Assembly (NCBI GenBank): GCA_042218075.1
Contig: JBDGRK010000005.1
Location: 4,716-68,715 of the forward strand
DNA from: Candidatus Nanohaloarchaea archaeon
GTDB taxonomy: Archaea > Nanohalarchaeota > Nanosalinia > Nanosalinales > Nanosalinaceae
Direction of reading: 5' to 3'
DNA: 64,000 nt
The first letter of the stretch is position 1; each line of letters starts with the position of its first letter. Positions 1 to 64,000 of the stretch are shown here, in pieces. The position numbers were made by a program, and so were the translations under genes. The notes beneath the pieces are model-generated. The model had not been told where the DNA came from. It did no database searches and saw only the letters and a program-made list of their open reading frames with translations.

Positions 1-265
1 TGGTTATAGAATTGTCGGTGACCTCCAGCCGACCCGAGTTAACGCTGATTCCTGTGCCCGGGTTGTCAAGGTCTATGCCGTCCACTCTCTGCGGTTCTGT
101 CAGGTTGTTTCCGTTGAGGTCGATCGTGCCGTTGATACTGATATTGTTGGAGCCCAGAGGGGTTATAGAGTAAATGTTCTGCAGGTCAGTGGCCGCTCCA
201 GACGCTGCGAGAACCAGTAAAACCGACGAAGCTGCCAGAAACCTCTTCAAGGAGTCGCGCGACAC
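1..265 (-). CDS. Secreted Asn/Gly-rich surface protein, N-terminal part (continues beyond window start)
   Basis: Hand-translated, absent from the ORF track. GTG at 265 preceded by GAGGT. MSRDSLKRFLAASSVLLVLAASGAATDLQNIYSITPLGSNNISINGTIDLNGNNL... gives a signal peptide plus beta-rich repeats; open to the window edge. Confidence 0.75.
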   Translation of the reverse strand, partial: MSRDSLKRFLAASSVLLVLAASGAATDLQNIYSITPLGSNNISINGTIDLNGNNLTEPQRVDGIDLDNPGTGISVNSGRLEVTDNSIT

Positions 266-318
266 TAATGCTACCTCTGTAAGAAAAGTTGCTCAATCTG
301 ATTTAAACCGTTTTTCAA

Positions 319-939
319 CTACTCCACGTAGACGGAACCCTGTATACTCTCTCCCTCCCCCAAGGGAACCGCCTCGTAGTAGGTTATCGAGTTGAAGCCG
401 GCCTCTCTGCTTCCTCCCGCGGGAACGCGCAGCTTTCCGCCCGAGTCGAACCGGATCTCCAGCGGGTAGCTGTTCCTGTTGACGAAAACCAGTTTATCAC
501 GTGACACAAGCCTGACCCTGGAAGGCCTGGCAACACCTTCCTCCAGAACCACGTTCTTGATTCCAGAAAGATTAGCCTTCTGCTCGGGTGCATCCGCCTT
601 TCCAGACGTTTCAGATCTTCCTGCATCATCAACCAGGAAAGCCGCCGACAGACCCACAAGAACGATCAAAAACACGGAGATACCAGCCATCACTGCAATA
701 TTCTTCCGCTTTTCAACCGCCTTTTGCTCCAGCCCGGAAGCCAGTTGCTCGATCCTCTCGGCCTCCTCCACCACTGAAGTCTGGTTCGAAGTATTATTTG
801 TTCCCTGCCTCTGCTTCATCACCTGGCTGACAATCCCGGGATCGAAGCCTTTCTCCTCAAGAACCGACTCCAGCTCCCCCGGATCAACTCCCTGATCCAG
901 TTTCCGCCGCACGAACTCCCTAACCCGGTCCTCTGCCAT
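319..939 (-). CDS. Membrane-anchored protein with C-terminal cupredoxin-like beta domain
   Basis: Single TM helix (IAVMAGISVFLIVLVGLSAAFLV). C-terminal PSRVRLVSRDKLVFVN...G...YY...GSVYVE pattern is cupredoxin-like but has no Cu ligands. Confidence 0.6.
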   Translation of the reverse strand: MAEDRVREFVRRKLDQGVDPGELESVLEEKGFDPGIVSQVMKQRQGTNNTSNQTSVVEEAERIEQLASGLEQKAVEKRKNIAVMAGISVFLIVLVGLSAAFLVDDAGRSETSGKADAPEQKANLSGIKNVVLEEGVARPSRVRLVSRDKLVFVNRNSYPLEIRFDSGGKLRVPAGGSREAGFNSITYYEAVPLGEGESIQGSVYVE

Positions 940-1020
940 GAAACTTTAATTGTAGATGATTGAATAAAAGTTCAACACAGGCCTTAAGCCTGAAGAAAGA
1001 CCCATCAGTCTGAGGTTACG

Positions 1021-2184
1021 CTATGAGCGGATCTTTCCAAGATGCTCCTTCAACTGCCGCCTCCTCCTGTACAGGCTTAAGCCAGATGAGATTATGAAAA
1101 GCGCAGAAAGAATGATTCTGGCGGTTCGCAGACCTGCTTTCCTTTCCCTGACATCCCCCGCATTGTAAACAGAATAATACACCTTTTCATCACCTGTGTA
1201 CGCGGCGTAAACGTTTCCCCCGGAAACCTCGAGATCGTTGAACCTTCCGATATCCTCCCCTTCTTTCAGAACTTGCCTGATCCATGAACTATCATTATTC
1301 CTCCTGTAAACCACTCCTGTTCCTGGCTCGTGGTACAAAAGGTGAACCTGATCCTCCACATCAAGCGACATCCTCGAGAAGAAAGCCTGGAAGAACTGCT
1401 TTTCTCTATCTCCGTTCCTGTAAGTAACCTGCCTCGAGTCGCGGTCAAGGTAGAGGTAGTGAGGTTCGCAGTCAACTGCATCCATCGCAACATCGGATCT
1501 CGCGTTAACGCTCAGGTTCTCCGAGCTCCATTCCCCGGAGTACTTCCCCAGCTTCATTCTCGCTGTATCCCTGCCCCTGTACGCAGCTAGAATTCTATCT
1601 CCACAGGAAGAGGTCGAGGTGAACCATCCCTGGCCGTTCTCCAGCCTTCTCGTGCTCCAGCTTTCCTTTTTCTCCGCCAGCTTCAGTCCCCGGGAGGGGG
1701 AATGGTAGAGTATCACAGGCTTCCCGTTCAAGAAGGATAGAGAGCTGTACATGCCGACTGATATCCCTCCCCCTGCAACGCCTTCAATTACCTCCCTCTC
1801 CCATTTACTGCCGTTCCTGTAAGCGTACTTCAGCTTCTCCTCTCCGATGGTTCCGTCCTGGTAGGCCAGGTAAGGCTTCCCTCCACTCGATTCCAGAGAG
1901 ACGTACATTCCAGCCCCTGATTTATTGTCTACGACCTGTCTCTCCCATCCTGAAGCCGAGAGGAAAGGTATTTCCGACATCTTCCTCTCCTCTATCACTA
2001 GCCCTTCCTCGGTCGACTCCACGTACGCCACTCCTACTTTAGCTCCGTAGGCGTCCACCTCCACGAACTTTCCCAGAGTCTCGTTGTCAAGAACTTCCCT
2101 TTGCCACTCAGCTTCGGGTACTTCGTAAATCAGGCTCCCGGCCAAAAGAGCGGATAAAAGAGCTGTAAGAATTATGTATTTCAT
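1021..2184 (-). CDS. Membrane-anchored beta-propeller surface protein
   Basis: Signal peptide, repeated W.REVVD..G.Y.SL blades, C-terminal TM followed by RRRR. Confidence 0.7.
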   Translation of the reverse strand: MKYIILTALLSALLAGSLIYEVPEAEWQREVLDNETLGKFVEVDAYGAKVGVAYVESTEEGLVIEERKMSEIPFLSASGWERQVVDNKSGAGMYVSLESSGGKPYLAYQDGTIGEEKLKYAYRNGSKWEREVIEGVAGGGISVGMYSSLSFLNGKPVILYHSPSRGLKLAEKKESWSTRRLENGQGWFTSTSSCGDRILAAYRGRDTARMKLGKYSGEWSSENLSVNARSDVAMDAVDCEPHYLYLDRDSRQVTYRNGDREKQFFQAFFSRMSLDVEDQVHLLYHEPGTGVVYRRNNDSSWIRQVLKEGEDIGRFNDLEVSGGNVYAAYTGDEKVYYSVYNAGDVRERKAGLRTARIILSALFIISSGLSLYRRRRQLKEHLGKIRS

Positions 2185-3602
2185 CCCATCGAGACCAGCA
2201 TCTTGATCTCGGACGGGTTTTCAGCGGGCTGCATCGCCTTTCCGATTATCGCTCCCTCGCACTCGTCCATCTCCTCACACTTCATGGCCTTTCCAGGAGT
2301 TGAAGAAGTGGTCAGCATGTCTCCAGGTGATATCTCCCCGTTCTCCATCGAGACTTTAACTCTGGCTGTTCCGGTCATTGCAACAGGAACACCGTCCCGC
2401 TCCTTAGCCATCACCATCGCAGGATTAGACGAAACGACTCCAGCGACTTCAGTATCGTGTCTCTCATCTGTTCTATCAACGCTCATGTTGCCCGAGATCT
2501 CCACCACAGTTCCAGGTTCCAGCCTCGACTCGTTCCGGATCTTCTCCGCGACGTCGGCTCCCGCACCCACAACGTTGCCTCCAACCTCTATATTGTCCTC
2601 GACATAGATGTCATTGCCGTTGACCTTTGAAGTTCCTGTAGAGTAGTCTCCCGCTATTATGTTGTTCGAGTGGAGGATGTCCGCGTCCTGGATCTCGTTG
2701 CTCCTCATGTTGATGTTGCCCGAACCGGAAGGATCGATATCTATATCACCGGATCCAACGTCCGCGATCGGGTTGCCACTCATGTTCAGCGTTCCCGTCA
2801 TGTTGTCGCCTGTCTCGTTCACGTAGTCTCCCTGCACCGCTCCAGTCGCAGACGCACAGTCGCCATCCCCATCAATAAACTCACCTGAAGAACACTCGGT
2901 CGACCCGACAGTTAGCTTATTGTTGACAGTCAGGTCTCCGTTGGGGATTTCTACGTTGTTGGCTCCGTCGTGTCTTATCACGTCGTTTGTTCCGTCTGTT
3001 ATGTTGGATATTGTGTTTGAGCCGAGGTTGAGGTTTCCGTTCGGTATTTCAACGTTGTTGGAGCCGTCGAGGTGGATCGTGTTGGTTCCTGTCCCGTCCT
3101 GTATTCCATCGATATTCTGCAGCTCGTTCTCGTTCAGGTCAAGGTTGTCATCTACCTGGACCGCGTCTCCGCCTCCATCGATCGAATACACATCGTTTAT
3201 GCTGCCGTTATCAAGGTTCGCGTCCCCGCCTGAAAAGTTGAGAGATCCGTTTATCGTCAGTCCCTCCTCAAACTTCAGGGTGTCGATATCCGTGATATTA
3301 TTGCCGGTCATGTTGATGTTCGAGTTCTTGAAATCCCATTCATCGTTACTGTAGTCGAGGTAGAGCTCCTGGGCCTCTCCCTCCGTGGTGATCGAGAGAT
3401 TGTTCAGTACCATGCCCTCCGGTTCCTCCCCAGAGTTCAGCTTCAGCTGGGAGATGTTGAAAATCTCGTAGTTGGACATGTTGAAATCAGTATCTGTCGG
3501 ATGGACCTGGCTAAGCGGATGCCTAGGCGAGGGCGCTGCCACGGATCCCGAGATCATGGCGACGCAAAACAAAGCCATTAAAAGCCGTACTCTTTTCACC
3601 AC
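2181..3602 (-). CDS. Secreted fibre/adhesin-like protein with C-terminal peptidase G2-type intramolecular chaperone domain
   Basis: Signal peptide; N/D/G-rich repeats; YVNETGDNMTGTL tail-fibre-like motif; C-terminal GADVAE...PGTVV...GVVSSNP...VAMTG..VKV...I.PGD.LTTS...GAIIGKA. Confidence 0.75.
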   Translation of the reverse strand: MVKRVRLLMALFCVAMISGSVAAPSPRHPLSQVHPTDTDFNMSNYEIFNISQLKLNSGEEPEGMVLNNLSITTEGEAQELYLDYSNDEWDFKNSNINMTGNNITDIDTLKFEEGLTINGSLNFSGGDANLDNGSINDVYSIDGGGDAVQVDDNLDLNENELQNIDGIQDGTGTNTIHLDGSNNVEIPNGNLNLGSNTISNITDGTNDVIRHDGANNVEIPNGDLTVNNKLTVGSTECSSGEFIDGDGDCASATGAVQGDYVNETGDNMTGTLNMSGNPIADVGSGDIDIDPSGSGNINMRSNEIQDADILHSNNIIAGDYSTGTSKVNGNDIYVEDNIEVGGNVVGAGADVAEKIRNESRLEPGTVVEISGNMSVDRTDERHDTEVAGVVSSNPAMVMAKERDGVPVAMTGTARVKVSMENGEISPGDMLTTSSTPGKAMKCEEMDECEGAIIGKAMQPAENPSEIKMLVSMG

Positions 3603-3665
3603 TGAAATACCCTTGTCAATTATTTCTCCGGCCCGTTTAAACTGGTTGTGTTGGAAATAGGGAAA

Positions 3666-4277
3666 TCAACCTGAAACGTTGTAGCTGCAGCCTGTGAACT
3701 GTTCCAGTTGAGCCCTTGTCTGAACTCCTTGCTGGACTGAACCGTTGTACACGAAGGCGGGAGTCCTCCTTATGCCCGCCTGCACCGCCCTCTGCAGGGT
3801 CTGGTTGTTGTTGATATCTGCGTAGAAAGGAGACACAGTGTTCAGACCGCCCAGAAGCTGCACCTGTGCTCTCGTGGCTCTCCTGGAAATATTTCCAAAC
3901 ATTATAACGTTCTTACTCGAGAGGCAGGAGGCAAATTCTGAAGTCGCGGATACCCTTCTCTGGAACTGTTGGAAATCGGTCAATCCTCCCTCGGGAATCA
4001 CCTGTGATCCATCCTTCGTCATGAAGTATGTAACAAGCTGGTCGTTCTGCGTCCTCAGCTGTATCCTGTAAAGACCGTTGTTCTCCTCCGTCTTCACCAC
4101 CTCGTAGCTCTGCCCGGAACTCTTTTCAAGAGTAGAAGCCAGCTCAGTCGCCGCCTGTGAAGGACTGCTTCCAAGATCAGGTGCTAGATAGGCCGCTGTC
4201 CCACCGACTAAAAGCCCGAAAAACAGGATCAAAATCGAGGCAGGCTCAATTTTATCCAATTTTTGTCCCAGCTCCAT
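3666..4277 (-). CDS. Membrane-anchored thioredoxin-fold protein lacking CxxC
   Basis: N-terminal TM, DsbC-like YFMTKDG segment, FASCL..KNVIMFG...Q.LLG...TPAF...G...LEQFTGC pattern of DPANN Trx-like domains. Confidence 0.65.
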   Translation of the reverse strand: MELGQKLDKIEPASILILFFGLLVGGTAAYLAPDLGSSPSQAATELASTLEKSSGQSYEVVKTEENNGLYRIQLRTQNDQLVTYFMTKDGSQVIPEGGLTDFQQFQRRVSATSEFASCLSSKNVIMFGNISRRATRAQVQLLGGLNTVSPFYADINNNQTLQRAVQAGIRRTPAFVYNGSVQQGVQTRAQLEQFTGCSYNVSG

Positions 4278-4365
4278 ATACTATCCTTTCATTGAAGACT
4301 TTAAAATACTACAGGATTGAGGTGAACTTTTAATCAGAGCCTAACAAAAAATTCTCGTGGGATAG

Positions 4366-5280
4366 ATGAGGCACAGGATAGCGGTTCTAACAGTCTTGAT
4401 GGTATTCACAGCTTCAGGTGCTTCAGCGGCAGAATTCAGCATAAGAGAGGATAGCTGCGGGGGAGGAGAGGAGAACCTTTTCTCAATGCACAACAAGTCA
4501 GGAGGGAACGTTGCAGAGCCCGGATATTTCAAGTGGCAGGTCTGTGCCGACGGTATAGAAAGCAGCAGCTTCAGCAAGAGCTGTTCCGGATCACTTAACA
4601 GCATTCTATCCCTGCACCAGAAAAATGATTCCCACGCATCGATCTACGAGAGCTACAGGTGGCAGGTATGCGCCTCGATAGACGCATCCCTCAACAATTC
4701 ATGCGCATCACAGGATAAGATAGTGACGCTGGCGAAGAAGGATGATTCACACGTTGCAGAGCCGGGAGAGTTACAGTACACCCTGTGTGCGGAGGCAGAG
4801 ACCGTCGACACAGTTACACTAGAGATGGAGACAGACGCAGACAGTGTCTACGTGGACGGTGAATCGGCCTCAGAGACGAGCTATTACTCATCCGAACTCG
4901 AATATCCCTACATAACCTCGGATCAACCAGCAGGCATAGTCAGCTATGGAGACGTGAAATCGATAAACTACTCCACATCAGGATCAACCGACATTATGCG
5001 GGTTAAACAGTCCTCGGGATCGTTCCTGGTTCCCAACACTCAGGGAGGTTACGAGGAGCTTGAGGATGAAAAGGATCTGGTTGAGAACAGGCAGCTTGTA
5101 AAGAACATCGAACCAAGCTTCGCCTTCACTATGCCGGACCAGGCGACTATCAGAGTAATCTACGGTCCCGACACCAATCTCATAGGTTTCGACAGAAGGC
5201 TCAGCGATGACGTAGATCTGCTCGCCAGGAACCGGGTTGATGGAGATTCAACCCCGGACATAATTCTCGAGCCGGAATAA
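4366..5280 (+). CDS. Secreted protein with three Cys/His-containing repeats
   Basis: Signal peptide; three repeats of SC..(L/I)(F/L)S(M/L)...(GN/SH)(V/A)...W(Q)VC. Confidence 0.75.
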   Translation: MRHRIAVLTVLMVFTASGASAAEFSIREDSCGGGEENLFSMHNKSGGNVAEPGYFKWQVCADGIESSSFSKSCSGSLNSILSLHQKNDSHASIYESYRWQVCASIDASLNNSCASQDKIVTLAKKDDSHVAEPGELQYTLCAEAETVDTVTLEMETDADSVYVDGESASETSYYSSELEYPYITSDQPAGIVSYGDVKSINYSTSGSTDIMRVKQSSGSFLVPNTQGGYEELEDEKDLVENRQLVKNIEPSFAFTMPDQATIRVIYGPDTNLIGFDRRLSDDVDLLARNRVDGDSTPDIILEPE

Positions 5281-5312
5281 GAGTGATAAACATTTGACCG
5301 GAGCTTTACAGT

Positions 5313-5513
5313 ATGGGAGACCGGAACTTCTGGATAATCGAACTCTACAGCGACGATACCGCAAACGTCTCGATAATGAGCGAAGAAGAGGCAGAGGCAC
5401 TAAAGGAAATGAACGACCTGGAGGAATGGCAGTGGGCTCCCGCCGACAAGGCGGACGAGGAAGAGATGATCGAAAGAGCAGAGGAGCACGGTTTCGAGCA
5501 CGATCCATGGTGA
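5313..5513 (+). CDS. Small acidic hypothetical protein
   Basis: 66 aa with halophile-type acidic composition; AT-rich box about 25 nt upstream. Confidence 0.65.
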   Translation: MGDRNFWIIELYSDDTANVSIMSEEEAEALKEMNDLEEWQWAPADKADEEEMIERAEEHGFEHDPW

Positions 5514-5691
5514 TCGGAAAAATATATTGAGATCCTGCCTGTTTTACCTCTTACTGTAGTAGATGGTAATTCAAATTTGCAAGTAGTAAAATCAGATTTT
5601 TACTGGTTCTTCCGCTTATTTAGTTTAATGAAACAGGAAGCAATTCGAGAGTAGGAAAGAAATTTAAGTCTGAAATTCATACATTCATATC

Positions 5692-5931
5692 ATGTCATCT
5701 ACTGCTGAGGTTGGAAAGATCGGTACCCGGGGCCAGGTAACTATACCAAAAGAGGTCCGTGAAGACGAGGAACTAGAACCAGGGGATCACGTCGTAATCT
5801 GGAGAGAAAATGGTCGACTTGTAATAGAGAAACTTGATCTGGATAGGTGGCGGGAAACCGCCAAGGAAGTCAGGGAAGACTACGAGGGTCCAAAATCAGC
5901 AGAGGAAATAGCGGAGATGATTGATGACTAG
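5692..5931 (+). CDS. AbrB/MazE/SpoVT-family DNA-binding protein (VapB-type antitoxin)
   Basis: RGQVTIPKEVRE...LEPGD.V signature. Confidence 0.9.
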   Translation: MSSTAEVGKIGTRGQVTIPKEVREDEELEPGDHVVIWRENGRLVIEKLDLDRWRETAKEVREDYEGPKSAEEIAEMIDD

Positions 5932-6034
5932 AAATATTGTGTCAGGTGATAGAGAACATGTTCAGCCGATTGAATCATTCCGGGGAACTGCAGTAATATC
6001 GCCTAGTGAAATGGCCCGCAGATTAGAAAGATAG
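5924..6034 (+). pseudogene. Internally deleted PIN-domain (VapC-type) toxin remnant
   Basis: 36-aa ORF overlapping the antitoxin stop: MTRNIVSGDREHVQPIESFRGTAVISPSEMARRLER. It matches the C-terminal IVSGD...F.G..I.SP.E end of PIN toxins. Confidence 0.7.
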
Positions 6035-6085
6035 GAAGATACCGGATTCGCCCTAAATAGGAATTAATTCGAAGAATTACTTTCT

Positions 6086-6171
6086 TGGACCGGCCCGGAT
6101 TTGAACCGGGGACAACTGCATAACTGAACTATTCTTCAGTGCAGCGCTCTCCCAGGCTGAGCTACCGGTCC
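6086..6171 (-). tRNA. tRNA-Phe(GAA) with a 12-nt intron at 37/38 (6122-6133); CCA not encoded
   Basis: GGACCGG acceptor stem, D arm GCTC/GAGC, anticodon stem CTGCA/TGCAG with CT-GAA-G, intron AATAGTTCAGTT, T arm CCCGG-TTCAAAT-CCGGG, discriminator A. Confidence 0.95.
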
Positions 6172-6234
6172 CTGATACCCGACTTTTGGAAGGTGAGTTT
6201 TAAGAAATAAAACATTCGCCACCAGCTTTAGCCT

Positions 6235-7236
6235 ATGAAAGATGAAACCCGGGAAAACGTCCTGCCCGGGACAGACAAAGAATACACTGGAGAAAAAGTG
6301 GAAGGATACGACTTCAGGGGAGAGTTAGACTTCGGAGAGATGCTGGAAAACTACTCCTCCACCGGATTCCAGGCCTCCCATCTGAGTGAGGCGATCGAGA
6401 TAGTCACGGAGATGAGACAGGATGAAGCGAAGATTTTCCTCACCTTCACCTCCAACATAATCTCTTCCGGATTGAGGGAAACGGTAGCATACCTTGCCAG
6501 AGAGGACCTGATCGATGTTATCATCACCTCATCGGGATCCCACACCGAAGACGTGATCAAGACGAAGAAGGATTTCAAGATGGGTGAGTGGGAAGCGGAT
6601 GAGAAAGAGTTGAGGCAGAAAGGAATCAACAGGCTGGGAAATATCTACGTGGAGTCGGACTGCTACGTCTGGCTGGAGGACTGGCTCAACACTGAGTTCT
6701 TCCCGGAATTCTTCGAGCAGGAAAAGCTGAGGAAGCCTACAGAGGTTGCCAGGGAGCTTGGAAGGAAGGTTGGAGGAGACAGCGATCTCGACGAATCGGA
6801 TTCATTCATCTACCATGCCTTTGAGAATGATATTCCGGTCTACTGTCCCGCACTGATCGACGCTGAGATAGGCGACTTCATGTTCTACTACAGGCAGGAA
6901 AAGGATGAGGAGATAGGTATAGAGATACTGGAGGACTGGGATTCGCTGATCCATGAAGCGGTGGAGGCGGAAAAGACAGGTATAATAGCGGTGGGAGACG
7001 GCGTCCCTAAACACCAGGCCATCATGTCAAACCTTTTCAGGGGAGGAGCGAACTACGCCGTCTACATCTCGACTGGCATGGAGGGAGACGGATCCCTTTC
7101 AGGCGCTCCACCTGGAGAGGCGGTCTCCTGGGGAAAGATAGTTGAAGAAGATGAGAAAAATTACGCGCAGGTGGAGGCCGAAGCCACACTTGTGTTTCCG
7201 CTTCTGGTCGCCGCTGCGTTCAAGGAGCGAGACTAG
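6235..7236 (+). CDS. dys: Deoxyhypusine synthase
   Basis: TGFQAS, FTSNIISSGLR, GINRLGN, DGSLSGA..EAVSWGK motifs. Confidence 0.95.
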   Translation: MKDETRENVLPGTDKEYTGEKVEGYDFRGELDFGEMLENYSSTGFQASHLSEAIEIVTEMRQDEAKIFLTFTSNIISSGLRETVAYLAREDLIDVIITSSGSHTEDVIKTKKDFKMGEWEADEKELRQKGINRLGNIYVESDCYVWLEDWLNTEFFPEFFEQEKLRKPTEVARELGRKVGGDSDLDESDSFIYHAFENDIPVYCPALIDAEIGDFMFYYRQEKDEEIGIEILEDWDSLIHEAVEAEKTGIIAVGDGVPKHQAIMSNLFRGGANYAVYISTGMEGDGSLSGAPPGEAVSWGKIVEEDEKNYAQVEAEATLVFPLLVAAAFKERD

Positions 7237-7598
7237 AACTTCTCCGAGATCTTTCCCGCTATCGATTCTATAGCTAAAGCCAGGTCGTGGGAGTCAAGAC
7301 TGTCAGTGCTCTTCCACTCAGCGCTTTCAGGTTCACCTTCAATCTCCACGCTGTAGGGCTGGAGCCTGAACTCTTCACCGTCCCTCTCGAAACTATTCTT
7401 GAGGTTCTTTCTGTACTTCACAGCTTCGGACTCACATCCGGTGTGTTCCTCCGCGATTCTTTCCGCGGTCTCGGCAGAAAGCTCGCCATTTTCTCCTTCC
7501 GCGGTCGGTATACTCCAGGACTCTCTTTCCTCGTCGAAAACCATCAGGATTTTTCCCTCTCTAACTATAAGACTTCCAGAAACCTCGGAAACTACCAT
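7233..7598 (-). CDS. NUDIX-fold protein with degenerate Nudix box
   Basis: GKILMV...WSIP....GE...ETAERIAEEHTG. Confidence 0.7.
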   Translation of the reverse strand: MVVSEVSGSLIVREGKILMVFDEERESWSIPTAEGENGELSAETAERIAEEHTGCESEAVKYRKNLKNSFERDGEEFRLQPYSVEIEGEPESAEWKSTDSLDSHDLALAIESIAGKISEKF

Positions 7599-7682
7599 GG
7601 TTAAAATGCGGTAGGCTCACTTAAAAACAGGTGCTCCGGTAAAGACTTCAAGTTCAAATCGCAATTTGTTCACGGCATCAAA

Positions 7683-8498
7683 ATGGACTATATTGAGATA
7701 CAGGGGGAAGAAATACCGGCCCCGGGACTTGGAACCTGGCAAATGACAGAAGGGTGCGCTGATACCGTTAAAAGGGCGCTGGATATGGGATATCGCCATG
7801 TGGACACAGCCCAGGCGTACAGGAATGAGAGAAAGGTTGGTGAGGGAATCCAAGAATCTGAGGTGGACAGAGATGAATTCTGGCTAACGACAAAGCTCTG
7901 GAGGAAAAACCTGAACAGGAGACGGCTGAAGGATTCAGTTGAACAGAGCCTGGAAAAGCTGAAAACTGATTACGTTGATCTGCTGCTGATTCACTGGCCT
8001 TTCAGGGATATGGATCTGGAGGTGGTACTGGAAGAGATGAATGAAGTGGTCGCTGAGGGAAAAGCCAGGAATATAGTTGTCAGCAACTTTAAGATTCGGC
8101 AGATGGAGCAGGCGAAGCAGCTCTCCGAAAGGAAACTTCTCACAAACCAGGTCGAGTACCATCCTTTCCTGGATCAGCAAAAGGTTCTCCAGAAATGCAG
8201 GCAGATGGATATGATGCTGACAGCATATTCCCCTCTGGCGAGAGGCGATGTGATCGGGAACGAAACCCTGAGCGAGATTGGTGAGAGCTACGGGAAGACA
8301 GCGGCTCAGGTAGCTCTAAAGTGGCTAATACAGCAGGAAAACGTCTCTGCTATTCCAAAGGCGTCTTCGGAGAAACACCTCAGGCAGAACCTCGATATCT
8401 TCGACTTCCAGCTCTCAGAAAGCGAGATGGAAACTATAGACAGACTCAAGGGAGATCAAAGAAAGCTGGATCCCGCATTTGCACCGGACTGGGACTGA
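7683..8498 (+). CDS. Aldo/keto reductase
   Basis: GLGTW, DTAQAY, TTKLW, LLLIHWP, NQVEYHP, AYSPLARG, IPKAS. Confidence 0.95.
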   Translation: MDYIEIQGEEIPAPGLGTWQMTEGCADTVKRALDMGYRHVDTAQAYRNERKVGEGIQESEVDRDEFWLTTKLWRKNLNRRRLKDSVEQSLEKLKTDYVDLLLIHWPFRDMDLEVVLEEMNEVVAEGKARNIVVSNFKIRQMEQAKQLSERKLLTNQVEYHPFLDQQKVLQKCRQMDMMLTAYSPLARGDVIGNETLSEIGESYGKTAAQVALKWLIQQENVSAIPKASSEKHLRQNLDIFDFQLSESEMETIDRLKGDQRKLDPAFAPDWD

Positions 8499-8504
8499 AA
8501 TTTT

Positions 8505-9650
8505 TTACTTTTCCACTGCGCTCCTGTATATTCCGGTGGTCCATGCCGAAATCTGCTCCCAGCGGAAGTTCTCCTCCACCCTCTCCCTTGCCTTGTCGCC
8601 CATCCAGTCGCTCCAGCCCGGGTCATTCAGCGCGCGGTTCACCTGGTAGGCTATGGAGCCGGGATCAGCAGGATACGAGTGCAGACCGGTGTATTCGTGG
8701 ACTATAGTGTCCTTCATTCCTCCCACGTAGCTTCCCACCGTCATGGTCTTACAGGCCGCGGCCTCGAGAGGCACGATGCCGAAAGGCTCGTAGATCGAGG
8801 GCGCTACAGTCAGTTCAGCGCTTTTCATAAGTGAGAGAAGCTCTGAATCGGAAACGTATCCCGGGAAGTGGACCTTCTCCCCGACCTGATTCTTGGCTAT
8901 ACCCTTGTAGTGGTCTGTAGCTCCACTTCCAACCATTACAAACTTTGCCTCACCGGAGCTCTCGAGTATCTGTGGCATCGCCTCGATGAGGTGTCCTGGG
9001 CCTTTCTGCGGGTACATCCTCCCGACAAAGAGCACAATCTTCTCCCAGTCCAATGCGTAATTACCGTAGTTCAGGTTGCTCGAGTGAGAGTCAAACTTCT
9101 CTAGATCCACTCCATTCGGTATGTAATTGACCTTCTCGCCCGGGACGTTGAAACTATGCTTCACCTGCTCGGAGAACTCTCTACCAACGGTTATAACCTC
9201 GGAGGCCTCGTAGGTACCGTACCACTCAAGGTCGTGGATCGTGGCCTGGTACTCCGAGTCAATCCCGTCTCTTCCCTTCTGCATCGAGTGTACAGTGAAA
9301 ACCATGGGAACGTCTAGCGTCTTCTTTACCCCGACAGCTCCCGGCACGGTCATCCAGTCATGCGCGTGAACAAGATCGAACTTTTGCTGCTTGAAGATAT
9401 CTATCGCCTTCTTCTCCATCCTGTAGCCTAGATGCATCGCCCAGGAAATGGTATCGGTTGCGGAGTCAGTCGATGGAACCCTGTGAACCTCCACACCGTT
9501 CCTGTGCTCAACCTCTTCCTCATCGCCGTACGTGATCACTACAGGTTCATGTCCCTGGTCCGCGAGAGTTGTGGCCAGATCCTCACAGTGAGAAGCAATT
9601 CCCCCCGCCTTGTAGGGCGGATACTCCCATGTAAGGAAAAGCGGCTTCAA
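8505..9650 (-). CDS. Glycosyltransferase family 4 (glycogen-cluster associated)
   Basis: WEYPP..GG, HAHDW, IPNGVD, FVGR, YEPFGIVPLEA. Confidence 0.9.
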   Translation of the reverse strand: MKPLFLTWEYPPYKAGGIASHCEDLATTLADQGHEPVVITYGDEEEVEHRNGVEVHRVPSTDSATDTISWAMHLGYRMEKKAIDIFKQQKFDLVHAHDWMTVPGAVGVKKTLDVPMVFTVHSMQKGRDGIDSEYQATIHDLEWYGTYEASEVITVGREFSEQVKHSFNVPGEKVNYIPNGVDLEKFDSHSSNLNYGNYALDWEKIVLFVGRMYPQKGPGHLIEAMPQILESSGEAKFVMVGSGATDHYKGIAKNQVGEKVHFPGYVSDSELLSLMKSAELTVAPSIYEPFGIVPLEAAACKTMTVGSYVGGMKDTIVHEYTGLHSYPADPGSIAYQVNRALNDPGWSDWMGDKARERVEENFRWEQISAWTTGIYRSAVEK

Positions 9651-10249
9651 GAATATCTAACCTCCATCTCCTGTTCAATAATTTCGCTGTATTTTTTATA
9701 AACATCCTCTCTCCAGCCCGATTCAAAGGGATCAACCACCTCCAACTTTTCTCCGGGAACATCAAGATCGAAAAGCAGAGAGTTCTTTGTATCCTGATTT
9801 GTCGCGAAAAGAATGTCAGCCTCGAAGGCACCATCCCATTCAAGCTCGGAAATGATCTCGGCATGTTCGCCTTCAAACCCTCTTTCGTTCTCAGTCGACT
9901 GGAAGGTGATCGCCAGCTTTGCTCCAAAATGTTTCGCCAGCGCCACGCCTCCAGGTATCGCCGTCCAGTCAACCGCGTGAATCAGCTCAGGATCATCAAA
10001 TAACTCCCTTGCCTGTCTCTTGAGCTCATTATTCATCATCATCGACCAGCTGTAGAGATTGTCGCCATCGAAGGGAAGATCAACCCTCCTCACCTCCACT
10101 CTTTCATCCACCTCATAATATGAGCCATCATCGAAGGAAACGATCGCGGCATCACCCCCTCGTTCAACAACCATCTCCGCCAGATCCTTCGCGTGTTCCG
10201 AGGAGGCTTCACCCATCTCGAACCTCTGCGTCAGGTATATAGCCTCCAT
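9647..10249 (-). CDS. GT4 N-terminal-domain-only protein
   Basis: Paralogous to the N-terminal half of the neighbouring GT4 (HAVDW, TFQSTE, ELEWDG); no C-terminal nucleotide-sugar domain. Confidence 0.75.
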   Translation of the reverse strand: MEAIYLTQRFEMGEASSEHAKDLAEMVVERGGDAAIVSFDDGSYYEVDERVEVRRVDLPFDGDNLYSWSMMMNNELKRQARELFDDPELIHAVDWTAIPGGVALAKHFGAKLAITFQSTENERGFEGEHAEIISELEWDGAFEADILFATNQDTKNSLLFDLDVPGEKLEVVDPFESGWREDVYKKYSEIIEQEMEVRYS

Positions 10250-10251
10250 TT

Positions 10252-11421
10252 TCAGAACCTCTGTTCAAAGCCTCTTTTCTTGCTTTTTTCAACATCAGGC
10301 TGGGTGAAGGGATCTACGTCCCGGAACCATGCAGAGTAGACCGCGAGATAATGCAGGAATGCCACAAACCTGCCCAGGTTCCGGTGGGAAACATCGGTAA
10401 GGTTAAGAGTGATGTTCGGCATATCTTCCTCGTCGAGAGCTTCTTTCACACCCATGTACTCTGATTCAAGCGAATGGCTCAGCTCTTGGTCACGTAGACC
10501 CGAGAGCTTTTCCTCCCTGATATCCACCTCACCGAGTTCTTCCGGCACACTGAGTTTTTCCTTCTCATGGGCATTTGACCTCACAAACATCGTCACCACA
10601 TCCTTTCTTCCGCCGAAAATCCTCTGGTTGGTATGGTGCTGGCACTCAGGTCCAAGATCGCCGTAGAATGTCTGGCCCTCTCCCTGCTTGCACACAGTCT
10701 CGTGCATCAGCTGAACTGTCAGCGGGTAGAATCCAAACAGTCTCGTAGAGTAGAAAGGCGTGAAGACCTCGCTATATCCCTCTTCCTCAGCGCCGAAGAG
10801 AGTAGATGCAACGTTCATAGCGGGATTGTACTGCCTCTGGGGCGAAAGCTTCTCATACATCTGCTCACCGCCCTCCCTTATCTCCTCCACCTCTATACCC
10901 GCGAATGCGGCCGGCGCAAGAGCCGTCTCAGTCAGACCTGAAAATCTTCCGCCTACATCCCGATGCTCGATCCAGCTGTAGTCTCTCTTTTCGACTATCT
11001 GTTTCAGTGCTCCATCATTATCAGAGGTGACCGCACAGACCTGGAAACCTCTCTCCACAAAGTAGAGAAGTGATTCTACGACGCCAACGGTATCCCCTGA
11101 GTTGCTCACCGGCATGACCAGAGTCTCATCGGGATCAAGTTCCCTTGAAAGCGTATTCAGGTAGTCCGGATCCATGGTCGTAACAAGTCTGACATCCACG
11201 TCCGTCTCCCTGAGGAAAGCGTAGAGATAGGCCCTGAAGCTGGTAATAGAGCCTCCGTTCCCTATAACGATCAGGTTCTCGTAGTCATGCTCGTCTCTTT
11301 CATCGTAGATCGATTCGAAGTCGGGCTGAATGCCCACGAAATCAGGTTCTTCTCTCTTTACAACGTCCTGGTGTTCCCTCTTGTCCTGGCTGAAATGATC
11401 TATCTCTATCTTTATCGACAT
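10252..11421 (-). CDS. pgi: Glucose-6-phosphate isomerase
   Basis: IGNGGS, SNSGDT, VGGRFS, QLMHE, DPFTQPDVE.K. Start moved to the ATG right after the upstream stop. Confidence 0.85.
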   Translation of the reverse strand: MSIKIEIDHFSQDKREHQDVVKREEPDFVGIQPDFESIYDERDEHDYENLIVIGNGGSITSFRAYLYAFLRETDVDVRLVTTMDPDYLNTLSRELDPDETLVMPVSNSGDTVGVVESLLYFVERGFQVCAVTSDNDGALKQIVEKRDYSWIEHRDVGGRFSGLTETALAPAAFAGIEVEEIREGGEQMYEKLSPQRQYNPAMNVASTLFGAEEEGYSEVFTPFYSTRLFGFYPLTVQLMHETVCKQGEGQTFYGDLGPECQHHTNQRIFGGRKDVVTMFVRSNAHEKEKLSVPEELGEVDIREEKLSGLRDQELSHSLESEYMGVKEALDEEDMPNITLNLTDVSHRNLGRFVAFLHYLAVYSAWFRDVDPFTQPDVEKSKKRGFEQRF

Positions 11422-11422
11422 T

Positions 11423-13162
11423 CTATCCCTCCAGCGCCTCCAGGTGCGCCTCGCGGTAGTTCTCCCCAAGCTTTTCCCATGAAGTCAGCTGTGCCAGCCT
11501 TCTCGCATTGTGCTTTCTCTCGGTTATCTCTGTTTTAGAGTAAGACACAATATCCTCGATCATCTCCGCCAGTGAAGCCGCGACCTCATGGTCCGGTACA
11601 CCCTTCCTCTCAAGTATTCTTATGCCCTTCCTGTCCTTCTCATCCGTATTCTCGTAGAGAAACTGGCCGAAACCAGCCATATCGGTGGTTATAGACAGAG
11701 CTCCATTCGCCGCTGTCTCTACGGGAGTGTATCCCCACGGCTCGTAGTAGCTGGGGAAGATTCCCGCTGAAGTCGCGACTATAGCGTCCTCGTAGTCCAT
11801 GGAAAGTAGCTTGTCTCCCAGCGAGAGATAGGTCGGATAGAAAACAACCTTTACACGGTCCTGCTCCCTGTTCCTCAGGCCTTTCTCGTACAGTCTCTCA
11901 AGTATCTGGTCCTCGGGATAGCTTAGATCGAATGCGCATACAGGCGGAGAATCTCCCTTGTCATGGAAGTTCTCCTGCAGTGAATCGACCCTTCCCGAGG
12001 TATCATCTATCACCTTCTTCACAGCTTCTCCGGGGTCTCCCCGGGAGGTGAGCGAGGTAAGAAGCGTCGATCTTATCCTGGGACTCACCTCCTCAACGTA
12101 GTTCTCCAGTTCCTGGAAGAGCGACATGTTTTCCAGCACTTTATCTTTCGCGCCTGAAGTATCGGAAGGAACGAAGATGAAAACGAAGAAATCATCGCCC
12201 TCACGCTGGTTCAGTTCCGCCAGCGCATCGATGAAAACATCCAGTCCCTTATTGTGGAATTCGTACCTGCCTGAAATGTAGAGTATTCTGGGATCGTTCT
12301 CAAGGTCCACATCGTAGTAGGGTTCAAAGTATGCCTGGAGGAATTCCTTCATCTTCCTCTTTTTCTTCTTGTGCCGGTAGGAAAGCTCCTCAAGAGAGGG
12401 AAACTCTTCGACGTTGAAGCCGTTGGGTAGCACCCTGTCAGGTTTCTTCCCTAGCACTGCCTCTGCCTCTCTCGCGGTTGTTTCACTCACAGTTGTAAAG
12501 ACATCGGACTCGGATGCTGCCATCTTCTCCACCTGGTGCTTTGCCTCTACATCGTGCTCTTCCGCAAGAGAATCACCCACTTTTCCCGACTCCACCAGCT
12601 CCTGCAGATCATAATCCGAGTTGGATAGAGTTCTTCCAAGGAAGGTGGCATGAGTGGTGAAGACCGATGGTCCGGAGTACTCTATCAGCGCGGGGCCTGA
12701 AAGCCACTCGTGGAGCTGCACCACTGTATCTCCTTCCATCTCCTGACTTAGAGCTTCCACCACTTTTCCTACAGCATAGGACCATTTAACAGGTTCGTCA
12801 AAGTCCTCTCCAGCTTTGATCGAATCCACACCATGCTCCTCGTACATCTCCTCCTTAATTTCATCCACAGTCTTCTCCATTCCCGACGGATCCACGAGTA
12901 TACATCTCGGCTGTCCGGAAATCCTCCAGACACCTGTGTGTACTTCGATACCCTCCAGATCCCTACCGTTCAATCTTTCCAGACCGTCCGAGCATTCTCG
13001 TTCCGTAAATTCATCTATATCTTCCTGGTACTTCCCCACTGTAATGTAATTATCTCCATAGTACTTCTTCATAACCGAGGACTTCGAGCTGATAACCTGG
13101 TATATCCCTCCAACCTTGTTCGCTACCTCGAAAGAAACTTCTACAAAGTTTTCCACTTCCAT
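11423..13162 (-). CDS. Glycogen synthase, GT3 family
   Basis: EVANKVGGIY, HEW, FTTHAT, GRYEFHNKG, FPSYYEPWGYTP. Confidence 0.92.
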   Translation of the reverse strand: MEVENFVEVSFEVANKVGGIYQVISSKSSVMKKYYGDNYITVGKYQEDIDEFTERECSDGLERLNGRDLEGIEVHTGVWRISGQPRCILVDPSGMEKTVDEIKEEMYEEHGVDSIKAGEDFDEPVKWSYAVGKVVEALSQEMEGDTVVQLHEWLSGPALIEYSGPSVFTTHATFLGRTLSNSDYDLQELVESGKVGDSLAEEHDVEAKHQVEKMAASESDVFTTVSETTAREAEAVLGKKPDRVLPNGFNVEEFPSLEELSYRHKKKKRKMKEFLQAYFEPYYDVDLENDPRILYISGRYEFHNKGLDVFIDALAELNQREGDDFFVFIFVPSDTSGAKDKVLENMSLFQELENYVEEVSPRIRSTLLTSLTSRGDPGEAVKKVIDDTSGRVDSLQENFHDKGDSPPVCAFDLSYPEDQILERLYEKGLRNREQDRVKVVFYPTYLSLGDKLLSMDYEDAIVATSAGIFPSYYEPWGYTPVETAANGALSITTDMAGFGQFLYENTDEKDRKGIRILERKGVPDHEVAASLAEMIEDIVSYSKTEITERKHNARRLAQLTSWEKLGENYREAHLEALEG

Positions 13163-13264
13163 GTTAAAAGATTGCACAGGCTGTATAAAAACCTGCTCGA
13201 CCGCTGCTTGTTACCTGAGGCTCAAAAAGACAGCTTTTATAGTGGCTGCAGTGAATCTTCCACC

Positions 13265-15052
13265 ATGAGGTACACATTGCATGAACCCGGAGAAAAGAGG
13301 GGAGTGGTATCAAACCTCCACGGCTTCCTGCTCAGATACCTGGACACCGGGTTCAAAACAAAGTGGAGCGGGTTCTGGGTTCCGCCATACAAGTTTCTCG
13401 ACTACTTCGCGCTAAAGGTAAACGGGGTTTGGCTGGATGAAGGCACACTACAGGCCGTGGAATACGGAGAAGATTTTGTCTTCCACCACGAGACCGATTC
13501 AATGAAAATAACCGAGAAAATCTCCGCGCCTCCCGACCTCCCGGGCTTCAGGATAGAGCTTCAGATGGAGAACAAGATGGACTCTCCAAAGGCTATACAC
13601 GCGGTCGTTGAGCCAGGCATCGATATAAGGGAGAAGAGCGAGGACCTGAGCGATGAAGATTACACGGTGGAGACAACAGACAATCGACTTCTAGCCTCCA
13701 GAAAGGGAAAGAAGCTGGTGATTGAGTCAGAGGATATTTCGGATTTCTCTGGCAGAACCGAGTGGAAGCAACACTATCCCGGGGAGAGACAGCTCTGCGT
13801 GATTCCTCCAAAACCTGTTTTCAGGTCGGAGATAGGTGGTGGAGCTGTAGAAAACTTCGAGATGGATTTCAAGACCTCTGAAGGAGTTTTCGGGAAGGTA
13901 GAGTCGAGGGAACAGCAGCTTCAGCACGAACTGGGCAGAGTATTCAGCTGCAGTATTGAAAGCCTGGAGAACCTCACCTATGCCAGGAACGGGAAGGGCA
14001 TTATTGCAGGGCATCCATGGTTCCAGGATTACTGGGCAAGAGATAGCTTCTGGTCAATCATGGGTTACATTGATGCTGGATACTTCGATCTCTCCAGGGA
14101 GATACTCGAGAACTTTGCCGAGAAAGGGATAAGCGGAAAAATCGGGCTAGAAGCGGATAACTCTGAAGAAATCTACAGGGCGGATACCGAACCATTATTC
14201 ATAATCGCCTCGGAGAAGCTCAGGAGACACAGCGGTACTTCACCTGTTATAGAGAGAGCGAGGGGAAAAGCGATAGAGAAGCTGGAAACCTCCGAGAACA
14301 TAGTTGAACATCCCCCGGAAGGTACCTGGATGGACACCCTGGAGAGGGAAAAAGCTGTGGAGATACAGTCGCTCTGGCTGGAGGCTGCAGAAATAATGGG
14401 CGATGATCGAAAAGAGGAACTGGAAAAAGGGCTGGAGGAATTCGAGAACGGTGAAAAGTACAGGGACGAGCTGGAGGGAGGCCACAAAACCGTCAATCCC
14501 GCGATCCCTCTGATGTTCGGCCAGGCAAGCGAGGAAGTAGCACAAAAACAGCTGGAGAAGATAAATGGAGAGTTCTCGTCTCGTTACGGTGCTAGGACAA
14601 GGTCGGTCACGGACCCCGGATACGAATCAGCGGGCTACCACACAGGAAGCGTCTGGGGCCTGACGACCTGCTGGGCCGCGGCCGCCAACCTGAATTACGG
14701 TAAACTACAGGAAGGGGTCAACATGCTTGAGAAACTCAACTCTATGCTTGACAGGAACCAGCCTGGAGCCTTCCCCGAAGTGGTAGATGCGGAATCGGGA
14801 GAACTCCTGGGAGCCTCAGAGCAGGCCTGGAGCGCGGGAATGCTTCTTCATGTCGCGGACTCCTATCTTCTCGGAATAAATGTCGGAGATGATCGCGTGG
14901 AAATCGATCCTGCTGGAGAGGTTTCATGCAGGAGAATGGGAAAGAGGGTCGGAGAGCAAAGCCTGGATCTCGAGTTTCAGGATGGAAAGGTGGAGGTTCT
15001 GAACGACCCGGAGCTTGAAATAAGAACAGGCGAAAGGGTGAATGGAGAATGA
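13265..15052 (+). CDS. Glycogen debranching enzyme / amylo-alpha-1,6-glucosidase
   Basis: IAGHPWF..WARD, TWMD, AVEIQ, YHTGSVW, PEV.D, QAWS. Real start taken as ATG 13265, not 12833. Confidence 0.9.
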   Translation: MRYTLHEPGEKRGVVSNLHGFLLRYLDTGFKTKWSGFWVPPYKFLDYFALKVNGVWLDEGTLQAVEYGEDFVFHHETDSMKITEKISAPPDLPGFRIELQMENKMDSPKAIHAVVEPGIDIREKSEDLSDEDYTVETTDNRLLASRKGKKLVIESEDISDFSGRTEWKQHYPGERQLCVIPPKPVFRSEIGGGAVENFEMDFKTSEGVFGKVESREQQLQHELGRVFSCSIESLENLTYARNGKGIIAGHPWFQDYWARDSFWSIMGYIDAGYFDLSREILENFAEKGISGKIGLEADNSEEIYRADTEPLFIIASEKLRRHSGTSPVIERARGKAIEKLETSENIVEHPPEGTWMDTLEREKAVEIQSLWLEAAEIMGDDRKEELEKGLEEFENGEKYRDELEGGHKTVNPAIPLMFGQASEEVAQKQLEKINGEFSSRYGARTRSVTDPGYESAGYHTGSVWGLTTCWAAAANLNYGKLQEGVNMLEKLNSMLDRNQPGAFPEVVDAESGELLGASEQAWSAGMLLHVADSYLLGINVGDDRVEIDPAGEVSCRRMGKRVGEQSLDLEFQDGKVEVLNDPELEIRTGERVNGE

Positions 15053-15687
15053 TAATTGTCAACTTCAAGGCCTACGAACAGGCACAGGGTCCGAATGCTG
15101 TGGAGATAGCGGAGGATTGCATCAGTGCGATGGAGAGGACTGGTGAAAAAGTGATAGCCTGTCCATCCTTCCAGGATATGCTGAGGCTCGAAGATCATGA
15201 CATCGAAGTTTTCTCACAGCATCTTGACCCGGTTGATCCAGGCAGCCACACAGGCAGCGTTTTAGCGGAAGGATTGAGAAAATCAGGCGCCAGTGGAACG
15301 CTAATAAATCATTCAGAGAGAAGGATGGAGGAAGAGAGGATAAGGCAAGCTATTGAGAGGGCGGATTCGAACGGACTCACTACTGTTGTCTGTGCGCAGA
15401 CACCTGAAGAATGCGGCAGGCTGAGCCAGTTTCATCCCGACTATATTGCTTTCGAGCCCCCGGAGCTTATCGGAAGCCAGACCGCTGTCTCAAAGGCCAA
15501 GCCGAAACTGATCGAGGAAGCGGTCGAGAGCTCCGAAGTCCCAACTCTTACCGGCGCAGGGATCAAGGATAGGAAGGATGTCGAGAAAAGCGTGGATCTG
15601 GGTTGTGAAGGGGTGCTGGTGGCTTCTGGAGTTGTAAAGGCAGATGATGTGGAGCAGGAGGTGAAGCAGCTGTGCCGGGGCCTGTAG
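15049..15687 (+). CDS. tpiA: Triosephosphate isomerase (archaeal type)
   Basis: VNFKAY, GSHTG, NHSE, FEPPELIG, GAGI, GVLVASG. Confidence 0.95.
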   Translation: MIIVNFKAYEQAQGPNAVEIAEDCISAMERTGEKVIACPSFQDMLRLEDHDIEVFSQHLDPVDPGSHTGSVLAEGLRKSGASGTLINHSERRMEEERIRQAIERADSNGLTTVVCAQTPEECGRLSQFHPDYIAFEPPELIGSQTAVSKAKPKLIEEAVESSEVPTLTGAGIKDRKDVEKSVDLGCEGVLVASGVVKADDVEQEVKQLCRGL

Positions 15688-16931
15688 AAGCGTGGAGACA
15701 AAGCTACAGGGAAGCAAGTAAACTGGTCAAGGGGAATGTTGAGGTTCTCACAGGTTTCAACGCGAATATAGATGTAATCCACAGGAACTTCAATACCCCC
15801 GATGAGGAGCCTGAGTTGTATGAAAACGTGGAATCAAGGGAGCAGCTTTTACGCACACTGAGATACTGTTTAGAGAATTCAGAGAACAGGGAGGTAGAAT
15901 GTTCGGGGGTTGAGCTCGAGGGAGAGATGGAAAAAGTGGGGGGACAGGCAGCCATATTCTCCAACTTTATAGCGGGAACCGGGAACACTGTGATATTCTA
16001 TACACCCTTCCTCTCTAGAGAACTAGCGGAGGAGATGGACGAGAAAATACTCTTTCCTGTGGAGGAAAAAGGCGAGTTTTACCTGAAAAACGTCCAGGAC
16101 GCTGTAAACTCCGATAAAACCAAGAAAAACCATATATTCGAGTTCAATTCCGGCGACAGGAGCGGAAGACTTATACTCTCTGGATCGATCAAAGGTTTCG
16201 GGCCTTACTTCGAGAGCTCAGTCGAGTCCAATATGGCTCTAATCGAATCAAACATAGACTGCTGCATTCTCTCGGGCTTCCACGACGCAGATGGCAACGC
16301 TGAAGCGAAGCTGGAGAAGTCCGCCAGACAGTTGTCGGAAATCGAACCTCCAATCCATATTGAATATGTACACGATGAAGACACCGCAGCGAAAATCATC
16401 GAGGACGTTGTACCGGGGGCGGAAAGTCTGGGAATAGACGAGACCGAACTAGCCGAGATACTGGATCTGATGGGGGAAGATGGGAAAAAACCTTTCAACT
16501 TCGGGGAGGCTTTTTCCGCACTCACGACACTTATAGAGCAGCTTGGAGTCTCCAGGATACACCTCCACACCTACCGGTATCATCTATGCGTGGCGAGAGA
16601 GGATTACACAACAGAAGTTTCCAGGATCAGGGACTCCATGCTCTTCGGGGAGCTGGCAGCCATCCAGCTGTCTGAAAATGGAGAAATACCTGGAAAAAAG
16701 GGGATAGAGGATTTCGAACCGGATTATTCCATGAACGGGATTGAAAGCATGAGGAACTTTGGAGAATACCATGGTTTAGAAGACTTCCAGTCGAAGGGGA
16801 TTGCTAAAATCGACGGATTCAAGCTTGCAGGAATACCAACTCTGATAAACGAAGATCCCGAGAGAACGGTTGGAATGGGGGATATCATATCTTCTGGAGC
16901 TTTCTCATCGGAATTCAAGAGTTTCGACTGA
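15672..16931 (+). CDS. ADP-dependent glucokinase/phosphofructokinase
   Basis: GFNANID, GGQA, NHIFEF, ILSGFH, HIEY, TVGMGDIIS. Confidence 0.9.
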   Translation: MPGPVEAWRQSYREASKLVKGNVEVLTGFNANIDVIHRNFNTPDEEPELYENVESREQLLRTLRYCLENSENREVECSGVELEGEMEKVGGQAAIFSNFIAGTGNTVIFYTPFLSRELAEEMDEKILFPVEEKGEFYLKNVQDAVNSDKTKKNHIFEFNSGDRSGRLILSGSIKGFGPYFESSVESNMALIESNIDCCILSGFHDADGNAEAKLEKSARQLSEIEPPIHIEYVHDEDTAAKIIEDVVPGAESLGIDETELAEILDLMGEDGKKPFNFGEAFSALTTLIEQLGVSRIHLHTYRYHLCVAREDYTTEVSRIRDSMLFGELAAIQLSENGEIPGKKGIEDFEPDYSMNGIESMRNFGEYHGLEDFQSKGIAKIDGFKLAGIPTLINEDPERTVGMGDIISSGAFSSEFKSFD

Positions 16932-18249
16932 TCGACTCCCTGACCCTGCTCTCCACCTCTTCCAGTATCCTTTCCACATCTTCCTGAGTATCCGCCTCGC
17001 ACCTGACCGACATCTTCTCCTCAGTGCTTGAAGGACGCACCAAGGCCCAGCCAGAATCGAACTGGATCTTGACACCATCCAATATGGAAAGTTCATGGTC
17101 TGAATACTCCTGCTTCATGTCAGCGACAACATCCTCTTTTGCTTCCTCTGGACAGTCGATCCTGAGCTCCGGAGAGACGGGATAGTCTGGATAGCTTTCA
17201 AGTTTTTCCACCACGTCTCTCTCCGAAACTATCTGGCACATCAGGGCCGCGGCGAAAAGACCATCGTCCCAGGGAAAGCCGTAAGCGGGAAAGTAAAGGT
17301 GTCCGGATAGCTCACCCGCAAAGACTATATCCGGGTCTGAGTGAATCTCCTGAGAGAAAAACGTGTGACCTACCCTGGTAACTCCGGGATCACCTCCATT
17401 TTTCTCTATAATCTCTGGAACCAACTTTGAACATCTCAGATCATGAACAATTTTTCCCTTTTCCCTCTCAAGCGTTTCCTCTGAGAACAGTGCAAGTATC
17501 TCATCCTCATCTACATGACCGTGATCCGGTAGAATAAATCCAACCCTGTCTCCATCGCCGTCAAATATTATCCCCAGATCCTCATCCTCCATTTCTGCAT
17601 CGAGAGCTTCCTGCGCCTCATCATTAGTGGGATCGGGCAGGTGATTCGGAAAATCTCCGTCCATCTCTTCGTTTATACCTCTGACCTCGCATCCTATCTG
17701 CTCCAGCATCTCTCTTCCTATCACAGAGCTCACTCCATTGCCGTAATTTACCACTACTTCAAGCCCTTCCTCCAGATCCACAGCATCCTTTACAGCTGAT
17801 ATGTAGTCCTTCTTCAGCCCGATTTCAGATCTCTCCCCCACACCCTTCACAAAATCTTTCTGCTCATAAATGCGCTGCATTTCCCTCATTCCTCCTTCCC
17901 TTGACATTGCCTTAGCGTTCTGCTTGCAGAACTTGAATCCCGTGTACTTCGGGGGATTATGGGAGGCGGTCACCACCGCAGAGGATTCAAAACCGCTGTT
18001 TACCTGACCAAAGTAGACAACCGGCGAAGGAACGATACCCGCATACGCCACATCAGTACCTGTGGAGAGAATTCCCTGTATGAAGGCTTCCGTCACTTCC
18101 TCTCCATGCTTTCTTCCATCCCTGCCAACAAGAACCTCCCCAGCATCACTAAAAGTGCCGTAAGCTTTTCCAACTCTCTCAGCTTCCTCAATTCCGATCT
18201 CGTCCGGGTACTTTCCCCTCAGGTCGTAGGTGTGGAAGAAGGATGTCAT
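16915..18249 (-). CDS. Phosphoglucomutase/phosphomannomutase
   Basis: YDLRG, TASHNP, FDGDGDR, GELSGH, VRPSSTE. Start taken at MTSFF. Confidence 0.93.
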   Translation of the reverse strand: MTSFFHTYDLRGKYPDEIGIEEAERVGKAYGTFSDAGEVLVGRDGRKHGEEVTEAFIQGILSTGTDVAYAGIVPSPVVYFGQVNSGFESSAVVTASHNPPKYTGFKFCKQNAKAMSREGGMREMQRIYEQKDFVKGVGERSEIGLKKDYISAVKDAVDLEEGLEVVVNYGNGVSSVIGREMLEQIGCEVRGINEEMDGDFPNHLPDPTNDEAQEALDAEMEDEDLGIIFDGDGDRVGFILPDHGHVDEDEILALFSEETLEREKGKIVHDLRCSKLVPEIIEKNGGDPGVTRVGHTFFSQEIHSDPDIVFAGELSGHLYFPAYGFPWDDGLFAAALMCQIVSERDVVEKLESYPDYPVSPELRIDCPEEAKEDVVADMKQEYSDHELSILDGVKIQFDSGWALVRPSSTEEKMSVRCEADTQEDVERILEEVESRVRESISRNS

Positions 18250-18371
18250 GGATTGAATTTCTTGAACAGTATAAATAAGATTCAGCAATTCTACAAAATA
18301 TGTTTGGTTTCAACCCAAACATTTTTAATTTCAGGATTAAAATTAAATTTCAGCCACAAACAATAGCGGAT

Positions 18372-18677
18372 ATGTCAGAGAAAATTTTCGAGATTAGAGA
18401 AATAATGAGCGATGGAAAGATAGTTGAAGCCAAGGCATTCCACGTTCCAGAGTCAGATGACTACAGGAAGGATGTAAAATACAGCTTCCAGTATTTCAAT
18501 CCAAAAAATGGCGAAACAATACTGAGATATGATAACTATAACCAGCACTCGGGAAGTATGCACCAAAAACACATGGGTGAAGAAACTAAACCAACAGAAT
18601 TTGAGTCGATTGAAAAACAGTTCATAAAATTCATGCGGGAGGTGAGAGAACATGTCAGACGAAGAAAAAACCCTTGA
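18372..18677 (+). CDS. DUF6516 / TumE-like toxin
   Basis: VPES..Y...VKYSFQY...ILRYDN...H.KH pattern; overlaps the downstream HTH gene. Confidence 0.7.
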   Translation: MSEKIFEIREIMSDGKIVEAKAFHVPESDDYRKDVKYSFQYFNPKNGETILRYDNYNQHSGSMHQKHMGEETKPTEFESIEKQFIKFMREVREHVRRRKNP

Positions 18678-19035
18678 ACTTAAGGCGGGAAATCTGGAAA
18701 AGTTTGAGGAGGAGACTCTCGAACAGCTTGAGGAATTAAAGAAGGGAAAGGACAGTATAATCTTTGAGGATACTGAAATGTTCAGGAGGATGCTAACTGA
18801 GAAGCGCCAGGAACTCATTGAAGAAGTTATAGAAAATCCTCCAGGAAGCATCAGGAAACTCGCAGAAAACCTTGACAGAGGTCTCAGGGAAGTCCATGAA
18901 GACGTCAAGCTTATGGAAAACTACGGGATAATCCAGACTGAAGAAGACGGAAATACCAAAAAGCCCAGGATACCATACGACAGGATACACATAGAGATAG
19001 ACCTTCCTTTAGAAAACGAAATTGAAGAAAAATAA
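18652..19035 (+). CDS. HVO_A0114-like winged-HTH regulator (TumA-like antitoxin)
   Basis: LTEKRQELI...PGSIRKLAE.LDR....VHEDV..M...GII...K.P.IPYDRI. Confidence 0.8.
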   Translation: MSDEEKTLELKAGNLEKFEEETLEQLEELKKGKDSIIFEDTEMFRRMLTEKRQELIEEVIENPPGSIRKLAENLDRGLREVHEDVKLMENYGIIQTEEDGNTKKPRIPYDRIHIEIDLPLENEIEEK

Positions 19036-19109
19036 AATGACATATATTTCAGAAAAATTTAATTCGGCAAAATATGAAGAATAATACTTTAATAGATCGA
19101 AATTTTTCC

Positions 19110-19714
19110 ATGAAAGATCCAATTAAAGTTCACGATCAGCTGGCGGAAGATTATATTGAGAAGTTCCCGGAGCCTTCTACGCATCTTGAAGAGTTTGCTG
19201 AAATGATGCCTGAAGAAGGAATTGTACTGGATGCAGGCTGTGGTGCTGGATTGGATTCAAACTATCTTAGCTCAAGAGGATTCGAAGTGGTTGGAGTAGA
19301 TCTCTCCGATAAAATGCTTGAGGTGGCAGAGCGAAACTTTCCGGATATAGAGTTCAGGAAAAAAGATCTGAGGGAACTCGACTTTGAGAAAAACAGTTTT
19401 GATGGAGTGGTCGCATCTTTCTCGCTAATTTACATACCAAAAGATGACATCCCTGGAATTATCCAGGAATTCGCCAAAATACTTGCTGAAAGAGGTCTTC
19501 TGTTCCTCGGTCTGCAGAAAGGGAGATCCCGAGAAACTAATGTCGAAGACCCGGCGACCGAAGGAGAAGTTTTCATGAACATAATGTCGGAGAAAGAAAT
19601 TCAAGATATTCTTGGAAAGTGCGGATTCTCCATCGAGAAAAATATGTCAGAGAACCCAAAACCAGCAAGGAATTTGACTTCGATAAACTCTTCATTATTG
19701 CCAGAACCAGCTAA
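19110..19714 (+). CDS. Class I SAM-dependent methyltransferase (apparent frameshift at 19638-19642)
   Basis: VLDAGCGAG, GVDLS, DLR, FDGVVA. A natural-looking C-terminus (KYVREPK...KLFIIARTS*) lies in another frame after an A5 run. Confidence 0.8.
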
Positions 19715-20232
19715 TCCCAGTAACCTTCCAGTATCTCCTTCCTCTCCCGGTATTCCTCCTGCATGTCAGGCAGCGACTTCTTCATCACTTTCGTGTCGAG
19801 AGAGGTCTCCATGAAGCCTCGATCTTTCTCGTAGATGGGTACGAGCTGGATGTGGAGGTGGGGTATGGACTCGCCAGCGGCCTTGCCTATGTTTATTCCC
19901 ACGTCTATTCCTGCAGGTTCGGCAACCTCCTTCTGTAGTTTCTCGACTCTTGAAACCATCTTGAACAGCCGATCTCTCTCCTCATCTTCCAGATCCGTCA
20001 GAGAATTGACATGTCTCTTCGGCACGACCATCAGGTGACCGGTGTTGTAGGGAAAGATGTTGAGCTCGACCATCAGGAAATCGTCCTCGAAAACCGGGAG
20101 GAAGGATACCCGATCATCACCCTCGGCCTGGGCACAGAATATGCAGTCGATGTCCTCAGGTATCTCACTCGCCTCGTACTCCTCTCTTTTCGGGCTCCAG
20201 AGGTACTGCTCGTAGGGTTTGAGATCGGTCAT
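19711..20232 (-). CDS. HIT-family nucleotide hydrolase/transferase
   Basis: CIFC, NIFPYNTGHLMVVPKRH, G.NIG..AG.SIPHLHIQLVP. Confidence 0.9.
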   Translation of the reverse strand: MTDLKPYEQYLWSPKREEYEASEIPEDIDCIFCAQAEGDDRVSFLPVFEDDFLMVELNIFPYNTGHLMVVPKRHVNSLTDLEDEERDRLFKMVSRVEKLQKEVAEPAGIDVGINIGKAAGESIPHLHIQLVPIYEKDRGFMETSLDTKVMKKSLPDMQEEYRERKEILEGYWD

Positions 20233-20269
20233 GTCTCCAAGTTGGCGAGCTGAGAATATAAGTATAGGG

Positions 20270-21031
20270 TCATATTACCGTTATCTCTTTCAGCCTTGTT
20301 CTCAGCTTCTGGCCCAGACCTCTTTCAGGAGGCTCGTCGCCTTTCAGCCTGTGAGCCACGTCTTTCACAGCTAGAGCAGCCCGGGATTCAGGCCTGTAGC
20401 TCACAACCGGCTTCCTCAGGGCGATGCTCTCCCTGACATGCTTGTGGTCGGGAATCCTGCCTATAATCTCCTCATCCACAAGATCCCTTATATCCTCTTC
20501 TTCAACCTCCGCCTTTTCATCCCTGACCATGTTCATGACCAGGCCTATCACGTCCCGGTCAAGTTCCTCTGCCAGCTTCTTGGCTCCGAGGGTGTTGGTC
20601 AGCGCCGGAAGCTCGGGATGGGAAACAAGGAGAACTTCGTCGCTGGCCTCGATAGCTGACTGGACTTCCTCATCCGTTCCGGCAGCGGCATCGATCAGTA
20701 CAAAATCTTTTTCCCCGAGAAAATCAACTATCGAGTGTTTCAGGTTCTCAGCATTACCGCTAAACTCAAGTACCGATGCTGGAAGTATAGAAACGCCTTC
20801 AGGATGCTTCGCAACTGCCTGGGTGATATATGCTTCACCCTCCAGAACATCGTTAAGAGAAACCTCCTGGAAGCCGAGACCGAAATGCTGTGCCATGTTC
20901 GCCCCGGTAAAGTTACCATCTATCAGGAGTACATCCTCTCCATGTTCGGAAAGCGCGACTCCAAGGTTCGCTGTTACAGTGGTCTTGCCGACTCCACCTT
21001 TTCCAGAAACAACAGATATTACCCGGGTCAT
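20270..21031 (-). CDS. minD: MinD/ParA-family ATPase
   Basis: SGKGGVGKTT deviant Walker A. Confidence 0.88.
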   Translation of the reverse strand: MTRVISVVSGKGGVGKTTVTANLGVALSEHGEDVLLIDGNFTGANMAQHFGLGFQEVSLNDVLEGEAYITQAVAKHPEGVSILPASVLEFSGNAENLKHSIVDFLGEKDFVLIDAAAGTDEEVQSAIEASDEVLLVSHPELPALTNTLGAKKLAEELDRDVIGLVMNMVRDEKAEVEEEDIRDLVDEEIIGRIPDHKHVRESIALRKPVVSYRPESRAALAVKDVAHRLKGDEPPERGLGQKLRTRLKEITVI

Positions 21032-21061
21032 GGTAAATACTTCACTAGCTCAAATAAAAGA

Positions 21062-21451
21062 TTACCCACTGTACTCGAAAACTTGATCGCACCGTCCTGT
21101 GGTGACTCTTACGTACCTGAAATCCCCTACATTACCATAAATTTTCTGTAGGGAGCTTTTTGGCACATCCTCATAATTCTCTGTCACGTTCCTGTCCCCC
21201 ACTATCTTGGCCGCCGCCTTCTCGACTTTCCTGTTTATCCTGAAGAAAACACTCACGTTGGATCCGCTTGATTCCACTCTGACAAACTCGGTCTCGATTC
21301 CGGCGCAGTCAAAAGTCTTGTTCTGTTGCCTGTTCGCAGTCTCTCCGATTTCGTTAATATTTCCCGACGACCAGGTGAATAGCATGTAACCAAATACCGC
21401 TATTATGAAGAAAAGCAGTATCGTTCCGGGTTTAAACATCGTGCGGCCCAT
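21062..21451 (-). CDS. Membrane-anchored pilin-like hypothetical protein
   Basis: N-terminal hydrophobic helix, two Cys, beta-rich globular part. Confidence 0.55.
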   Translation of the reverse strand: MGRTMFKPGTILLFFIIAVFGYMLFTWSSGNINEIGETANRQQNKTFDCAGIETEFVRVESSGSNVSVFFRINRKVEKAAAKIVGDRNVTENYEDVPKSSLQKIYGNVGDFRYVRVTTGRCDQVFEYSG

Positions 21452-21460
21452 AGACCATTA

Positions 21461-22228
21461 TTATCTCAGTCTATTGAAAAGCTTGGAGAATAATCCTTCC
21501 TCTTCAATTTCTGGCTCGTAATCCAATCCTGCTACCTCTGCGGCAACCGCCCTGAATCTCTCCGAAACATGATGTTCGGGATCATGATGCACCATAGGCT
21601 TTTTCACGGCTAGCGCTTCCTGTACTTTCTCATCTTCCGGAACCCTCATGATGACTTCATGCCCAAGCATGGACTCTATCTCGTCATCCTCCAGTTCCGA
21701 TTCGCGGCCATTGACCCTGTTTACAACAACTCCCAGAACATCAGTCACAGCTTCCTCCGCAATGTTTACGGTCTTCAATGCGTCAGTAACCGCGGGGAGG
21801 TTTGGATTTGTAACAACCAGTACCTCATCGCTGGCCTCGATAGCGTTAATAGACTCATTTCCAAGGCCTGCTGCCGAATCTACAAGAACGAAGTCCGGCT
21901 CTCCGACAGTGTCAAGCAGCACATCCGAAAGATTTTCGGGAGAAGTATCTACAAGGTCTTCGATCGATAATCCTGCCGGAACCACCCTGAGACCCGAATT
22001 GTGTATATACATCGCCTCTGTTATATGCGCGTCGCCTTTCAGTACATCGTGAAGGGTATTCGGGTATAGAGGAATTCCAAGATGAAACCCCAGGTTGGGA
22101 TTTGTCAGGTTGGCGTCCAGAACTATAGTATCAGTCCCGAACTGTGTCAGCGCCGCTCCAATATTGGATGTTACAGTGGTTTTGCCTGTTCCTCCTTTGC
22201 CGCTGCTGACACAGATCAACCGGGTCAT
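21461..22228 (-). CDS. minD: Archaeal cell-division ATPase MinD
   Basis: SGKGGTGKTT, DANLTNPNL, DSAAGLG, C-terminal amphipathic GLFSKLF. Start taken at MTRLI. Confidence 0.92.
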   Translation of the reverse strand: MTRLICVSSGKGGTGKTTVTSNIGAALTQFGTDTIVLDANLTNPNLGFHLGIPLYPNTLHDVLKGDAHITEAMYIHNSGLRVVPAGLSIEDLVDTSPENLSDVLLDTVGEPDFVLVDSAAGLGNESINAIEASDEVLVVTNPNLPAVTDALKTVNIAEEAVTDVLGVVVNRVNGRESELEDDEIESMLGHEVIMRVPEDEKVQEALAVKKPMVHHDPEHHVSERFRAVAAEVAGLDYEPEIEEEGLFSKLFNRLR

Positions 22229-22324
22229 CGTATCATTCAAATTGAAATCAAGCATTTAAATTAGCTGGTGAAGTTCTGAGAGAAAGATTTTAGATTGAAA
22301 TAAGTTGATGAAATAAGAAGATTC

Positions 22325-25168
22325 ATGCCCAAGGATTTCGCGGAAAAGCTGAGCTCTATCGAGGAAAAATGGCAGGAGAGATGGAGGGAAGAAAAACTGT
22401 TCGAGGCGGAGCCTGATGAAGACAAAGAGAAATTCTTCATAACTGCTGCATATCCCTACCCGAGCGGAGGCATGCATGTCGGGCACGTCCGGACATACAC
22501 ATTTCCTGATGTATTCGCTCGCTTCAAGAAGATGCAGGGCTACAACGTCCTTTTCCCTATGGCCTGGCATGTAACTGGAACTCCGATAATAGGGGCGCTG
22601 GACAGGCTGAAGGAAGGTGAGGAAAAGCAATGGAAAGTACTAACCAACACTTATAACGTGCCTGAAGAAGTCCTGGAGGAGATGGAGAAGCCGATGGACT
22701 TTGCGGAGTACTTCATCGAGAACTCCTACAAGAAGAACATGAGGAACCTTGGAATAGGGATTGACTGGCGCAGAGACTTTACAACGAACGACAAAACATA
22801 CAATAAACTGATAGAATGGCAGTACAAGCGGCTGAAAGAAAAAGGATTGGTGAGTGAAGGTCTGCATCCTACGAAATACGACTTGAAGTCGGAGAACCCT
22901 GTGACCGATCATGATCTTCTGGAAGGAGAGGATGCGGAGAAGCAGGAGTATTCGCTGGTCAAGTTCGAGGGCGAAGACTATATCTTCCCCATGGCGACCC
23001 TTAGACCTGAAACAGTATTTGGAGTCACACATACGCTCGTGAATCCTGAAGTCGAGTATGTGACAGCGACAGTGGACGGAGAGAAATGGGTTGTCTCAGA
23101 GGAAGCGGCGGAGAAACTCGAGCACCAGGACCGAGAAGTTGAGATAACCGGTACTGTGGAAGGCGAGGAACTCGTCGGAGAAGAGGTGAGAAATCCTGTA
23201 ACCGGCGACAGGGTGATCTTCCTACCTGCCACATTTGTGGACCCGGATTCGGGTTCAGGTCTGGTTATGTCGGTTCCCGCCCATGCACCATACGACTGGA
23301 TCTCGCTGAAGGATATACAGCAGGATGAAAATACTCTTAGAGAATACGGTCTGGATCCTGAAAGGGTCAGGGAAATAGAGCCTGTGAAGATAATCAACGT
23401 GGAAGATTATGATGGAATCCCGGCGCAGGAAGCCTGTGAGGATTATGGTATCGAATCGCAGGAAGATGAGGAAGCACTGGAGAAAGCCACGGAGGAAGTC
23501 TACGAGAAAGAGTTCCATACAGGCACTCTGAACGCCAACTGTCAAGACTTTGCAGGCGAAAAAGTGAACTCGGTGAAGGATCATCTGGTTGAGCAGTTCG
23601 AGAACATGGGGAGATTTGACTCGATGTACGACTTTTCAGAGGAAGTTGTTTCCAGAAGTGGTGGAAAGGTTATTGTTTCACTCCAGAATTCTTGGTTTAT
23701 TGATTACGGTAATGAGGAATGGAAGACAAAGGTCCGAGACTATCTTGATGAAATAGCCTTGATTCCTGAGGATACAAAGAAGGACTTCCTTGATACAGTG
23801 GACTGGCTGGAGAGCTGGCCCGCGATAAGAAATTATGGTCTTGGAACCCCTTTGCCGTTTGACGAGGATTTCATAGTGGAACCTCTTTCCGACTCAACGA
23901 TCTACATGGCTTTCTACACTATTAGCCATATAGTTGACGAGCCGGAGAAGCTTCAACCAATATTCTTTGACTACCTTATTCAGGACGAGCATAGTGCTGA
24001 AGAAGTGGCCGAGGAAACAGGAATGGATCTAGAAACTATAGAGGAATGCAAGCGGAATTACGATTACTGGTATCCTCTCGACTGGAGAACCACAGCCCAT
24101 CCCTTGATCAGAAACCATCTAACCTTCATGCTTTTCCATCATGCAGCTCTATTCCAGAAGGAAGACTGGCCTCAGGGTATTGCGAGCTGGGGGCTTGTCT
24201 CCCTTGAAGGGAAAAAGATGAGTTCTTCCAAGGGTCGCGTGGCGCTTCCGGATGAGGAAATCGAGAAGTACGGCGCTGATTCGGTCAGGTTCTTTTTGTT
24301 TGGAAGTTTGGAGCCATGGGAGGACTTCAACTGGACAGATGAGGGAATCACAAAGTACCAGAACCAGCTCAGGAACTTCTACCATAGAACCTGCGAAATG
24401 ATAGAATCCGGAACTCAAAGAGAGAGGAATAAACTTGATAGATACACACTATCAAGGCTCCAGAAGATAATCAGTAAAGCGACTGAAGGCCTTGAAGAAT
24501 TCCAGACACGTAAAGCAGGGTTGGCTTCATTCTTCGAGCTGAATTCCTTGATAAACAACTACAGAAACCGCTCTGACAAAATGAACTCGGAAGTTATTGA
24601 GGCTCTCATTTCGGCACAGGTAAGGCTGATGGCTCCGTTCACACCGCACGTATGCGAAGAACTCTGGAAAAAGCTTGGAAATGAAGGATTCGTCTCCGAG
24701 GCCGAGTGGCCGGAAGTAGATGAAGGTTTATTTGATGAGGAAGTTGAGCAAGAGTACACGCTATTTGAGAATATTGTAGATGATGTCAGAGAAATCAGTG
24801 AAATAGTTGAAGAATTCGATCAGATCAAGATCATACTTGCAGAGGACTGGAAGAGGGAGCTTTTCCGGGAGATGGAGGAAGTCATAGACGAAAGGCCGGA
24901 GTTCGGGGAGGCGATGGGCAGACTTGTCGAAGGAAGAGAAGAGCACTCTGAGACAGTCAAGAGCTATCTCAAGGAATACCTTGAAGAGCCGGGAAAGATG
25001 CCGGAGAGGATTTTCAGTAGCGGGAGAGAAATTGAGATAATAGAGGAGAACGTCTCCTATATTGAGAAAGAGTTTGATGCAGAGGTGGTAATCGAGAGGG
25101 AAGAGGATTCGGAAGAGAAGAAGGCTTCAAGGGCGGAGCCCGGAAAGCCGGCGATAGTGATGGAGTGA
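22325..25168 (+). CDS. leuS: Leucine--tRNA ligase (archaeal type)
   Basis: PYPSGGMHVGH, ATLRPET, KMSSS, C-terminal AEPGKPAI. Confidence 0.97.
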   Translation: MPKDFAEKLSSIEEKWQERWREEKLFEAEPDEDKEKFFITAAYPYPSGGMHVGHVRTYTFPDVFARFKKMQGYNVLFPMAWHVTGTPIIGALDRLKEGEEKQWKVLTNTYNVPEEVLEEMEKPMDFAEYFIENSYKKNMRNLGIGIDWRRDFTTNDKTYNKLIEWQYKRLKEKGLVSEGLHPTKYDLKSENPVTDHDLLEGEDAEKQEYSLVKFEGEDYIFPMATLRPETVFGVTHTLVNPEVEYVTATVDGEKWVVSEEAAEKLEHQDREVEITGTVEGEELVGEEVRNPVTGDRVIFLPATFVDPDSGSGLVMSVPAHAPYDWISLKDIQQDENTLREYGLDPERVREIEPVKIINVEDYDGIPAQEACEDYGIESQEDEEALEKATEEVYEKEFHTGTLNANCQDFAGEKVNSVKDHLVEQFENMGRFDSMYDFSEEVVSRSGGKVIVSLQNSWFIDYGNEEWKTKVRDYLDEIALIPEDTKKDFLDTVDWLESWPAIRNYGLGTPLPFDEDFIVEPLSDSTIYMAFYTISHIVDEPEKLQPIFFDYLIQDEHSAEEVAEETGMDLETIEECKRNYDYWYPLDWRTTAHPLIRNHLTFMLFHHAALFQKEDWPQGIASWGLVSLEGKKMSSSKGRVALPDEEIEKYGADSVRFFLFGSLEPWEDFNWTDEGITKYQNQLRNFYHRTCEMIESGTQRERNKLDRYTLSRLQKIISKATEGLEEFQTRKAGLASFFELNSLINNYRNRSDKMNSEVIEALISAQVRLMAPFTPHVCEELWKKLGNEGFVSEAEWPEVDEGLFDEEVEQEYTLFENIVDDVREISEIVEEFDQIKIILAEDWKRELFREMEEVIDERPEFGEAMGRLVEGREEHSETVKSYLKEYLEEPGKMPERIFSSGREIEIIEENVSYIEKEFDAEVVIEREEDSEEKKASRAEPGKPAIVME

Positions 25169-25833
25169 TGGTAGCTGAATTCAGGGATCCTGATTATGTG
25201 GACAAAGGTTCGGTCGATCCAGAGATTCTTGTAGAAATCTACGCTAATTTTGGCAGTTACGAGTCGAGCGATCAAAAGCCGAAGGAGAAGAAGCAAAATC
25301 TTGAGGAACTCTTTGGCAATATCTCTTCAGAACTTCTCTACTTAAGAGAACACGAACTGGTAACAGTACTGGCCGATGGAGAACAACTGAATGTAAAATT
25401 GAGCTACGGAGAGTGGGAACTGGCTGAGGAAATATTTGAAAGAACCTGCAGGAGTGAGAAACCTTCAGAAATTATGGAGGATATGGATTTACCTCATTAC
25501 CTGGAAAATCCGGAAGATACTGCGGAGGAATACTTCAATCCCTATGTCGAGGGATCGCACCATCCGCCGGTGGAGCTCCTGGAGGAAATCATCAGAAATA
25601 TTCCTGAAGGTGAAGAGGTCAGTCCTGACGAGGTCACGGAAAAAACAAGAATTTTATCCCACAGGGGATTAAGGAGATGGATGAACTATCTCGAAGGTCA
25701 GGAAGTGCTGGAAAGAACAGAAAGTGGCAGATTCAGAATTGTTGATTCCGCTGACATTGACCACATACTTGAAGAACCTGAGGAGAGTCTGAAGAATAAG
25801 GAGAGGTTCGGAAGGAATCCCTGGAAACCCTAA
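25165..25833 (+). CDS. Hypothetical acidic protein with possible C-terminal winged helix
   Basis: 222-aa ORF coupled to leuS; LRRWMNYLEGQEVLER helix. Confidence 0.6.
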   Translation: MMVAEFRDPDYVDKGSVDPEILVEIYANFGSYESSDQKPKEKKQNLEELFGNISSELLYLREHELVTVLADGEQLNVKLSYGEWELAEEIFERTCRSEKPSEIMEDMDLPHYLENPEDTAEEYFNPYVEGSHHPPVELLEEIIRNIPEGEEVSPDEVTEKTRILSHRGLRRWMNYLEGQEVLERTESGRFRIVDSADIDHILEEPEESLKNKERFGRNPWKP

Positions 25834-26093
25834 TATTTCTTTAGGCTTTTCTCGAGCCTGTCGTCCAGGTGTTCATCAACTTCAACCTCAGTATCTTGTA
25901 AGGCTTTTCTCTGGGCTGAAACCATCTTCTCCAGCTTCCTGATCCTCTTCGTCATCAAGGCCATCGCGGTCCATATCTGCCCTACGGAGGCGTTCTCCGC
26001 GTCCATGTAAATGTCCTCCTGATGCTCCACATCGTCAAGTAAAGATTCCAGCGAGATCTGCAGATCATCCGGAAGCTTCTCAACCCAGTCCAT
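25830..26093 (-). CDS. Hypothetical coiled-coil protein
   Basis: 87 aa, acidic, ASVGQIWTAMA motif; fills the gap between neighbours. Confidence 0.7.
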   Translation of the reverse strand: MDWVEKLPDDLQISLESLLDDVEHQEDIYMDAENASVGQIWTAMALMTKRIRKLEKMVSAQRKALQDTEVEVDEHLDDRLEKSLKKY

Positions 26094-26181
26094 AATTCAG
26101 AATCTTTAGTGAAAGTTTTTAACCTGATGGTAGTACCGGAAGGATGAAAGATTGAAAACAACAGATACTCCAGACTTGGAT

Positions 26182-26579
26182 ATGAGAAAGAAGTTAAATC
26201 TCATTATAATTTCTGCGGTCGCAGGATTAATTTCATACTACAGTCTCAGGCCTGTGGAAACTGTACCGGGAACGGGAGGCGCCACCAACTTTACTATACT
26301 TCATTTCCTGGCATACTTTGCCCTTGGAGGAGCCGTTCTTCTCCACGTCCACGACAATACGAAGGGACACTTGATAGCAGCTTTCTCGGCCTTTAGCTTC
26401 GGACTGGCGATGGAAGTTATTCAGACACAGATTCCCTCAAGATACTTCAGCTACCACGACCTCGCCATCAAATTGCAGGTTCTTCTCTTATAATGCTGGA
26501 CCATCGATCAAGGCTCGTGACTGACTATATAGAGATCGAAGACAGGATTCTGGAGAGGCTGGAGAGAAAGATTCTGTAA
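26182..26579 (+). CDS. VanZ-family membrane protein (apparent frameshift near 26470)
   Basis: HFLAYF.L, E.IQ..IP.R..S..D motifs; continuation IAGSSLIMLD...KIL* lies in another frame. Confidence 0.75.
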
Positions 26580-26612
26580 CAGGTTTTTAACTTTCTCCCC
26601 GAATCCAAGCCT

Positions 26613-27266
26613 ATGGAAGAAGGAGAGATGGTCATGGTCGACTACGTCGGCAGATCCGACGGGGAAGTTTTTGACCTGACCGTGGAGGAAAAAGCGGAAG
26701 AAGAGGGAATGGATAGCTCTGAACTGGATTTCTCACCCATACCGGTACTGATAGGCGAAGGATACGTGATAGAGGGATTTGAGGAAGCACTACTCGATAT
26801 GGAGGTAGGAGATGAAAAGGAGATTGAAGTTCCCGTGGAAAAAGCATATGGGGAAAGAGACTCGGATGAAGTCGAGACCTATCCTGAACGTGAGTTCGAG
26901 AAGCAGGGAGTGAATGTCAGGAGAGGCGAGGAGGTTATGATCGGGAACAGGAGAGGAAGGGTGATTTTCAAGGGTTCGGGCAGGGTGAAGATCGATTTCA
27001 ACCATCCTCTCGCAGGTAAAGACCTGGAGTACTGGATTTCCGTGAAGGAGAAGATCGAGGCCGACGAGAAGAAAGCGGAAAAAATATTTGATTATAGGGT
27101 CGGCCACGGGTCAGATGAGATGGAGTTTGAAGACGGAAAGGTGAAAGTCCCGGCAACTCATTCCCATGGAGACCACGAGCATGAATTACCGGAAGAGCTA
27201 AGGCAGACAGTAAGGAGAGAAATAACAGAAAACACAGGCTTTGAAGAAGTCAAATTTACAGAATGA
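26613..27266 (+). CDS. FKBP-type peptidyl-prolyl isomerase (long archaeal FKBP/SlyD-like)
   Basis: GEVFD, VIEGFEEAL, EKAYG.R, DFNHPLAGKDL. Confidence 0.95.
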   Translation: MEEGEMVMVDYVGRSDGEVFDLTVEEKAEEEGMDSSELDFSPIPVLIGEGYVIEGFEEALLDMEVGDEKEIEVPVEKAYGERDSDEVETYPEREFEKQGVNVRRGEEVMIGNRRGRVIFKGSGRVKIDFNHPLAGKDLEYWISVKEKIEADEKKAEKIFDYRVGHGSDEMEFEDGKVKVPATHSHGDHEHELPEELRQTVRREITENTGFEEVKFTE

Positions 27267-27334
27267 GAAGGATAAGCCCAATTTTAAATAGATTGAGGAT
27301 AACCTCTTTTACATAACAACAAGGGTTCTCAAGC

Positions 27335-28444
27335 ATGGAAGACAAGATCCACGAGGCAAAGCAGAAGGGAGGCGGTGTACCGCAGTCAAACCAGAAAAAC
27401 CATGATATCGACGATGAACTCGAGCAACTGATAGAGCAGAGGAAGGCTGATATCAAGGTTATCGGGACAGGCGGAGCCGGAAACAATACTATCTCACGCC
27501 TCGTGGAGGTGGGAATAGAAGGATGCGAAACTGTCGCGATGAACACGGATGCGCAGGATCTTCTATACGCTAACGCGGACAAGAAAGTCCTTATAGGCAA
27601 GGAACTCACCGGGGGACTCGGAGCAGGCGCCGATCCCAAGGTCGGAGAGGAATCAGCCAAAGAATCCCAGCAGAAGGTGAAGGAAGCGGTAAGAGGCTCG
27701 GACATGGTATTCGTAACATGTGGCCTCGGGGGAGGAACAGGTACAGGTTCAGCCCCAGTAATCGCACAGCAGGCCAAGAAGGAAGGCGCATTAACTGTGG
27801 GAATTGTCACACTGCCTTTCGAGATGGAAGGTCAATCCAGGCAGGAAAACGCGGAATACGGACTTGAAATGCTTGAGGATGTCGTTGACACTCTTATCGT
27901 TATTCCCAACGACAAGCTTCTTGAGATAGTTCCCGATGTTTCCCTGAACACGGCATTCAAGATCGCAGACGAGATCCTGGTGAACGCGGTTAAGGGCGTT
28001 ACGGAGCTGGTGACAAAGCCGGGACTTGTGAACCTTGACTTCGCCGACATAAGGGCGGTGATGGGTGAAGGAGGAATCGCGATGATAGGAATGGGACAGT
28101 CCGATACGGACTCCCGGGCACAGGAAGCGGTGCAGAAAGCCCTGAGCAATCCGTTACTCGACGTGGATATAAAAGGGGGTAAAGGTGCGCTTGTTAACGT
28201 TACAGGCGGAACCTCGCTGTCGCTGAACGAGGCCCAGGAAGTCGTGAATACCGTGAGCGGAAAGCTGAGCGAGAACGCGAAGGTCATCTGGGGCGCACAG
28301 GTGAGAGAGGACATGGATGATGAGCTCCAGGCGATGATCATCGTCACGGGAGTCGAGTCACCGCAGATCTACGGTCCGGAGAAGACTCACAGTGATGAGT
28401 ACGAGGAAGAGATCGAGGAAGAGCTGGGAGTAGAGTTTATCTAG
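27335..28444 (+). CDS. ftsZ: Cell division protein FtsZ
   Basis: [21 protein letters not shown]. Confidence 0.98.
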
Positions 28445-28460
28445 AATCCTGGTGACGACT

Positions 28461-28718
28461 ATGGTAGCGGAAGTACTTGGCGCTTTGTTTGGAGCCGGCA
28501 TGGCAGGATTTTTCCTTCTAATTCTCTTATTCGGGGCGATAGAGCTTATAGGCAAGATCTACGGAACGTTCCGCTGTCTCGTTAGACAGGAACTGAGCTC
28601 TGAACAGAGGATCATCTACCTTCTCCTGATCTGGTTCATACCTCTCGGATGGCTGATCTACTTCCTGCTGGGAAGTGAGAGAACAGAGGAGCTTTTCTCC
28701 GAACTCGATCTATTTTAA
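28461..28718 (+). CDS. Small membrane protein (PLDc N-terminal-like)
   Basis: Hydrophobic; IYLLLIWFIPLGWLIYFLLG; GGTGA SD upstream. Confidence 0.7.
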   Translation: MVAEVLGALFGAGMAGFFLLILLFGAIELIGKIYGTFRCLVRQELSSEQRIIYLLLIWFIPLGWLIYFLLGSERTEELFSELDLF

Positions 28719-28726
28719 CCTTCTCC

Positions 28727-28817
28727 TTATAAAACTTCACTCCAATTGCTCAATACCCGTCAGCACCACCTCTGGTGGGAGGGAACTAGACTTGGTTCTC
28801 TCATAGCTGGCAGGTGA
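28727..28817 (+). promoter_or_regulatory. secE operon promoter and structured 5' leader
   Basis: TTATAAAA at 28727-34; GTCAGC/GCTGGC stem enclosing two hairpins; AGGTGA SD. Confidence 0.6.
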
Positions 28818-28822
28818 TAAAT

Positions 28823-29023
28823 ATGGAGTTGAAACCCCGCAAATGGAAGAACGAGGCGAAAAAGAAGCTGAACGAGTACAAGCGAGTCCTACAGATAGCG
28901 ACGAAGCCGGACAGGGAAGAGTTCTCGATGGCCGCGAAAGTCACGGGAGCAGGCATCGTAATCATAGGCGTCATGGGCTTCGTGTTCTACCTCGCCTCCA
29001 ACCTGATACCACAGTACATCTGA
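28823..29023 (+). CDS. secE: Protein translocase subunit SecE (Sec61 gamma)
   Basis: EYKRVL.IA.KPDREEF...KVTGAGI..IG..GF. Confidence 0.95.
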   Translation: MELKPRKWKNEAKKKLNEYKRVLQIATKPDREEFSMAAKVTGAGIVIIGVMGFVFYLASNLIPQYI

Positions 29024-29027
29024 TAGA

Positions 29028-29465
29028 ATGATACTTACGGGAAAAACCACGCGCGGAAGAGAGAAGAACGTTATTGACTCGATCAGGAGCAAGGTCAAGT
29101 CCGCCAACATGGAGATAAAGGCGGTTTTCAGCCCGAAAGACCTGAAAGGATACATATTCATAGAGGGAGACGAGGCCGCGATTAGAGAACTTCCATCCGA
29201 GATAAGGAATCTTAGAGGAGTCATCGATGAAGAGGTAGATGTGGAAGAGATCGAGAAGTACCTTGATGAGGAGGAAGAGGAGATCAAGATCGAGGAAGGC
29301 GACGAGGTAGAAGTCATAGGTGGAGCATTCAAGGGAGAGGAAGCCAAGGTGAAGAGACTCGACGAGACAAACCACGAAGTCACGATCGAGCTGATCGATG
29401 CCGCGGTTCCAATTCCGACCACTGTGGACATCGACACGGTCAGGAAAAAAGCGTCAACAAACTGA
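29028..29465 (+). CDS. spt5: Transcription elongation factor Spt5
   Basis: LKGYIFIE; KOW motif GDEVEVIGGAFKGE; VPIP. Confidence 0.95.
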   Translation: MILTGKTTRGREKNVIDSIRSKVKSANMEIKAVFSPKDLKGYIFIEGDEAAIRELPSEIRNLRGVIDEEVDVEEIEKYLDEEEEEIKIEEGDEVEVIGGAFKGEEAKVKRLDETNHEVTIELIDAAVPIPTTVDIDTVRKKASTN

Positions 29466-29562
29466 GATGATACCAAAAATGAACACAAAATCCGCAAAAA
29501 CGAAAGCCGTTGAGCGCAAGGGAAGACGGCTTAGGATGATCAAACTCTCCGGGTGAGTTTGG

Positions 29563-30060
29563 ATGGGAGAACAAACTACAATAGAAACACTGGTAGAGGG
29601 CGGATCGGCTTCAGCCGGACCTCCTCTAGGGCCTGAACTCGGACCTCTACCAGCGGATGTGGGAGATGTAGTCTCGGAGATAAACCGGAAGACCGCGGAC
29701 TTCGAGGGCATGGAAGTTCCCGTAGAGGTCGAAGTTGACGAGGATACAGGAGAATTCGAGGTAGAGGTAGGTAAGCCTCCTGTCGCCCAGCTGATATTCG
29801 ACGAAATAGGGATTGACGGGGGATCGGGAGAGCCGAATAGAGATAAGGTTGCGGACATGGACTTCGAAACCGCGTGCAGGATAGCCAGGATGAAAGCCTC
29901 TGATCTGCTTGCGATGGATCTTAGAGGGGCTGTGAAAGAAGTTATTGGATCCGCGGACTCTGCCGGAATCACTGTTGATGGGAAGGACGCCTACGAGGTA
30001 CAGCAGGAGATCGAGGACGGAAAATACGATGACAGGATTGAAGCGGAGGAGGGTATTTGA
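29563..30060 (+). CDS. rpl11: 50S ribosomal protein uL11
   Basis: GGSASAGPPLGPELGP. Confidence 0.97.
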   Translation: MGEQTTIETLVEGGSASAGPPLGPELGPLPADVGDVVSEINRKTADFEGMEVPVEVEVDEDTGEFEVEVGKPPVAQLIFDEIGIDGGSGEPNRDKVADMDFETACRIARMKASDLLAMDLRGAVKEVIGSADSAGITVDGKDAYEVQQEIEDGKYDDRIEAEEGI

Positions 30061-30683
30061 TGGATTTCGAAAATGCGGTTGAACAGGCAGTGGATAACTC
30101 TGAGGAAAGGAACTTTACAGAGTCAGTTGACCTGGTTATCAACTTCAAGGATCTCGACCTTTCAGATCCGGAGAACCGCTTCAACGAGGACTTCAAGCTC
30201 CCCTACAAGGCGGATGAGGAGACAAAGATCGCTGTGATTGGAGACACTATTACTAACAATGCTGACAACGCTGACAGAGTGATTGATGAAGACGAACTCG
30301 AGGAGATGTTCGACGATCCCTCCAGGGCGAAAGATCTGGCGGAAGAGATGAGCTTCATAATCGCGGAGGCTCCTCTGATGCCCAAGATCGGCCAGCAACT
30401 GGGACAGGTGTTCGGCCCGAGAGACATGATGCCGGACCCCATGCAGCCTGGAGAGGATCCAAGCGATGAGATAGAGGAGCTGAGGAACACTGTAACACTG
30501 AGACTGAAGGAGGAACCTCTTCTGCAGGTTAAGATCGGTGAGGAAGACCAGGATCTTGAACAGGTCGGGAGAAACGCTTCCGCAGTATACGAGTTCGTGG
30601 AGGGACAGCTCCCCCAGGGAGCCAACAACGTAAAATCGTTACTTGTAAAGACGACTATGGGATCGCCGGAAGAGGTGGGATGA
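30060..30683 (+). CDS. rpl1: 50S ribosomal protein uL1
   Basis: RNFTESVDL.IN, GPRDMMP, KTTMG. Confidence 0.97.
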   Translation: MDFENAVEQAVDNSEERNFTESVDLVINFKDLDLSDPENRFNEDFKLPYKADEETKIAVIGDTITNNADNADRVIDEDELEEMFDDPSRAKDLAEEMSFIIAEAPLMPKIGQQLGQVFGPRDMMPDPMQPGEDPSDEIEELRNTVTLRLKEEPLLQVKIGEEDQDLEQVGRNASAVYEFVEGQLPQGANNVKSLLVKTTMGSPEEVG

Positions 30684-30776
30684 ATGCGAAGATCGAAGAT
30701 CCGAAAATTCGATGAATTTTCTCTAAGAAATTCCTTGAGGAATTTCGTCTTCAGTATCACCGGAGGTGAAGCCTGA

Positions 30777-32018
30777 ATGGTGCAGCCGACACCCAAGCAG
30801 CTTTCCAGAGATAGGAAGGAAGAGATAGTAGAAGAACTGAAAGAGTTGATCGCGGGAAAACCTGTGATAGGTATTCTCGATATGCATAACCTTCCTTCGA
30901 AGCAGCTCCAGCAGATCAAGAAGGAGATGAAGGACTTCGCGAACATCAGGATGGAGCGGAAGACCCTGATGGAGATCGCCATCGAGGAATCCGATAAAGA
31001 TAGCATAGACTCACTGGAGCCGGGAGAGGCCGTGCAGCCAGCGTTTATATTCTCGGAGAAGGACCCCTTCCAGCTCTACTCACTGATACAGAATAACAAG
31101 ACGAGTGCGGCGGCTCAGGGAGGAGAAGAAGCACCCGACGATATTGAAATCCCTGAAGGAGACACGGGAATCGGTCCAGGCCCGATGCTAGGCAAGCTGC
31201 AGGGAGCGGGACTACAGGTACAGGTCGAGGACGGGTCAATCCATGTTCAAGAGTCAGGAATTCTGGTCGGGAGAGGTGAAACGATTTCGAATGAAGACGC
31301 TGAGATACTCAACCAGGTCGGTATTGAGCCTCTGGAGATTGGCCTTGACCTCAAGGTGGCTTACAGCGGCGGAGAAGTATTCAGGAGAGAGGATCTTGAC
31401 ATCGATACGGAAGCCTACAGACAGGACCTAGAGGCCGCGGCTTCTGGCGGATTCAACCTTGCAGTCAATACTGGAATAGTGAACGAGAGGACGATAGTAT
31501 CAATAATTTCGAAAGCCGTGACGGAAGCGAAGAACCTTTCGATAAGCGAAGGTCTTCCCGAGGAAGAAACGGTAGAAGAAGCTGTATCGTACGCAAACTC
31601 AGGGGCTGAAAGTCTCGAAGCGGAGATAGACCTGGATGTAGTTGAAGTGGAAGAAGGAGATGAAGACGAAAGTGAACAGGAAGAAAACGAAGCTGAGGAA
31701 AATGAGGAAGAAAGGGATAAAGAAGAAGAGAAGGATGAGTCTGGGGAAGAAGATCAGGAAGAATCCGAGGAAGAGGATCAGAAAGACAAAGAAAAGGAGG
31801 GGGCTGAAGAAGAGGAAAGTAGCGAATCAGAGGAGGAAACTGAAGAACCGGAGACCGATGATGTTGATTACGGGGAAATTGTCTCGGGAACGATCAGCGA
31901 CGCGAAGGAAGAGCTCCAGGAAGTTGAAAATCCTGACTGGGAGGCAGCGCTGGAAGCGGAGAAAGAAAACAAGGATAGATCTACATTCAAGGACTGGCTT
32001 GAAGGAAAGACAGAATAA
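30777..32018 (+). CDS. rpl10: 50S ribosomal protein uL10 (P0) with acidic linker and extra C-terminal domain
   Basis: LQQIK, GDTGIGPGP, L.QVGIEP, FNLAVN; then a long Glu-rich stretch and a helical tail. Confidence 0.95.
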   Translation: MVQPTPKQLSRDRKEEIVEELKELIAGKPVIGILDMHNLPSKQLQQIKKEMKDFANIRMERKTLMEIAIEESDKDSIDSLEPGEAVQPAFIFSEKDPFQLYSLIQNNKTSAAAQGGEEAPDDIEIPEGDTGIGPGPMLGKLQGAGLQVQVEDGSIHVQESGILVGRGETISNEDAEILNQVGIEPLEIGLDLKVAYSGGEVFRREDLDIDTEAYRQDLEAAASGGFNLAVNTGIVNERTIVSIISKAVTEAKNLSISEGLPEEETVEEAVSYANSGAESLEAEIDLDVVEVEEGDEDESEQEENEAEENEEERDKEEEKDESGEEDQEESEEEDQKDKEKEGAEEEESSESEEETEEPETDDVDYGEIVSGTISDAKEELQEVENPDWEAALEAEKENKDRSTFKDWLEGKTE

Positions 32019-32056
32019 TAGCCAAATAATTTTATTCTCTTCAACAAATCAGTGAC

Positions 32057-33502
32057 ATGCGGAAACTTCTGGTTCTGTGGGTACTGGGTCTACTAATCAC
32101 AGTGCCGATAGCCGCGCAAGGTCAGAACAGTTACCCTGATTGCAGCGAAGGTGAGGTGATCCTGGAGCCTCTGGATGGATCAACCACGTCCGACTATCCA
32201 GCGGAATTCAGGGGCTGTATAAAGTCGGGAGATGATATAGACAGGATATACACCATCGTGAAACAGACCGATAGGCTTGGTTCGACGATTCCGAAAACTT
32301 CTGAACACGGAGTCCTTTACCAGGACACACGTTTCTCCAGTGATCTATCAGGATACTGTACTGGAGAGGGATGCAGTATCGGGAACCAGAAACTTTCGCT
32401 CGAAAAAGATGGCGATCAGATAGGAGTTAAGCTGAAGCTGAACGGGGGAAAAAGTATTAAAGACGGGGTTGTGATGACGGAGGCCGTTTTGATACCCAAC
32501 GAGAAAATCCCTCTTGGCGGAAAACCTCTTGAAGAGAAGATGCGGGCGGCCTGTGGAAAAAAGGGTAGTGAGTGTATTGATGGCGCGGAAAACTCATACG
32601 ACAGGGCAACCCTCAGGGTGGGAGGAAGCAGTTTCAAATGGGGAAGCAGATTTACCGTAAGACCGGGAATGACAATCGACCTGAGTCAGGGAAATACGGG
32701 ATGTTCTGGAACTCTTGATGTAACTTCCTCAGCAAACTATGTACACCTGAAGTTCAATTCGAAGGTGGTCAGGCTGACAGACAAGGTGCATGCCCCGGAC
32801 CAGGATATGCCCAGGCTGGGAGAGAACCGTATATTAAGTGGCGAGGTAACAGGAGGAGTCAAGGTAACACATCACGAATCCGGCGAGGGAACGACTGCAG
32901 ATATAACTCTGGAGTGTATTAAAGAGGAGAAGAGTAGTTCGGGAAGGTTTCTTGAGCTGAGCAGAGGAGAGGTCACGCTGGGACAGAAAATTACGATAAG
33001 AGTCAAGAACACCGATGCAGAGCAGCTGAAGAACGGCTGGAAGGTTCTTGTGAAAAATCCTGGAGGCAAGAGAGTTGGACCGACAACAGGCTGGAGTCCA
33101 GAGAAGATTGAGTTTTCACCCCGGAAAACGGGAAGCTACAGTGTGATGCTGAAGGAAAAGCCGGGCACTCTGAGGAGATTCTTCGCGATGATCAATCCCT
33201 GGGCAAGTATAGATACTATTGAAAAGGCCGGGTTTAGCGTGAGCGGGGACTACCGGATCCTTAAGGCCTGTCCTGTGGAGGAGGGCTCTTCAGCTGTTAA
33301 GAGCTGTCTTGAAAATAAGTGCGGCGGGAATATACCCAGGAGCTATGCATCAGTGAAGCAGAAATCACCTGAATGCAGGAAACTTGTCGGCTCTGCATGT
33401 TCGTACGCTGTAACATCGGTAGGGATAGAAAGCAGCAGTGTTGCGGCGTGCGACGCTTTATCGAACTGGAAGGCCAGGAAGGGAGGTGGAGGCTCTGAAT
33501 AA
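32057..33502 (+). CDS. Secreted Cys-rich hypothetical protein
   Basis: Signal peptide, many Cys, relatively Lys-rich for this proteome. Confidence 0.75.
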   Translation: MRKLLVLWVLGLLITVPIAAQGQNSYPDCSEGEVILEPLDGSTTSDYPAEFRGCIKSGDDIDRIYTIVKQTDRLGSTIPKTSEHGVLYQDTRFSSDLSGYCTGEGCSIGNQKLSLEKDGDQIGVKLKLNGGKSIKDGVVMTEAVLIPNEKIPLGGKPLEEKMRAACGKKGSECIDGAENSYDRATLRVGGSSFKWGSRFTVRPGMTIDLSQGNTGCSGTLDVTSSANYVHLKFNSKVVRLTDKVHAPDQDMPRLGENRILSGEVTGGVKVTHHESGEGTTADITLECIKEEKSSSGRFLELSRGEVTLGQKITIRVKNTDAEQLKNGWKVLVKNPGGKRVGPTTGWSPEKIEFSPRKTGSYSVMLKEKPGTLRRFFAMINPWASIDTIEKAGFSVSGDYRILKACPVEEGSSAVKSCLENKCGGNIPRSYASVKQKSPECRKLVGSACSYAVTSVGIESSSVAACDALSNWKARKGGGGSE

Positions 33503-33746
33503 GACCATGGGACTGCTGATCGCGGCCACGGCAATACTAATGGCCGGCCTCCTGATTCTCACAGTATTCAACAGCCGGATAGGCCTGTTCGGAGAGCAGG
33601 CAGACACCGCAAAGAAGGACATCGGATGCCAGAAGTATAACAAGAGGTATGTTCAGGGTGGAAACCCGGAGTCGATTACAGGCCAGTGCTCAAGCGGTCC
33701 ACAGCTCCAGAAGAAACGCAATGTCTACCAGGCTCTGGGCGATTAA
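33486..33746 (+). CDS. Small pilin-like membrane protein
   Basis: GTG start overlapping the upstream gene; NKTMGLLIAATAILMAGLLILTVF helix followed by two Cys. Confidence 0.6.
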   Translation: MEALNKTMGLLIAATAILMAGLLILTVFNSRIGLFGEQADTAKKDIGCQKYNKRYVQGGNPESITGQCSSGPQLQKKRNVYQALGD

Positions 33747-34444
33747 CCTAGAATCTCAGCAGACCTTTCCTTCTCCTCACTCAGTATGGACCCCAGCTCC
33801 TCGGAATCGTTCCGGGCCAGGGCCAGCCTGTAACGCTTTGAACGGGAGTAGAGTCTTTTATCTATGGTCTCAGGATCCAACTTTCTATCGCTCAGGATTA
33901 CTTTCTCTTCCCTTATTTCGCCTATTTCATCCACTTCAGCCCTGAATTCCCTCCGGTAATCTAAACTGGAACAGATCAAGCTGATAGACTTGGGAAACCT
34001 TACCTCTTGGCCTGATCTGCTGTAAATTCTGGGCTCCACGCCGAAAGAATCAGCGAGCAGAACACTAAATCTCTCGGCCAGTGAGCGCTCAGGGGTGTAG
34101 TAAACAGGTACTCCATCACTATTGGTTGAGACTGAAACCTCTAGACGGGTGAGAAATTCCCGGGAGACTTCTATCGGTAAATCAGTGTAGATCAGTTCAC
34201 TCCTACCTCCTGCCTTGAAGCCCTTTATCCTGGCTCCATCTTCCAGGAATTCTCTCACCAGTGATGCAGGAATCGACAGCTCCTTGTTTCTCCAGTTGTA
34301 GAGCCTTGATCTATCAAATCCATAGGATTCTGCAACCGGGCCTATACCCCTATCCTCGACTTTCTCCCAGAACAGTCTCTTTCCTTCCTCCGTGAGCTTC
34401 AGTCTGATGTCATCGGGAATCTCTCCCAGTCCTATCTCTTTCAT
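33743..34444 (-). CDS. HTH-containing protein, probably degenerate LAGLIDADG-derived
   Basis: VAESYGFDRSRLYNWRN HTH; IP.S; LPIEVSREF; YYTPERSLAERF...FGVEP. Confidence 0.5.
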   Translation of the reverse strand: MKEIGLGEIPDDIRLKLTEEGKRLFWEKVEDRGIGPVAESYGFDRSRLYNWRNKELSIPASLVREFLEDGARIKGFKAGGRSELIYTDLPIEVSREFLTRLEVSVSTNSDGVPVYYTPERSLAERFSVLLADSFGVEPRIYSRSGQEVRFPKSISLICSSLDYRREFRAEVDEIGEIREEKVILSDRKLDPETIDKRLYSRSKRYRLALARNDSEELGSILSEEKERSAEILG

Positions 34445-34510
34445 CTATAATCAGCTATGAAAGATGTCTTTTTAAGAGTAAAGTTGAATTTCAAGTTAAG
34501 GTAGATCAAG

Positions 34511-34828
34511 ATGGAACTAGTTTACGCAGCACTGACACTTCACGAGGCAGGAAAGGAAGTCAACGAGGAAAACCTCCAGTCTATAGTAGATGCAGCCGAT
34601 CTTGATGTAGAAGATACAGAGATCAAGGCAATAGTCGCGGCCCTGGAAGATGTTGATATAGAAGACGCGATGGAGACAGCGGTCGCAGGAGGAGCAGCAC
34701 CTGCAGCATCGGGAGGTTCAACTGAGGAAGACTCAGAAGAAGCTGAAGAAGAGGAAGCAGATGAAGAGCCTGAGGACGAAGGAGCAGACGAGGAAGAAGC
34801 CGCTGAAGGACTGGGCGATCTTTTCTGA
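34511..34828 (+). CDS. rpl12: 50S ribosomal protein P1 (L12)
   Basis: MELVYAALTLH...acidic tail GLGDLF. Confidence 0.97.
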   Translation: MELVYAALTLHEAGKEVNEENLQSIVDAADLDVEDTEIKAIVAALEDVDIEDAMETAVAGGAAPAASGGSTEEDSEEAEEEEADEEPEDEGADEEEAAEGLGDLF

Positions 34829-34901
34829 CCCACATTTTAGCTTTTCTTTATTATCCAGCGGTTTCGAACAGGATAAAAAAATTCTCTGGGTATAGCTTAA
34901 C

Positions 34902-37691
34902 ATGCCCGCACTTGAAAAACTCAAGAAGGAGATCAAGGAAGAAGCATCGGAGAAACCGGATAAGTTCTTCGCGACGGAGATACTGAGGCAGCAGGGATAC
35001 AAGAGGTCGGAGTGCTCCAGCTGCGGTATCTACTTCTGGAGCAGAGATGAGAGCAGGGAAGTATGCGGTGAACCTGACTGTTCCGGCGGATACACTTTCA
35101 TCGGGGATTCTCCCACGGAAGAGAAATTGACCCATGCAGAGAGCTGGAAGCTTTTCTCCGATTTCATGGAACAGAGAGGATATAGCTCCATCGACCGCTA
35201 CCCTGTGATAGCAAGGTGGAGAGATGACGTTGAGTTCACAGGCGCATCCATCTACTGCTTCCAGCCGTATGTTGTTTCAGGGGAGGCCGAGCCTCCCGCA
35301 GATGAGCTGGTGATACCGCAGCCCAGCCTGAGGTTTAATGACGTTGACAACGTAGGTATTACAGGCAGGCATTACACCAACTTTACCATGATAGGCCAGA
35401 CCTGCTTCCAGCCCCCGGAGAAATACGACCGGGACCGCTACTTCCGCGACATGATGGATTTTACCTCTGAAGCGCTGGGTATACCGGAGGAGAAGATGAT
35501 CTTCCACGAGGAGGCGTGGGGTGGAGGGGGAAACCTGGGGCCATGCATGGAGTGCTTTGTGGATGGGTTGGAGCTGTGGAACCAGGTCTACATGCTCTAC
35601 GAGATCACACCTGAGGGATACCAGGAGCTGGATCTCCAGGTGCTGGACATGGGTATGGGCCACGAAAGGATCACCTGGATTTCAAGAGGAACGGAGACCT
35701 CTTACGAGAGCGTGATGCCGGAGACCCTGGAAAGGATGAAGCAGCGAACGGGAATAGAGGTTGACAGAGAAGTGTGGGAGAAATTTCTCCCGTACTCCTC
35801 CTACCTCAATATAGATGAGGTCGAAGATATCGAGGAAGAATGGAAAAAAGTTGCAAAAGAGATGGATATGGAAGTTGAAGAACTGAAAGATGAGATAAAA
35901 CCTGTGGCGGCACTCTACTCTATCGCTGAACACGCCCGAGCATTACTCTTCGCCCTGGCCGATGGCAAGCTTCCCTCAAACACGGGTGGAGGCCACAACC
36001 TCAGGATGGTCTACAGGAGAGCACAGGATTTCATCGAAAAATATGAATGGGATCTTGAAATGGGAGAGGTTGCGGAGTGGAATGCGGAGGAGCTGGAGCA
36101 AATATTCCCTGAACTCCTGGAGTCTATAGATGAGGTGAGGGAGATACTCCAGATAGAGCAGGAAAAGTACAGGAAAGCAAGGAGAAAAGCTCGGCAGAAA
36201 CTTGATGAAGTCGACTCCCAGCCCTCGCTGGAGAAGATGGTAGAGCTCTACGAATCGCATGGTGTCTCTCCCAAGATGATGGAAGACCGCGGCTTCAGTG
36301 TACCGGAGGATTTCTACGCCAAGGTCGCATCGGAGGATGAGTCGAAAGTGGAGGGGGAGGAAAAATTCGATCTTGAGGGAGTGGAGGATACAGAACTGCT
36401 CTTCTATGGAGATGAAACCCGGAAGGAGATGGAGGCGGAAGTTGTCGCGACCAGGAGAGAATGGGTTGTGCTGGACAGGACGGTCTTCTACCCTGAGGGA
36501 GGAGGACAGGAAGCTGATAGAGGAAAGATTATTCACGAAGGAGAAAGTTACAGGGTTTCAGATGTACAGAAGCAGGGAGGAGTTGTACTCCACAGAGTTC
36601 CCGGTCATGGGCTGGAGAAAGGAGATAGAATCGAGGGAAGCATAGAGTGGGAGAGGAGGAGACAGCTGATGCAGCACCACTCAACGACTCATATGGTGAA
36701 CGGAGCTTCAGTTGAGCTTCTTGGGGATCATGTATACCAGGCCGGAGCGCACAAGACGGTGGAGAAAGCAAGGCTGGACATCACTCACTACGAGAAGCTT
36801 TCAAGGCAGGAGCTGGACAGTATCGAAGAAAAGGTAAGATCGATGATCTGGAACGACCTGGATATTGAGAAAGAGGTGCTGGAGAAGTCAGCTGCGGAGC
36901 AGAGGCACGGTTTCAGGATATACCAGGGAGGCGCTCCGCCAGGAGATGAAGTCAGGATAGTCAAGATTCTGGACGAGGGAGGGATAGTGGACGTGGAGGC
37001 GTGCGGAGGTACACACCTTGACTCGACTTCAGAGGCAGAAGATTTCATTATTGTCGGCAGCAACAAGGTGCAGGATGGAGTTATCAGACTTAATTATAGG
37101 GCCGGAGAGGCCGCGAGGCAGTACCTGAACCGGATCGAGAGCAGGATAGAAGAAATATCTGAAATGCTCGGGTTTGAAGAACCAGACAATCACAGGCAGG
37201 CAGAGAGAGAGCTAGAAGAAGTTTTCTCAGTGGATGCGGATAATCTTGTGTCGACCCTCGAAAACTTCAGGCAGGAAAACGAGGAGCTGGCCCACCGGAT
37301 AAAGAAACTTGCAGATTATCTTGAGAGAGGTGCAGAGATACCGGAAATAGATGGAGAAACCCTGATCGAAAGAGCGGAAAGCCTGTTTGAAACGAGAAAG
37401 CAGAGGGAGAAAAAACTTGAAGAACTTGAGTCAGGTCTGGAGCAGAAGCTGAAAGACGAAATGGTTGACCGTGTGATTGAGGAGGAAATACCCACGGAGA
37501 ATATCGGTCTGCTGATACAGCTGGCGAGGGAACTGGCGAGAGACTACCAGGCCTCTGTGACCCTAGTCGGGGAGGAAGGTGCTGTCTCAGCCTCCTACCA
37601 CGAGGATTTCGATGCCGATCTCAACCTTGAGAAGTACTCCGACAGTGTGGAAGGAGATGAAAACTTAGCAAAGGCTTTCGACATTCAGTAG
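34902..37691 (+). CDS. alaS: Alanine--tRNA ligase (archaeal type)
   Basis: RYPVIARWRDD, LRFND, DMGMGHER, FYPEGGGQ, HSTTH, CGGTH. Confidence 0.97.
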   Translation: MPALEKLKKEIKEEASEKPDKFFATEILRQQGYKRSECSSCGIYFWSRDESREVCGEPDCSGGYTFIGDSPTEEKLTHAESWKLFSDFMEQRGYSSIDRYPVIARWRDDVEFTGASIYCFQPYVVSGEAEPPADELVIPQPSLRFNDVDNVGITGRHYTNFTMIGQTCFQPPEKYDRDRYFRDMMDFTSEALGIPEEKMIFHEEAWGGGGNLGPCMECFVDGLELWNQVYMLYEITPEGYQELDLQVLDMGMGHERITWISRGTETSYESVMPETLERMKQRTGIEVDREVWEKFLPYSSYLNIDEVEDIEEEWKKVAKEMDMEVEELKDEIKPVAALYSIAEHARALLFALADGKLPSNTGGGHNLRMVYRRAQDFIEKYEWDLEMGEVAEWNAEELEQIFPELLESIDEVREILQIEQEKYRKARRKARQKLDEVDSQPSLEKMVELYESHGVSPKMMEDRGFSVPEDFYAKVASEDESKVEGEEKFDLEGVEDTELLFYGDETRKEMEAEVVATRREWVVLDRTVFYPEGGGQEADRGKIIHEGESYRVSDVQKQGGVVLHRVPGHGLEKGDRIEGSIEWERRRQLMQHHSTTHMVNGASVELLGDHVYQAGAHKTVEKARLDITHYEKLSRQELDSIEEKVRSMIWNDLDIEKEVLEKSAAEQRHGFRIYQGGAPPGDEVRIVKILDEGGIVDVEACGGTHLDSTSEAEDFIIVGSNKVQDGVIRLNYRAGEAARQYLNRIESRIEEISEMLGFEEPDNHRQAERELEEVFSVDADNLVSTLENFRQENEELAHRIKKLADYLERGAEIPEIDGETLIERAESLFETRKQREKKLEELESGLEQKLKDEMVDRVIEEEIPTENIGLLIQLARELARDYQASVTLVGEEGAVSASYHEDFDADLNLEKYSDSVEGDENLAKAFDIQ

Positions 37692-38296
37692 CTCCTGTCA
37701 GCAGAAGTTCCCGGACACCCGATGCCGTGGAAAGAAGCCTGGTTCCCGACCGCGTCTACTCTTATAGTTCCGTCACCCTTCATGACTTTGGAAGTCTCTC
37801 CAATCTTCTCACCGTTCCTGAAGACTTCCAGCACCACTCTCGCCTCTTTGACTGTTGTTACTTCGGCGACTGTCTGTCCTCCTTCAGCTGTTACGGAATA
37901 CATTTTCACTCCGACGCACTGTTTCTCCGGCTCTGTAACCTGGGACTGCTGTAGAAGGTAACCTGACCCTGCCACCACCACTAGAATGATCAGTATAGCA
38001 AGGTGTTTCAAACCGAGTCTAGAAAGCAGGTTGCCACCCAAAAAACCAGGAAAGTCAAGGTCAAGCCTTTCCGATTTCCCTCCTGCCGAATCATCCTCCT
38101 CTTCTTCGACCTGGCTGTCATTTCCGGAAAATTCGAATGGGTCTTCCTCAACTTCTTTTCCATTGAATGGCGCCTTTACTTCCTCCAATATAGAGGGATC
38201 ATGTCCGGTGTTCTCAAGAGAGTTCTTTATTCTTTCCTCATCAACACCTTCATCGAGCTTGTCCTCGACCCATTCTCTGATTTTTTCCTCCGACAT
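37685..38296 (-). CDS. Membrane-anchored hypothetical protein
   Basis: N-terminus paralogous to 319..939; one TM; small two-Cys beta domain. Confidence 0.7.
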   Translation of the reverse strand: MSEEKIREWVEDKLDEGVDEERIKNSLENTGHDPSILEEVKAPFNGKEVEEDPFEFSGNDSQVEEEEDDSAGGKSERLDLDFPGFLGGNLLSRLGLKHLAILIILVVVAGSGYLLQQSQVTEPEKQCVGVKMYSVTAEGGQTVAEVTTVKEARVVLEVFRNGEKIGETSKVMKGDGTIRVDAVGNQASFHGIGCPGTSADRSY

Positions 38297-38329
38297 GATT
38301 CTTTATTGTAAGAGGTGACTAAAAAAGCT

Positions 38330-38836
38330 CTACAGGCACTTCGCCGAAACTCCGCCGCCCTGGAGACTCCTGAAGCTGTTGCAGACGGCATCGGAAACTG
38401 TAGAAACTGTTACATTCTCCGGTTGTGCGGTGCCTCTTGCGCCCAAAACTAGAACAGATGGAAACTCAGCTATTCCATACTGTATCATCAGATCGGATCC
38501 CTCAGATGAGTTGACAAGGCTGACGTAGACCCTGTCCCCGAACTTCTGGCTCACCTGCCTCAACTGCTGAAGCTCCTGCCTCTGCTGATCTGTCTCGTAG
38601 TATGCGTTGACGAAAACAACATCGTGGTATCTCACAAGAGCATTCACTTCTCTCACGTCCATGCCCAGGCCTCCGGTCCTGAAGTTTTTCGATGGCAGCG
38701 AAGCGTTGAATTCTTCCTGGCTGCTACCGCCTCCTCCACCTGTTATCCCGGCGTAGCTCGCGATTCCTCCGAAGGCAAAACCACCTCCTATAAGCAGAGC
38801 AACCACAAATATTCCGTACTGGGTCCAGTCAGCCAT
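38330..38836 (-). CDS. Membrane-anchored thioredoxin-like protein without CxxC
   Basis: N-terminal TM; VFVNAYY...QYGIAEFPSVLV Trx-like pattern. Confidence 0.55.
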   Translation of the reverse strand: MADWTQYGIFVVALLIGGGFAFGGIASYAGITGGGGGSSQEEFNASLPSKNFRTGGLGMDVREVNALVRYHDVVFVNAYYETDQQRQELQQLRQVSQKFGDRVYVSLVNSSEGSDLMIQYGIAEFPSVLVLGARGTAQPENVTVSTVSDAVCNSFRSLQGGGVSAKCL

Positions 38837-39009
38837 AATATCCCCTGTTTCCACAGAGATAAAAAAGACTGGCAGGAGAAGAGATGTATCAAAAACGAAG
38901 TTACCAGGAGATTAAAACAAATGAACGGAAAAGGCGGAAAAAGACTTAAGGAGAATTACAGCTGATTTTAGGCGATTGTTTAAAGTAAATTGGCATTAAT
39001 TTGTTTACT

Positions 39010-39408
39010 ATGATAGTAGGATTCAACGTTGACTCTCTGAATGCGGAGAGGAAAGAAGGCGGAAGTGGCGGAGACCTTAAAGTGAACTACAATCCAGAGA
39101 TAACTGAAATCGAGGAAGCCGAGGTATCTGCGATGGATGACAAGGTTGCGAAGATAAACTTCGAGTTTACAGTAAGTTATGACGTCGGAGATCACACCGA
39201 GGCAGAAATAGTACTTGAAGGAAATATCCTGTGGAAAGGCCATCTGGAAGAGATTATAGAGGAATGGGATGAGAACGAGGAACTGCCGGATGAAATCGAA
39301 GCACCACTGATGAACGATCTCTACAGGAAATGCATCTCACAGTCGGTCGGTATCGCTGACACACTTAACCTTCTCCCGCCGATACCCACACCGAGAATCG
39401 ACCGATAG
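39010..39408 (+). CDS. Conserved archaeal protein (possibly SecB-like fold)
   Basis: MIVGFN...I.FEF.V.Y...AEI.LEG...LNLLPPIPTP pattern. Confidence 0.65.
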   Translation: MIVGFNVDSLNAERKEGGSGGDLKVNYNPEITEIEEAEVSAMDDKVAKINFEFTVSYDVGDHTEAEIVLEGNILWKGHLEEIIEEWDENEELPDEIEAPLMNDLYRKCISQSVGIADTLNLLPPIPTPRIDR

Positions 39409-39492
39409 TTCCAGGTGTTCTAACCCAAATTTTTTAAAGCCTCAGCTTCAAACTTCGAAGGTCGGGGAGGGAAAAAGTCGTGATGATAAACT

Positions 39493-39972
39493 ATGTCGAG
39501 CTCTGCGAATCAGAATACGCCTCCTGAAGCTGATATCGAGACGGAGAGAAGAGCCGAAAGGTATGAAGATTTCGTGGACTACCTTCTCGATGAGGGAAGA
39601 GTATTCCCCGATAATAGAGAACTCCTGGAGAAACCATACAGTGAGATGGAGCCTGGTGAAAAGCTGGATGCGCTGGCCACGTTCTACAACGAAATTAGGG
39701 ATGCAAGAACTATCAGACAGGAATACACCGGAGCGGAGATCCTGGATTATCTGGAATCGATAATCGAATCACCTGAATCTATAGAGTCTGAAATAGGGGA
39801 AGCAGGCAGGAAAGATTTTGAGGATTTACCTGAGGTCGAGATCAAAAAGCAGATACAGCGAGAGACTGGAGGATACCCTGATGAAGAAAGTACTAGGCAT
39901 ACCACCCAAAGAATGGGTACCGGGGAAGATGGAGAATGGGTCCAGGTGTTCGGTATTCTTGACTGGGAATAA
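39493..39972 (+). CDS. Hypothetical acidic protein
   Basis: 159-aa ORF with host-like codon usage. Confidence 0.65.
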   Translation: MSSSANQNTPPEADIETERRAERYEDFVDYLLDEGRVFPDNRELLEKPYSEMEPGEKLDALATFYNEIRDARTIRQEYTGAEILDYLESIIESPESIESEIGEAGRKDFEDLPEVEIKKQIQRETGGYPDEESTRHTTQRMGTGEDGEWVQVFGILDWE

Positions 39973-40190
39973 AATAAACCGGGAATAATTGATAAACCGG
40001 TTTGATAAACAATCTACCCTGGATTTGTTCGGGTTGAGCCGAACAAACCTGTTCTGAGAGATCTCTTTACTCTGTTCATAAATGTTCCAGCGATCTTTAT
40101 TTAGCTGAAAATCTGATTTAAGAAATTCCTAAGTCTGAAAAAGAGATTAAAAGAGTTTTTGAATTTGAAGGATTTTACTGCTGTCAAAAT

Positions 40191-40228
40191 TGCTGAAAAC
40201 TGCTGAAAACCACTTGATTTGCTGAAAG
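40191..40228. repeat. Tandem TGCTGAAAAC repeats upstream of the S-layer promoter
   Basis: TGCTGAAAAC x2 at 40191-40210, TGCTGAAAG at 40220, AGCTGAAAA at 40103. Confidence 0.7.
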
Positions 40229-40319
40229 GACGATGCTAAACTATTCTAAATCCAGTAAGGCGATCCTAGAACCGTCCAAATCACCGCGTGAACGGTTAAA
40301 CAGCAGAAAAATCGTGGGG

Positions 40320-40561
40320 TTTAAAAAGGGTTGTACACTAATAGGGATACAAGGCCTAGCCCATGTGCTAGTGCTGACTGGGATCCCAGCCCATACTTAA
40401 CTATTCCCGCGCGAGGGAAGATAACTTTTTTCGGGAATCGGGATCCCGCGGAGGACTGAGCCCTCTCCGATACCGGTAACGGGTTCAAGGGAGCCTTCCC
40501 CCGAGGGCTTCACTCCAAAAAACAAAGAAAATCGGGTACACCACACAGGTGAATACACAAC
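40320..40561 (+). promoter_or_regulatory. S-layer gene promoter and ~210-nt structured 5' leader
   Basis: TTTAAAAA at 40320-27; several GC-rich hairpins; A/C-rich spacer and AGGTGA SD before the ATG. Confidence 0.65.
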
Positions 40562-43500
40562 ATGAAGTCTATCAAAAAACTCAAGAACGCAGGAAAAGCT
40601 GTAGCAGGCTCTGCACTTCTCGTCGGGGCTACCCTGACAGGAGCGGCCGGCTTTGCTGCAGCACAGAGCGGTAACTCTTCCAGCATGACATTGGGAGACT
40701 ATCCGCAGCCGTTTGTAGATGACAACGGCGAAGTAGATTCCACAATTGTAGTGGGATCACAGGGAAAAGTTTCAGACGTAGTAGGAGCAATCAACGTTGC
40801 CGGATCACTCGGTAACTCAGCATTCATGGAAGAATCAGTTTCCGTGAGTGTCTCAGGAACAGGAGGAAGATGGAGTGCTTCAAACGGAGTAACTCTGGAC
40901 ACCACAAACGACGACCTGTTCTACGGTGACTCGATCAGCACAGTGAGGGACACCCTGACAGAGACAGACCTTCCAACACTCAAGGAACACACGTTCACGG
41001 ATGATGGAGGAACCGAGTACGACATCACACAGTACGTGAATGTTGACAACCAGGGAGTCCAATTCGGAAACAGTCCTGATGAACTCAACAACGAGGATCC
41101 AAAAGTTCACATCCCCGTACCGACAGAATCAGACGTAGATAACAACAACTACCTGATCAACCTACAGGCGAATATAGAAACGCTTAACTTCTCCGATTCG
41201 CAGGTACAGGGAGAAGAGATCAAACTCTTCGGCAAAACCTTTACACCTACAGAAAGCGACAACTCTGTAGGAGACAACGAACTGGTAATGTACGGTTCCA
41301 GCCAGACACTATCTCTATCCACAGGCAACTCAACCACAGTAACAGTTGGTGGAGAAGAAGTCACTCTGGGAGTAGAATCCGTAGACGCAGGTAGCGACAA
41401 CGCAGCTATCAGGGTCAACGGAGAAGTAAGCTCCGAATCAACAGAGGACACAATCAACGTCAACGGAGAAGAGATTAGAGTCGACGAGCTGATCAACACC
41501 GGAGCAACAGACAACGGAGAAGGAATCGTCAACTTCGAGATCGGATCAGAGAAGCTCTCCTTCCAGGATAACAGCGCAATCCAGGACGATAATGGAGACG
41601 ACATTGAAGGAACTTACGTCACCATCAACGGAGGAACGAGCTACTCGGTGGGTGACGGAGTCTCATCGATGACAATCTACCTGGGAAGTCAAGATGACAA
41701 TGACGATGCACTGACCTCTGGTGAGACGTTCAGTCACTCGATGTTTGGTGACTTTGAGGTTGACTTCGGCGGACTCAACCCTGACGCAGTCAATGGATCA
41801 GAATCCGTTTCAGAAATCGAGTACGGAACATCAGGAGGCGACACATCCACAGTGGATCTTACCTCCAGTGGAGAGCCAGCAAGTATAGGGTTCGCATACG
41901 ACAGCGACTCTGAAGATGGAAACACTGATTCCTCAGATTCAAGCTCCACAGGTCAGGGTAAAGGTCAGGGTAATTTTGATGCAGAACTTGCTGACTCCGA
42001 CGGAGACAATATAGTCGTGGATGAGTCGGCTGCAGTTGACGAAGAACAGTTTATCTCTTCCGATGCTGGAGACTTCGCTCACATGTGGGAGGTTTCCAAC
42101 ATCGACAGAGATGAAACCAGCAACATGGCCTCAGACGACGAGGCAACGATTGACCTGACGGATACGGTGACAGGTAACTCCGTTGAAGTAGAGCTAGAAG
42201 CTGTAGACGGTGGAGGAGACAACGACTTTAAAGACGGAGACACAGACCACTACGCCGGAACAGAGATCATCGACGGCCAGACCTACTACTTCGAGCTTGA
42301 AGGAGAGAGTGACACCGCAATCGAATCAGGAACACAGGACGGAGAATCAAGCAGCCAAGTAGCCGACTTCAGAATGGCCTGGGGTTCCGGGCTTTCAGAG
42401 AGCGATGCGACAGACTCCGGGAACACGGATCTTCCTTCGGGAAGCGTTAAGTCGCTCTACACACCTGTTGACACCAAATCCGGTTCAGCAGTAGCTGTAA
42501 CCGAACAGGTACAGGTAGCGAGCGACGCCTTCAACGACGCTAGCAACAGCTCGACACAGGGAGAGATCTACGATCAGGAGATCGAACTGCCAAGCACCGA
42601 ATCCACCGACGCGAAGAACGCGAGAGTATTCGTGCGGGAGACCGGAGATGGTGAAGCAAACACAGATTCCACACTCACATTGACAGTTGCAGGAACGAAC
42701 GAGACAGTAACCGCAGACGGTAGCAGTGTGGCTCAGGAATTCACCGTCGGACAGACTGTCTACACGGTTGACCTCGATTCAGTCGGTTCTTCAGGAGACA
42801 ACGATGGTGAGTCATTCAATATTGATGTAGGAGTTTCGAGCGACCAGACCGACGATGGTACTGGGGCAACCAGGTCCGCAGTTAGAACTAACCCAGCAGC
42901 CATCACAGTGCTTCCGGAAGACGACAACGACGAGGAGCACTCCTACGTCTCTGAGTACAGCGACAGAAGTGGTACAGATGGACTAGCCGTAGATGCAGCA
43001 ACTTACTCAGGAAGCAACAGGGACACTCAGTCACTTGAGAGCGACGATCAGACCACTGCAGGAGTCGACTTCTACGGAACCTACACTAAGCACGATTCGG
43101 ATGAAGAAGGAAGCTACATGCTCAGCATTCCGAACGGACAGTCGACAGCCGGAGTAGCGGTCACACAATCAGAAGGTGATCTTTCCGCTTCTGGCGGAGG
43201 AGGATCTGGTTCAGCAATGACCAAGAAGCCTACCGGATGGCCTGACGCCGCTGCACTTGACAGCGAAGTCTCTGGATCCGACAGGAACCAGAACCTTATC
43301 CTCGTAGGAGGACCAGCAGTCAACACACTGGTAGCAGAACTCGCCAACCAGAACATGACATGGAGCGGTGACCAGTACAGTCAGAACCAGTACCTACTGG
43401 ACCTGACAGAAGGATTCGACGGAGACGGCGGATCCAAGGCGCTCGTAGTCGCTGGTTACGGGAAGGCAGACACGAGAGCAGCAGCAAGCTACCTCTCCAA

Positions 43501-43567
43501 CTACCAGGACCACAGCAGCGAGATGGCTGGCAAGTCCACACTCACAAAGACGACAGCAGCCCAGTAA
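40562..43567 (+). CDS. S-layer protein (S_layer_N/S_layer_C type)
   Basis: MKSIKKL...GSALLVGATL, DYPQPFV...IVVG...DVVGA; C-terminal NLILVGGPAVN, LVVAG...DTRAAA; strongly biased codon usage. Confidence 0.93.
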   Translation: MKSIKKLKNAGKAVAGSALLVGATLTGAAGFAAAQSGNSSSMTLGDYPQPFVDDNGEVDSTIVVGSQGKVSDVVGAINVAGSLGNSAFMEESVSVSVSGTGGRWSASNGVTLDTTNDDLFYGDSISTVRDTLTETDLPTLKEHTFTDDGGTEYDITQYVNVDNQGVQFGNSPDELNNEDPKVHIPVPTESDVDNNNYLINLQANIETLNFSDSQVQGEEIKLFGKTFTPTESDNSVGDNELVMYGSSQTLSLSTGNSTTVTVGGEEVTLGVESVDAGSDNAAIRVNGEVSSESTEDTINVNGEEIRVDELINTGATDNGEGIVNFEIGSEKLSFQDNSAIQDDNGDDIEGTYVTINGGTSYSVGDGVSSMTIYLGSQDDNDDALTSGETFSHSMFGDFEVDFGGLNPDAVNGSESVSEIEYGTSGGDTSTVDLTSSGEPASIGFAYDSDSEDGNTDSSDSSSTGQGKGQGNFDAELADSDGDNIVVDESAAVDEEQFISSDAGDFAHMWEVSNIDRDETSNMASDDEATIDLTDTVTGNSVEVELEAVDGGGDNDFKDGDTDHYAGTEIIDGQTYYFELEGESDTAIESGTQDGESSSQVADFRMAWGSGLSESDATDSGNTDLPSGSVKSLYTPVDTKSGSAVAVTEQVQVASDAFNDASNSSTQGEIYDQEIELPSTESTDAKNARVFVRETGDGEANTDSTLTLTVAGTNETVTADGSSVAQEFTVGQTVYTVDLDSVGSSGDNDGESFNIDVGVSSDQTDDGTGATRSAVRTNPAAITVLPEDDNDEEHSYVSEYSDRSGTDGLAVDAATYSGSNRDTQSLESDDQTTAGVDFYGTYTKHDSDEEGSYMLSIPNGQSTAGVAVTQSEGDLSASGGGGSGSAMTKKPTGWPDAAALDSEVSGSDRNQNLILVGGPAVNTLVAELANQNMTWSGDQYSQNQYLLDLTEGFDGDGGSKALVVAGYGKADTRAAASYLSNYQDHSSEMAGKSTLTKTTAAQ

Positions 43568-43579
43568 AACGGGCTCACA

Positions 43580-43606
43580 TTTTCTTTCCTTTTCTATTTT
43601 CTATTC
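43580..43606 (+). terminator. Oligo-T terminator after the S-layer gene
   Basis: TTTTCTTTCCTTTTCTATTTTC 12 nt after the stop. Confidence 0.65.
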
Positions 43607-43656
43607 TCAAACTGATTCAAGACAGATTTTTATTGCAGCATTTCCTATTGACCGAC

Positions 43657-43989
43657 ATGAAAGATCTTGAATATATAGTAGAATTCAAATACAATCCGGA
43701 ACTCGATATAATCACGATCGATAAAGAAGGCAGAAGTCCGGAAGAATACGAAGAAAGCCTTCCAATGGGAGACTACATAGTCGATATAGATAACGAAGGC
43801 AACTTTCTGGGTCTCGAACTCCTGAACGCATCTCAGAATCTTCCATTCAATAAGGAGGAACTTGAGAAGATTGAAAAAGTAGAACTAAGTCTGAAGGAAA
43901 GAGGTGACGCCAGAACTATCGGAGTGGATATAGAGTATTCAGGTAGTAAAGGCAAATTCAGCCTGGGTTACGCGACAGCCAAGGCATAG
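43657..43989 (+). CDS. DUF2283-domain protein
   Basis: KYNPELDIITI...VDIDNEGNFLGLELLNAS. Confidence 0.8.
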   Translation: MKDLEYIVEFKYNPELDIITIDKEGRSPEEYEESLPMGDYIVDIDNEGNFLGLELLNASQNLPFNKEELEKIEKVELSLKERGDARTIGVDIEYSGSKGKFSLGYATAKA

Positions 43990-44023
43990 ATTCTACCTTA
44001 AAATGTAGATTAAGAAAGATCTA

Positions 44024-44536
44024 TTAATTCTTCTTCGTCCACTTCCTCTCGACGTCAGAATTGTTAATGACTCGAGTGTCGCCGTTCACCAGCTCAAGCC
44101 TCGACTTTCTCAGGTCAATTTCCTTCACCTCTCCACTGAACGAGTCCACTTCCACCTCATCACCGACCTCGAAGTCAGGATCCCTTGCAAGATAAACTCC
44201 AGCTACGGTGTCAGAGAGTATATCCTTGAGAGCGTAAGCTACACCTAGAGCCACGAATCCTGAAGCGGTACCGAGGCTTGAGGCGATGCCGGAGAAGCCC
44301 AGCATGCTCAGTGTTATAAGTGCGACGAAGAACCACATGAAATACTTGGAAAGGTTGGAAAGCAGTCCAGATACCGCCTCCGAGCCAAACTTCCTGAAAG
44401 CTATCTTCCTCACCAGGCCTGAAGCGAACCGGATAACAACATAGGATGCAGCGATAAACAGAACCGCGAGAACCAGGTTGTATATCAGGGCGGTCGAGGT
44501 TATACTCCGAACAGAGTGCACTATACTGTGGCTCAT
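44024..44536 (-). CDS. Small-conductance mechanosensitive channel (short MscS)
   Basis: Three TMs, ALGVAYALKDILSD..AG, FEVGD.VE, G.V.EIDLR. Confidence 0.88.
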   Translation of the reverse strand: MSHSIVHSVRSITSTALIYNLVLAVLFIAASYVVIRFASGLVRKIAFRKFGSEAVSGLLSNLSKYFMWFFVALITLSMLGFSGIASSLGTASGFVALGVAYALKDILSDTVAGVYLARDPDFEVGDEVEVDSFSGEVKEIDLRKSRLELVNGDTRVINNSDVERKWTKKN

Positions 44537-45936
44537 GACTGGTAGTTTGTGAGAGACTGTTCAAACTCTTCTGCACTTCTCCTGTGCTTTTCCAGTGTCT
44601 CATCATCCATCCGATCGAGGTGAGAGGTCATGAATCCCATCCTGGGTATGTCCTCTATCTTCTCTCTGTTTCTCTCCAGAAAGCTCCAGTACAGACCATC
44701 CATGTATTCCTCCCATTCTCCTCCCTCGTAGTTGCTCATCTTCCTGATGTAGTTGCTTGAAGCAATATAGGGCTTCGTCATCATTTCCGACCACGAATAC
44801 TGGCTCATGCCGTAGATGTTAGGCACCATCACCCACTCGTAAGCATCCACGAACATCTCCATGAACCATCTGTAAACCTCATCCGGATCGATCTCCAGTA
44901 TGAGCATCACGTTGCCAAGCACCATCAGGCGCTCGATGTGGTGGCAGTAAGCGTTTTCCTTTGCATTCCGGATTGATACATCCAGAGGATCTACACCTGT
45001 CTCAGCCGAGTAAAACTCCTCCGGAATCGATCTCTGATTGTCCCAGAAGTTTTTCTGTCTCATCCCGGGCTCCATCTCATACACAGCTCTCACATACTCC
45101 CTCCATCCGATAACCTGGCGGATAAAGCCCTCCAGCGAATTCATCGGGTAGTCCCTGCTTTCATGCCAACTCAGGGTTTCCTCAACAACTTCTCCCGGAG
45201 TCAACAATCCGGTATTCAGGGATGGGGAAAGAAGGGAGTGGTAGCCGAACTTCAGCTCCCGATCCAGCGCGTCCTGGTACTTTCCGAACTCCTCCAGTCG
45301 ATTCTCCAGGAAATCCTCAAGGTTCTCTCTCGCCTGTTCATGAGTCACAGGGTAGAAGAAGTTATCCACGCTTCCCGGGTTCTCAGGAAAGTTATCCTCC
45401 ACGTACTCTCTAGCCCCCTCGACATACTCAGAGCTGAACTCGGGTATCTCCGGCGTCTGGTGATCTTCAGGCATCTTCTCACGGTTCTCCGGGTCGAAGC
45501 TCCATTTGCCTCCTTCCGGTTTCCCCTCTTCATCCACCAGAACATCCAGACGCTTCCTCTGGCTGCGGTAGAAATCCCTGTGGTAGTAACTCTCGATAAG
45601 CTCCCGGTTCTGCTCCATCGTGTTCAGGAACTTTGGAGTCTCAATCATCTCGAACTCCACGGTCGCATCACGGAGATCTTCTCTAAGCTCTCTATCCACG
45701 GGATTGAAAATTTTGACTTTTTCATCTATATCTTCCCTCCAGTCCTTCCCCATTTCAAGGTACTCCACGTTATCAAGCCTGTCCTGGAAGGCCTTCATGG
45801 AGGCGCGGTGCAGCACCAGCTTCTTCTTGTTATAATTGAATTCGGAGAAGAATTTCTGATGTTCTACCAGGTAGACCTTCTCATCAGAACCGACAACCTT
45901 CTCGAACAGCTGGTCAGGGAACAGCAGGTAAGCCAT
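44533..45936 (-). CDS. Cryptochrome/photolyase, PhrB/FeS-BCP (6-4) photolyase family
   Basis: FPDQL, GGKWSFD.ENR, FG.YQDA, EGFIRQVIGWRE, HHIERLM, KPYIASSNYI.KMS. Confidence 0.92.
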   Translation of the reverse strand: MAYLLFPDQLFEKVVGSDEKVYLVEHQKFFSEFNYNKKKLVLHRASMKAFQDRLDNVEYLEMGKDWREDIDEKVKIFNPVDRELREDLRDATVEFEMIETPKFLNTMEQNRELIESYYHRDFYRSQRKRLDVLVDEEGKPEGGKWSFDPENREKMPEDHQTPEIPEFSSEYVEGAREYVEDNFPENPGSVDNFFYPVTHEQARENLEDFLENRLEEFGKYQDALDRELKFGYHSLLSPSLNTGLLTPGEVVEETLSWHESRDYPMNSLEGFIRQVIGWREYVRAVYEMEPGMRQKNFWDNQRSIPEEFYSAETGVDPLDVSIRNAKENAYCHHIERLMVLGNVMLILEIDPDEVYRWFMEMFVDAYEWVMVPNIYGMSQYSWSEMMTKPYIASSNYIRKMSNYEGGEWEEYMDGLYWSFLERNREKIEDIPRMGFMTSHLDRMDDETLEKHRRSAEEFEQSLTNYQS

Positions 45937-45961
45937 GAGTAAATAAATTTTTCTGCAGCCT

Positions 45962-46171
45962 TTACTCTCTTTTCACAGCTACCATTCTAACCTTTTCACC
46001 CAGGATCTCTCTGGCGTAAGTCTCCACCCTGTCTTCCTTCTCCAGAGCGTTCAGAAGCCTGTGGACGCTGGCCGGATGGTACTCCAGCTCCCTCGCAAGA
46101 GTTTCAACAGAAGGTTTCTCTCCCTCCTCTATCATCTGTCTGGATCTCTCGAGTATCTCCTCTTTCCTCAT
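45962..46171 (-). CDS. Small winged-HTH protein
   Basis: PSVETLAREL....SVHRLLNALE. Confidence 0.75.
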   Translation of the reverse strand: MRKEEILERSRQMIEEGEKPSVETLARELEYHPASVHRLLNALEKEDRVETYAREILGEKVRMVAVKRE

Positions 46172-46209
46172 ATCGATATTTTAATAGCTCCGACAGATAA
46201 AGTTTCAGC

Positions 46210-46386
46210 ATGGAAGAGATGGATTTCCTGGATGATCTTGAGGAAGAGGTCGATTCGCTGGAGTCAGAGTTTGAAGAAGAGGAATCGAACACCTCGAGGG
46301 AGAAACACAGGCAGGTGGAAGAACTGCTGCGGGAGATACACGGCCAGATAGACACCCTGAGGGATCTGGCGGAGAAAAAGGATTAA
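46210..46386 (+). CDS. Small acidic coiled-coil protein (58 aa)
   Basis: Hand-translated MEEMDFLDDLEEEVDSLE...LRDLAEKKD*; TTTTAATA about 25 nt upstream; below the ORF-track cut-off. Confidence 0.7.
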   Translation: MEEMDFLDDLEEEVDSLESEFEEEESNTSREKHRQVEELLREIHGQIDTLRDLAEKKD

Positions 46387-46413
46387 AAAGTTTTGTTGAC
46401 GTAATTAAAACAG

Positions 46414-46830
46414 GTGGTAGTTGTGAGAAGGCTTGAAAGGCGTGACTTTGACGACGTTTTCGACCAGATGCAAAAAATGTTCAACCAGTTCCAGGACTTC
46501 ACCGATCTCAACGCGGGCATGCCGGTCAACGTCAAGGAGGAGGACGGCGAGATAGTGATGCAGGCGGACATGCCGGGGGTCCAGAAAGAAGATATCAATC
46601 TCAAAGCAGATGAAGACGGTATCGAGATATCAGCAGAGTCCAGCGAAGAGTACCAGGAAGAGAACGAGAAATACTTCAGGAGAGAGACTTCCTCGAGGCA
46701 TTACAGGAGAAGGATTCCCTGGCCGACAGAAGTGGACCAGGAATCGATAACTGCAAAGCACGAGGACGGAGTGCTCACCATCGAGGCCAAGAAAGAGGAA
46801 GGTGACGACTGGAACGTCGAGATAGAGTGA
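46414..46830 (+). CDS. Hsp20/alpha-crystallin small heat-shock protein
   Basis: ADMPGVQKEDI, A...DGVLTI; the true start may be a downstream GTG. Confidence 0.93.
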   Translation: MVVVRRLERRDFDDVFDQMQKMFNQFQDFTDLNAGMPVNVKEEDGEIVMQADMPGVQKEDINLKADEDGIEISAESSEEYQEENEKYFRRETSSRHYRRRIPWPTEVDQESITAKHEDGVLTIEAKKEEGDDWNVEIE

Positions 46831-47841
46831 TCAGGAAACCCTCAGAACTATATCTTTTCCTTCATCTACAGTCACATTTACGCCGAATTCTCCCAATACC
46901 TCCATATTTGTCTGCACGTGCCGGGTTAACTCAGGAACGGAGATTTCTCCACCAACCACTGCCATGAAAACCAGTAACTGGTCAGCCATATAGCTGTCTA
47001 CGGCAGCTTCTCCAGATTGGAAATTCCTGAAGCCTTCGACCGCCTTTTTTGCAACCTCCTCACTCCTCTTGCCTTTCTCTCCTAAAGAATCAAAGCCTGC
47101 GATAGAACTCTCGTACACAGCCTTCAGGAGCAGCGAAGAACCCGTGGAATCCGTCCGCTCGTATTCGACCTGCTTTTCGATCGGGACGGAGATATGAGAG
47201 TTCTTCAGCCTCCTAGCGGCCTCGTCGGCCTGTCTATCCGCTACATCCTGATCCACAAGCTCTTCCGAGGCCTTCGAGTAGATCTCGAATCTCTCCAGAT
47301 CTCCCCTCTGTCTGATCTCAACCGGTTCAAGAGAATGTGGTCGGGTTCTCAGCTCAACTTCACCTCCTCCCTCCGGGTAGTAACCTGTCTTTTCAAGCTC
47401 CAGGTCTCCCCTGAAACCAATTTTTCGCAGAAGAGGCAGCTTCACGTGCTTCAGATAGTTGAAACTGGGAGACCATTTCACATCTGTCCCTCCTTTAACT
47501 TTAAGCCTGAAACCTGAATCGAACTGAGAGCTGATCGGCAAAACTGTATCCAGTAGCAGGGTCACGCTGCCCGCAGTACCGATGTTAGCGGTAAAAGACT
47601 GATTCCTGAGCTGCAGCGGCCTGAAAACAATTTCTTTCGACCCCATCTCCGCTCCCTCGACCTCTGCAGATGTCAGCCTCTTCACCGCCTCAACGCATTC
47701 CAGGTGCTGCCTCTTCAGCCCGGGATTCGATCTGTTGGCCCTGATATTCTCCATCCTGAAATCTTCGCCCCTTACAGCAGAAAGAGTCAGCGCGGTCCTC
47801 AGCATCTGGCCGCCTCCCCTCGATCCATCAATCTCTATCAT
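46831..47841 (-). CDS. rtcA: RNA 3'-terminal phosphate cyclase
   Basis: GGGQMLR, PGLKRQH, TAGSVTL, GGTDV, GYYPEGGG, ADQL, H..TN. Confidence 0.95.
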   Translation of the reverse strand: MIEIDGSRGGGQMLRTALTLSAVRGEDFRMENIRANRSNPGLKRQHLECVEAVKRLTSAEVEGAEMGSKEIVFRPLQLRNQSFTANIGTAGSVTLLLDTVLPISSQFDSGFRLKVKGGTDVKWSPSFNYLKHVKLPLLRKIGFRGDLELEKTGYYPEGGGEVELRTRPHSLEPVEIRQRGDLERFEIYSKASEELVDQDVADRQADEAARRLKNSHISVPIEKQVEYERTDSTGSSLLLKAVYESSIAGFDSLGEKGKRSEEVAKKAVEGFRNFQSGEAAVDSYMADQLLVFMAVVGGEISVPELTRHVQTNMEVLGEFGVNVTVDEGKDIVLRVS

Positions 47842-47873
47842 GATTTAAAGGTTTACGCGGAGAGTTAAGTATT

Positions 47874-48392
47874 ATGGAGGCCTTCGAACAGTCAAGAGAG
47901 CAACTCGAAGAATTCCTTGGTTTCATGGAGGAAGATATTGAAAACGTGAGAAGAGTGATCGAGTTCTGCGATAGGGAAGATATCGATGCTGATTTCATCA
48001 TCCACGGCAAGGCCGAGACAGTCGAGCAGTCTTCCGAAGTCAAGGATATAGAAGAGTCAAGGATTGTGAAAACCCTGGTATTCAGGTGTGGAGAGGAGTT
48101 CGTCGCGGTTCTGTGTCCTGGAGATGAAAGAGTCGATGAAGAAAAGCTGGAGGAAGTGACAGGTAAGGAAGTCAGGATGGCTAACCCTGAAGAGGTTGAG
48201 GAAGCTACAGGTTACGTAATAGGAGGAGTATCTCCCTTCGACCTGGACATACAGGTTCTGATGGAGGAAAAATTACTGGAAAGAGACAGGGTAAACCCGG
48301 CGGCGGGTTCAAGAGTGGTTGGAGCCGAGGTCGATCCTGAAGAGTTGATAAAGAGATTAAAAGCAGAAAAAGTTGAAGTAGTCGGAAAATGA
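47874..48392 (+). CDS. YbaK/EbsC aminoacyl-tRNA editing protein
   Basis: IVKTLVF, TGYVIGGVSPF, AAGS. Confidence 0.92.
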   Translation: MEAFEQSREQLEEFLGFMEEDIENVRRVIEFCDREDIDADFIIHGKAETVEQSSEVKDIEESRIVKTLVFRCGEEFVAVLCPGDERVDEEKLEEVTGKEVRMANPEEVEEATGYVIGGVSPFDLDIQVLMEEKLLERDRVNPAAGSRVVGAEVDPEELIKRLKAEKVEVVGK

Positions 48393-49021
48393 ATCAAGTA
48401 GAGCAGAGAAATGTAGACGACCTTGCGAAAAAACTCAGGAATAAAGCGGCCCTCTACTGCGATCTTTTCAAGATAGCCTACGGTCTTGAAGAAGATCCTG
48501 AGTTGATAAATGCCTATGTTGAGAAAGGCTGGGATTACGAGGTTTTGAAGCCAAGAATCGAGAATCTACTGGAAGAAACTGAAGATATTCTACCGGAGAC
48601 GAGAAATAATTATAGTAACAGAGAAGAGGAGCTTTACAGATTTTTCAGAAGGAAGGGAAAACCTAGATTTTCTAAAGAGTGTAAAAACTGGAGAAAACAT
48701 CATTCCGAAGCAGAGTTAGTGGATAACCAGAGAGATTCGGATACTCTTGATTACGGGCCTTTAATCAGGGCCCGGGCAACAGTAATCACCTTCGCTATGG
48801 AAGCTGCAAAATGGGATGAAGATCACTATGAATGGATACCTGATATAGAAGAGGATGATGACACTGAAATTATTGAGGAAACCGTTGACACGATTGATGG
48901 AGAAGTAGAACCTGCAACAGTTGCATCGCATCGATCAGAATCCCTCCCGCAAGAAAGTTCTGCAGCTTACATATTTCCGGGAATTGACCAGAACATAATT
49001 CTGGAACCGGAAAAGGATTAG
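48389..49021 (+). CDS. Hypothetical protein
   Basis: 210-aa ORF coupled (ATGA) to the YbaK gene. Confidence 0.65.
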   Translation: MNQVEQRNVDDLAKKLRNKAALYCDLFKIAYGLEEDPELINAYVEKGWDYEVLKPRIENLLEETEDILPETRNNYSNREEELYRFFRRKGKPRFSKECKNWRKHHSEAELVDNQRDSDTLDYGPLIRARATVITFAMEAAKWDEDHYEWIPDIEEDDDTEIIEETVDTIDGEVEPATVASHRSESLPQESSAAYIFPGIDQNIILEPEKD

Positions 49022-49042
49022 AGATTTAAGTTTAAGTTATCC

Positions 49043-49120
49043 AAGTTTAAATGATCACCAATGAAAGGTGGACGTTTTTACACCGGAGCATTTTGAAAAT
49101 GACTTAAAACCTTCTAGCTT
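49043..49120 (+). repeat. 78-nt structured element, copy 1 (upstream of tyrS)
   Basis: Aligns with 50226-50304 (29 of the first 37 nt identical without gaps, hand count). Confidence 0.8.
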
Positions 49121-49173
49121 TAGCTCCAGCTTATTAAGTTCCCGCCCCGAATCTCTCTGCATGGTGGTTCTGA

Positions 49174-50196
49174 ATGGATAGAGAGAACAGGAAAGAGTTT
49201 GTCCTCAGGAATACTGCAGAGTTTGTGAAGGAGGAGGAACTGGATGAGGTGCTGGATAAAGATGAACCCCGCGCCTACGTTGGATACGAGACTTCTGGGC
49301 CCGCCCACCTGGGACACTGGATCTCGGTGAGAAAGATGCTGGACCTTCAGAAGGCTGGCTTTCAGCCTGTTATACTCTGGGCGGATCTCCACACATACCT
49401 GAACAAGAAAGGGGAGGAGGAATGGATCGAGGATATGATGGAGTACTGGCAGGCCACCTTCGAGGCACTGGGACTTGAGGCAGAATACACTAAAGGAAGG
49501 AGTTTCGAGGAAAAAACAGAGTATTTCCACGACGTACTGGAGATGGCGAAAGAGACCACGATTAACAGGGGGACTCGATCAATGTCGGAAGTTGCAAGAG
49601 ACGATGAAAACCCTTACATCTCCCAGATAATTTACCCTCTGATGCAGTGCCTGGACATAGAATATCTCGACCTTGACCTGGCGGTCGCGGGCATCGACCA
49701 GAGAAAGATTCACATGCTGGCGAGAGAGAAACTCCCAAAGCTCGGCTACAGGAAGCCTACCTGCCTCCACTGGCCGATGCTGGCTTCACTTTCAGGAACG
49801 GGAGACAAGATGTCGTCCAGCAAGAAAGATACAATGTTCCCTCTGCACGCCGACCCCGATCACATTAGAGAAATTATAGAGGAAGGCTACTGTCCGCAGG
49901 GAGAGGTTGAGGACAATCCTATCATCGAGATAGCAAAGTACTTCATCTTCGGAGCTGATCGAGAGCTAAAGATAGAGAGAAAGGAGGAGTACGGTGGAGA
50001 CATTCACTACGAGGATTTCGAGGCTATGGCTGAAGACTTCGAATCCGGAGATCTACACCCTCTAGACCTGAAGGAAGCTGTAGCTGACGAAGTGGTGGAA
50101 AGGTTTGAGCCGGTGAGGCAGCGATTCAGAGAAGAGCCTGAGCTGCTTGATCCACTGGAAGAGATAGGTCACGAGAGACCCGGATATCTCCAGTGA
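49174..50196 (+). CDS. tyrS: Tyrosine--tRNA ligase
   Basis: YVGYETSG.AHLGH, YPLMQ..D, DQRKIH, KMSSS. Confidence 0.97.
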   Translation: MDRENRKEFVLRNTAEFVKEEELDEVLDKDEPRAYVGYETSGPAHLGHWISVRKMLDLQKAGFQPVILWADLHTYLNKKGEEEWIEDMMEYWQATFEALGLEAEYTKGRSFEEKTEYFHDVLEMAKETTINRGTRSMSEVARDDENPYISQIIYPLMQCLDIEYLDLDLAVAGIDQRKIHMLAREKLPKLGYRKPTCLHWPMLASLSGTGDKMSSSKKDTMFPLHADPDHIREIIEEGYCPQGEVEDNPIIEIAKYFIFGADRELKIERKEEYGGDIHYEDFEAMAEDFESGDLHPLDLKEAVADEVVERFEPVRQRFREEPELLDPLEEIGHERPGYLQ

Positions 50197-50225
50197 TCAC
50201 CCATTATTTTTATTTCTTCCAGAGA

Positions 50226-50304
50226 AAGCTAGAACGATCCGCAATGAAGGGTGGACGCTTTTCCGGTCGGAAGGTTTTCGAATGAACCAAAACCTGTTCT
50301 AGTT
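50226..50304 (+). repeat. Structured element, copy 2 (upstream of serS)
   Basis: 9-bp closing stem AGCTAGAAC/GTTCTAGTT enclosing three hairpins. Confidence 0.8.
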
Positions 50305-50329
50305 AAAGCTTTCTTCCAAAGTGGTTGGT

Positions 50330-51595
50330 ATGCTTGATATAGATCTTTTCAGGCAGAATCCCGAGGAGATCAGAGAATCACAGAGAAAAAGAGGTGAAGA
50401 TCCTGAAAAAGTAGATGAAGTTGTCGAAGTGGATAGAGAATGGAGAGAGAAGCTCCAGGAGCTGGAATCTCTGCAGCAGGAGAGAAATACTGTTGGAGAT
50501 GAAATTGCTGAAGCAAAACAGAAAGGGAAAGACGCCTCTGAAAAGATCGAAAGGATGCAGCAGCTGAAACAAAAGATAGATGAACTGGAGGATGAGGTAA
50601 AGCAGCTTAAGGAAAGACGTGACAACTTGAGATACCAGATTGGAAACTTGCTGCATGAATCAGTTCCCGAAGGAGAAGGAGAGGAAGACAATCCTGAAGT
50701 CAGGAGCTGGGAGCCTGAAGGAGGAAGAAAGGAGGATTCGAAGCTGGCAGCCCACATTATGGAAGAGCAGAATTTGCTTTCCTCGGAGAAAGCGACTGAG
50801 GTGGGCGGAGAAAGAGCCTATTACCTATCACCAAAACTGATACAGCTTAGTCAGGCACTGATAAACTTCTCTATAGATTTCCTAGAGGAAAGAGGTTTCG
50901 GTGTATACCAGACTCCCTACATGCTGGAGGAAGAATCGATCTCAGCCGCAGTCGATCTTGAAACATTCGAAGAACAGCTTTACCAGGTGAATGAAAACGA
51001 TCGATACCTGATAGGGACCGCGGAGCACGCACTCGCCGCAAAGTACCAGAACGAAGTGATAGAAGAAGAACTTCCCCTCAAACTCGGAGGTTTCTCAACC
51101 AACTTCAGGAGGGAAGCCGGGAAGCACGGCCAGCAGACAAGAGGTCTATGGCGAGTACACCAGTTCGAGAAGGTGGAGCAGTTCGTGTTCTGCAAGCCAG
51201 AAAACCACCTTGATATTCTTGAAGAGACTCTATCCAATGCCGAGGATATAATGAAGCAGCTTGGTCTGCCGTACAGGGTGGTTGATATTTGTGACGGCGA
51301 TATTTCCAACAAGACTTTCAAACAGTACGATATAGAGGTCTGGAGGCCTCCACTTGGAGAGTACGGAGAAGTAGGAAGCTACGGTTCGTGCACAGGCTAC
51401 CAGTCCAGGGAATTTAACACACAGTTCAGAGAGGGAGGCAACAGAAAGACACCCTACACTGTATATGCCACTGGATTAGTACCTCAGAGGATTATTACAG
51501 CTATATTCGAGAACAATCAGGAAGAGGAAGGCATAAAGATTCCAGAACCTCTAAGAGATTACATGGGAGGCAAGGAGTACATCAGGCTGGAATAA
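50330..51595 (+). CDS. serS: Serine--tRNA ligase
   Basis: MLDI, coiled-coil arm, LIGTAE, FRREAG, GLWRVHQFEKVE, YDIEVW. Confidence 0.97.
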   Translation: MLDIDLFRQNPEEIRESQRKRGEDPEKVDEVVEVDREWREKLQELESLQQERNTVGDEIAEAKQKGKDASEKIERMQQLKQKIDELEDEVKQLKERRDNLRYQIGNLLHESVPEGEGEEDNPEVRSWEPEGGRKEDSKLAAHIMEEQNLLSSEKATEVGGERAYYLSPKLIQLSQALINFSIDFLEERGFGVYQTPYMLEEESISAAVDLETFEEQLYQVNENDRYLIGTAEHALAAKYQNEVIEEELPLKLGGFSTNFRREAGKHGQQTRGLWRVHQFEKVEQFVFCKPENHLDILEETLSNAEDIMKQLGLPYRVVDICDGDISNKTFKQYDIEVWRPPLGEYGEVGSYGSCTGYQSREFNTQFREGGNRKTPYTVYATGLVPQRIITAIFENNQEEEGIKIPEPLRDYMGGKEYIRLE

Positions 51596-51649
51596 TCCAA
51601 AGATCTTTTGAGTGAGGAAGCAGAATTAACTAGCGAGGTGAACTCTTTG

Positions 51650-51859
51650 ATGGGTGTAATGGATGCTCTTTCAGAGCTGGTTGAGAGCGTAGTGGCTTTC
51701 GTAGTGATGATTCTGCTTGGAGTTGTCTCCTTCTTCGTGACAGTATTCGTCGTGGATGCAGGAGCAGCACTGGCAGGTTATTCTCCAAGCGCCGACTTTA
51801 CAGTGCTCTCGGCCTCTCTAATAGTGGTTGCGTCGATCCTCGCAGGATCGATGCGGTAA
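51650..51859 (+). CDS. Small two-TM membrane protein
   Basis: FFVTVFVVDAGA.LAGY...DF.VLSA pattern; GAGGTGA SD before ATG 51650. Confidence 0.75.
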   Translation: MGVMDALSELVESVVAFVVMILLGVVSFFVTVFVVDAGAALAGYSPSADFTVLSASLIVVASILAGSMR

Positions 51860-51874
51860 ATTTCTCCTTTCTTT

Positions 51875-52789
51875 TTATCTTTCTACCCTGTGCCGCCAGT
51901 CAGAATACTTCTCTCCTTTTCCACTTACAACTTCCATGAACTCCGACTGTATTTCTTCCGTTACAGGACCTCTTCCATCAGAAATCTGCTTTCCATCTAT
52001 TTCTCTAATAGGAGTGACCTCTGCCGCAGTACCTGTAAAGAATGTCTCGTCCGACCTGATAAGCTGGTCACGCGTCATCCTCTTCTCCTTCACGGCGTAA
52101 CCCAGGTCTTCGGCTATCTGCCTGACTGAATCCATCGTAATTCCTTCTAGAACAGAGGAAGCGGGCGGTGTTAAAAGCTCTCCATTTCTTACAGCGAAAA
52201 GGTTCTCTCCTGAGCCCTCGGCTACGTATCCTTCGGGAGTAAGCATTATCGCCTCATCCATTCCATTTCTTATGGCCTCCTGCTTCGCCATCACCGAGTT
52301 AACATAGTTTCCGTTAGCTTTTGCCTTCGTCGGCATAACGTTTGGGTGATGCCGGTTCCATGAAGCAGTCTGGACCTCGACCCCGTTCTTCAGTGCTTCC
52401 TCTCCCAGGTAAGCTCCCCAGGGCCAGACCGCTATCGAAACCTTGACAGGATTATCATTCGGGTTCAGACCCATAGGTCCGTACCCCCTGAAGGCGACAG
52501 GCCTGACGTAACATGACTTGAGTTCATTTTCAAGTATTATCTTTTCCGTGGCATTTACCAGCTCCTGTTTGGAGTAGTCAAGATTCATTCCGGTTATCTT
52601 CGCAGAGTCGAGGAACCTCTCCATGTGGGAGTCAAGCCTGAAAACCGCGGGCACGCCATCGTTCTCATACGCCCTTATTCCCTCGAATACTCCTGTACCG
52701 TAGTGCAGGGCGTGAGTCAGAACGTGTACATTCGCGTTTTCCCATTCAACCATCTCGCCGTCCATCCAGATGTAGTCAACAGGCTCCAT
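51875..52789 (-). CDS. ilvE: Branched-chain amino acid aminotransferase
   Basis: HALHYGTGVFEGIRAY, KA.GNY, EGSGEN, LEGIT, GTAAE. Confidence 0.96.
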   Translation of the reverse strand: MEPVDYIWMDGEMVEWENANVHVLTHALHYGTGVFEGIRAYENDGVPAVFRLDSHMERFLDSAKITGMNLDYSKQELVNATEKIILENELKSCYVRPVAFRGYGPMGLNPNDNPVKVSIAVWPWGAYLGEEALKNGVEVQTASWNRHHPNVMPTKAKANGNYVNSVMAKQEAIRNGMDEAIMLTPEGYVAEGSGENLFAVRNGELLTPPASSVLEGITMDSVRQIAEDLGYAVKEKRMTRDQLIRSDETFFTGTAAEVTPIREIDGKQISDGRGPVTEEIQSEFMEVVSGKGEKYSDWRHRVER

Positions 52790-52867
52790 GTAAATTCTCC
52801 AGGCACTAAAATTCTTAATTTTAACCAGAGCCCTGAAATAGAAGAAGAGATTAGGATAGTAGAAAAC

Positions 52868-53254
52868 CTATTCCAGTTTACTACCAACAAGGCCTTCCTT
52901 CTCCTCTAAAAATTCGGCTTCGGCTCTCATTGCTCTCTCTGTCACATCTGAAGTTTGCTCATACTCTGATCCTCCATCAGTTTCCAACTGTGGCTTGTAG
53001 AAATCCTCTCCATCTCTGCGAACAGTACGAAGCTCGACATCTTCACCATGGTGTTCCCGTGCCTTTTCTTCACTCCGGTACAATCTAACTCCCGGAACTC
53101 CTCCATCAGGTATCAATCCCTCTTCCATTCTTCCATCTCTCTTGGCAACTTTATGTCTCCTTGGAAATGCGCCTCTACACATATCTCGGGAATCAGTATA
53201 ATTATCTCTAAATTGATTGGCCTGAATCTCCTCAGTAGGCATCGGCATCTCCAT
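52868..53254 (-). CDS. Acidic hypothetical protein with DFxKP..TDGG motif (cassette A)
   Basis: 128-aa ORF, GAGGT SD; motif shared with 58822..59196. Confidence 0.7.
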   Translation of the reverse strand: MEMPMPTEEIQANQFRDNYTDSRDMCRGAFPRRHKVAKRDGRMEEGLIPDGGVPGVRLYRSEEKAREHHGEDVELRTVRRDGEDFYKPQLETDGGSEYEQTSDVTERAMRAEAEFLEEKEGLVGSKLE

Positions 53255-53256
53255 CT

Positions 53257-53328
53257 CTAACCTCTGTAGAGTTTTCCCCTGGATTTTGAAATTTTGCTGA
53301 ATGCTGTGTTATGGTAGTTTTTTTTCAT
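53257..53328 (-). CDS. 23-aa leader micro-ORF (MKKNYHNTAFSKISKSRGKLYRG)
   Basis: AGGTG SD 7 nt upstream; stop lies 2 nt before the next ATG. Confidence 0.5.
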   Translation of the reverse strand: MKKNYHNTAFSKISKSRGKLYRG

Positions 53329-53361
53329 GTTGAAACACCTTTGACGAATGAAGATGATCTA

Positions 53362-53473
53362 ATGCGGCACGAGCACCGCAATCGAGAAACTCTGCCAGCC
53401 CACGGAAAGGTCATACCTTTCGGTATAGTCGGAAACCTTTTCCGTCAATAATTCAGCTGGCATGAACTCTCAC
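53362..53473 (-). ncRNA. Structured leader RNA with GAAA tetraloop
   Basis: Nested stems TGCCAGC/GCTGGCA, ACGGAAAAGGT/ACCTTTCCGT and ATACC-GAAA-GGTAT, plus hairpin TGCGG/CCGCA; begins about 24 nt after TTTATAAA (53497-53504). Confidence 0.65.
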
Positions 53474-53554
53474 AACCGAAAGTATAGAATCAATGATTTA
53501 TAAACATTCTCTACCTCACGACTCTAAAAGTCTTAGGTTTCATCTTAACCTAGT

Positions 53555-56500
53555 ATGGAAACCACGGTGATGATCGGGGAGAAGCCGAAAGTGGCATCGC
53601 GACTGGCTAACGCCCTTGGAGATTATTCTGTAGAAGAGAACAGAGGCGTAAAGAACTACGTGATGGAGACAGAAAACAGAGAGATAATCATAGCGCCGGC
53701 GGTTGGCCATATATTCAACCTGGAGCAGACGGAGGAAGGCTGGGATTACCCTGTATTCGACGTGGAGTGGAAACCAATATTCGAGACACAGGACGGAGCG
53801 AACTATGTAAAGAAATACTTCAATAACCTGAGAGATCAACTGGAGAAAGCAGACTCCTACATCAACGCCTGCGACTTCGATGTAGAAGGCGCGACTATAG
53901 GCGGGGTCATACTCAAGGAAATAGCCGAGGCCGAAAATCAGGAGATAGAAAGAATGAAGTTCTCCACGCTGACTCCCTCAGATCTACAGGATGCGTTCGA
54001 CAACCTTGAAGAGTTCGACCACGGAATGACTGAGGCGGGCATCACCCGCCATGTGCTCGACTTCTACTACGGCATCAATGTTTCTCGCGCCTTGATGAAA
54101 GCCGTGAGAAGCAACGACCGCTACAAGACACTATCCACCGGAAGAGTGCAGGGTCCGACCCTGAAGATACTGGCGGAGCGCGAAAGAGAGATAAAGGAGT
54201 TTGAGCCGGAGCCTTACTGGGAGCTCTATCTGATACACGAAGAGTTTGAAGCCCAGTGGGAGGACGAAGAGGACAGGATATGGAAGGAAGAGGTAGCGGA
54301 CAGGATTTTCTCGAAAATCAAAGGAGAGGAAAGGGCAAGAGTTTCAAACATCAAGGTAAACAACTACAAGCACAACCCTCCAATCCCGTTCAACCTGACA
54401 GGACTCCAGAGCGAAGCATCCTCACAGTTCAACCTTTCACCCAAGGCAACGCAGTCGATATCACAGGATCTCTACGAAGAAGGTCTGATCTCGTATCCTA
54501 GAACAGAGTCGCAGAAACTTCCGCCGAAGATAGGTTATAAGAACATCCTCAACAAGCTGAAGAAAAAGAAAGACGATTATAAGGAGAAAGCGGAGAAAGT
54601 TCTGGAGAAGGATAAAAACGATAATCTATACACCACGCAGGGGAAGAAGGAAGATGATGCCCACCCCGCGATATATCCAACGGGAGAGGGATCGACCTCC
54701 AGCCTTTCAAAGAGGGAGAAGCAGGTCTACGACCTGATAGTCAAGCGTTTCTTCGCAGTGTTTGGAAAAACCGCGAAGAGAAAGTCGCTGACGATGACCC
54801 TGAGTGTAAAGGAGGAGGATTTCAAGGCCAAGTCGAAGGTAACGGTGGAGAGAAACTGGTACGACCTCTACGAACCCTATGTGAAGGTGGATGAGGCAGA
54901 ACTTCCCGACCTTGAAGAGGGAGATGTGCTGGATGTAGAAGAGTTCCGGAAGGAGGAGAAGGAGACCCAGCCCCCGAACCGCTACTCTCAATCCAAGATC
55001 GTCAATAAACTTGAAAAGAGAGAGCTGGGAACCAAGTGTCTAACTGAGGAAGAGAAAATAATCGTCAGGGATGGAGATAGTATCGATAGAGTCCCGGTTT
55101 CGGAACTACTTGGAAATCAAAATCGGAATGAAGGCCAGATACAGATTACAAGTTCGAATAAAGATCTGCAAGTAATAGGTTACAACTCAAACTTTGAGAA
55201 AAGTGGCTTTTCAGCCATAAGTAGAAGAAAATTGGAGGAGGATGAAAAAGTTGTAGAATTAAAATTGAGAGATTCTTCGACAATTAATGTAACTTCAAAT
55301 CATCCTGTACTAGTACTTGAGGATGGAGAAGCAGTCTATCGGGAAGCTGGGAAAGTTGATAAAGGAGATAGATTAATCAGATCTCACAGAGCGGATGTTG
55401 GATCAGTTAATCAGATAGGATTTGAAGAATTTATCCAGAAACTGGACAGAAAATCATCTCTCTACGGCGACTGCAAATTCAGGAAAGAGAGAGAAAGACT
55501 TGGTCTCTCCCAGAAGAATATGGCGGATAGATTGGAAACTCCCAGATCCACTCTGAGCAAGGTGGAAAATAGAAAGCATGGTCTGCTGAGATACTGGAAG
55601 AAAGCAAACCTTGAAGAACCAGATTATATCTCTAGTGAGAACTTTGAGTTAAAAATTCCAAATCCTTTCCCGATTAAAATCTCTCCGGCGTTTATGCGAT
55701 TGGTAGGGATGCTAGAAGGGGACGGCTCACTAGATATTGAGGGAAAGAAAAAAGAGAACAAGCTTGATTTCCGTTATCATAATACTGAGAAGGAGCTGGT
55801 TAACCAGTTCCGCAGAGATGTAGAATCAATCTTTAGATTCAGACCTGAGATAAAATGTGAACCGCCAAGCACAGGCGACCTGGATCGTTATTACGTTCGG
55901 TTACCAGCTGTCATTGGTAGGATTATGTCAATTATTACTGAAAATCTATCTCGAAAATGGATAATGAAGCAGGATAGAGGGAGCCATTACGTGGGTGCGC
56001 TACTAGCGGATGAAGGACATGTATCAAATTCAGAACCTAAAATATTCATCTCCAATACTGATAAAGGTATACTTCAAAACTGCAGTGAAATACTTCTTTC
56101 TAAAGGGATAGACTCGAAAATAAATATGTCGCAGAAAAAAATCTATATCAGAGGCCGTAGAAATCTGGAAAAATTCCTAGAAGAAATACCTATATTTTCT
56201 ACCAGAAAACATCAGGCGCTAATAGACCTCCTGGAGAGACACTACAAATTTGGGGGAGAGGAGTCCAGTTTGATGAAACAGAAAAAGATTCTGAGCAAAG
56301 TACAGGAAAAACCGAGGACACTGAAGGATATATCGGAAGGACTTGAAATGTCGGAATCCGCGGTAAAGCATCAACTCTACAATCTAAGAGACAAGGGATA
56401 CGTCGAGAAGAAGATAGAGGGAATCTCAGAAAGACCCAGGAAAATCATATTGTATGAATCAACGGAACCTATATCCGAAACATTCTTCAGCGAACTTGAT

Positions 56501-57202
56501 GAGAAGGCATTTGGAGAGGCTCATACGGCAGAAGTTGGTTCCGTAAATGAAGTAAAATATAGCGGTTATGTCTACGATATATTAGATACAGAGAATAATA
56601 ACTTTATTCTTGACAACAGAACAGTTGTCCACAACTCTACCAGGGCACAGACCGTGGATAGACTCTACGACCGGAACTATATTGAAAACCAGCCGATAGA
56701 GGTCACTGACCTGGGACTTGTGATAGTCGAGACACTGGAAGAATACTCCCCCGACCTTGTCTCAGAAGAGCTGACCAGAGAGTTCGAGAAGAAGATGGAA
56801 TCCATCCGGCAGGAGAAAGAGTCCCGGGAAGAAGTTCTGGACGAAGCCCAGGACAAGCTTATCGAGACTCTGACAGGTTTCCGGGAACACCAGAAGGAGA
56901 TTGGGAAGAAGCTGGTGGAGACTATAGACCAGGAAAGGCAGAGGAGGAGACAGCTCGGTCCATGCGATCAATGTGAGGACGGCACACTGAGGATGATAAA
57001 GAAGGGCGGTTCAAGGTTCGTCGGCTGTTCAAACTACCCTGACTGCGAGAACACCTATCCCCTGCCGAACAACGGCGACATAGAGTCTACCGATGAGATA
57101 TGTGATGAATGCAACACGCCGAAGATTTTCGTGGATAGAGATAAAGGAAAGAACTACAAAATGTGTATTAAAGTCTCATGTCCTACTAAAGACAACTGGT
57201 AA
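53555..57202 (+). CDS. topA: DNA topoisomerase IA (intein-containing precursor)
   Basis: EKP, GHI, ACDFDVEG, GRVQ, ISYPRT, DAHPAI, LGTK|STR, C-terminal Zn ribbons. Confidence 0.97.
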   Translation: METTVMIGEKPKVASRLANALGDYSVEENRGVKNYVMETENREIIIAPAVGHIFNLEQTEEGWDYPVFDVEWKPIFETQDGANYVKKYFNNLRDQLEKADSYINACDFDVEGATIGGVILKEIAEAENQEIERMKFSTLTPSDLQDAFDNLEEFDHGMTEAGITRHVLDFYYGINVSRALMKAVRSNDRYKTLSTGRVQGPTLKILAEREREIKEFEPEPYWELYLIHEEFEAQWEDEEDRIWKEEVADRIFSKIKGEERARVSNIKVNNYKHNPPIPFNLTGLQSEASSQFNLSPKATQSISQDLYEEGLISYPRTESQKLPPKIGYKNILNKLKKKKDDYKEKAEKVLEKDKNDNLYTTQGKKEDDAHPAIYPTGEGSTSSLSKREKQVYDLIVKRFFAVFGKTAKRKSLTMTLSVKEEDFKAKSKVTVERNWYDLYEPYVKVDEAELPDLEEGDVLDVEEFRKEEKETQPPNRYSQSKIVNKLEKRELGTKCLTEEEKIIVRDGDSIDRVPVSELLGNQNRNEGQIQITSSNKDLQVIGYNSNFEKSGFSAISRRKLEEDEKVVELKLRDSSTINVTSNHPVLVLEDGEAVYREAGKVDKGDRLIRSHRADVGSVNQIGFEEFIQKLDRKSSLYGDCKFRKERERLGLSQKNMADRLETPRSTLSKVENRKHGLLRYWKKANLEEPDYISSENFELKIPNPFPIKISPAFMRLVGMLEGDGSLDIEGKKKENKLDFRYHNTEKELVNQFRRDVESIFRFRPEIKCEPPSTGDLDRYYVRLPAVIGRIMSIITENLSRKWIMKQDRGSHYVGALLADEGHVSNSEPKIFISNTDKGILQNCSEILLSKGIDSKINMSQKKIYIRGRRNLEKFLEEIPIFSTRKHQALIDLLERHYKFGGEESSLMKQKKILSKVQEKPRTLKDISEGLEMSESAVKHQLYNLRDKGYVEKKIEGISERPRKIILYESTEPISETFFSELDEKAFGEAHTAEVGSVNEVKYSGYVYDILDTENNNFILDNRTVVHNSTRAQTVDRLYDRNYIENQPIEVTDLGLVIVETLEEYSPDLVSEELTREFEKKMESIRQEKESREEVLDEAQDKLIETLTGFREHQKEIGKKLVETIDQERQRRRQLGPCDQCEDGTLRMIKKGGSRFVGCSNYPDCENTYPLPNNGDIESTDEICDECNTPKIFVDRDKGKNYKMCIKVSCPTKDNW
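55037..56635 (+). mobile_element. 533-aa intein with LAGLIDADG homing endonuclease and two HTH domains
   Basis: Starts CLTEEE, block B VTSNHPVL, LVGMLEGDG and YVGALLADEG, block F VYDI, ends VVHN|S; more AT-rich than the exteins. Confidence 0.95.
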
Positions 57203-57207
57203 ATACT

Positions 57208-64000: not shown

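Follow-up and report, generated by a model that had tools for sequence, protein, structure and literature searches.

The stretch of DNA analysed here, referred to below as the window, is 64 kb long and comes from a nanohaloarchaeal genome. It contains the genes for two aminoacyl-tRNA synthetases, tyrS and serS, which follow each other on the same strand (Table 1). An earlier note on this DNA described two homologous, tRNA-sized cloverleaf elements, one in front of each gene. The common sequence is real: the stretches 49043-49120 and 50226-50304 give a pairwise alignment of about 80 nt, and the window has two exact copies of the 21-mer CAATGAARGGTGGACGYTTTT (at 49059 and 50242) and no more, where none would be expected from 100 shuffles. 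The words AATGA, AAAACCT and TTCTAG were found again in both copies, TTCTAGCTTT (49112-49121) and AAAGCTAGAA (50225-50234) are exact reverse complements of each other, and the genes behind the copies were confirmed as tyrS and serS using NCBIfam.

The first AATGA of each element contains a start codon, and the second contains a stop codon in the same frame (the 0 frame). The conserved block reads as a short upstream frame, ATG AAR GGT GGA CGY TTT, followed by one sensor codon, which encodes the amino acid of the next gene: TAC before tyrS and TCC before serS. The variable R and Y positions listed in the earlier note are third codon positions of this mini-frame. Judged from the sequence, the two elements seem to be tiny upstream reading frames, and not tRNA-shaped RNAs.

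Table 1. Features of the tyrS, serS and third leaders, with positions in the window.
Feature	Positions	Strand	Details
TATA-like box TTTAAGTTTAAG, putative promoter P1	49025..49036	+	about 30 nt before the tyrS-leader ATG
tyrS leader mini-frame, 0 frame	49061..49096	+	translation MKGGRFYTGAF, then stop
tyrS-leader frameshift cassette core (putative)	49066..49078	+	AGGTGG 49066-49071, spacer A+CGT, TTT 49076-49078
Tyr sensor codon TAC	49079..49081	+	cognate to tyrS
tyrS-leader +1 frame, 33 open codons	49080..49181	+	TAG 49179-49181 overlaps the tyrS start (ATG 49174)
tyrS, tyrosine--tRNA ligase, 340 aa	49174..50196	+	NF006330, E 7e-121
TATA-like box TTATTTTTATTT, putative promoter P1	50204..50215	+	about 30-40 nt before the serS-leader ATG
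serS leader mini-frame, 0 frame	50244..50285	+	translation MKGGRFSGRKVFE, then stop
serS-leader cassette core	50249..50261	+	GGGTGG 50249-50254, spacer A+CGC, putative slippery TTT 50259-50261
Ser sensor codon TCC	50262..50264	+	cognate to serS
serS-leader +1 frame, 24 open codons	50263..50337	+	TGA 50335-50337 inside ATGCTTGA at the serS start
Conserved block AAAACCTGTTCTAGTTAAAGCTTTC, probable second promoter P2	50289..50313	+	from the alignment of 30 serS leaders
serS, serine--tRNA ligase, 421 aa	50330..51595	+	from ATG 50330; TIGR00414, E 2e-123
Third window leader, one mini-frame with three cassettes	59433..59525	-	MFHKALSTAPTGEYFVQGGCFIQGGHVLLG, then stop

There are seven mini-frames of the KGGRF type in this genome. 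Their sensors are Y, S, T, F, V, W and I, and they precede tyrS, serS, thrS, pheS, valS, a trpS operon and an ilvA-like gene, pheS being assigned through its likeness to another locus (L047). A degenerate 13-mer gives 19 matches in the 1.1-Mb genome, 16 of which are cassettes, among them a G cassette upstream of glyS and a P cassette upstream of proS. For nine amino acids these 16 cassettes have a cognate gene downstream, while the L, H and K cassettes and a V-I-L triple lie upstream of unannotated genes. The triple is the third leader in Table 1, where three 18-nt cassettes stand back to back (59495-59442) with the sensors GTG (Val), ATC (Ile) and CTG (Leu). The cassette is therefore modular. 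The common +1 frame of the three closes at TAG 59344-59342, about 130 nt short of the next ORF, which is 129 aa long and for which no family match was found.

The cross-genome set comprised 132 of 134 places listed by motif, from 31 genomes, and a synthetase gene was sought within 1300 nt of each cassette. All 73 synthetase genes found in this way are cognate to the sensor codon (serS 17, thrS 15, valS 11, glyS 11, tyrS 8, trpS 5, cysS 4, pheS 2); the instances come from related genomes, so that the counts overstate independence, and the motif-selected set leans towards the consensus. H was also seen with hisS, P with proC, W with trpB and I with ilvA, the cassette in each case preceding the gene. 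An in-frame start for the mini-frame is present in 131 of the 132 instances. The copies have a single orientation and stand before cognate genes; among 70 genomes of the phylum, 57 have them at orthologous loci. The earlier note had asked for copies elsewhere and for conservation at orthologous loci, and both are found. Its proposal of an undescribed synthetase-associated family thus stands, with more copies in the genome and phylum-wide retention, and what has to be given up is the kind of family it had in mind, an RNA or a MITE.

The note also stated that no copy precedes leuS (22325..25168) or alaS (34902..37691). This holds, in that no working cassette was found upstream of either gene; upstream of leuS there is GGTGAA-GTT-CTG lacking the spacer codon, beside a TATA box, with an immediate +1 stop. 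One further window copy, at 62573-62596, has TAA at the sensor position. When the phylum was searched for TTT followed by TRR, almost all places found had TGG (Trp), plus four with TGA. A stop codon as sensor was rejected as probable chance, all four TGA places (including L185 and L190) lying in unrelated contexts and being uncoupled.

The structural reading of the earlier note fared less well. The two copies fold differently and at most marginally better than shuffled sequences, and RNAalifold found no conserved pairs across 30 serS leaders, so that a common cloverleaf is not supported. A structured non-coding RNA (a tRNA mimic, a T-box-like sensor or a small RNA), bound by tRNA, a synthetase or L7Ae, is accordingly extremely improbable. 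Copy 2 does fold somewhat better than its shuffles in RNAfold (-24.0 kcal/mol, z -2.0, 8 of 200 shuffles equally good), and GGGUGG may resemble the T-box core. Copy 1, at -12.7 kcal/mol, does not stand out (z -0.69, 39 of 200 equally good), and the 9-bp closing stem is confined to copy 2, where it lies upstream of the probable transcription start. Neither ARAGORN nor Rfam detected a tRNA at 49043-50304, the only tRNA of the window being at 6086-6171. The T-box family RF00230 gave no match in 48900-50450 even at E<=10, and the only Rfam match there was SAM-SAH at E 4.9. The element moreover always lies in a short frame, and its variation falls at third codon positions. The tRNA mimic, T-box-like RNA, small RNA and MITE of the earlier note all go unsupported by Rfam, ARAGORN and folding, and GGTGG, which it had compared to the T-box core, is better read as a Shine-Dalgarno (SD)-like element within a translated mini-frame. 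Readings as a C/D-box sRNA, a K-turn or a split tRNA, considered from the sequence, were dropped once the frame and the cognate codon had been recognised.

We give hardly any credence to a feature acting at the DNA level only, whether this were a MITE (a small mobile repeat) or a sequence bound by a transcription factor governing a synthetase regulon. Such a feature would account for the presence of a 15-nt, nearly invariant word near the promoters of functionally related genes, but a protein site needs no start codon, no cognate codon at a fixed offset and no open +1 frame. A MITE would be expected to have terminal repeats and scattered sites, whereas the copies share only about 18 nt and a promoter-like block, and all of them point to cognate genes just downstream.

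The clearest regularity lies in the +1 frame. There are 69 cases with an adjacent synthetase gene, and in 68 of them this frame stays open from the sensor codon up to a stop at -16 to +11 nt relative to the start of the synthetase; 23 are ATGA-type, and the open length is 61-319 nt. The 0 frame has a stop in this range in none of the 69 cases, the +2 frame in 5. Among all 132 instances, the +1 frame ends at the start of a long ORF in 77 and continues for at least 600 nt in 8, against 3 and 0 for the 0 frame and 11 and 2 for the +2 frame. Two of the eight long frames have a family match, one being TrpD-like (L103) and the other HisC-like (L036). There are exceptions: in 47 of the 132 instances, including all 9 Ile, 17 Trp, 8 Val and 7 Leu, the +1 frame does not reach a long-ORF start. 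The Ile cassette of this genome has its +1 stop at least 37 nt upstream of the ilvA-like start, and in one valS case (L102) the stop comes 99 nt too early.

The serS loci were also chosen by protein homology. A search with an alignment of 10 SerRS sequences gave 52 loci, while a single SerRS query gave none. A Ser cassette is present at 28 of 50 loci chosen in this way, and in 27 of these 28 the +1 frame ends within the same -16 to +11 range. The register of the leader co-varies with codon 2 of serS: where this region reads CTT-GA, the frame closes with TGA at +5 (14 of 14), and where codon 2 is CTA or TTA it closes with TAG or TAA at +4 (6 of 6). CTT makes up 24% of Leu codons.

A short frame with a cognate codon, preceding synthetase and biosynthesis genes, is also what would be seen with a leader-peptide sensor that works without any frameshift, in which a ribosome halted at the single cognate codon would affect transcription termination, the fold of the RNA or how accessible the downstream start is, in the manner of bacterial attenuation. 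The frame and the codon such a sensor calls for are present (131 of 132 starts, 73 of 73 cognate), and the Ile and some of the Trp, Leu and Val cassettes, which reach no start in the +1 frame, speak in its favour. It leaves unexplained why the +1 frame and not the others ends at the synthetase start, why the register of the leader follows codon 2 of serS, and the codon preferences described below. It would also lead us to expect alternative hairpins; folding of the 30 leaders revealed no conserved terminator or antiterminator, there being no conserved pairs, and leader folds compared with shuffles gave z-scores of +1.41 and -0.25. We regard this explanation as unlikely.

The codons around the sensor are constrained at the level of nucleotides. 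In this genome CGT and CGC together account for 9.5% of Arg codons and TTT for 32.5% of Phe codons; the cassettes nevertheless carry CGY or TGY, and for Phe always TTT, TTC never being seen. The peptide variants KGERF, KGEYF and QGGHV still keep the pattern GGUGR-N-YRY-KUU, which suggests that selection acts on the nucleotides rather than on the peptide. The codon immediately before the sensor, which would occupy the P site, depends on the base that follows it: GTT stands before 12 of 15 sensors starting with C versus 5 of 117 others, and in this genome before 4 of 4 versus 0 of 12. In 112 instances it is UUU before U, A or G, and thus able to re-pair in the +1 frame. As at prfB-type sites, the SD-like RGGUGR ends 4 nt before the P-site codon, and the +1 frame has a destination, namely the synthetase start in 68 of the 69 synthetase cases and a long continuous frame in 8 instances, although 47 of all 132 instances are exceptions. 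GGGUGG can pair with UCACCU in the 16S 3' end GGAUCACCUCC, as read from four relatives, the assembly of this genome containing no 16S. The predicted duplex is -7.3 kcal/mol for the tyrS leader; the range of -7.3 to -8.6 kcal/mol lies in the top 3-6% of random genomic 11-mers, so the pairing is to be seen as moderate. The rare CGY, the minor codon TTT, the SD-like GGUGG and the slippery codon used suggest a +1 frameshift of the prfB kind, which would occur at a "hungry" codon and be followed by reinitiation.

The +1 frame might instead be entered directly. Every GGTG cassette has a +1-frame GTG, within GGTGGA, and ORF callers begin fused Trp-regulated proteins there (VDAFG.., VDVFG..). There could thus be two overlapping upstream frames, with ordinary initiation at this GTG, coupling of the +1 frame to the synthetase gene, and a 0-frame sensor that only modulates the initiation by ribosome occupancy. 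This is very unlikely: no SD precedes the GTG, which is just 4-7 nt away from an ATG that is probably 5'-terminal; ribosomes stalled at the sensor would mask the GTG, so that starvation would repress the gene, the opposite of what a synthetase needs; and KUU, YRY and the next-base rule would go unexplained.

Promoter-like sequences are consistent with transcripts starting close to the mini-frame. The putative P1 at tyrS would give a nearly leaderless mini-frame mRNA, the 132 instances have an A/T peak 31-45 nt upstream of the cassette, and TATTTAA is located about 27 nt upstream of the ATG in the aligned serS leaders. Used as a general promoter word, AAAACCTNTTCTA gave only 10 loose matches in the whole genome. 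The earlier note had added as a caveat that TATA-like boxes follow each copy. They are present, and we read them as a probable second promoter, belonging to the synthetase gene. In the serS leader this is the block AAAACCTGTTCTAGTTAAAGCTTTC, which ends about 20 nt before the serS ATG and is open in one frame of three, the +1 frame; the related AAAACCTTCTAG is found at 49106-49117 in the tyrS leader. The synthetase genes seem to have a promoter block of their own and an SD-like GTGG before the ATG, so that the leader could do no more than raise expression above a basal level.

On the basis of these observations, we think it likely that each element is a short, probably leaderless upstream frame with an 18-nt programmed +1 frameshift cassette, which senses tRNA charging and is coupled to the downstream gene. 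The suggestion that the elements are sensors is thus retained, as a reading of the sequence in which tRNA charging would be sensed; a folded RNA as the means of sensing is not. The cassette would consist, in order, of R-GGUGR as SD-like element, a 4-nt spacer ending in a YRY codon, the slippery P-site codon (UUU, or GUU if the next base is C) and the sensor codon. When the cognate aminoacyl-tRNA is plentiful, the sensor would be decoded and the ribosome would stop 3-25 codons further on, a long way short of the gene. With too little of this aminoacyl-tRNA, the A site would stay empty and the peptidyl-tRNA on UUU could re-pair one base forward. The +1 frame would then be read to the stop that overlaps or abuts the synthetase start codon, and termination there would pass the ribosome to that start (termination-reinitiation), so that more synthetase is made. 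For some Trp and Leu cassettes the enzyme itself is encoded in the +1 frame, and the shift would make the protein directly.

The closest known system is bacterial prfB, the gene for release factor 2, whose +1 frameshift site reads AGG GGG UAU CUU UGA C. Its autoregulation has been reviewed (PMC5009743). In both systems an SD-like element lies a few bases before the shift codon, a P-site NUU can re-pair one base forward, and a slow A-site codon would report the abundance of the product's own substrate or activity, giving negative feedback. The cassette differs in its archaeal host and in having as A-site codon a sense codon, which is gene-specific and matched to the amino acid. Its output would mostly be termination-reinitiation at a separate gene and not an in-frame fusion, and about 16 cassettes for about 12 amino acids occur in one nanohaloarchaeal genome.

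Bacterial leader-peptide attenuators (trpL, hisL, thrL, ilvL, and pheM before pheST) likewise place a short translated frame before amino-acid or synthetase genes and sense charged tRNA through cognate codons. The cassette has a single sensor codon and no terminator or antiterminator hairpins, the information residing in the frames and the stop/start overlap. With the T-box (RF00230) it would share the logic of a regulon of functionally analogous charging sensors, with one specifier codon for each synthetase or biosynthesis gene, but it has no Stem I, specifier loop or antiterminator, and the codon would be read by the ribosome and not by free tRNA. To our knowledge, neither T-boxes nor classical attenuators have been reported in archaea.

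Frameshifting at hungry codons was reportedly studied in E. coli by Gallant. In the +1 shifts at hungry or rare codons of E. coli and yeast (Ty1 CUU-AGG-C, ABP140, EST3), a slow A-site sense codon similarly provokes a P-site slip (PMC5009743); these shifts are constitutive or experimental. The same review, dating from 2016, states that no natural starvation-type frameshift is known to yield a starvation-specific product (PMC5009743). Leaderless mini-frames that sense one amino acid by translation also occur upstream of operons in mycobacteria, where the short ORFs have several Cys codons, act by stalling or attenuation, and have no frameshift cassette (bioRxiv 10.1101/834739). Termination-reinitiation at overlapping stop and start codons is established in haloarchaea; in Haloferax volcanii, overlapping ATGA or close stop/start pairs pass ribosomes to the next gene (PMC6728339, PMC10666635). 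The upstream frame in Nanohaloarchaeota differs in that it would be reachable only after a change of frame. A 2021 review counts one programmed frameshift in all Archaea (PMC8211752), and no description of the present frameshift-sensor system was found in the literature searched.

The control of synthetase levels and the sensing of amino-acid shortage in archaea are largely unknown territory. On balance we favour the view that Nanohaloarchaeota have a phylum-wide regulon built from one programmable 18-nt cassette and covering about a dozen amino acids, in which the ribosome would gauge the charging of one tRNA at a single hungry codon and respond with a +1 slip that either couples it to the cognate synthetase gene or makes biosynthetic enzymes that have no other route of translation. 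This would be an archaeal functional counterpart of the T-box and the first natural hungry-codon frameshift sensor. If true, the mechanism would be simple, testable and predictable from sequence. Genes of tiny archaeal genomes that seem to lack a start or to be "broken", the Trp-gated +1 fusions among them, would find an explanation, and the 18-nt module might be adapted to any amino acid for use in biosensing.

The elements in front of tyrS and serS can be aligned with MAFFT over some 80 nt, and a 21-mer, CAATGAARGGTGGACGYTTTT, occurs in the 64-kb window only in these two (none expected, 100 shuffles). The likeness seen by the earlier note is thus real, and NCBIfam agrees with it on the downstream genes. 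The 10-nt complement between the two copies is likewise exact. It joins a promoter-like block of the tyrS leader with the region 5' of the serS mini-frame, and in copy 2, the serS element, the same bases pair with that copy's own block as the 9-bp 'closing stem'. It is not kept in other serS leaders.

The earlier note read these elements as tRNA-sized cloverleaves, perhaps a tRNA mimic or sensor, with a GGTGG that recalls the T-box core. The fold of copy 1, the tyrS element, has a z of -0.69, with 39 of 200 shuffles equally good; copy 2 gains only slightly (z -2.0, 8/200), with a fold unlike that of copy 1. ARAGORN and Rfam gave no match at the elements, the T-box being absent even at E<=10, and RNAalifold found no pairing conserved across an alignment of 30 serS leaders. 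The cloverleaf is thus unsupported, and the RNA-structure reading is judged wrong. Separately, a subset of serS leaders (L135, L140, L144, L145, L160) carries a hairpin, GGCTCGATGAGAGCC, 30-45 nt 3' of the sensor codon described below, which could be a local stimulator or unrelated. The sole tRNA in the 64 kb (86 nt, Rfam 56 bits) has an anticodon that ARAGORN could not name, and may have an intron inside.

Both blocks read as short frames, ATG AAA GGT GGA CGT TTT TAC ... TGA (MKGGRFYTGAF and stop) before tyrS and ATG AAG GGT GGA CGC TTT TCC ... TGA (MKGGRFSGRKVFE and stop) before serS, and the R and Y sites of the earlier note are third codon positions of this mini-frame. A six-frame search for KGGRF of the whole assembly holding the window (1.10 Mb, 40 contigs, 47% G+C) gave eight matches, of which seven sit in short frames that have a start codon in frame, and one within a longer frame. 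The codon right after TTT or GTT, here called the sensor, is TAC before tyrS, TCC before serS, ACC before thrS, TTC before pheS-pheT (pheS being named by likeness to locus L047, an NCBIfam pheS), GTT before valS, TGG before a four-gene operon with trpS last, and ATC before a threonine ammonia-lyase-like gene (first step to isoleucine).

The 18-nt cassette consists of GGUGR, a spacer with a YRY codon, a P-site KUU and the sensor. A degenerate 13-mer, RGGTGRNYRYKTT, has only 19 matches in this genome: 16 cassettes, one site with TAA at the sensor position, and two that look like chance. The 16 also include MKGEYF-G 5' of glyS, QGGRV-P 5' of proS, a second Trp, one Leu, one His and one Lys cassette, and a Val-Ile-Leu triple. 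The common +1 frame of the triple stops about 130 nt short of a 129-aa ORF without family, which is followed by a LAGLIDADG-domain ORF of 499 aa. The TAA site is laid out like prfB. Its +1 frame terminates in an ATGA at the start of an AstE/AspA-family gene, and its TATA-like box lies only 4-13 nt upstream. Four TGA-sensor matches in other genomes look like chance.

Coordinates of the features discussed (window positions unless a contig is named)
Feature	Position	Strand	Remark
tRNA	6086-6171	minus	
Copy 1	49043-49120		before tyrS
Copy 2	50226-50304		before serS
21-mer	49059 and 50242		
10-nt complement	49112-49121 and 50225-50234		
tyrS	49174..50196		
tyrS +1 stop	49179-49181		TAG, over ATG 49174
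serS start	50330		ATG
serS +1 stop	50335-50337		TGA, within ATGCTTGA
Topoisomerase I gene	53555-57202	plus	1215 aa
129-aa ORF	58822..59211		
Triple, +1 stop	59344-59342		
Triple cassette	59433-59525	minus	Val + Ile + Leu sensors, 3 x 18 nt back-to-back, single mini-frame
TAA site	62573-62596	plus	TTG TTC CGG GGT GAA TAC TTT, then TAA
AstE/AspA-family gene	62627..63391		
L128, trpS operon	C10:46675-50942	minus	same genome
Release-factor-like ORF	C23:18146-19141	minus	same genome

Elsewhere in the window, the archaeal topA profile covers only residues 7-495 of the topoisomerase I, the remainder being an extension or insertion.

Among 41 related genomes, 31 have a 15-mer of the motif (<=1 mismatch), as do 57 of the 70 available for the phylum (47/49 in family f1), against 0-2 matches per genome for a reversed-pattern control. 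We analysed 132 of 134 places in 31 genomes, leaving out two in one related genome (G001); since the genomes are related, these and all counts of instances below are non-independent samples. An in-frame start lies upstream in 131 of the 132. Synthetase genes within 1300 nt were found through short N-terminal anchors and relatives' loci cross-checked with NCBIfam. One of 74 anchor matches (L034, a chance LPDG match without family) was dropped. The sensor is cognate in all 73 that remain (serS 17, thrS 15, valS 11, glyS 11, tyrS 8, trpS 5, cysS 4, pheS 2), and no non-cognate sensor was seen before any synthetase gene among the 132. Further pairs are His with hisS, Pro with proC, Ile with ilvA, and Trp with trpB and DapE/ArgE-type genes.

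Tandem Ile-Leu or Val-Leu cassettes within a single mini-frame (e.g. MRKGGRFISTKGGRVLQLDLQ and stop) occur at L022, L043, L064, L059, L083 and L101, preceding at L043 and L064 a 376-aa protein without Pfam or NCBIfam family; Leu cassettes also lie 5' of 578- to 626-aa proteins without family. Asbonarchaeum and Nanoanaerosalina-like families have instead a conserved word, ATGACAGGGTTTT-NN-CGCCAATCA, about 130 nt 5' of the serS ATG (L156, L159, L163, L164, L167), whose variable bases yield TCC, TAT or TGT.

It is the nucleotides rather than the peptide that are conserved. The peptide varies (KGERF, KGEYF, KGDCV, QGGHV; Q, E, T or R at the first position) while GGUGR-N-YRY-KUU is kept. Cassettes use CGY (or TGY, CAY, TAY, GAT) and their P-site Phe codon is always TTT, never TTC, in a genome where CGT and CGC make up 9.5% of Arg codons and TTT 32.5% of Phe codons. 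A P-site GTT accompanies 12 of 15 sensors starting with C (Leu, Pro, His) and 5 of 117 others; in the window's genome alone the figures are 4/4 and 0/12. The P-site codon is tied to the next base, as a mechanism of P-site re-pairing predicts. With C after UUU, tRNA-Phe would meet a perfect UUC on moving to +1. The 16S 3' end, GGAUCACCUCC in four relatives, includes UCACCU, with which GGGUGG can pair. The predicted SD-like duplex, at -7.3 to -8.6 kcal/mol, is moderate, since 3-6% of random 11-mers from the genome do as well.

Before tyrS, serS, thrS, pheS, glyS and proS of the window's genome, the +1 frame, starting at the second base of the sensor, is open and stops at the downstream start codon. 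Its stop lies -16 to +11 nt from the synthetase start in 68 of 69 adjacent cases (exception L102), after 61-319 nt; 23 stops are at +1 (the ATGA type, as for thrS, pheS, glyS and proS) and 15 at +5. The same interval holds a stop of the 0 frame in 0/69, those stops falling 9-75 nt past the sensor, and of the +2 frame in 5/69. Over all 132 instances, 77 +1 frames end at the start of a long ORF and 8 stay open for at least 600 nt, against 3 and 0 in the 0 frame and 11 and 2 in the +2 frame. In the 8 long cases (7 Trp, 1 Leu) the protein itself is encoded in the +1 frame, examples being a TrpD-like enzyme, a HisC-like enzyme and, in the window's genome, the 244-aa protein that opens the trpS operon. 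The remaining 47 fall short of a long-ORF start. Every Ile cassette (9) is among them, as are 17 Trp, many of which stand upstream of another Trp frame in tandem, 8 Val and 7 Leu.

In that trpS operon (L128), two Trp mini-frames stand one behind the other. The downstream one is joined in +1 to the 244-aa protein, which has no family and whose conserved N-terminus starts directly after the putative shift site. Behind it lie, ATGA-linked, genes for an M20 peptidase and an enolase-superfamily protein, and trpS.

A second serS set was picked by protein homology, not by motif, from genomes that partly overlap the first. A Ser cassette precedes 28 of its 50 loci, with the +1 stop within -16 to +11 in 27 of the 28. 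The leaders vary in length and fall into two registers, each paired with its own serS codon 2: CTT-GA gives TGA at +5 (14/14), and CTA or TTA gives TAG or TAA at +4 (6/6). Where the cassette is missing, CTT stands at codon 2 in 2 of 22 serS loci; in the window's genome it accounts for 24% of Leu codons.

The aligned serS leaders have a TATTTAA box whose end lies about 27 nt 5' of the mini-frame ATG, a distance compatible with a mini-frame mRNA that is nearly leaderless. Another block, AAAACCTGTTCTAGATAAAAnTTTC, is strongly conserved and reaches to about 21 nt 5' of the serS ATG. It comprises the AAAACCT, TTCTAG and following TATA-like box of the earlier note, and is uncommon in the genome (10 loose matches). 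It may be a second promoter, for a basal, leaderless serS mRNA. It has stops in two of three frames and so doubles as a register check, which the +1 frame passes. The downstream genes apparently carry a promoter and an SD-like GTGG of their own, and GGTG in the cassette is also GTG in the +1 frame.

The elements belong to a family of mini-frames, spread across the phylum, that carry a cognate sensor codon, and are most likely hungry-codon +1 frameshift switches; the cognate-codon mini-frame as such is far more secure than this mechanism. Among known systems the prfB +1 frameshift comes nearest, with its SD-like element, NUU slip codon and slow A site; here, however, a gene-specific sense codon replaces the stop, and the usual output would be reinitiation. 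T-box regulation and leader-peptide attenuation are parallel in logic, but the cassettes match neither in its defining features. For Archaea, a 2021 review reports a single programmed frameshift (PMC8211752), and according to a 2016 review starvation-type frameshifting is not known to yield a dedicated product in nature (PMC5009743). No published description of such a system was found in full-text literature accessible without subscription. As a separate observation, AGGQ in the release-factor-like ORF is continued by CLDPDTMVQMSDG; by eye this resembles an intein inserted at the GGQ motif.

We propose that, when charged tRNA is ample, the sensor would be decoded and the ribosome would terminate a few codons later. 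When it is scarce the A site would wait, and the peptidyl-tRNA on UUU (or GUU) would slip +1, assisted by the SD-like contact. The slipped ribosome would read the +1 frame to the stop at the gene's start and reinitiate; haloarchaeal coupling of this kind requires overlaps or very short gaps, according to two reports (PMC6728339, PMC10666635). Each synthetase would thereby be under negative feedback, and the +1-fused enzymes would be made in starvation only.
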